A stretch of DNA of 29,035 nt, taken from positions 1 through 29,035 of the IMG/VR virus record IMGVR_UViG_3300005805_000335; one strand, given 5' to 3'. Below, piece after piece: positions 1 to 29,035 of this stretch (positions are counted from its first letter, which is position 1; every line of letters begins with the position of its first letter). The notes below the pieces were generated by a model, which ran no database searches, was not told the DNA's origin, and worked only from the letters and a program-made list of their open reading frames with translations. Source of the stretch: a virus (lineage: Duplodnaviria > Caudoviricetes). A program made the translations under genes and the position numbers.

Positions 1-75
1 ATTATGACCGTAGGCAAGATGCACGTTAAGGCAATCAAGCCAGAAACACCAGTACCATCTGCAATCAAGGAATAA
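1..75 (+). CDS. 3' end of a small hypothetical protein (truncated by window edge)
   Basis: Frame 1 is open from base 1 (IMTVGKMHVKAIKPETPVPSAIKE) to TAA at 73-75, 3 nt before the next ATG. Confidence 0.5.
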   Translation: MMTVGKMHVKAIKPETPVPSAIKE

Positions 76-78
76 GCA

Positions 79-654
79 ATGCCTCTCGTATCGCGTGCAG
101 TAATCAAGCAGGACTGGCTAAACATCGCAGCAATCGACACCAGCCGCGACGCTCTCATTGATCGTCTTATCGGCTATGTTGACAATGAGATCAAAGACAT
201 CTGCAACCAGCCAATCATTCAGGAAAGCGTAACAGCTTACTACGAAGGCACGCGCGATACGTTGCTATTAACAGGTTATACCGTGCCCGTAACGTTGAGC
301 ACGCTTAAGTACAGAGATAGTTACGGTGATTCTTTTCAGTCCGTTACGGGCACTACTAATCTTGTGGACATACGAGGCGTTAAATACCTGTACCTTGAAG
401 ATGGTTTCATCAACAAGCAGTACGAAGCGGTCATGAGCGTTGGCTATACCAGCACCCCTAGCGTTATAGAAATCTGCGCTGCGGAGATGGTAACGGAGCT
501 GTACATGGAGACCCCATTCGCACCGCAGGCTAACCGCTTTGGCGTTACTGCAATCACGGAAAGCGAAGGCGGTATATCTATCTCAAAGACCTTGCAGGCA
601 ATGCGTAACCGCGTTAAGCCACGACTTGCACCATACACTCGCGTAACAATATGA
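79..654 (+). CDS. Head-tail adaptor/connector protein (HK97 gp6 / SPP1 gp15-like)
   Basis: N-terminal helix 'RDALIDRLIGYVDNEIKDICNQPI' and 'VGYTSTPSVIEICAAEMVTELY' pattern; position after the capsid region; AAGGA upstream. Confidence 0.7.
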   Translation: MPLVSRAVIKQDWLNIAAIDTSRDALIDRLIGYVDNEIKDICNQPIIQESVTAYYEGTRDTLLLTGYTVPVTLSTLKYRDSYGDSFQSVTGTTNLVDIRGVKYLYLEDGFINKQYEAVMSVGYTSTPSVIEICAAEMVTELYMETPFAPQANRFGVTAITESEGGISISKTLQAMRNRVKPRLAPYTRVTI

Positions 655-1154
655 GCGACATCTCACAAAGATTAGCACGGCTAGAACGTGGGATATTGGC
701 AGCGGTCAAGGATGTAGTTCAGGACATCCCAGAAGACTTGCAAGTCTATACCGAGGACTATCTCAACCCAAACGAAGCAGGGCAGAAGACATCAAAGAGT
801 GGGCAGCGTTACTATCCACGACCAAACACAGGCACAAAGCTACGCACGTTGTATGGCAACATATCGCGCTCGCTTGGTCAGGGTGGTAAGGGCAACATCT
901 CAAATGTAGAATTCCGCAATGGCAAGTTTGAAGTTGAGTACGGTTACGATCCGCGCACACCAGTGAAGTCTGGCAAGATAAACCAGACGCTTATGTATGC
1001 GCTGTATAATGAGATGGGCACATCGCGAGCGAAGGCAAGGCCGTTTCTAAAGCCGGGCTTTGCTGCCTACATGCGTGATGCCAACGGATACAAGGCCCTT
1101 ATCAAAGAGCTTGAAACTACAATCGTCGATGAGTTCTTACAGGAGTTCGGATAA
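651..1154 (+). CDS. HK97 gp10-like neck/tail-completion protein
   Basis: Motif 'YALYNEMGTSRAKARPFLKPGF' matches the Y..EfGT..m.a.PFl.Pa signature; ATGA overlap with the previous gene. Confidence 0.8.
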   Translation: MSDISQRLARLERGILAAVKDVVQDIPEDLQVYTEDYLNPNEAGQKTSKSGQRYYPRPNTGTKLRTLYGNISRSLGQGGKGNISNVEFRNGKFEVEYGYDPRTPVKSGKINQTLMYALYNEMGTSRAKARPFLKPGFAAYMRDANGYKALIKELETTIVDEFLQEFG

Positions 1155-1618
1155 TGGCAACCAATTCGATGCAGTACATTGTGGATACAATCATCGACGC
1201 TCTCAACAGCGACGGCAATCTTACGCCGCGTCGTATATGGAGACCAGATGCGTATGAGTCAAACACGACGATCTGCTATCCATACATCAGTCAGATGCAG
1301 TACGACACGGATGCAGAGACGGGCTTGAGCTTGGGGCTTGGGCGTGCATTGGTTGAGATTATGTGTAATGCAATGATTGAAGCAGACCCTAGCGAGCTGG
1401 GCATAGCAAACGAGCGTGCGGGCGATATTGCGAGCCGTATCAAGTACGCACTAGAGCAGTACGATCTGGACGCGCTAGGCAGCAACAACGACGGCAAATT
1501 CTATACCGCTATCACATCAATGCACGTAGACGGTAATGTAGGCAACTTTAACACGGGCAGCAATAAGATACAGATGGGCGTTGCTGCTACTGTAACATTT
1601 GTTATACAACCAGTCTAG
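1154..1618 (+). CDS. Putative tail terminator protein
   Basis: 154 aa acidic protein following the gp10-like gene; alpha/beta pattern; call rests mainly on synteny. Confidence 0.55.
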   Translation: MATNSMQYIVDTIIDALNSDGNLTPRRIWRPDAYESNTTICYPYISQMQYDTDAETGLSLGLGRALVEIMCNAMIEADPSELGIANERAGDIASRIKYALEQYDLDALGSNNDGKFYTAITSMHVDGNVGNFNTGSNKIQMGVAATVTFVIQPV

Positions 1619-1642
1619 GACACATGGACACACAGGACACAC
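1618..1642 (+). repeat. Three tandem GGACACA copies spanning the glycosyltransferase start
   Basis: GGACACA at 1618-1624, 1626-1632 and 1635-1641; the same motif precedes the ATGs at 3052 and 4017. Confidence 0.8.
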
Positions 1643-2373
1643 AACTAGATAGTTTCCCCGTCAGCTTTTGCGTTATCGCATCGCATGACGACATGCACAA
1701 GAGCATGCAGGGGATGCTACGCTCACTACCAAAGAACGCAGAGGTTTGCATCCTGCTAAACAAGCAGGGGCGCGAACATCACGTTACTGATATTGTAGAG
1801 CATACCGACGAGCAGCACACAATCCGTTCGCGTGAATGGACATACGAGAAGGGCAAGTTCAGTTTTGCACAAGCTCGCAATCTATGCGGTCAGATGGCAA
1901 CGAAAGAATGGATATTCTGGATGGACTGCGACGAGTACCTTTGCGAGCAGCAGCACGAAGGCATAGCAGAGGCAACGCTTCGGCACGGCGGCGGCGTAGG
2001 TGGTTTTATGGCAGGGCAAGCGTCGCTGTCATGCTATAAGAAGCTAATCGGCGAAGCAAACGAAAACGAATACTTTAACATCGGGCAACTGCGGATGTAT
2101 CGCAACACACCAGAATTCTACTGGGAAGGTTACGCGCACGAGCAGATTGCACACACTATCCGTGGTGCTGGTTACAGCATCGTAGATACAACTATCACGA
2201 TCGCACACAATGGTTACAGCGGCGATCCTGAAGTGCTCAAGAAGAAGCTCATACGCAACACCACTCTGATCGGCAGATGGTTAGCAGAGAACAACGAAGA
2301 GCACGGACTGCATACATTCTATCGCGATACATACGTTCGCGATTTAACAGCACTAATTAAAATGGAGAAATGA
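1624..2373 (+). CDS. Family 2 glycosyltransferase (GT-A fold; SunS/GmaR/flagellin-GT-like catalytic domain, no TPR tail)
   Basis: Motifs SFCVIA, FSFAQARN, WIFWMDCDE (DxD), YWEGYAHEQI, IAHNGY and K..RN..L appear in the canonical order. Confidence 0.85.
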   Translation: MDTQDTQLDSFPVSFCVIASHDDMHKSMQGMLRSLPKNAEVCILLNKQGREHHVTDIVEHTDEQHTIRSREWTYEKGKFSFAQARNLCGQMATKEWIFWMDCDEYLCEQQHEGIAEATLRHGGGVGGFMAGQASLSCYKKLIGEANENEYFNIGQLRMYRNTPEFYWEGYAHEQIAHTIRGAGYSIVDTTITIAHNGYSGDPEVLKKKLIRNTTLIGRWLAENNEEHGLHTFYRDTYVRDLTALIKMEK

Positions 2374-2374
2374 A

Positions 2375-2965
2375 ATGGCACTATCTGGATATGTAATCAA
2401 TGGTGGTCGTAAGGCAGAGTTCTTTACGGTTACTGTTGGTACAACACAGACAACCTTTGCATCGACTACTCCTGTCTATACGTGTAACTCACAGATCACG
2501 TCAGACGGAGCTAACGATGACAATGGTATTCGCACATGGACTCTCGACCAAGTACAGGCAGACTCGCTTTATTGGTCATTTGTCCAGACATACGCACCTG
2601 CTTCTACCTCATCAGCTACAACAGAAGAGCTGACGATGGAAGACGGCGAAATCATCAGCGGTGCATCTGCTGGTAGCACGACTCTTGCTATGCTTGTACG
2701 TGGTGCTACTATATCAGGTGGTACAAACGATGGGAACCGCCTCGCATGGGCTGGTCTTGTTAAGGTTGCAAAGTCATCTGGCTCTGTAAACTTTGCCGGT
2801 ACAGCTTATGTTAAGCCAACGCTTACGGCTATTGCAACGAGCATCACAACTGACTTGCTTGTACCTTCTGCTGTTCTTACGTCGTACACATCGACAACAG
2901 CAACAAGCGTAACGATTGCAGCAGCATCTTACCCATACGGCAAGATGCTTGTTAACCTTGCGTAA
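2375..2965 (+). CDS. Putative tail tube (major tail) protein, Ser/Thr-rich
   Basis: 196 aa, beta-rich, upstream of the chaperone/tape-measure genes and followed by a terminator; about 28% S+T by hand count. Confidence 0.7.
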   Translation: MALSGYVINGGRKAEFFTVTVGTTQTTFASTTPVYTCNSQITSDGANDDNGIRTWTLDQVQADSLYWSFVQTYAPASTSSATTEELTMEDGEIISGASAGSTTLAMLVRGATISGGTNDGNRLAWAGLVKVAKSSGSVNFAGTAYVKPTLTAIATSITTDLLVPSAVLTSYTSTTATSVTIAAASYPYGKMLVNLA

Positions 2966-2988
2966 TTAAGCGTAGTAATACGCATACT

Positions 2989-3040
2989 GGGGGCTGGTGC
3001 TGCTGATCTGTGTCCCAGCAGTTACTGGCCCCCTATTTTT
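2989..3040 (+). terminator. Intrinsic terminator/attenuator after the tail tube gene
   Basis: Stem GGGGGCTGGTGCTGCTG / CAGCAGTTACTGGCCCCC, loop ATCTGTGTCC, then TATTTTT. It is preceded by a GCGTA-GTAA-TACGC GNRA hairpin (2970-2983). Confidence 0.75.
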
Positions 3041-3051
3041 AAGGACACACA

Positions 3052-3663
3052 ATGAAACTAAACGGCATTGAAATAGACCATCTACCGGTCACGCTACGCA
3101 ATCAGCAGATTTGCAAGGACTGGTATCAGCGCATTAGCAATCACATACAGCAACGTAGCGTTGAGTACATGCTCCGCACGATTGCGCGATTGCGGCACGG
3201 TAGCGAAGAGTTAGCCGAGCTAATAGACGAAGTGGGCATGGTCAACAACGTAACGCTTCAGGCGCGAATTACGGGGCTAATAGAGGCACATAAAGCGCAG
3301 CACGAATACGAGAATGAGCAGCGCAAAGAGGCAAAGCAGCCAGAGCTGGAATATGAGCCGATGACGCAGGAAGCAGCGAAGGCAATAGCAGAGCAGGAAC
3401 TGAAAGACTCGCTCGTGGTGCTGCTAAAAGATAGCCCCGAAATAGGACGTCAGATGTACTTCAACCTAGATGCTTTCCCGCAGACGATGGAGTCGATGTT
3501 ATTGGGCATTGACTGCATACGCGCTACGCTCGATTATAGCAAGCTGACAGAGCAAGAATCGGACGCTATCAAGAGCGCAAACGACAGCGAATTTTGGCAG
3601 GACGTGACGGCCTCGGAGGTGGCTCAATACGTTGACCGATTTCGCAGCTCACACAAGCAATGA
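3052..3663 (+). CDS. Tail assembly chaperone (gpG-like)
   Basis: Helical acidic protein, first ORF between the tail tube and tape measure genes. Confidence 0.65.
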   Translation: MKLNGIEIDHLPVTLRNQQICKDWYQRISNHIQQRSVEYMLRTIARLRHGSEELAELIDEVGMVNNVTLQARITGLIEAHKAQHEYENEQRKEAKQPELEYEPMTQEAAKAIAEQELKDSLVVLLKDSPEIGRQMYFNLDAFPQTMESMLLGIDCIRATLDYSKLTEQESDAIKSANDSEFWQDVTASEVAQYVDRFRSSHKQ

Positions 3664-4027
3664 ACTTTTTGAAGTTTGGCGGGTAACATTGTGGAAAATT
3701 CACGATGTGAAGCTGTTAGACAAGTACGGATTCTCACAAGAGCATCCTAATTTTACAATGGACATAGACGATAACTATACCGACACGTTACCAGCTACCG
3801 CATCATCTATGGCAATGGCTCTGCAATACGCTCCCGAATGGGGATTGAGTTACTACGAAGTAATGGATATGGCGTATGCGGAATTCTACAAGCTGGTAAA
3901 CATCCAAAAAGCAATTAATTACAAAAAGCCGTGGTGGACTGGAGATGCGGGCGAGCAGGCCTATGTCTACGAGAAAGCCAGCGGCAAGCGTCTCAACAAA
4001 CCTCGAAGGACACACAATGAATTTTGA
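3632..4027 (+). CDS. Tail assembly chaperone gpT-like segment (probably reached by +1 frameshift, or from TTG 3632)
   Basis: Overlaps the end of the preceding ORF in the +1 frame (open from 3608). 'APEWGLSYYEVMDMAYAEFYKL' resembles gpT-type helices. Confidence 0.55.
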   Translation: MTDFAAHTSNELFEVWRVTLWKIHDVKLLDKYGFSQEHPNFTMDIDDNYTDTLPATASSMAMALQYAPEWGLSYYEVMDMAYAEFYKLVNIQKAINYKKPWWTGDAGEQAYVYEKASGKRLNKPRRTHNEF

Positions 4028-4454
4028 ACCTATCCCGCTATCAGTAGCGAACGCGAAGCTCCTGCAGGAATGGCAAGGGCACATTCAGCAATACATAGCA
4101 GACCATGCACGTACACGCATTATGGAAAGCGTAACGGCTATGTATAATGAAGACCCATCATTTGCAGAAGTGGTGAATAAGGCCATCGAAAACGGCGGCA
4201 ACTACGAAGATGTGGACATCCAGCAATGGGCAAAGAGCAATATCGACAAGGCTATGAAGTTTCGCCAGAGCTTGCACACGCTACCGCATACTATGAGTGC
4301 GCTGAATCTTGGTATTGACTGCATCAAAGCCACAGCGGATAGGACAAAGCTTTCGGAGCAGGACGCAAAAGATTTTGACAATGAAGATTTCTGGCTGCAC
4401 GTTTCGATGGCGGATGTGCAGAAATACTGCAATAAAATACTGGATATGAAGTAA
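4017..4454 (+). CDS. Paralog of the gpG-like chaperone (145 aa; start revised to ATG 4017)
   Basis: Shares 'TM....LGIDCI.AT.D..KL.EQ' and 'FW..V....V..Y' with 3052..3663, and has the identical upstream AAGGACACACAATG. Confidence 0.75.
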   Translation: MNFEPIPLSVANAKLLQEWQGHIQQYIADHARTRIMESVTAMYNEDPSFAEVVNKAIENGGNYEDVDIQQWAKSNIDKAMKFRQSLHTLPHTMSALNLGIDCIKATADRTKLSEQDAKDFDNEDFWLHVSMADVQKYCNKILDMK

Positions 4455-7400
4455 TGGCAGAAAAAGCTACCGTCGGGATAAACCTAGATATTAAAGGTTT
4501 GCTCGCATCAATAAACGACGCTGTTAAAGCAATAGGCAAGCTAACAGGTGCAAAGCCAGTTGTCAAGGTCAGCGTTGATGATAAACAGGTTGATGACGCA
4601 GAAAAGAAGATAGATGATCTGTCTTCTACCCAGACGGTAAAGGTAGATGTAGACACGAAAAATGTAGACAAGCAGATAGACCAATCAACAGGAAAGCTTA
4701 GTTCCTTTGCTTCTGGTGTTGGTGGTGCTATCGGCGGCTTTGCTCTTAACGCATTGAGTGGCCTTGCTACCGGCTTGAAAGAAGGTGCTCTTGCTGCTGA
4801 TAACTTCGGCGATTCATTAGCAGTAGCGTTCCAGCAGCAGGGCATAGCAGACGTAGACGCGGAAATAAAGAAGGTAAGTGACAGCGCAGTAACGCTTGCG
4901 AATAACTTGGGGCTTCCTGCTGCTCGCACAAAGGAGCTAGCGGTAAATGTTGCCACATTGGGCGGGGTATCAGGACAGCAGGCGGCTGATCTTACAAAGC
5001 TTTCCGCAGGCCTCGAAGTATTTACAGACGGCGCTGTTAAGGGAGAGGCGGTAGTCAAAGCATTTTCGCGAGGCATTGCTGATCCCGAAGGTGCAGCTGC
5101 TATCGAGAACCTGACAAAGAAATATCCGCAACTTGCGGAGGTTCTTAAGTCTAACCTATCACCAGCTGAAAAATTAGCAAAGGCAAATCTTGCGCTAGGC
5201 AATTCATTTGCAGAGGTCGAAGCGCAGCAGGCGGACGCAGGCGGTGCGCTAAATAAGATCAGCAACACCGTAGACGAAGCATTTGCCAATATAGGCACGC
5301 AAGTGCTGGAGGCATTAGCCCCGCTTGCCAACGCTATCGTGCCAATTACGGAAGCAATTATATCAGCGTTTGAAGTGCTAGGCCCTATCATTGCCGGCAT
5401 TGTAGATAACTTTGATATTTTAGGGCCTATTGTCTTAACTGCTGCGGCTGCTTATGGCGCATATACATTAGCAGTAAATGCGAGCGCATTGGCAACTACG
5501 ATTGCTACAACGGCGACGACGGCATGGAACGCAGTTCTTGCGTTGAACCCCGTGGGCCTTGTTGCTGCCGCTGTTGTAGCTGCTACGGCTGGCGTGATTG
5601 CTCTGGCAGATGCTTTCAACGAAAGCGCTGAGGAAGCGCTGGCAAATGCCGAAGCTGAAAAGAAGATGATCGAGGGGCAGATCAAGAGCAATAAGGAGCG
5701 CACGAAAACAGTCGAAGGTAACAAGACGCTTGTCAAGGAATACGAGAAGCTGGCGACCAAAACAAAGCGTACTGCTGACGAAGAGAAACGGCTTGAGACT
5801 ATCCAGCGCGATCTTAACAAGCAATACCCAGACCTGATAGATGCCACAAAGAGCTTTGGTGCAAATCTTGATGGCGTAAAAAAGATAGGCGAATCTGTAA
5901 ACAAAGAGCTTGATAATCTAGGCAAGCAGGCTAATGATCTTGCGGACAGGTTGCAGAAGTCTACGCAGCGAGTAGCAAAATCGTCAGCACTTGTGGCAGT
6001 AGAAGCATTAACTGACGAAGCATCTGGGCCGTGGTATACGCTAGGTGTTGCTATTACAGATACGCAACGAAAAACAAAAGCGATAGCAGATCAGTTTGCG
6101 CGTGGATTGCAGACGGCAAAAACAGTTCAGGACGTGCAAAGTTTGGAAGCTGCATTTACGGAACAGGTCGAAAAGCTGGCTATTGGCGAAGAGGATCGCG
6201 AGAAGCTATACGCTAAAGGATCGGCGGCAGCACAGAAGTTTATTAGCTTTTTGGATCTTGTCAACAACGCACAAAAAGCGGTAAATGACACGAATGCTGA
6301 AGCTCCACCGCCACCCAAGGTTTTAGCTGACCCTGACAAAATCAAGGCAGCGGCTGATGCGTTAGCCAAAGCAAAAGAAGAACTAGCTGCACTTAACAAT
6401 CAGCTCAAGAAAAATGCAGAGATAACCAAAGATGAAACTATCGAAGATCTGCGTGCTCGTGAACTTGCCAAGCTGGAGACAGAGCGCAAATTTGCAGCTG
6501 ATAGCGTAGAAGCCGAACGTAAAAAGATTACAGACAAGGGCGAGCTAGGGGCAGTACAGCAGGAGATTATCAACAAAAAGCTGTTGCTGATTGAGGATCA
6601 GTTCCAAAAAGACAAAGCCGCTATTGAAGGCAAGTACAATGTTGAAGAGCTGAAGAAAGCACAGGAGCAGGCCGCTAAAATTGAGGAGATCAACAGACGG
6701 CTCGCAGATCAGGAACTGGCACGACTAAAAGAAAAGTTCGGCGCTGGCGACAACGGCATTGCCGGTGCATTGTTGAGCGCACAGAAATCAGCAATAGAGC
6801 GTGGGCTGACTGCCACGATTGACGCTATCATTGCATCTACGCCTGAGTACGCTGCTGCTATTGCGAAGATTAACAAAGAGATAGAGCAGGGCTTGCTAAA
6901 TCCTGCCGATTATGCAGAGCGTACGAACAAAGTACGAGCAGAGATACTTGCACGTTTGCAGTCTCTACCATCCGATACGTCGAATGTCTACGCTTTGCAG
7001 ATTCGCGCAGCATACCAGCAGAGCGCGGACGAGATTGCAAAGGGTACGGCGGATATTGTAGCGCAGATCAGGCAGCAGCAGGTCAAGCAGGCAGGCGAGA
7101 TATTCGCGGACTCATTGCGCGGCATTGGTGAAGCTCTGCGTTCGGTAGATTTTGCGACTATCTACGGCGAAGCTGCGGACAAAGCAGCGGCGTTGAATGA
7201 AGAGCAAGAGAAGCTAATCGAGAACTTGCAGGATGGTACGGCAACCTATCAGGAATCGGTAGATCAGCTCGCTAACTTGCAATCACAACAGGAAGAAACG
7301 GCGAGCGCGACCGCTACGGCTATCTCGCAGGCATTCCAAGCTATTGCAGACCAGCAGGCACAGGCAGCACAGGACGGTATTAATACGGTTAACGCTGCAC

Positions 7401-8221
7401 TAGAACGTAGAAAAGAGATAGCAAAACAAGAGATTGACCTTGAAAAACTAAAGGCGGCGGAAGTTAAGGCGCTGCAAGATCAGGGTATCAAGGACAAGGA
7501 AGTTTACGAGGCGGCACTCAAGGCGATTGAAGATAAGTACACGCAAGATCGGGCTAATCTTAAGAAGGAAGATGAAAAGCTAGCCAAAGAATCAGCAGAG
7601 GTACAGAGCGCCGCACTTGACCAAATAGCAGTATCTGCGGGCGCTGCCTTTGCATCGCTTGTGGCAGGCGGTGAAAGCGCAGGAGAGGCACTTAAGAAAG
7701 TAGTGGGTTCAACTGTTAGCGCATTGCTTGACCTTTACACTCCGTCGATTGTGGCTTTGTTCAGCTCGGTAATCCCGCCTCCATTCGGACAGATTGCAGG
7801 ATTGGCCGCCGTGCAAGCGTTGAAGGCCCTGCTTAATTCTGCATTGTCTGGCTTTGAAGAGGGCGGTTACACAGGCAACGGCGGCACAAAGCAAGTAGCG
7901 GGCGTAGTACACGGACAAGAGTTCGTGATGACCGCAGAGACAACACGCAAGAACCGGGCGCTGCTTGAGCACTTGCATAGTGGCAAATCGCTTGAGTCGT
8001 TCCCTGCTTTGCAGAAGATGCTAGCAGATAACCAGATCAGCACGATACCAGTAACGGAATTGCAGCTTATGCGCTCGGAGCTATCGGCTATTCGGCAGCG
8101 TCTGGACTCAATGCCGAATGGTATACAAGGTAATATGGGCGTAGATGTGCAAGTAGGCATGGATACATATCTTTACGAGCGCGACCGCTCACGAATGATT
8201 GCAAGAAAGTTGAGAGGATAA
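4454..8221 (+). CDS. Tail tape measure protein
   Basis: 1255 aa Ala-rich coiled coil with a hydrophobic segment 'AWNAVLALNPVGLVAAAVVA' and C-terminal 'GFEEGGYTG...AGVVHGQEFV' motif. Confidence 0.92.
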   Translation: MAEKATVGINLDIKGLLASINDAVKAIGKLTGAKPVVKVSVDDKQVDDAEKKIDDLSSTQTVKVDVDTKNVDKQIDQSTGKLSSFASGVGGAIGGFALNALSGLATGLKEGALAADNFGDSLAVAFQQQGIADVDAEIKKVSDSAVTLANNLGLPAARTKELAVNVATLGGVSGQQAADLTKLSAGLEVFTDGAVKGEAVVKAFSRGIADPEGAAAIENLTKKYPQLAEVLKSNLSPAEKLAKANLALGNSFAEVEAQQADAGGALNKISNTVDEAFANIGTQVLEALAPLANAIVPITEAIISAFEVLGPIIAGIVDNFDILGPIVLTAAAAYGAYTLAVNASALATTIATTATTAWNAVLALNPVGLVAAAVVAATAGVIALADAFNESAEEALANAEAEKKMIEGQIKSNKERTKTVEGNKTLVKEYEKLATKTKRTADEEKRLETIQRDLNKQYPDLIDATKSFGANLDGVKKIGESVNKELDNLGKQANDLADRLQKSTQRVAKSSALVAVEALTDEASGPWYTLGVAITDTQRKTKAIADQFARGLQTAKTVQDVQSLEAAFTEQVEKLAIGEEDREKLYAKGSAAAQKFISFLDLVNNAQKAVNDTNAEAPPPPKVLADPDKIKAAADALAKAKEELAALNNQLKKNAEITKDETIEDLRARELAKLETERKFAADSVEAERKKITDKGELGAVQQEIINKKLLLIEDQFQKDKAAIEGKYNVEELKKAQEQAAKIEEINRRLADQELARLKEKFGAGDNGIAGALLSAQKSAIERGLTATIDAIIASTPEYAAAIAKINKEIEQGLLNPADYAERTNKVRAEILARLQSLPSDTSNVYALQIRAAYQQSADEIAKGTADIVAQIRQQQVKQAGEIFADSLRGIGEALRSVDFATIYGEAADKAAALNEEQEKLIENLQDGTATYQESVDQLANLQSQQEETASATATAISQAFQAIADQQAQAAQDGINTVNAALERRKEIAKQEIDLEKLKAAEVKALQDQGIKDKEVYEAALKAIEDKYTQDRANLKKEDEKLAKESAEVQSAALDQIAVSAGAAFASLVAGGESAGEALKKVVGSTVSALLDLYTPSIVALFSSVIPPPFGQIAGLAAVQALKALLNSALSGFEEGGYTGNGGTKQVAGVVHGQEFVMTAETTRKNRALLEHLHSGKSLESFPALQKMLADNQISTIPVTELQLMRSELSAIRQRLDSMPNGIQGNMGVDVQVGMDTYLYERDRSRMIARKLRG

Positions 8222-8222
8222 G

Positions 8223-8717
8223 ATGCCAGCAAAGAGTAACTGGACTATGACGCTGTACGGCAGCAATACTGATACGGCAACAATACCGGCAACCGTAGAT
8301 GCTACTTATGGCGGTGCTTTGATGTTGATTTCATCGCTCACAACACCAACAAGCAAAAGCGTTTACATCCTTGCGCCGCAGTTTGACTATGTGTTCAACA
8401 CAGGCACGCTTGAAGATGTAAGCGGCACGGTGCTTGGCTTTACAGATCGGCGTATACAGTTCCAAATTGAAACCTATCCATTTAGCTACGACGCAACAGC
8501 GGTAACGCTTGAACAGGATATGGAAGATTTGATAGCGCTTGCCAACATCGTAAAGGATAAAGACTACCTATACCTTCGCGTAGATGGCGGCTCGCGTGCA
8601 TACCCAGCGGCAACGTATGTATATCCAGTCACGCTTACCTCATGGAACACGGCGATCAATAAGCAGTTTGGTAACCGTACATTAACACTCACGTTTGAGC
8701 ATAGAAAGCGCGACTAA
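8223..8717 (+). CDS. Putative distal tail protein
   Basis: 164 aa beta-rich ORF directly after the tape measure gene (synteny only). Confidence 0.5.
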   Translation: MPAKSNWTMTLYGSNTDTATIPATVDATYGGALMLISSLTTPTSKSVYILAPQFDYVFNTGTLEDVSGTVLGFTDRRIQFQIETYPFSYDATAVTLEQDMEDLIALANIVKDKDYLYLRVDGGSRAYPAATYVYPVTLTSWNTAINKQFGNRTLTLTFEHRKRD

Positions 8718-10495
8718 TGGCACATTATCGCATTGCTCGCACTATGCCGAACGGATGGCAAGTGCGGCTGGACATGATAACTTATGACGGCGCATTTGGT
8801 GATACTATCGTACCGTTGCCAGAAGTGGTGTTGCTTGAGATGGGAGAGCTAACCGCAGAGTTTGACTCGCTGCCGTATGGTCTAATGAATCCCGCTACGT
8901 TTTCGTTTCGTCTTATTTGGGATCAGCTACCAAGTGGGGCTGGTTCTATACAGGAATATATTGAACAAGGTTACGACGAGACAAGCCCCGGAATATACAC
9001 TCGTAATACGTGGTATCTCTACACAGACCGCGGCACTAGCGGCGCAACATGGACGCTTGAGTTTGCAGGATGTGAAGACAATGTTGAGGCATTGGAATTG
9101 CAGCCGCTAGATAACGGCATGTTCTCTTACAATGTGGAACTAGTTGATATTGTATACTACTGGCTAAAAACCAAGAGCGGCTATGACATATTCAACGGCA
9201 TAGGAACTCTTGTAGATTCCGACCGTTCAGCATTTCAAGTGCGCTTTGCTACGGGTAGTTTAATCAATAGGCAGCAGGTACAAGAGTTCTGGAGCATTAA
9301 CGCAAGCGCAAAGTTTATTAACATTTACGATGTGCTTGATGCTTATGCAGATAGTGGAGGCGGGTGGAATACGGCGCTATCTCATTCGATTGTAAGCGGC
9401 AATTTTGACTATGGAAACAATCTACGCAAGGTGCTAACACATGCCGTTGACTGGTTTCCCCCTGCTAACCTGACGTCACTGCCTCGTAATGCAGGCAGTA
9501 CTGCGCTTACTAATCAAGAGCTATGGGTAGTGGCTACGATCACACCAAATGGACAGACCACGCCAATAGGAGGCATGCTAGTACAGCAGGATAAGTACGG
9601 CATAGCAAATGCAAACGTCTCGGCATACGACGTCCTGCGTGAACTTTGTGAGCAATCAGGGATTCGTGTTGGTTATCGCTTCGAGGTTAGCGGCAGCGGA
9701 GGCACTACTGCAATACGAGCAATCTTTGACGTTAAGCGTATTACAGAAGGCCGTGACCACGTAAGCAACGTAGACGCTACGCTGTCGTTGTCTAGCGCTC
9801 TTACATACTCAAGCATAACCAAGCGCGGCGATAACATCCTGAAGGCAGAGGTTCGTTTTGAGACAGATAGTGACCGTGACGCTACTGATATTGTCAAGGT
9901 GCAGCGAGGGGCTAGGGCATCGCGAAGCATGAATATAGAACCGATATTGCATAACATGCCCGTGCATATTCAAGACAACAACCCAAGCGATTCATGGCCT
10001 CAATTCAAAGCACCTATAAAGCAGACTAACCAGCTATACGTTCGCGGAAGTTATTACAGCGTATCGCCAAATAACTTTATCAAGGTACACGAAAAGACGC
10101 GAATCAATTACAGCTCATCGCAATACGTAGAAGTTGACCCCGATGGACTGAAGAACCCAGTCAAAGCTACTGATTTTCGCACCAATTCAGCGACGCAGGC
10201 GACCTACTTCTTGCAAATCAATGACTGCCAAGTTAACGGGTGTATCACTGCTGCTTTATGCAACCTACTTTTAACAGTATTTAGCAACGAAAACAACGCT
10301 ATTGTAGAGGTTGAATGGCCTTTGAGCATCAGCAGCAAGGTCATGACGGACTACATAGCCGGTAAATTCGAGCTAACTGACGAAGCAGCGGACAAATTTG
10401 GCAATATCTCATGGGATAAAGCTATGCCAGTCTCAATTTCCGTTGACCTGGTAGGCGCAAAAGCTACGCACAGATACTATATGGTGAGTGCATAA
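8717..10495 (+). CDS. Putative tail tip / baseplate hub protein
   Basis: 592 aa; position in the tail tip block; 'SAYDVLRELCEQSG' resembles hub-protein helices. Confidence 0.55.
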   Translation: MAHYRIARTMPNGWQVRLDMITYDGAFGDTIVPLPEVVLLEMGELTAEFDSLPYGLMNPATFSFRLIWDQLPSGAGSIQEYIEQGYDETSPGIYTRNTWYLYTDRGTSGATWTLEFAGCEDNVEALELQPLDNGMFSYNVELVDIVYYWLKTKSGYDIFNGIGTLVDSDRSAFQVRFATGSLINRQQVQEFWSINASAKFINIYDVLDAYADSGGGWNTALSHSIVSGNFDYGNNLRKVLTHAVDWFPPANLTSLPRNAGSTALTNQELWVVATITPNGQTTPIGGMLVQQDKYGIANANVSAYDVLRELCEQSGIRVGYRFEVSGSGGTTAIRAIFDVKRITEGRDHVSNVDATLSLSSALTYSSITKRGDNILKAEVRFETDSDRDATDIVKVQRGARASRSMNIEPILHNMPVHIQDNNPSDSWPQFKAPIKQTNQLYVRGSYYSVSPNNFIKVHEKTRINYSSSQYVEVDPDGLKNPVKATDFRTNSATQATYFLQINDCQVNGCITAALCNLLLTVFSNENNAIVEVEWPLSISSKVMTDYIAGKFELTDEAADKFGNISWDKAMPVSISVDLVGAKATHRYYMVSA

Positions 10496-11292
10496 TGCCA
10501 ATTAACGACCCAATTAAGAACCGCAAAGTTGCACCAGCATCCTTAGCGTTTGAGCGTGACCAGATGCGGAACGGTGCGATCTTCCAAGTAGGCACAACAC
10601 CTACATCGGTTACGTACCAAGAGACAGTCAACATACGATACGGTGATATAAACCAGCTTTATATCACTAACCAGTATATTCAGACGGACAACGACAAGAT
10701 CATGAAGGCAATGCAGGAATCTGAGCATAGATCGAAGCATTGGGTCAGCGATTACAAGCGTTCGTTTCAGTGGGATATACAGCAGAACCAAGCATATGCG
10801 GTCAACGCATGGCAGATACTAGCTTTTAACAACGAAGTGCTGCGTGCTATTGGCTGCTCTAATGGAGGCGTGGTAGCTGACGGCTCTGCCTACTGGCAAT
10901 ATCGATGCCCAGAGGATGCGGCTGGTATCTACTGGGTATATTCGCATATAAATTTCCAGTATGCTAATAACGCAAACATCACCAGTTCAAAGCTTGCACT
11001 ATTTTTGAACGGTTCTTTGTATCGTCTTGTGGACAACGTAGACAATAACATGATGGGCGCAAACAAGATTATTGATACTCGCATGAGTGGAGGCGCTCAC
11101 ATACCAATGAGGGCTGGCGACGTGCTTACGATACGCTTCTACGCTAAAGATAGCTTGGCTGGTATCGACGTTGCTCTATATCCTACTTCTGTTTACGGCT
11201 ATGTGACTGGACACCGCGAGAACTGCGACAATATCGACATTAAAAACAACCCAGTAACGGGAATGCTTTACACTTTCAATCATGACCAATGA
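10495..11292 (+). CDS. Putative receptor-binding protein with a C1q/TNF-like C-terminal domain
   Basis: 'ILAFNNEV...YRCPEDAAGIYWVYSHINF...LFLNG...SGGAHIPMRAGDVLTIRF' follows the C1q/BclA-CTD strand pattern. Confidence 0.55.
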   Translation: MPINDPIKNRKVAPASLAFERDQMRNGAIFQVGTTPTSVTYQETVNIRYGDINQLYITNQYIQTDNDKIMKAMQESEHRSKHWVSDYKRSFQWDIQQNQAYAVNAWQILAFNNEVLRAIGCSNGGVVADGSAYWQYRCPEDAAGIYWVYSHINFQYANNANITSSKLALFLNGSLYRLVDNVDNNMMGANKIIDTRMSGGAHIPMRAGDVLTIRFYAKDSLAGIDVALYPTSVYGYVTGHRENCDNIDIKNNPVTGMLYTFNHDQ

Positions 11293-11828
11293 GCTGCTTA
11301 CCAAACACACCTATTGCGCCTAATCTCTTAAGCGCTACTAATTCAACAGATCTTGGCTGGATAGACCTAACCAGCGTATCAACAAGTGCGTTGTCGCAAT
11401 ACTATCCTGTATCAACAACGGTAATCACGTTTGAAGGTACAGCCAATACGACTAATCAGCACATGATCCTGCGACAGCTTGAGATTGAAGAGACTGCCAG
11501 CAGCAGCGCCAATATTAAGAAAGCTCCGCTGCATGTTTACCTATACACGAACAGCAGTCCGGGCGCTCCTACTGCGGGTGCAGTATACAACGGCAGCGTG
11601 ACTAACCTAGTCGCGGTCGTGCCGGTAGCGCAGGCGGACTACGTGCGTGTATCAGATACGGTATGGGTAGCTCGCGTCAATCCTGCTCGTTATTATCGTA
11701 CCGGCATTGGATCGACGGCTGGCTTTTTGTACGGCGTGGTGATCTCTAACGATGCGTCCACGCTTACCTATGCTGCATCATCAGCGATCCGTGTTAAGGT
11801 AATCACAGAAGCAGGTACAGCACTATGA
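11289..11828 (+). CDS. Putative virion protein, Ser/Thr-rich
   Basis: 179 aa beta-rich ORF, ATGA-coupled to the tail tip block; about 23% S+T by hand count. Confidence 0.5.
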   Translation: MSCLPNTPIAPNLLSATNSTDLGWIDLTSVSTSALSQYYPVSTTVITFEGTANTTNQHMILRQLEIEETASSSANIKKAPLHVYLYTNSSPGAPTAGAVYNGSVTNLVAVVPVAQADYVRVSDTVWVARVNPARYYRTGIGSTAGFLYGVVISNDASTLTYAASSAIRVKVITEAGTAL

Positions 11829-11965
11829 TAGACGTTGACGAACTGATACAGCAGCTAACGGTCATAGCATACGATGACATCCCGCCTGTGCGTAGATACC
11901 AGATACTGCATGTTATCGCATATCTAGAAAGCTGGGCAAAAGAACACCATGTAAAGGCCAATTAA
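11825..11965 (+). CDS. Small hypothetical protein (46 aa, not in the ORF track)
   Basis: MIDVDELIQQLTVIAYDDIPPVRRYQILHVIAYLESWAKEHHVKAN; ATGA overlap upstream and TAATG overlap downstream fill the gap exactly. Confidence 0.7.
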   Translation: MIDVDELIQQLTVIAYDDIPPVRRYQILHVIAYLESWAKEHHVKAN

Positions 11966-12936
11966 TGGGCAATAAACCAGTCCGGCTAACTGACGAAGAA
12001 TACGAAGCGGTTGCAGCTATGCGGGCCGCTAGGTTGAAAGCACACAAGAACAACACGCCAAACTACCAGAGCGGTATTGCTAGGGCTGAAAACATCGATT
12101 CAGTACCAGCAGAGCGCGGTATAGTATTTGGCGAAGATGTGCAGAGCGTTGAGCCGCTTGCGGGTGAGCTACGCGAGGATCAGATAACAGACTTATCGCT
12201 AGCCAATAAGATAGGCGTAATATCAGATGCTCACTGGCCTTTTCACGATCTGCGTAGAGAGCCAGACGGATCGTACAGTGGTGCTTATTTGACTGCTATC
12301 GAATGGCTGCGTAACTGTGCTGTTGATACTGTCCTGCTTAATGGCGATATGATGGATTGTTACAACCTGTCATCGCATGAAAAGGTAGAGAACAACAGGT
12401 CATGGAAGTGGGAACTGGATGCTGCTCGTACTATGGTTAAGCATTTACGTGATTTCTTCGGCGATAAGGTGCGTATAATCTATCGCGAGGGTAATCACGA
12501 GGAACGGCTCAAGCGTTACCTAGCACAGAAGGCCAAAGAGTTAGAAGGCACGATTGTATTAGAAGAGATGCTGGGCTTGCATGAGCAGGGCATAGAGTGG
12601 GTAGATGAGCGGGCAAAGGTGAAAGCCGGCAAGCTATGGATAGATCACGGTCACGAATGGTTCGGTGGTGGTGGTGTTAATCCAGCACGTAATTACCGAA
12701 TGAAAGCCGTTGACAATGTGATGGTAGGGCACGTACATAAAACGTCCACAGACCTATTTCGCAGGCCTCTAGACGGCACTTTCATAGCAGGGTGGTCTGT
12801 TGGGTGCCTGTGCGATTTAAATCCACGCTACGCGCCTAGAAACAACTGGAATCACGGCGTAGCATTGGTAGAGCTAGAAGCGCAGGGTAATTTTACCGTT
12901 CACAACAAAGTAATCCTGCAAGGGGTAGTCCGATGA
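11965..12936 (+). CDS. Calcineurin-like metallophosphoesterase
   Basis: Motifs SDAH, NGDMMD, GNHE, HGH and GHVH in the correct order. Confidence 0.9.
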   Translation: MGNKPVRLTDEEYEAVAAMRAARLKAHKNNTPNYQSGIARAENIDSVPAERGIVFGEDVQSVEPLAGELREDQITDLSLANKIGVISDAHWPFHDLRREPDGSYSGAYLTAIEWLRNCAVDTVLLNGDMMDCYNLSSHEKVENNRSWKWELDAARTMVKHLRDFFGDKVRIIYREGNHEERLKRYLAQKAKELEGTIVLEEMLGLHEQGIEWVDERAKVKAGKLWIDHGHEWFGGGGVNPARNYRMKAVDNVMVGHVHKTSTDLFRRPLDGTFIAGWSVGCLCDLNPRYAPRNNWNHGVALVELEAQGNFTVHNKVILQGVVR

Positions 12937-13328
12937 CGCCAACATCTTTTAAGCTCGGCGGCAATACGTGGCGTGTGAAGCTGCAAAAGGCGATTGTCGT
13001 GGTTACACCTGCTGGCGAAGTGCAGCACTTGTACGGCGAATGCAATATAGATACGTACACGATCAGGATTGCTAGGACTGTTGAGGGCAAGCCGTGCACA
13101 GCCGATACGATGACGCAGACGTTTATTCATGAATTCATACACGCGGCACTTTATACGATCGGGAGAAAATTTGATGATGAAGAACTTGTTGTTGGCCTTG
13201 AGAACATGGTCTGGCAGTATCTCAAAACAGCTAAACACTCCAAAGCAGGAGCAGCCAAGCGAGTACAGTTGGATGCAAATCGCACAAAAGGAGCTAGGGC
13301 AGGCCGAAATAGCAGGCGCAAAGCATAA
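12933..13328 (+). CDS. Small HEXXH zincin-like protein
   Basis: 'YGEC...IRI...TFIHEFIHA...DEE' gives HEXXH plus a downstream Glu. Confidence 0.65.
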   Translation: MTPTSFKLGGNTWRVKLQKAIVVVTPAGEVQHLYGECNIDTYTIRIARTVEGKPCTADTMTQTFIHEFIHAALYTIGRKFDDEELVVGLENMVWQYLKTAKHSKAGAAKRVQLDANRTKGARAGRNSRRKA

Positions 13329-13704
13329 CAAGCGCATCGTTGAGTACCACCAGCGCACGACTTTGAAGGCAAAGGATGACGAAACGCCATGGTGCTCGTC
13401 TTTTGTCAACTGGTGCGTAGGCAATGCTGGATATACGGTTACTGGATCAGCCGCAGCGAAATCGTGGGCTAAATATGGGCAGTCATGCAAGCCGCATGAA
13501 GGGTGCATTGTAGTGATGACCCGTACTGGGGGCGGTCATGTTGGCTTTTACGTGCGCGAAACTGCCAAATACGTCTATGTACTAGGCGGTAACCAGTCAA
13601 ACAAGGTAAGCGTTGCGGGATTTGACAAGGGGCGCATCATTGCATACCGTTTGCCAAGTGAGCTGAACGTGCCTGATGCTATGGTTTACGACGCCAAAGT
13701 GTAG
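13174..13704 (+). CDS. TIGR02594-family NlpC/P60/CHAP-like peptidoglycan hydrolase (probable endolysin)
   Basis: 'WMQIAQKELG..E', 'DDETPWCSSFVNW', 'GGGHVGF' and 'VLGGNQSNKV'. Start placed at ATG 13174 because GGGAG lies 8 nt upstream. Confidence 0.85.
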   Translation: MMKNLLLALRTWSGSISKQLNTPKQEQPSEYSWMQIAQKELGQAEIAGAKHNKRIVEYHQRTTLKAKDDETPWCSSFVNWCVGNAGYTVTGSAAAKSWAKYGQSCKPHEGCIVVMTRTGGGHVGFYVRETAKYVYVLGGNQSNKVSVAGFDKGRIIAYRLPSELNVPDAMVYDAKV

Positions 13705-13734
13705 AAAAAAACACGATTTTTCGACATATCCGAG

Positions 13735-13762
13735 AAAAGTGCAATTTTTTTGCACTTTTTTT
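13735..13762. terminator. Probable bidirectional intrinsic terminator ending the late operon
   Basis: Perfect inverted repeat AAAAGTGCAA-TTTTT-TTGCACTTTT with an A-run before and a T-run after. Confidence 0.7.
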
Positions 13763-13772
13763 CATTTGCCTA

Positions 13773-13802
13773 TTGTGTAGACGAAATGTCGACGTATATT
13801 TG
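13773..13802 (+). promoter_or_regulatory. Bacteroidota-type housekeeping promoter (-33 TTG, -7 TAnnTTTG)
   Basis: TTG (13773-75), 19-nt spacer, TATATTTG (13795-13802), in the intergenic gap that opens the early gene block. Confidence 0.7.
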
Positions 13803-13839
13803 TGACGTAATCAATTACTCACTTAACAAGGGCACGGCA

Positions 13840-14052
13840 ATGAACAACTTTAATATCAACGATCGCGTACTTGCAGTAGATGCACACGGATTGCAAAACT
13901 GCCTTACTTGGGAATTAGGTACTGGTATCGTAACAGATACAGAATGGATTGAGGAAGAAGCTGGTCGTAAGGTTCGCAAAGTAGAAGTATACTGGACTGG
14001 AAAAGAATGCACTGGATCGTGGGACGTTGAATATCTTACAATAGCAAACTAA
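13840..14052 (+). CDS. Hypothetical protein, possible SH3/Tudor-like barrel (start revised to ATG 13840)
   Basis: AAGGG ribosome-binding site before the ATG; 'FNINDRV...GIVTD...VEVYW...EYL' strand pattern. Confidence 0.6.
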   Translation: MNNFNINDRVLAVDAHGLQNCLTWELGTGIVTDTEWIEEEAGRKVRKVEVYWTGKECTGSWDVEYLTIAN

Positions 14053-14112
14053 ACAAACCACGGGGCGCAGCATCCTACACTGCATTCATTCACTTTTCAC
14101 AAGGGTAGTATC

Positions 14113-14334
14113 ATGAACATCGGCATAGAATTCACGACAACACGCAGCGCAGACGGAAAGACGTACTGGCGCGTGGCTCCTTACTTGAGCGCATCGTATC
14201 GCCAGAAGCTGTATATCGTTGGCGTTGGCCTTATCGCTCTGCTTGCTATCACGCTGTCAGCATTGGCAGTAGCTGCAACACCTGATCCGATTATCAAACC
14301 AGAACAGACAGTAACATTATGGGGGTCGAGATGA
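14113..14334 (+). CDS. Small membrane protein
   Basis: One hydrophobic stretch 'LYIVGVGLIALLAITLSALAVAA'; AAGGG upstream. Confidence 0.65.
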   Translation: MNIGIEFTTTRSADGKTYWRVAPYLSASYRQKLYIVGVGLIALLAITLSALAVAATPDPIIKPEQTVTLWGSR

Positions 14335-14579
14335 GCATTGAAAACATTAACTGGGATAAAACAGGCGGGCCAGCATTCCCAGCTACATTTGATGATTGTT
14401 CAAATGATGTATACATTCATGGCATGTCATTACGCGATTGGTTTGCAGGGCAGGCATTAGCAGGGCTGATAGGTAAGCTAGGGTCTGACAAAGAGTGGCA
14501 TTTGTTAGGTGATTATTGTTATCATGCCGCTGATAAATTGATAGCAGCGCGCAATCAAGCCAAAGGAGAGCAGCCATGA
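14331..14579 (+). CDS. Conserved phage hypothetical protein (GGPAFP...GMSLRDWFA type)
   Basis: Recurrent phage motif GGPAFP / GMSLRDWFAGQAL; ATGA overlap at 14331. Confidence 0.75.
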   Translation: MSIENINWDKTGGPAFPATFDDCSNDVYIHGMSLRDWFAGQALAGLIGKLGSDKEWHLLGDYCYHAADKLIAARNQAKGEQP

Positions 14580-15001
14580 GTAAAGAAAAAACAGGCGGTC
14601 ATTGGAAGAACCGAAGAAGAGCAATCATAGGTATGCACGATACGTATAAACTTCAAATGGTTGTTGAGGATCAGATTATGTCTAAATCTTCGGAATGGAT
14701 AACAGATAGATTGCCTACAAAACAAGAGGCAGTAAGTGGCAATGTTATATGTTGTCGATGGGGGCACATTAACCTACTGCAATGGTATAAGATTGAAGCA
14801 GGCGAGCCGTGGATGCCAATTCCGAAACCAGATATGTATGTCAAACCAAAACGATGGACGGTAAAGTGGGGCGGTGATGATGCTGACTTTTTTGCTCTGT
14901 TCGATTCAGGTAAGTTTTCTTATTACTTGCCAATGTTGTTTCGCGAACACGCAGACGCTGCCCAACGTATCGCAGACATCTACAACGAGGTGATGCCATG
15001 A
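14576..15001 (+). CDS. Hypothetical protein with a DUF551-like segment
   Basis: 'EWITDRLP...WMPIPKP' pattern. Confidence 0.55.
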   Translation: MSKEKTGGHWKNRRRAIIGMHDTYKLQMVVEDQIMSKSSEWITDRLPTKQEAVSGNVICCRWGHINLLQWYKIEAGEPWMPIPKPDMYVKPKRWTVKWGGDDADFFALFDSGKFSYYLPMLFREHADAAQRIADIYNEVMP

Positions 15002-15222
15002 GCATGACAAAGCGATATTTGCACCTGATTGAAGAACAAACAAAACGCACTAAACATACTTACGAATGGTGGGAAGATGAAGCACATTACAGCGCACAAG
15101 ATGATCCGTTTGCCGGCGAATATCCATCGTCTCTTATTACAGGACGCCAAAGCAAACAACAGGAGCGCACAGAAACAACTAACACATCTACTAATACAGC
15201 ATTACAAGGGGACACGCAATGA
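14998..15222 (+). CDS. Hypothetical protein (74 aa)
   Basis: ATGA-coupled at both ends to its neighbours, with GAGGTG upstream; overlapped by 15077..15256. Confidence 0.5.
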   Translation: MSMTKRYLHLIEEQTKRTKHTYEWWEDEAHYSAQDDPFAGEYPSSLITGRQSKQQERTETTNTSTNTALQGDTQ

Positions 15223-15256
15223 TTTTCCGAGAGAGCAAGCAGACGTTTACGAGTAG
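15077..15256 (+). CDS. Arc-like ribbon-helix-helix DNA-binding protein
   Basis: 'KMIRLPANIHRLLLQDAKANNRSAQKQLTHLL' matches the Arc/Mnt pattern RLP..l...l...A..n.RS...e/q...l. Confidence 0.65.
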   Translation: MKHITAHKMIRLPANIHRLLLQDAKANNRSAQKQLTHLLIQHYKGTRNDFPREQADVYE

Positions 15257-15743
15257 CAGCGGCGCGGCATATAAGCTCGCTGATCTTATGAATCAAATGA
15301 TGCACACGAACGATCCCGAAGTTGTTGCAATGTTTGAAGATGCGATCGAAGAAGCGGGCGAGAACTTCCGTGAGTATATTGTGCAGGCAATGGACATCGC
15401 GGCAAATCTCAAGATGTCAGCGGAGGCGATCAAGTTAGAGCAGGAACGCTTGCACAATCTGCGTAACGAGCGGCTGACAAGGGCAGAACGCCTTGAGAAC
15501 GCAGTCAAGCGCTATATGGAAATGGTAGACGTGAAAGAAGTGGTCACCGATCTATACACGCTCAAGCTACGCAAGAACCCGCCGAAGGTAGAGATACTCG
15601 AGGAGGTGGTAGTGCCAAGCGAATACAAGGTAGAAAAGGTATCATTTTCAATAGATAAGAAAGCAATAGCCGATGCGCTCAAGAACGGCGTGCCGGTAGA
15701 TGGAGCAAGGTTAATCAACACTACAAGGTTGGAGGTAAAATGA
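15219..15743 (+). CDS. Siphovirus Gp157-family protein
   Basis: Coiled coil followed by 'LRKNPPKVEI...VPSEY...IDKKAIADALKNGVPVDGARL'. Confidence 0.88.
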   Translation: MIFRESKQTFTSSSGAAYKLADLMNQMMHTNDPEVVAMFEDAIEEAGENFREYIVQAMDIAANLKMSAEAIKLEQERLHNLRNERLTRAERLENAVKRYMEMVDVKEVVTDLYTLKLRKNPPKVEILEEVVVPSEYKVEKVSFSIDKKAIADALKNGVPVDGARLINTTRLEVK

Positions 15744-16486
15744 GCCAAGCAATTACAGCGACTAATACGGCGGTCGCAGCATCTATTAACGAGTCGCAGG
15801 CGGCAGCGTTATTCGAGACGCTGGTAGTTAACGGCGATCTGTCTGCAATGTCGCAAGAACAGCGCATCCAGTATTACAAGCTGGTATGCGAGCGTGTGGG
15901 ATTAGACCCATATCAGAAGCCGTTTGACCTAATCAAGCTATCTGGCAAGCTCACGCTGTACGCAAACAAGACATGCACAGCGCAGCTAACGTCAATTCGC
16001 GGTTTGCGTGTGGCTATTGTAGCGCGGGAGGTCATCGGCGATCAGTATGTAGTAACGGCGCGATGCGAAACACCAACGGGCAGCTATTCCGAGGACATAG
16101 GAGCTGTTACGATTGGCGGAATGCGGGGCGATGCTGCATCTAATGCCATGAAGAAAGCAGCAACACAGGCAAAGCGACGCGCGATCTTGAGTGCCTGCGG
16201 TCTCGGTATGCTGGACGAAGAGGAAGTTGTGCAAGTACAAGGCGCAGAACGTATCGAACTGCCGCCTATAAAGCCCGCCACGACGCCAGAGCAGGACGAA
16301 GCTATATCTGAGTGGTTGGCAGCAATCGACGCAGCTACGGGCGCGGAGGAGCTTACAGCGATTGTCATGGAGATGAAGACGCTTGATGATAATATCAAGT
16401 CAGCTATCCGCGATTACGTGGCACAGCGTGCAAAGGAACTCGGGCTAGTATGGAAAGCAGGACTATATCACGAGGTGCAGCGATGA
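15740..16486 (+). CDS. Putative single-strand annealing protein (Red-beta/RecT/Rad52 superfamily)
   Basis: 'CERVGLDPYQK' and 'NAMKKAATQAKRRAILSACGLG' motifs with a small helical C-terminal domain; adjacent to Gp157. Confidence 0.65.
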   Translation: MSQAITATNTAVAASINESQAAALFETLVVNGDLSAMSQEQRIQYYKLVCERVGLDPYQKPFDLIKLSGKLTLYANKTCTAQLTSIRGLRVAIVAREVIGDQYVVTARCETPTGSYSEDIGAVTIGGMRGDAASNAMKKAATQAKRRAILSACGLGMLDEEEVVQVQGAERIELPPIKPATTPEQDEAISEWLAAIDAATGAEELTAIVMEMKTLDDNIKSAIRDYVAQRAKELGLVWKAGLYHEVQR

Positions 16487-16698
16487 GAAAGCTAGGAACA
16501 TGGAAACAGCCGAGCGGATTCTATTCGGTGGTCGATCTTGACGCTGACTTTTGCGTTGCTGACTGCCTACCGACGATGCAGCTTGCAAACCAGATCATGC
16601 GATTGCTAAATGATGCTTACGAAGACTGCGAAGAAAACAACCCAGCGCTTGTAATGCTGGAAAAACTAACCTACAAACCAGAAGAGGGGGCACAATAA
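16483..16698 (+). CDS. Hypothetical protein (start revised to ATG 16483)
   Basis: GAGGTG upstream and ATGA/TAATG overlaps. Confidence 0.6.
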   Translation: MRKLGTWKQPSGFYSVVDLDADFCVADCLPTMQLANQIMRLLNDAYEDCEENNPALVMLEKLTYKPEEGAQ

Positions 16699-17102
16699 TG
16701 GGACTGAAATCATTTTTACGGCGCTGGCTAGGTATTGAGCCGGCACAAACGACGGTAAAAAAGACGGTAGGCAGGGCATATCAGCGGCCGATACCTATTC
16801 CAGTCAAAAGCAATTTGTTAAAAATCAATCCGGTTATCGATTTCTATAATAAGTGCGGAGGTTACGAAACGCTAAGAGTTGTAGAATCAGTCAATAAGAA
16901 AAGTGACTGGGTGTGGGTGTCAACACACGGGCGAGATTGGCGTATAATTGTTAAAACCACCGCAGATATTAGCAGTGGCAATTACAGAAAAACAAAAGTA
17001 TTTGTTAATGCCAATGAAGCAAATTCATTTAAGAGGAAATTTTTAGCTCACCACGAGCGCATGAAAGCAAAGGCCGCAAAGGGCGGTCTTAACTACAACT
17101 AA
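16698..17102 (+). CDS. Basic hypothetical protein
   Basis: 134 aa ORF, TAATG-coupled, GAGGGGG upstream. Confidence 0.6.
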   Translation: MGLKSFLRRWLGIEPAQTTVKKTVGRAYQRPIPIPVKSNLLKINPVIDFYNKCGGYETLRVVESVNKKSDWVWVSTHGRDWRIIVKTTADISSGNYRKTKVFVNANEANSFKRKFLAHHERMKAKAAKGGLNYN

Positions 17103-17105
17103 CTA

Positions 17106-17210
17106 ACGGGGAAGAACCCCGTGATGTCGGTTGTGCAAAACCAATCGTAAGACTTTACTGATTGGGCTTGGAACAGGGGCTGCGGTTGGGAAGCCAAAGC
17201 CCCTAATTTT
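17106..17210 (+). other. Structured intergenic element with three hairpins, the last terminator-like
   Basis: ACGGGG-AAGAA-CCCCGT; CCAATC-GTAA-GACT-TTAC-T-GATTGG; AGGGGCT..GGTT-GGGA-AGCC..AGCCCCT followed by AATTTT. Confidence 0.55.
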
Positions 17211-17227
17211 AACACAAGGAGCAAACA

Positions 17228-17431
17228 ATGCACGACAATAAACACGGCACATGCAGAACATGCAGCCGATTAAAAGAATACGAGCGCGATCAGTTGAGCT
17301 ATGAGGGCTTCTATACCATCTCAGTACAGTATGCCTACTGTGACGTGCTTGAGATAGAGCTAGATTTCCCAGATACGTTTTACTGCGCTAACTATAAGCC
17401 ATACAAAGGGGGCAAGCATGAGCAAGCGTGA
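17228..17431 (+). CDS. Small Cys-rich (putative Zn-binding) protein
   Basis: CRTC...YC...FYC; AAGGAG upstream. Confidence 0.65.
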   Translation: MHDNKHGTCRTCSRLKEYERDQLSYEGFYTISVQYAYCDVLEIELDFPDTFYCANYKPYKGGKHEQA

Positions 17432-17558
17432 CGACATCGACCTAGCACGCTTTGCCGCTGATGCTATGGTGCTGATCCTGTTCTTCGTTGCTCTTACTTG
17501 CATAGTAGCATTTGCCTGTATGCTATACTTTTTCCTTTGGCTGGTAGGTGTCGTATGA
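17418..17558 (+). CDS. Small membrane protein (46 aa, not in the ORF track)
   Basis: MSKRDDIDLARFAADAMVLILFFVALTCIVAFACMLYFFLWLVGVV; AGGGGG upstream; ATGA overlap with 17555. Confidence 0.65.
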   Translation: MSKRDDIDLARFAADAMVLILFFVALTCIVAFACMLYFFLWLVGVV

Positions 17559-17923
17559 AGCAAAGAATCGAACGTGTCAGCATTTCTGGCAGGGTCGTAG
17601 CAATACGCGCACAGGTACAGGCAGATCGAGGCGCAAAGTACCGTAAGCAGTTTATCATAAACGATGCTATTAACGAGCGTGACGCCATTGCCGCTGCAAA
17701 GGAGTATATTGCAACGGTAATAGACAAACTAAGCAACATGCCAGCGGAGCGCGAGGTGGTTAAGATCGTTGAAGACATAGTAGACAACGTAAAGCGTATG
17801 GATGCTCATAACACCAACCTACGTAATACGGTTGGCAAGGATGTGGCTGGAGTGCTGGCACGTTATCCGCTATCTACGACCGTCTTCGGATATGAGAACA
17901 CCCTGGGCGAGTGGATCAAATAA
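17555..17923 (+). CDS. Hypothetical protein (start revised to ATG 17555)
   Basis: AGGTG upstream and ATGA overlap; MKQRIERVSISG... Confidence 0.6.
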   Translation: MKQRIERVSISGRVVAIRAQVQADRGAKYRKQFIINDAINERDAIAAAKEYIATVIDKLSNMPAEREVVKIVEDIVDNVKRMDAHNTNLRNTVGKDVAGVLARYPLSTTVFGYENTLGEWIK

Positions 17924-18013
17924 AAAGAGCCGCCAGATTTTCGTCAGACGGCTCACGGAGGGAGCAAGGAGCCACGAACTCACTTACAAGGGTGAACGAA
18001 TATAGGGGATATT

Positions 18014-18214
18014 ATGAGTAACGAACAAACAGACCCAGACTTCGTTATCCACTGCATAGCGCGGTTCGATGACGAGCAGCTTGTAGAATGGCACGAACGT
18101 GCTGGTATCTACGAATACGAAGCAAACATGGACAGAGACACAGCGGAATATAAAGCCGCATTAGACATTCTATCACAAATAGCGCAGAGAATGCGCTTGA
18201 AAGGCAAACAATGA
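18014..18214 (+). CDS. Small protein with an ERAgI.Ey....R..AE..A helical motif
   Basis: 'EWHERAGIYEYEANMDRDTAEYKA', a motif recurrent near phage replication genes; function unknown. Confidence 0.65.
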   Translation: MSNEQTDPDFVIHCIARFDDEQLVEWHERAGIYEYEANMDRDTAEYKAALDILSQIAQRMRLKGKQ

Positions 18215-18558
18215 GTAGCGACGCAATCAACATTACCGGCGAGCTCATCCACATTGGACAGACGCAACAGGTGAAAGACACATTCCAGAAGCGTTCTTTT
18301 GTAGTCAAGACGCAATCGGAATATCCGCAGGAGCTGGAATGCCAGTTTACGCAGGACAAGTGCAAAGAGCTAGACCGATTCAAGGTGGGCGATACGGTTA
18401 CTGCCCGCGTAAACTTGCGTGGTCGCGGTTATCAGAAGCGCGAAGGCGGCATGGGGTGGTTTACGTCGCTAGATTGCTGGAAGCTGGACAAGCTAGGCGA
18501 AGGCGCACCGGCAAGCAAGGCAACAGTTATAGCTGAACCTACTGATCTACCGTTCTGA
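18211..18558 (+). CDS. DUF3127 family, SSB-like OB-fold protein
   Basis: 'FQKRSFVV...EYPQ...FTQDKC...FKVGD.V...NLRGR...WFTSL.CWK' with a C-terminal DLPF tail. Confidence 0.88.
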   Translation: MSSDAINITGELIHIGQTQQVKDTFQKRSFVVKTQSEYPQELECQFTQDKCKELDRFKVGDTVTARVNLRGRGYQKREGGMGWFTSLDCWKLDKLGEGAPASKATVIAEPTDLPF

Positions 18559-18560
18559 TT

Positions 18561-18860
18561 ATGAAGAGGGCAGCAAAGGTGGATATTAACCAGAAAGAGA
18601 TCGTAGCATACCTTCGCAAGATTGGGGCGTCTGTTGCTGTTATGAGCGCAGTCGGTCAGGGATTCCCCGATCTTGTCGTAGGGTGGCGCGGACGAAACTA
18701 CCTCATCGAAGTAAAGCAAGCAAAAGGCAAGCTAACGGAAGATCAGTACGAGTTCGCAGCGCATTGGAGGGGTCAGTACGGTGTGGCACGATCAATAGAC
18801 GATGCCTGCAACATTATCGGAGCAGATTTACCACGACTTAACGTATTAAAGGAGGACTAA
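18561..18860 (+). CDS. PD-(D/E)xK nuclease, VRR-NUC-like (possible Holliday junction resolvase)
   Basis: 'VDINQKEIV', 'GFPDLVVG', 'LIEVK' and 'KLTEDQ'. Confidence 0.82.
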   Translation: MKRAAKVDINQKEIVAYLRKIGASVAVMSAVGQGFPDLVVGWRGRNYLIEVKQAKGKLTEDQYEFAAHWRGQYGVARSIDDACNIIGADLPRLNVLKED

Positions 18861-18958
18861 TGGACGCAATCGACAGGGGTCTAGCAATCAGCTTAGTGCT
18901 GCTGGTGCTATATATCGGGCTTGAGATATACCTACATAACAGGAGGGTAGATGACTGA
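18860..18958 (+). CDS. Tiny membrane protein (32 aa, not in the ORF track)
   Basis: MDAIDRGLAISLVLLVLYIGLEIYLHNRRVDD; AGGAGG upstream; TAATG overlap. Confidence 0.55.
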   Translation: MDAIDRGLAISLVLLVLYIGLEIYLHNRRVDD

Positions 18959-19541
18959 ATACCCGAACTGGTTTGACTCGGTAGCACGGGCAAACTTTAC
19001 CGAGTTCCTGCTGCCAGAAGCAGGCCGCGATAACTACCAAGCATTGCAGATAGGCGCATTTGTAGGCCACGCAAGCGATTGGCTATGCAGATACGTGCTA
19101 ACGGGCGACAAATCGATCCTACACGACGTGGACACATGGCAGGGCAGCGATGAAGCGGAGCATGGTTTGTTTGACTGGGAAGATGTGTTTGATACGTACC
19201 TTGACAGAATCGGGCTGCGTGCATACATGAAAGTGCGATACTTCCGCATGACATCAGACAAATTCTTTGAGAGCTACAAAGAAATGCTAGAAATTGGCAA
19301 CCAGTTCGACTTCGTATACGTCGACGGCGATCACACCGCAGATCAGGTATGGAAGGACGGCGCAAAGGGATGGAAGTATCTCAAGCAAGGCGGCATACTA
19401 GCTTTTGATGACTACGAATGGGATGCAGGCAAAGGCCCAGCGTACAATCCAAAGCAGGGGATTGATACATTCCTAGAAGTACACGACGGCGAATACGAGC
19501 TGCTTGCAAAGAACTGGCAAGTGTGGCTGCGTAAGCTCTAA
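18951..19541 (+). CDS. Class I SAM-dependent methyltransferase (Methyltransf_24-like, non-DNA substrate)
   Basis: 'LQIGAFVG.AS', 'VDTW.GS', 'FDFVYVDGDH' and 'LKQGGILAFDDY'. Confidence 0.85.
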   Translation: MTEYPNWFDSVARANFTEFLLPEAGRDNYQALQIGAFVGHASDWLCRYVLTGDKSILHDVDTWQGSDEAEHGLFDWEDVFDTYLDRIGLRAYMKVRYFRMTSDKFFESYKEMLEIGNQFDFVYVDGDHTADQVWKDGAKGWKYLKQGGILAFDDYEWDAGKGPAYNPKQGIDTFLEVHDGEYELLAKNWQVWLRKL

Positions 19542-19613
19542 AGCGTGGATATTCTTTGCAACGAATTACTTTTTATTATGGTGAATATGCCATAATTAGC
19601 AATACCTAAAAAC

Positions 19614-20588
19614 ATGATAGACAACCAAAACAATACGACCCAGACGCTAAAAGATTTCCATGTTCGAGAGGATGTGGACGGTTATATCATGACCGAGGTA
19701 GATCAGTTAGCGTCTGGGTTTCCTATTTATACAATGGACAAATCATGGATCAAGCTCTACCGCAAGATGCAAGATCACTGGGTCTATAAAAACCCAAACT
19801 ATACCAACATCTGGCTGGCTATTTTATGGGGCACAAACTGGAAGCAATCCAAGGTTTTAGTGCATGGCAAGCTGGTAATAGTTGAGCGTGGTGAAATACT
19901 GACAAGCATCAGAACACTAGCACAGCAATCGCACACAAGCGAGAAGAGTGTACGCAACTTCCTAAAGCATGCTGAAGTTGACGGAATGATTTTGCCAAAA
20001 AAGGGCACAGCAGCGACACACTTTATCGTATTGAATTATAACGACTTACAGGAACAGCAATCGACAGAGGGGCACACGGAGGGCACAGCAAGGGCACAGC
20101 AAGGGCACTATCATAAGAAGTTAAGAAGTAAAGAAGGTAAGAATATAGAACAAACAGATAGTGTGAGTATGCGCTCTCGCGCATTCACGCCCCCAAGTTT
20201 CGAGGAAGTTGAAGCATTCTTTACCAGTCTATTCCGCCATGACCTAGCACAGCCCTATTTCGACTATTACACATCCAACGGCTGGCGTGTAGGTAAGAAC
20301 CCAATGAAGAACTGGCAATCAGCAGCACGTAACTGGATTAGAAACGAAGCCAAATACAAACAATCACAAGGATCATCAAATGCACAACCTAGACGAGGCG
20401 ACAGGGAACGGACAGATACAGAGACTTACTACGAACAGCTCGCAAACATTGCCGTTAAATCAGTCAGACAAAGATCGGGCACGGACGGAATGGTTCACAA
20501 GGTTATTGGTCAAATTGAACAATCTGCGGGGCTTGCAATTGGAGCCGAACAGAGCAGAAGCGATACTGGAGGAACTACATTACCGTGA
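19614..20588 (+). CDS. Phage replication initiator / replisome organizer
   Basis: N-terminal 'WIKLYRKMQDHW...RGEILTSIRTLA' winged helix and C-terminal 'FTPPSFEEV...FDYYTSNGWRVG..MKNWQSAARNW'; internal iterons. The true start may be the Met of MDKSWIKL. Confidence 0.85.
   Translation: MIDNQNNTTQTLKDFHVREDVDGYIMTEVDQLASGFPIYTMDKSWIKLYRKMQDHWVYKNPNYTNIWLAILWGTNWKQSKVLVHGKLVIVERGEILTSIRTLAQQSHTSEKSVRNFLKHAEVDGMILPKKGTAATHFIVLNYNDLQEQQSTEGHTEGTARAQQGHYHKKLRSKEGKNIEQTDSVSMRSRAFTPPSFEEVEAFFTSLFRHDLAQPYFDYYTSNGWRVGKNPMKNWQSAARNWIRNEAKYKQSQGSSNAQPRRGDRERTDTETYYEQLANIAVKSVRQRSGTDGMVHKVIGQIEQSAGLAIGAEQSRSDTGGTTLP
20068..20150 (+). repeat. Putative replication origin: four 11-bp-phased iterons plus an A-rich tract
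   Basis: GGGCAC cores at 20070, 20081, 20092 and 20103 (consensus AGGGCACAGCA; extra copy at 20002), followed by TAAGAAGT-like 8-mers. Confidence 0.8.
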
Positions 20589-21009
20589 GTATCCACATCA
20601 CATAAGCAAAAAAGCCGAGTTGGTACTGCTCTACAAAGACTTTACCTTCCGTGGCGCAAATGTAATTATTGACATTGCTGACTTCTACCCCGATGATGAG
20701 CAGATCAAAGCAGCAGAAGCAAAGCAAAAAGGTGGTGAGTACTTCGTAATCACAAAGCACGATCTAGAGAACATCCGAGCCGTAGCATATGACAAAGGAT
20801 TTAGACGAGGCAAAATTGAGGCTAAAATCGACCCACAGCATTTGCAGGACGTCGACCAAAGCCAAAACTATGGGTATCAGATACCGCCAACACCGTACGA
20901 ACTAGAGCAAGTGGCACTTGAAATGATAAAAGTAGAACAGAAAAAAGGTATTACGTTTGAAGGTCTGCCGTGGTTAGATAATTTCAGAAGCCGCATTACA
21001 AGCGTTTGA
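20380..21009 (+). CDS. Hypothetical protein, possible helicase loader
   Basis: Occupies the lambda-P position after the initiator, has AAGGA upstream and overlaps the initiator's non-conserved tail. Confidence 0.5.
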   Translation: MHNLDEATGNGQIQRLTTNSSQTLPLNQSDKDRARTEWFTRLLVKLNNLRGLQLEPNRAEAILEELHYREYPHHISKKAELVLLYKDFTFRGANVIIDIADFYPDDEQIKAAEAKQKGGEYFVITKHDLENIRAVAYDKGFRRGKIEAKIDPQHLQDVDQSQNYGYQIPPTPYELEQVALEMIKVEQKKGITFEGLPWLDNFRSRITSV

Positions 21010-21130
21010 AAGCCTTGAAGCGTCCAAAGTATCAAACAACGAATAAAAACGCGCCTACGGGCACGCAAACGGCCTAAAAACAGCTATTAAGAATTACTTA
21101 ACAGTTCAAAAAAAACACGGAGGGTTAAAT

Positions 21131-21697
21131 ATGGGTAAAGCAAATCAACTACACGCAGTATTTCGCATGGCAGATACCATCCTGCACTACCACCAAATAC
21201 ACAAAAAACGATTCGCTTCATGGGCAGCTACCCAACCAGACCTTTTCGGCAAGCAGTCACGACGCACAATGCAGAACTATCTCGTTGTAGCTACCTACAA
21301 AGATGATCTGCCACATGACATAACCCAAGTACATCAAGCACTTACTTACATCAAGGAGAAAAAATTGAAACCAAATACACAAAATCCAGCCGTACTTAAC
21401 CTAATCGACCAGTTCTGCAAACTCTACAACTGCACATGGGAGCAGCTATGCGCCAAAGATCGCCATGCTTGGGTCGTAGAATGCCGATACCTCCTCATGT
21501 ACTACCTACTTACACAGTACAGACTTACTAACTCTTTGATAGCACGGCTATTTAACAAAGATCACACCACAGTACTACACGGCATACGCCGTATCAAAGA
21601 TCACATGGAGACAGATGTTAACTTCCGTGAATACGTCGAACGCATGGAATCGCTGCTGGATGTTAACTTTACGGTTGAAGTGGAAGAAGTAAAATGA
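21131..21697 (+). CDS. Protein with a DnaA C-terminal (domain IV) helix-turn-helix
   Basis: 'QLCAKDR...VECRYLLMY...IARLFNKDHTTVLHGIRRI' carries the DHTTV signature. Confidence 0.82.
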   Translation: MGKANQLHAVFRMADTILHYHQIHKKRFASWAATQPDLFGKQSRRTMQNYLVVATYKDDLPHDITQVHQALTYIKEKKLKPNTQNPAVLNLIDQFCKLYNCTWEQLCAKDRHAWVVECRYLLMYYLLTQYRLTNSLIARLFNKDHTTVLHGIRRIKDHMETDVNFREYVERMESLLDVNFTVEVEEVK

Positions 21698-22980
21698 GTT
21701 ATGAGCTACACCTTGGCAACTGCCTAGACGTCATGGCTACCATGCCAGACAACAGTGTGGACGCTATCGTTACCGACCCGCCCTATGGGTTGGCGTTCAT
21801 GGGTAAGAAATGGGACTACGACGTGCCAAGCGAGGAGATCTGGCAAGAATGCCTCCGTGTGCTTAAACCGGGTGGTCACTTGTTAGCCTTTGCAGGAACA
21901 CGGACGCAACATCGTATGGCAGTCCGTATCGAGGACGCTGGATTTGAAATACGGGACATGATTGCGTGGGTGTATGGCAGCGGATTCCCCAAGTCGCACG
22001 ATATCAGCAAGGCGATTGATAAGGCAGCTGGGGTGGAACGGGAGGTGGTGGGTATTTCTTCAGTTACAGGCTATCGTCACAACATCGGAACGGAAAAATA
22101 CGGGTCGGGAGAAGGCATACCGCAGTGCATCAATATGGCAACCGCCCCCTCAACCCCCGCCGCGAAACAATGGCAAGGCTGGGGCACTGCGCTAAAGCCT
22201 GCGCTGGAGCCTATCACGGTGGCACGTAAGCCATTCACGGGGACGGTAGCGAACAACGTACTGACTTGGGGAACGGGTGGCGTGAATGTGGACGGGTGCA
22301 GGGTGTGGACGGACTGGAGCGAAAGGTCTGAGAATTGGAAAAGAAGCGGCAACCGCAATCCAGACTACGACGCGTCGGCGCAGGTATTTCCTCCGTCTAT
22401 TGGAGGAACGGGGATCAACTGCAATCCCCTCGGCCGCTTCCCCGCCAACCTTATCCACGACGGCAGTGATGAGGTGGTGGGGATGTTTCCGGAGACGAAG
22501 GGCGGCGCATTTAATAATACGGTACAACAGCCAACAAATGGCAATAGCAAAGGCAAAGAAAGAAATAGAATACGAGAAAATCGTGCCTCAGACTCCGGCT
22601 CCGCAGCCCGTTTCTTCTACTGCGCCAAAGCGTCCAAGCGAGACAGGGACGAGGGGTGCGAGATGTTTATGGTCAAAGACGTTCACCGATATGGAGCGGG
22701 CATCGGAGAGGGCATTGACCCAAACGCCCCAGCAAGGAACAAAAACCACCACCCCACCGTCAAACCCACCGATCTCATGCGCTACCTGTGCAGGCTGGTA
22801 ACACCACCGAACGGAACGGTACTAGACCCATTCATGGGCAGCGGCTCCACAGGCAAGGCTGCCATCTTGGAAGGTTTCCAGTTCATCGGCATTGACATGA
22901 CCCCAGAATATGTAGACATCGCACGTGCACGGATTGAGCACGCAGTAAAGTCAAAGCCGAATAAGCTGGATTTGGAGTAA
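21694..22980 (+). CDS. Orphan DNA N6-adenine/N4-cytosine methyltransferase (beta class)
   Basis: DPPY near the N-terminus, then HPTVKP and LDPFMGSGSTG near the C-terminus. Confidence 0.93.
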   Translation: MSYELHLGNCLDVMATMPDNSVDAIVTDPPYGLAFMGKKWDYDVPSEEIWQECLRVLKPGGHLLAFAGTRTQHRMAVRIEDAGFEIRDMIAWVYGSGFPKSHDISKAIDKAAGVEREVVGISSVTGYRHNIGTEKYGSGEGIPQCINMATAPSTPAAKQWQGWGTALKPALEPITVARKPFTGTVANNVLTWGTGGVNVDGCRVWTDWSERSENWKRSGNRNPDYDASAQVFPPSIGGTGINCNPLGRFPANLIHDGSDEVVGMFPETKGGAFNNTVQQPTNGNSKGKERNRIRENRASDSGSAARFFYCAKASKRDRDEGCEMFMVKDVHRYGAGIGEGIDPNAPARNKNHHPTVKPTDLMRYLCRLVTPPNGTVLDPFMGSGSTGKAAILEGFQFIGIDMTPEYVDIARARIEHAVKSKPNKLDLE

Positions 22981-23020
22981 GTAATGCGGTTTTTTTTCAA
23001 CTAGATTCGAGCACCGCAAA

Positions 23021-23458
23021 ATGGGACGTAAAAAGTTAGAACTTGATGAAGAGAAAATATGGGAAGCTGCAACCAAAGGGGCGACCTATGAAGCTATTGC
23101 CAGAGCACTGGGCAAGGATGCAGACGGCAAGCCGGTAGTCTCCAGCGATACCATACGCAGGCGCTACGCAGAGCTTATATCGCAGGCAAAGGCAAATGGC
23201 GATATTGAGCTTTACGCTGCCTTATGGGAAGAAGGCGTAATAGGCGTACCAGATCAGAACGGCAACAGAAAACGCAATGGTGCGGTATTGCTGCGCCTTG
23301 CAGAGCATAGACTAGGGATGTCCCAGAAGATGCACCAAACCAATGAGCGGCAAGAGTTTAACATCGTCATAGGCCCGAAACCGAATACCATACCACTAGA
23401 AGCAGATGATACAAGTAACAACACCATTGCCGGCACAGACGGCCTTCTGGAACAGTAG
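23021..23458 (+). CDS. terS: Terminase small subunit
   Basis: N-terminal HTH 'GATYEAIARALG'; directly upstream of terL. Confidence 0.7.
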   Translation: MGRKKLELDEEKIWEAATKGATYEAIARALGKDADGKPVVSSDTIRRRYAELISQAKANGDIELYAALWEEGVIGVPDQNGNRKRNGAVLLRLAEHRLGMSQKMHQTNERQEFNIVIGPKPNTIPLEADDTSNNTIAGTDGLLEQ

Positions 23459-24566
23459 AGCACGGCATCGGCTTTTCGTGGGTGGTATCGGTAGCGGCAA
23501 GACGCTAGCAGGATGCCTTGAGATACTACGGCAGCCGTCAGGGACATTTGGCACGGTCATAGCCCCTACCTATCCCATGCTGCGGGATGCTACGCTGCTC
23601 ACGTTCTTCGAGAAGTTTGGGCAGGCCGTGGAGAGCCACAACAAGAGCGAAGGCGTCACGGTGCTGCGTAATGGTACTACCGTATTCTGGAGATCGGCAG
23701 ACAAGCCGGATTCACTCCGTGGCCCTAACCTAAACTGGTTCTACCTAGATGAAGCGGATTATATGGACGGCGCTACGTGGGACGTTATGCTCGGTCGTAT
23801 CAGGCGCGATCCTACCGCCTGCTGGCTTACTACATCGCCCAATGGTGATACGAACTGGGTATATGAGCGGTTCTACCGCAAGTGGACAGAAGGCAACCCA
23901 GAGTACTTCGTAGCGCAGGCAAAGACAAGGGACAATGTCCACCTACCGCCTGAATACGTCAGGACGCTAGAAGAAACGTACACGAGCGAGTTCGCGCGGC
24001 AGGAACTGGAGGGCGAATTTATCGGGCCAATGGGACGCATCATGCGGAAGGAATGGCTGCAATACGCTCTGCTTCCAGAAGACGATATCAGCTACGTTAT
24101 CGGCGTGGACTTGGCGGTAGGCATGAAGTCCAACGCAGACGATCGCGCTATTGTGGTTGTAGGCAAGCGTGGCACGACCTATTACGTCGCTGATGTGGTA
24201 TTTGGCAAGTGGTCGTTTAACGAGACCAAAGACAAGATCAAGCAGACGGCCTACAACTGGAACGCGGTCAGGGTGTGCGTTGAGAACGTGGCATATCAAG
24301 AGGTGATGGTACAGCAGCTACGAGCCGAGACCATGCTCAACATTCAGGGCGTGAATCCACGCGGACGCAATAAGCTGACGCGATTCCTACCTATTGCGGG
24401 CAAGTACGAGCACGGCTACATCAAACATGTTAATAACGTGCCTTTGGAATTTACAGAGCAGCTGCTTATGTTCGACGGCAAAGATGGGAAACCCGACGAT
24501 ATGGTTGATGCTCTCATCTACGCAGTAAACGGACACGAATCTAACACTTACGTTTACGAGATATAG
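23406..24566 (+). CDS. terL: Terminase large subunit
   Basis: Walker A GGIGSGKT, Walker B 'LRGPNLNWFYLDEA', TTSP coupling motif, nuclease residues GVDLA and DDMVDA. Confidence 0.95.
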   Translation: MIQVTTPLPAQTAFWNSRARHRLFVGGIGSGKTLAGCLEILRQPSGTFGTVIAPTYPMLRDATLLTFFEKFGQAVESHNKSEGVTVLRNGTTVFWRSADKPDSLRGPNLNWFYLDEADYMDGATWDVMLGRIRRDPTACWLTTSPNGDTNWVYERFYRKWTEGNPEYFVAQAKTRDNVHLPPEYVRTLEETYTSEFARQELEGEFIGPMGRIMRKEWLQYALLPEDDISYVIGVDLAVGMKSNADDRAIVVVGKRGTTYYVADVVFGKWSFNETKDKIKQTAYNWNAVRVCVENVAYQEVMVQQLRAETMLNIQGVNPRGRNKLTRFLPIAGKYEHGYIKHVNNVPLEFTEQLLMFDGKDGKPDDMVDALIYAVNGHESNTYVYEI

Positions 24567-27016
24567 TGGCCATAGCCGATTACTTCCAAAAGCTATTTGG
24601 TCGTAACAATCAAGCACTACCAAGCCCTAACGGCACGCAAGTCGGAGGGCGAATTGGCTATCCCTCAAAAGCTGGTTACCTTGCCAACGTCGAGCACGGA
24701 TTCAATCGCAACCCAGTCGTGGCAGCTTGCGTGGGTGTTTACGCATCTACGCTTAATGAGCCGCCTTTGGCTGCTATGTACGACGATGGTACGATCAACA
24801 GGAACCATCCCGTCAGTCTGCTATTTCGCAAGCCGAACCCACGTATGGGTCAAGCTGAATTCTGGCAGATCGTCTGGACATACCTAGCGATAGGAGGCAA
24901 TGCCTATATCGTGAAGGTACGCTCGGCAATGGGCAACATCGTTGAGCTATACCCGTACTCGGATGCTCACGTTGCGCCGCTGCTGAATGATCTGGGCTGG
25001 GTCTACGCTTACCGCTACCAGTCAGGCAACATAACGCAGGACTGGCCAGCCGAAGATGTGATCCACATCCAGAATCCAGCGTACCGCGATCCGGTCAACA
25101 TGCACAAGGGCATAAGCCCTATCAGCGTTGCGTGGGATAAGATCAATACATACAACGAGCTGCAAGCTACGATCTATTCGCTTGTGGCTTCTAATGCTAT
25201 CCCGAGCGGCATCTTATCAGCTCCGGGCGATGTTCCTATTTCACAGGTCGAATCTTTGCGGGCGCAATTGCGTAAACGCAAGGATGCCAACGGCAAAGAT
25301 CGCACGGATGCGATTGTGCTCGGGAACGGGATGTCATACCAGCAAATGGGCCTAGATGCCCAGAAGCTGCAAGCGATTGAGACAACGCAGGAACTTGAGA
25401 CGGCTATCTGCGGTGCATTTCGCATTCATCCAGCCGTTGTATTGACAAGCGCGGGCCTTGCACGCAGCACATACAACAACCTAGCTAGTGCTTACCAAGA
25501 ATATACTACTTTGACCCGTGTTCCGTTCTGGAATGCACTCGAAGAGCAGCTCGAATCGGGACTCCGCAAGGAATTTCCAGATGTTCAGCTTGCTTTTGAT
25601 ACGTCAGAGGTGCAGGCACTACAACCAGACGCTGCAACGGTAGAAGCGCAGACATTGCAGCAGTTCACGGCTAACATTATCACGCTAAACGAGGCACGCG
25701 CAACGCTTAAGTATGAAGATGTCGAGAACGGCGATGTATTCGCATACGAGCAGCAGCCAGCGGGCGGCTTTGGTGCGTTTAGCGCTGATGAGCCAGAGGC
25801 AAAGCAGCTAAAAGCCCCTTACGATGAGATCGACTTTAGCCCTCCGCAAGGTGTGCGCGATGAAGCAGCCAAGGGCCTTGAATGGCGCGAAGAATACGGA
25901 CGCGGCGGAACAGAGGTAGGTGTTGCACGTGCTCGTGATCTGTCGAACGGTCGCAACGTATCGCCCGATACAGCACGTCGTATGGCTTCCTACTTTGCAC
26001 GCCATGAAGTAGACAAGCAGGGGGAAGGATGGCAACCAGATCAGGACGGCTTTCCCAGCGCAGGGCGCATAGCTTGGGCATTGTGGGGCGGTGATGCTGG
26101 CCAGACGTGGGCAAACAAGCTAGTCGGCCAGATGGGGAACGAAGACGAGCGCGAAGGCAGAGCATCCGCACCAGTACAGAACGCTGACCCAATCGAAAGC
26201 GTTGAAGGCCGCAAGGTAAAGTGGCACGAGCCGGAAGCGGTAAAATACTGGCAGAAGCAGGAGGACGTGGTACTAAAGGCGCTTGCACCTACACAGAAAG
26301 ACGTTGCCGACATGATGAAGCGTGTCGAGCGTGCTGTCATGAAACAGGTAAAGTCTAATCGTTTTGTTGGCGTCAACAAAATGGTCAAAGCCCCGCAGGA
26401 TGCTATCAACATCGCAGAGCTTGTTAAGCAGTTCATGGTAGCTAACCGCGAGACGCAGGACGTTCTACGCACTCGCATAATCGAGCTAACACTAGAAAGC
26501 GTGGGTGGTGATCTAACACAGGTGCAGAGCTTTACCGACCAAATCCGCGATGAGCAGATTCGCAAGATGACGGAGAGCATGACCGAATCGCTGAAGACTA
26601 CACGTAAGGATGTGGCAAAGGTACTAGAAGCTAATGCAGGGCAGCCGGTCGATGTAGTGCAGGCGGCATTGCAGAAGAAGTTCACAGAGCTAACCACGTC
26701 CCGCGCAAAGATGATAGCAACGACTACCTGCAAAGCGCAGGCAAGCGTGGTGCAGAACCAGACCGTTAAGCGTGTTAATACTAGAGAGCAAGACCCAAAG
26801 CGCAAGGTAGTGCAAGTATGGCTATCACAACGGGATGATGATGTGCGTCAGACCCATGTAGATTTAGACGGCGAATGGATCGAAGAAGGTGAGACGTTTG
26901 ACCAGTTCGTACCGGGTGCAGGCGAAGGCCCCGGACTGGGCGAACCAGAAGAAGCAATTAACTGTAGATGCACATTGCGTCCAGTTCGTAGATCACGAGT
27001 ACCGGATAGAGACTAA
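24566..27016 (+). CDS. HK97-type portal fused to an uncharacterised domain and a Mu gpF / SPP1 gp7-like minor head domain
   Basis: Portal motifs (NPVVAACV, PNPRM, GNAY, EDVIHI, GISPI, ICGAFRI, ITLNEARA) in aa 1-400; C-terminal 'W...DD.VR.TH...G...INCRC'. Confidence 0.9.
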   Translation: MAIADYFQKLFGRNNQALPSPNGTQVGGRIGYPSKAGYLANVEHGFNRNPVVAACVGVYASTLNEPPLAAMYDDGTINRNHPVSLLFRKPNPRMGQAEFWQIVWTYLAIGGNAYIVKVRSAMGNIVELYPYSDAHVAPLLNDLGWVYAYRYQSGNITQDWPAEDVIHIQNPAYRDPVNMHKGISPISVAWDKINTYNELQATIYSLVASNAIPSGILSAPGDVPISQVESLRAQLRKRKDANGKDRTDAIVLGNGMSYQQMGLDAQKLQAIETTQELETAICGAFRIHPAVVLTSAGLARSTYNNLASAYQEYTTLTRVPFWNALEEQLESGLRKEFPDVQLAFDTSEVQALQPDAATVEAQTLQQFTANIITLNEARATLKYEDVENGDVFAYEQQPAGGFGAFSADEPEAKQLKAPYDEIDFSPPQGVRDEAAKGLEWREEYGRGGTEVGVARARDLSNGRNVSPDTARRMASYFARHEVDKQGEGWQPDQDGFPSAGRIAWALWGGDAGQTWANKLVGQMGNEDEREGRASAPVQNADPIESVEGRKVKWHEPEAVKYWQKQEDVVLKALAPTQKDVADMMKRVERAVMKQVKSNRFVGVNKMVKAPQDAINIAELVKQFMVANRETQDVLRTRIIELTLESVGGDLTQVQSFTDQIRDEQIRKMTESMTESLKTTRKDVAKVLEANAGQPVDVVQAALQKKFTELTTSRAKMIATTTCKAQASVVQNQTVKRVNTREQDPKRKVVQVWLSQRDDDVRQTHVDLDGEWIEEGETFDQFVPGAGEGPGLGEPEEAINCRCTLRPVRRSRVPDRD

Positions 27017-27777
27017 TGAAGTACAAGAACATACCAGTAGAATTTAAAGCCGATGAAGAGGGCAGCGTCGAAGCGTTTGTAAGCGTCTTCGGCAATGTCG
27101 ATTCATACGGCGATCGCGTTATCTATGGCGCATTCAAGGAAAGCATAGAGGCCAAGCTACCCAAGATGGTATGGCAGCACGATATGCAGCGCCCGATTGG
27201 TAAGACGGTGCTAGCAGAAGAGATACCAGCAGGCGATTCACGTTTGCCAGAGCGTCTACGTGATAACGGTGCGCTGTACGTGAAGGGCCTGTTTAACCTT
27301 AACACGACCGACGGCAAAGACGCATATGAACATATCAAGTTCGGCAGCGTCGATGAGTACAGCTTTGGTTATGAAGAGGTTGAGACAACACCGCTCGCTG
27401 ATGGTACAAAAGAACTTAACAAACTAAACATTATCGAATGGTCGCCGGTTACGGTAGGGGCAAACCCAATGACCATGACATCCAATGTAAAAGCTATGAC
27501 ACTCGAAGAAAAGCTGGATGTAGCGGCTACGCTTATCAAGCAATCAGAAGAGCACGCCAAGGCATACGCAGATATGCGTAGTAAAGCGGGGCGTGTGCTC
27601 AACTCTCGCATCCGAGGCATGATCCTTTCACTTGCCGATCAACTGAAAGACGTGTCGAAAAATCTGTATCAGCTTCATGCCGAGACAGACCCAATACCAA
27701 AGGCAGACGATAAGGAGATCAAGCGCAAGCAGCTCCTATCGCTTATGCAAACAATCAACACAATGGAGATAATCTAA
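27016..27777 (+). CDS. HK97-family prohead protease
   Basis: 'SVFGNVDSYGD...GAF', 'WQHD..RPIG', 'SFGY' and 'EWSPVTVGANP'. Confidence 0.93.
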   Translation: MKYKNIPVEFKADEEGSVEAFVSVFGNVDSYGDRVIYGAFKESIEAKLPKMVWQHDMQRPIGKTVLAEEIPAGDSRLPERLRDNGALYVKGLFNLNTTDGKDAYEHIKFGSVDEYSFGYEEVETTPLADGTKELNKLNIIEWSPVTVGANPMTMTSNVKAMTLEEKLDVAATLIKQSEEHAKAYADMRSKAGRVLNSRIRGMILSLADQLKDVSKNLYQLHAETDPIPKADDKEIKRKQLLSLMQTINTMEII

Positions 27778-29035
27778 TGACGTGGGAAGAAATCCTAGCC
27801 GCTTTGGATGCTGTTCTCGCTGGTACGTTTGAAACACCAGAAGCAATGGCAGCCGAAGTAGCAACAATCCGCGAGCAGATCGCGGCGCTTCTAGCAGAAG
27901 CATCGACAGAAGAAGCCGAGATGGAAGAAGTATCGGCAGCAGTAGAAGGCGCAGCAAAGGCACAAGCAAAGCTCGCTCGCATCATGACAATCATTCAACA
28001 AAAGAAGGCGCTTAACGATATGAAGACAAAGAACGCTTCAGATCTTAACGCACTCAAGACAGCAGCTCCAGTACCTTCTGGCTTTGTTGTTCCAGAAGGC
28101 GCAAAGATCACGGGCCAGCACTACCGCGGCAAGGCATTCAAGCAGTTCGGCACAGAAGCAGGAGCAGCAGCATACAAGGCAGGACGCCAGATCGCTGCTT
28201 ATCTTGGCGATGCTAACTCGGCTCAATGGTGTAAGGATAACGGCGTACCAATGCAGAAGACAATGGCAACAACGAGCAACTCGCTCGGTGGTTTGACTGT
28301 TGTTGATGAGCTTGACCAAGCTATCCTGTACTACCGTGAAGAGCGCGGCGTAGCTCGTGGTATCATGGACGTAGTATCTATGAACAGCGAAACACGCACG
28401 GTCAATCGCAACGTAGGCGGAACGACTGTATACGCACTTGGTGAAGGCCAGAGCTATACAGCATCAGATGTTCAGTTCAGCGGTGTACAACTCACAGCCA
28501 AGAAGTTCGGTGCTCTCACACAAAACACGATTGAACTCGGCGAAGATTCATACGCAGCAATCGCAGAAGAGATCGCAAAGGATCACGGTTATGCTCACGC
28601 TGTACAGGAAGACAAGGTAGCTTTCTTGGGCGATGGTACTTCAACGTACAACGGCCTTGTAGGTCTGACCGAGTCTTTCAAGAAGCTCGTAACAGATGCA
28701 GGCGGTACGTGGACAACAGATGCGAACAAGGTATACGCAGCGGGCGTACAGGTAGCAACAGGCGCAACGCTTGCTTCTATCACGCTCTCCGACATCATCA
28801 AGACGCAGGCAAAGGTTGCCACATTCCCCGGAATGAATAACCGCTTCTACGTTCCATCGCAAGTATGGTACGGCACGATCGTTCCTCTGATCCAAGCAGT
28901 AGGTGGTAACACATCAACACAGATCGTAGACGGCGTGACACGTCAGTTCTTTAACGGCGCTGAAGTTGTCTTCACAGACGAGCTTTACACGCCGCTGCTT
29001 TCAGCAGAGAACAGCCAGTTCGTACTGTTCTATGG
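27777..29035 (+). CDS. HK97-fold major capsid protein with N-terminal scaffold (delta) domain; truncated by window end and absent from the ORF track
   Basis: Read by hand from the TAATG overlap: MTWEEILAALDAV..., 'MATTSNSLGGLTVVDEL', 'LGEG..YTASDVQFSGVQLTAKKFG', 'EDKVAFLGDGT'. Confidence 0.92.
   Translation, partial: MTWEEILAALDAVLAGTFETPEAMAAEVATIREQIAALLAEASTEEAEMEEVSAAVEGAAKAQAKLARIMTIIQQKKALNDMKTKNASDLNALKTAAPVPSGFVVPEGAKITGQHYRGKAFKQFGTEAGAAAYKAGRQIAAYLGDANSAQWCKDNGVPMQKTMATTSNSLGGLTVVDELDQAILYYREERGVARGIMDVVSMNSETRTVNRNVGGTTVYALGEGQSYTASDVQFSGVQLTAKKFGALTQNTIELGEDSYAAIAEEIAKDHGYAHAVQEDKVAFLGDGTSTYNGLVGLTESFKKLVTDAGGTWTTDANKVYAAGVQVATGATLASITLSDIIKTQAKVATFPGMNNRFYVPSQVWYGTIVPLIQAVGGNTSTQIVDGVTRQFFNGAEVVFTDELYTPLLSAENSQFVLFY

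Follow-up and report, generated by a model that had tools for sequence, protein, structure and literature searches.

The DNA analyzed here, which we call the window, is a 29-kb virus record whose first 8 kb carry neck genes, a glycosyltransferase (GT) gene, and the genes for the tail tube protein, a putative tail assembly chaperone, a paralog of this chaperone and the tape measure protein (Table 1). The GT stop and the tube start are 1 nt apart. A GT gene lies immediately 5' of the tube gene in every lineage examined, and the Ser/Thr-rich tube protein may be a substrate of the enzyme. On the basis of structure, the gene that follows GT is assigned to a tail tube protein: the best structural match of its predicted model (pLDDT 79.9) was the major tail protein of YSD1 (Z 11.3; 132 residues aligned at an rmsd of 3.4), and the top rows of the search were filled by tail-tube-type chains. 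No homolog of the tube protein was found in the cultured-phage collection. The next gene likely encodes a tail assembly chaperone, as judged from its position and conserved frameshift layout only; its model is helical, and a Foldseek search matched uncharacterised phage proteins and no named one. This gene appears to use a +1 frameshift rather than the -1 shift that is usual in tail assembly chaperone genes. The extension conserved in relatives is the one in the +1 frame, and TTT.YGC occurs in frame within the last 14 codons of the chaperone gene in 33 of the 36 scoreable relatives; in the other 3 the frame is longer and has TTT.CG at codon 186-191. One account describes UUU_Ynn as +1-prone in bacteria (PMC5009743). 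The paralog gene was found in the window clade (see below) and in the relatives L045 and L048, and is missing from L058 and from a group of relatives with short-loop hairpins. Elsewhere in the window, the C-terminal part of the portal gene product (24566-27016, 816 aa) also matches head-morphogenesis families, which suggests a fusion, and five GGGCAC[AG] repeats clustered within a DnaD-like gene (20003-20100) are likely origin iterons.

Table 1. Genes, hairpins and short sequence elements around the tube gene of the window.
Feature	Position	Strand	Basis or description
Three GGACACA tags at GT start	1618-1624, 1626-1632, 1635-1641	+	2-3 copies per clade genome
Family-2-like glycosyltransferase (GT) gene	1624-2373	+	PHROG 13126, E 1.2e-4; Pfam PF13704, E 3.3e-4 (below the curated cut-off)
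Tail tube (major tail) protein gene	2375-2965	+	structural match
Small hairpin GCGTA-GNRA-TACGC	2970-2983	+	4 nt past tube stop; window clade only
Long hairpin after tube gene	2989-3033	+	17 bp, one bulge; 10-nt loop at 3006-3015
Seed TGTGTCC	3009-3015	+	3' end of the 10-nt loop; predicted unpaired 0.98; 30/30 clade rows
Imperfect U-tract (TATTTTT)	3034-3040	+	sequence
GGACACA tag at chaperone start	3043-3049	+	over SD core and spacer
Putative tail assembly chaperone gene (G-like)	3052-3663	+	position between tube and tape measure genes; frameshift layout
Conserved +1-frame extension (T-like)	3640-4027 (also given as 3632-4027)	+	candidate shift site TTT.CGC at 3640-3645
GGACACA tag at paralog start	4008-4014	+	exact complement of seed
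Chaperone paralog gene, shorter second copy behind the frameshift extension	4017-4454	+	38% identity over 68 aa to 3052-3663, E 4e-14

The long hairpin behind the tube gene has a predicted folding energy of -30.4 kcal/mol (z -3.5). In an alignment of 15 window-clade sequences both sides change in 9 of the 17 stem pairs, and 99.6% of the stem cells are paired, compared with 34-48% in slid controls. For the window and 3 of the 4 relatives tested, the + strand gave the better fold of the two; in the hairpin region of L058 it was the - strand. The covariation of the stem, together with its G-U pairs, points to + strand RNA. The base of the stem is GC-rich and the U-tract after it is weaker in some relatives; an intrinsic terminator is a plausible reading of this layout, and the hairpin is likely the 3' end of the tube message or a barrier within it. 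The terminator scan has no entry for it because the 10-nt loop exceeds the 8-nt limit of the scan. A search of positions 2850-3200 against Rfam gave only a chance-level match (E 1.2) located outside the hairpin, and no + strand sigma-70-like site, a promoter type that the host may or may not use, was found near position 2965. In RNA-library runs that were found with this stretch, long pieces span the capsid gene and the region from the 3' part of GT through the tube gene (2062-3016 and, as several pieces, 2151-2962). One of 10 pieces is located beyond the hairpin, and two runs stop at differing places; as assembled contigs carry no ends, strand or level, these pieces were not counted as evidence. 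The small hairpin that lies between the tube stop and the long hairpin has a GNRA loop in 30 of the 30 clade rows (GTAA in 3, GCAA in 6, GCGA in 14 and GGAA in 7) and a 5-bp stem that is invariant in the 15 aligned rows and so gives no covariation; it is absent from the other seed lineages looked at. A second GNRA-like copy, at 17595, was discarded as being at chance level.

The 3' end of the long hairpin's loop carries a heptamer, the seed, that is complementary to short tags at the starts of the neighboring genes. The preliminary description had pointed out the complementarity between the loop and the chaperone start, and its positions for both heptamers proved exact; the additional copies that it had listed, one at the paralog start and three at the GT start, were likewise found in the sequence. 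Two of the three copies at the GT start are on or inside the coding start, and one further GGACACA copy, at 19130, is unrelated. The number of heptamers is not significant in itself (7 matches vs 3.97 expected, with 8 of 100 shuffles as high), and 22 of the 96 predicted window hairpins have one 7-nt loop-to-start match when a generous list of starts is used. The tube hairpin is the only one of these 96 that matches three starts, and perfect runs of at least 7 nt occur at 3 of the 38 ORF starts of the window, namely GT, chaperone and paralog, and at no others. The match between loop and tags is above chance because of position and covariation, not because of the raw count. The complementarity is thus more than chance.

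To follow the seed and the tags through related phages, we used a table of 38 rows, the window and 37 contigs, 30 of which form the window clade. Excluded from it were L023, in which the tube gene is cut, L049, L056 and L060, which are apparent duplicates of L001, L020 and L048, respectively, the spurious L062, and repeat fetches; L028 is not among the rows, and L137 and L138, viewed later, agree with them. The seed is unchanged in 30 of the 30 clade rows while the surrounding stem varies. The GT tag is present in all 29 clade rows holding that start (25 exact, 4 with one A-to-G change), the chaperone tag in all 29 with the chaperone start (26 exact, 3 wobble-compatible), and the paralog tag in all 27 rows holding the gene. 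The 7 variant tag sites of the clade are all A-to-G opposite U and keep the pairing as U-G. This pattern is weak evidence, A-to-G changes being common and the SD-like core being preserved, and no both-side change of the seed helix was seen within the clade.

Outside the clade, seed and tags differ together. In L048, whose tube protein is 48% identical, the seed is CTTGTCC and GGACAAG stands 2-3 nt ahead of the ATG in GT, chaperone and paralog, with a second copy 10 nt upstream at the chaperone. L045 has the seed CCTGCCC, and GGGCAGG precedes GT and paralog; its adjacent chaperone start has no tag but only a 4-nt run. In L058, which has no paralog gene, the seed is TCCTCGTT and the cognate tag AACGAGGA is found before GT, the register of the site differs, and the chaperone start has a wobble match only. 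The loops of L045 and L058 had been recorded before their target starts were inspected. L097 carries the GT tag of L058 on a contig that ends before the hairpin. When every candidate start of each ORF was allowed, perfect runs of at least 7 nt were found at 3 of 47 starts in G001 (the genome of L048), 2 of 23 in G002 (L045), 1 of 6 in L058, and 2 of 34 in G004 (L011), and the matches fell only on GT, chaperone and paralog. When loops were scored on the starts of another lineage, the longest run was 5. The GT start is matched in all 4 seed types and the paralog in all 3 types that possess it. A simple count puts the chance of finding GT among the matches in all three outside lineages at about 9e-4; the joint chance for all matches, 2.4e-7, overstates the case because chaperone and paralog share ancestry. 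The four seed types lie on separate branches of the trees and count as four independent types, three of them represented by one contig each. Loop and ribosome-binding region, whose covariation in homologs the preliminary description had put forward as a check, thus change jointly across four lineages. A fifth group of relatives (L044, L046, L047, L059, and L061) has ordinary short-loop hairpins, and the three of them that were tested show runs of at most 4 nt at the GT and chaperone starts. The genome collection yielded L061, a short-loop relative from a MAG contig, and the spurious L062. No additional seed lineage came from viral scans queried with GT, the T segment and the adaptor. Distant GT matches (L102-L118) were not used, as they are unrelated large glycosyltransferases in other layouts. 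At the protein level 74 homologs of the tube were found, most of them without retrievable DNA.

The predicted duplex between seed and tag has 7-8 bp and an energy of -9.7 (about -10) kcal/mol, compared with -4.5 for a generic anti-Shine-Dalgarno (SD) sequence, and it overlies the SD core in each of the four lineages. The phage has SD-like starts elsewhere. In the window, the GT and chaperone tags are mostly open (predicted unpaired 0.84 and 0.95, respectively), and the paralog tag is predicted to be locally paired (unpaired 0.36). The two chaperone tags of L048 are predicted to be locally paired (unpaired 0.19 and 0.03), and the seeds of L045 and L058 are partly paired in the minimum-energy fold (unpaired 0.75 and 0.87). 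The pairing becomes less specific once G-U pairs are allowed: non-target starts then tie or beat the targets (-11.7 at 13840 in the window, -12.7 at 14958 in G001), and with the paralog start of G002 the G001 loop reaches -13.1, stronger than the cognate -10.6. Two unrelated hairpins of the 159 in G001 also match three or more starts, and the G002 hairpin is not listed among those with start matches in the hairpin scan. Wobble-compatible tags are also found in the window at 13830, 15210, and 16688, at the starts 13840, 15219, and 16698; an extension to these early genes was set aside because pairing of this strength is not retained in G004.

From these comparisons we consider it probable that the tube hairpin pairs, at long range or in trans, with the tagged starts and damps their translation relative to that of the tube. 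The preliminary description had offered pairing of the abundant tube RNA with several start sites as one of two readings, and this one is supported by the covariation of loop and tags in the four lineages. The GT start, 1.4 kb upstream, is the constant target, followed by the paralog start, 1 kb downstream. An abundant tube-containing RNA would be ended or protected by the hairpin, with some transcripts reading through. In each of the four lineages the seed occupies the 3'-terminal part of the loop and directly adjoins the 3' arm, so that the seed helix would be expected to stack on the stem, with its partner in cis or in trans; the resulting duplex of 7-8 bp would block 30S loading. Once the hairpin has been transcribed, it could close the GT start 1.4 kb upstream in cis. 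The starts of chaperone and paralog could be reached in trans, or at long range in read-through RNA, as tube RNA accumulates. Repression is the likely sign of the effect because the duplex lies over the SD core in every case and the phage uses SD-like starts elsewhere. Against this proposal, the chaperone and paralog starts are not independent, since the two genes share ancestry. The gpG protein of lambda coats the tape measure in many copies, according to one source (PMC5009743), and with such a need strong repression of the chaperone is not obviously useful.

The other reading in the preliminary description was a pseudoknot between the loop and the ribosome-binding site of the adjacent chaperone gene. 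That this local H-type pseudoknot, formed in read-through RNA, is the main function of the hairpin and the distant tags are secondary appears unlikely to us. Its geometry does fit: the second helix of 7 bp, a first loop of 3 nt and the lack of a gap to the stem are canonical, the span across the deep groove is about 12 Å, and all 29 clade rows with the chaperone start retain the adjacent tag, which is doubled in L048, where the two copies lie 19 and 29 nt after the stem. The other side of the structure is less comfortable. The linker of 8-9 nt has to cross 17 bp, about 56 Å vs a reach of 53-63 Å for 9 nt in a rough model; otherwise the base of the stem must open, at a cost of 2.3-8.9 kcal/mol for 1-3 bp. 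In the window, the local pseudoknot is therefore predicted to be strained, not impossible, and it may be a possible secondary state that forms most easily in L048. It also leaves the covariation at the GT start unexplained, and L058 has only the wobble match at the adjacent site. L045 has no adjacent tag yet retains both distant ones, which indicates that distant pairing and not the local pseudoknot is the conserved core.

The sign of the effect could also be the opposite. If pairing docked the tagged starts beside the tube stop, ribosomes that terminate there could re-initiate on them, in a relay or closed loop, and translation would be stimulated. Covariation of loop and tags fits this equally well, 44 nt separate the seed of the window from the tube stop, the targets are neighbors in the tail operon, and the chaperone may be required in step with the tube protein. 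However, the duplex covers the SD core in all four lineages, pairing of this kind blocks initiation in icaR and LhrC (see below), and the GT and chaperone tags of the window, being mostly open by prediction, need no unmasking, so that we regard stimulation as improbable. If it were true, the tube message would itself be the regulator, an RNA-only and re-addressable coupling device that sets the ratios of virion assembly. Improbable, too, is that the heptamer is a protein-binding site, either on DNA, where a heptad could be recognized in both orientations, or on RNA, for a repressor resembling CsrA or RegA; the loop copy would then be an extra site or a decoy. A change in the specificity of such a protein would also make all sites covary, and the tandem copies at GT (2-3 per genome) and the GGA core, which is reminiscent of CsrA sites, resemble repeated operators. 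The lone reversed copy, however, is the part of the loop next to the 3' arm of a stem whose G-U pairs point to + strand RNA, and there an RNA-binding protein would require the sense sequence; the register differs in L058, and no candidate protein was identified in analyses aimed at other questions. Very improbable, finally, is a functionless C/U-rich terminator loop that matches SD-like starts by chance or shared history, as the commonness of single 7-nt matches and the non-significant heptamer count might suggest, given that the match reaches beyond the SD core and is rebuilt in new letters at orthologous genes of three further lineages and that all 30 clade rows have the identical seed within a stem that varies.

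Pairing of the tube hairpin with distant starts has relatives among known systems. In icaR of Staphylococcus aureus, a pyrimidine motif in the 3' UTR is described as pairing with the SD region of its own message, blocking initiation and inviting RNase III, with both sites on one transcript (PMC3868564). The tube hairpin likewise lies 3' of a start whose SD it complements (GT, in 4 of 4 seed lineages); it differs from icaR, as described there, in that its seed is in a loop, that it has two to three targets including downstream ones, and that it reads a lineage-private tag reaching into the spacer rather than the generic SD. The LhrC sRNAs of Listeria monocytogenes, which belong with other anti-SD RNAs that carry a UCCC motif, are reported to use a terminator loop to seed pairing with a purine-rich region before the start codon (PMC4132741), and here, too, the loop of a putative terminator would seed the pairing. 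LhrC, according to that report, is a bacterial sRNA in its own right and has three UCCC sites, whereas the tube element follows a structural gene and its seed varies by lineage; the last C of UCCC closes the stem in the window, the copy in L048 lies at the 5' edge of the loop outside the seed, and L045 and L058 have none. The SAS of Cluster K mycobacteriophages are 13-bp sequences at the RBS position of non-structural genes, presented as having no known function, and four genomes have a single reversed copy away from starts (PMC3203893). They share with our element a private, oriented tag at the RBS of several genes and one reversed copy; the tag described here is different in being 7-8 nt long, of another sequence, located at tail-operon genes and covarying with a loop, and its reversed copy is in a hairpin loop, where the SAS source, in the part available, does not place that of SAS. 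The phage antisense RNAs sar, OOP, aQ, and STnc6030 are said to lower translation, STnc6030 targeting a tailspike message (PMC12197685). As presented there, these are separate transcripts that act mostly in lysis-lysogeny or exclusion, whereas the tube loop is on the same strand as its several targets and would pair through a short seed. With subscription papers mostly outside the search, the literature gave no account of the tube element, nor of start tags paired with the terminator loop of a tail gene. Six supplement files of the IMG/VR structured-RNA catalogue held no match (PMC10690425), and the hairpin may be in the other 3.

Taken at the level of sequence, the tube hairpin is a conserved RNA element that covaries with several tail-operon starts across lineages, and it would exert a variant of loop-seeded anti-SD regulation. 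The late operons of phages are one transcription unit from which very different amounts of protein are needed, and RBS strength, terminators and the G/GT frameshift are among the known levers for this. The element adds a likely RNA-only lever, in which a structural message bears an antisense seed against barcoded neighboring genes. The four natural pairs of seed and tag make swap tests easy to design. Such tests could give a function to unexplained start tags like the SAS of Cluster K and could provide compact orthogonal control of translation.
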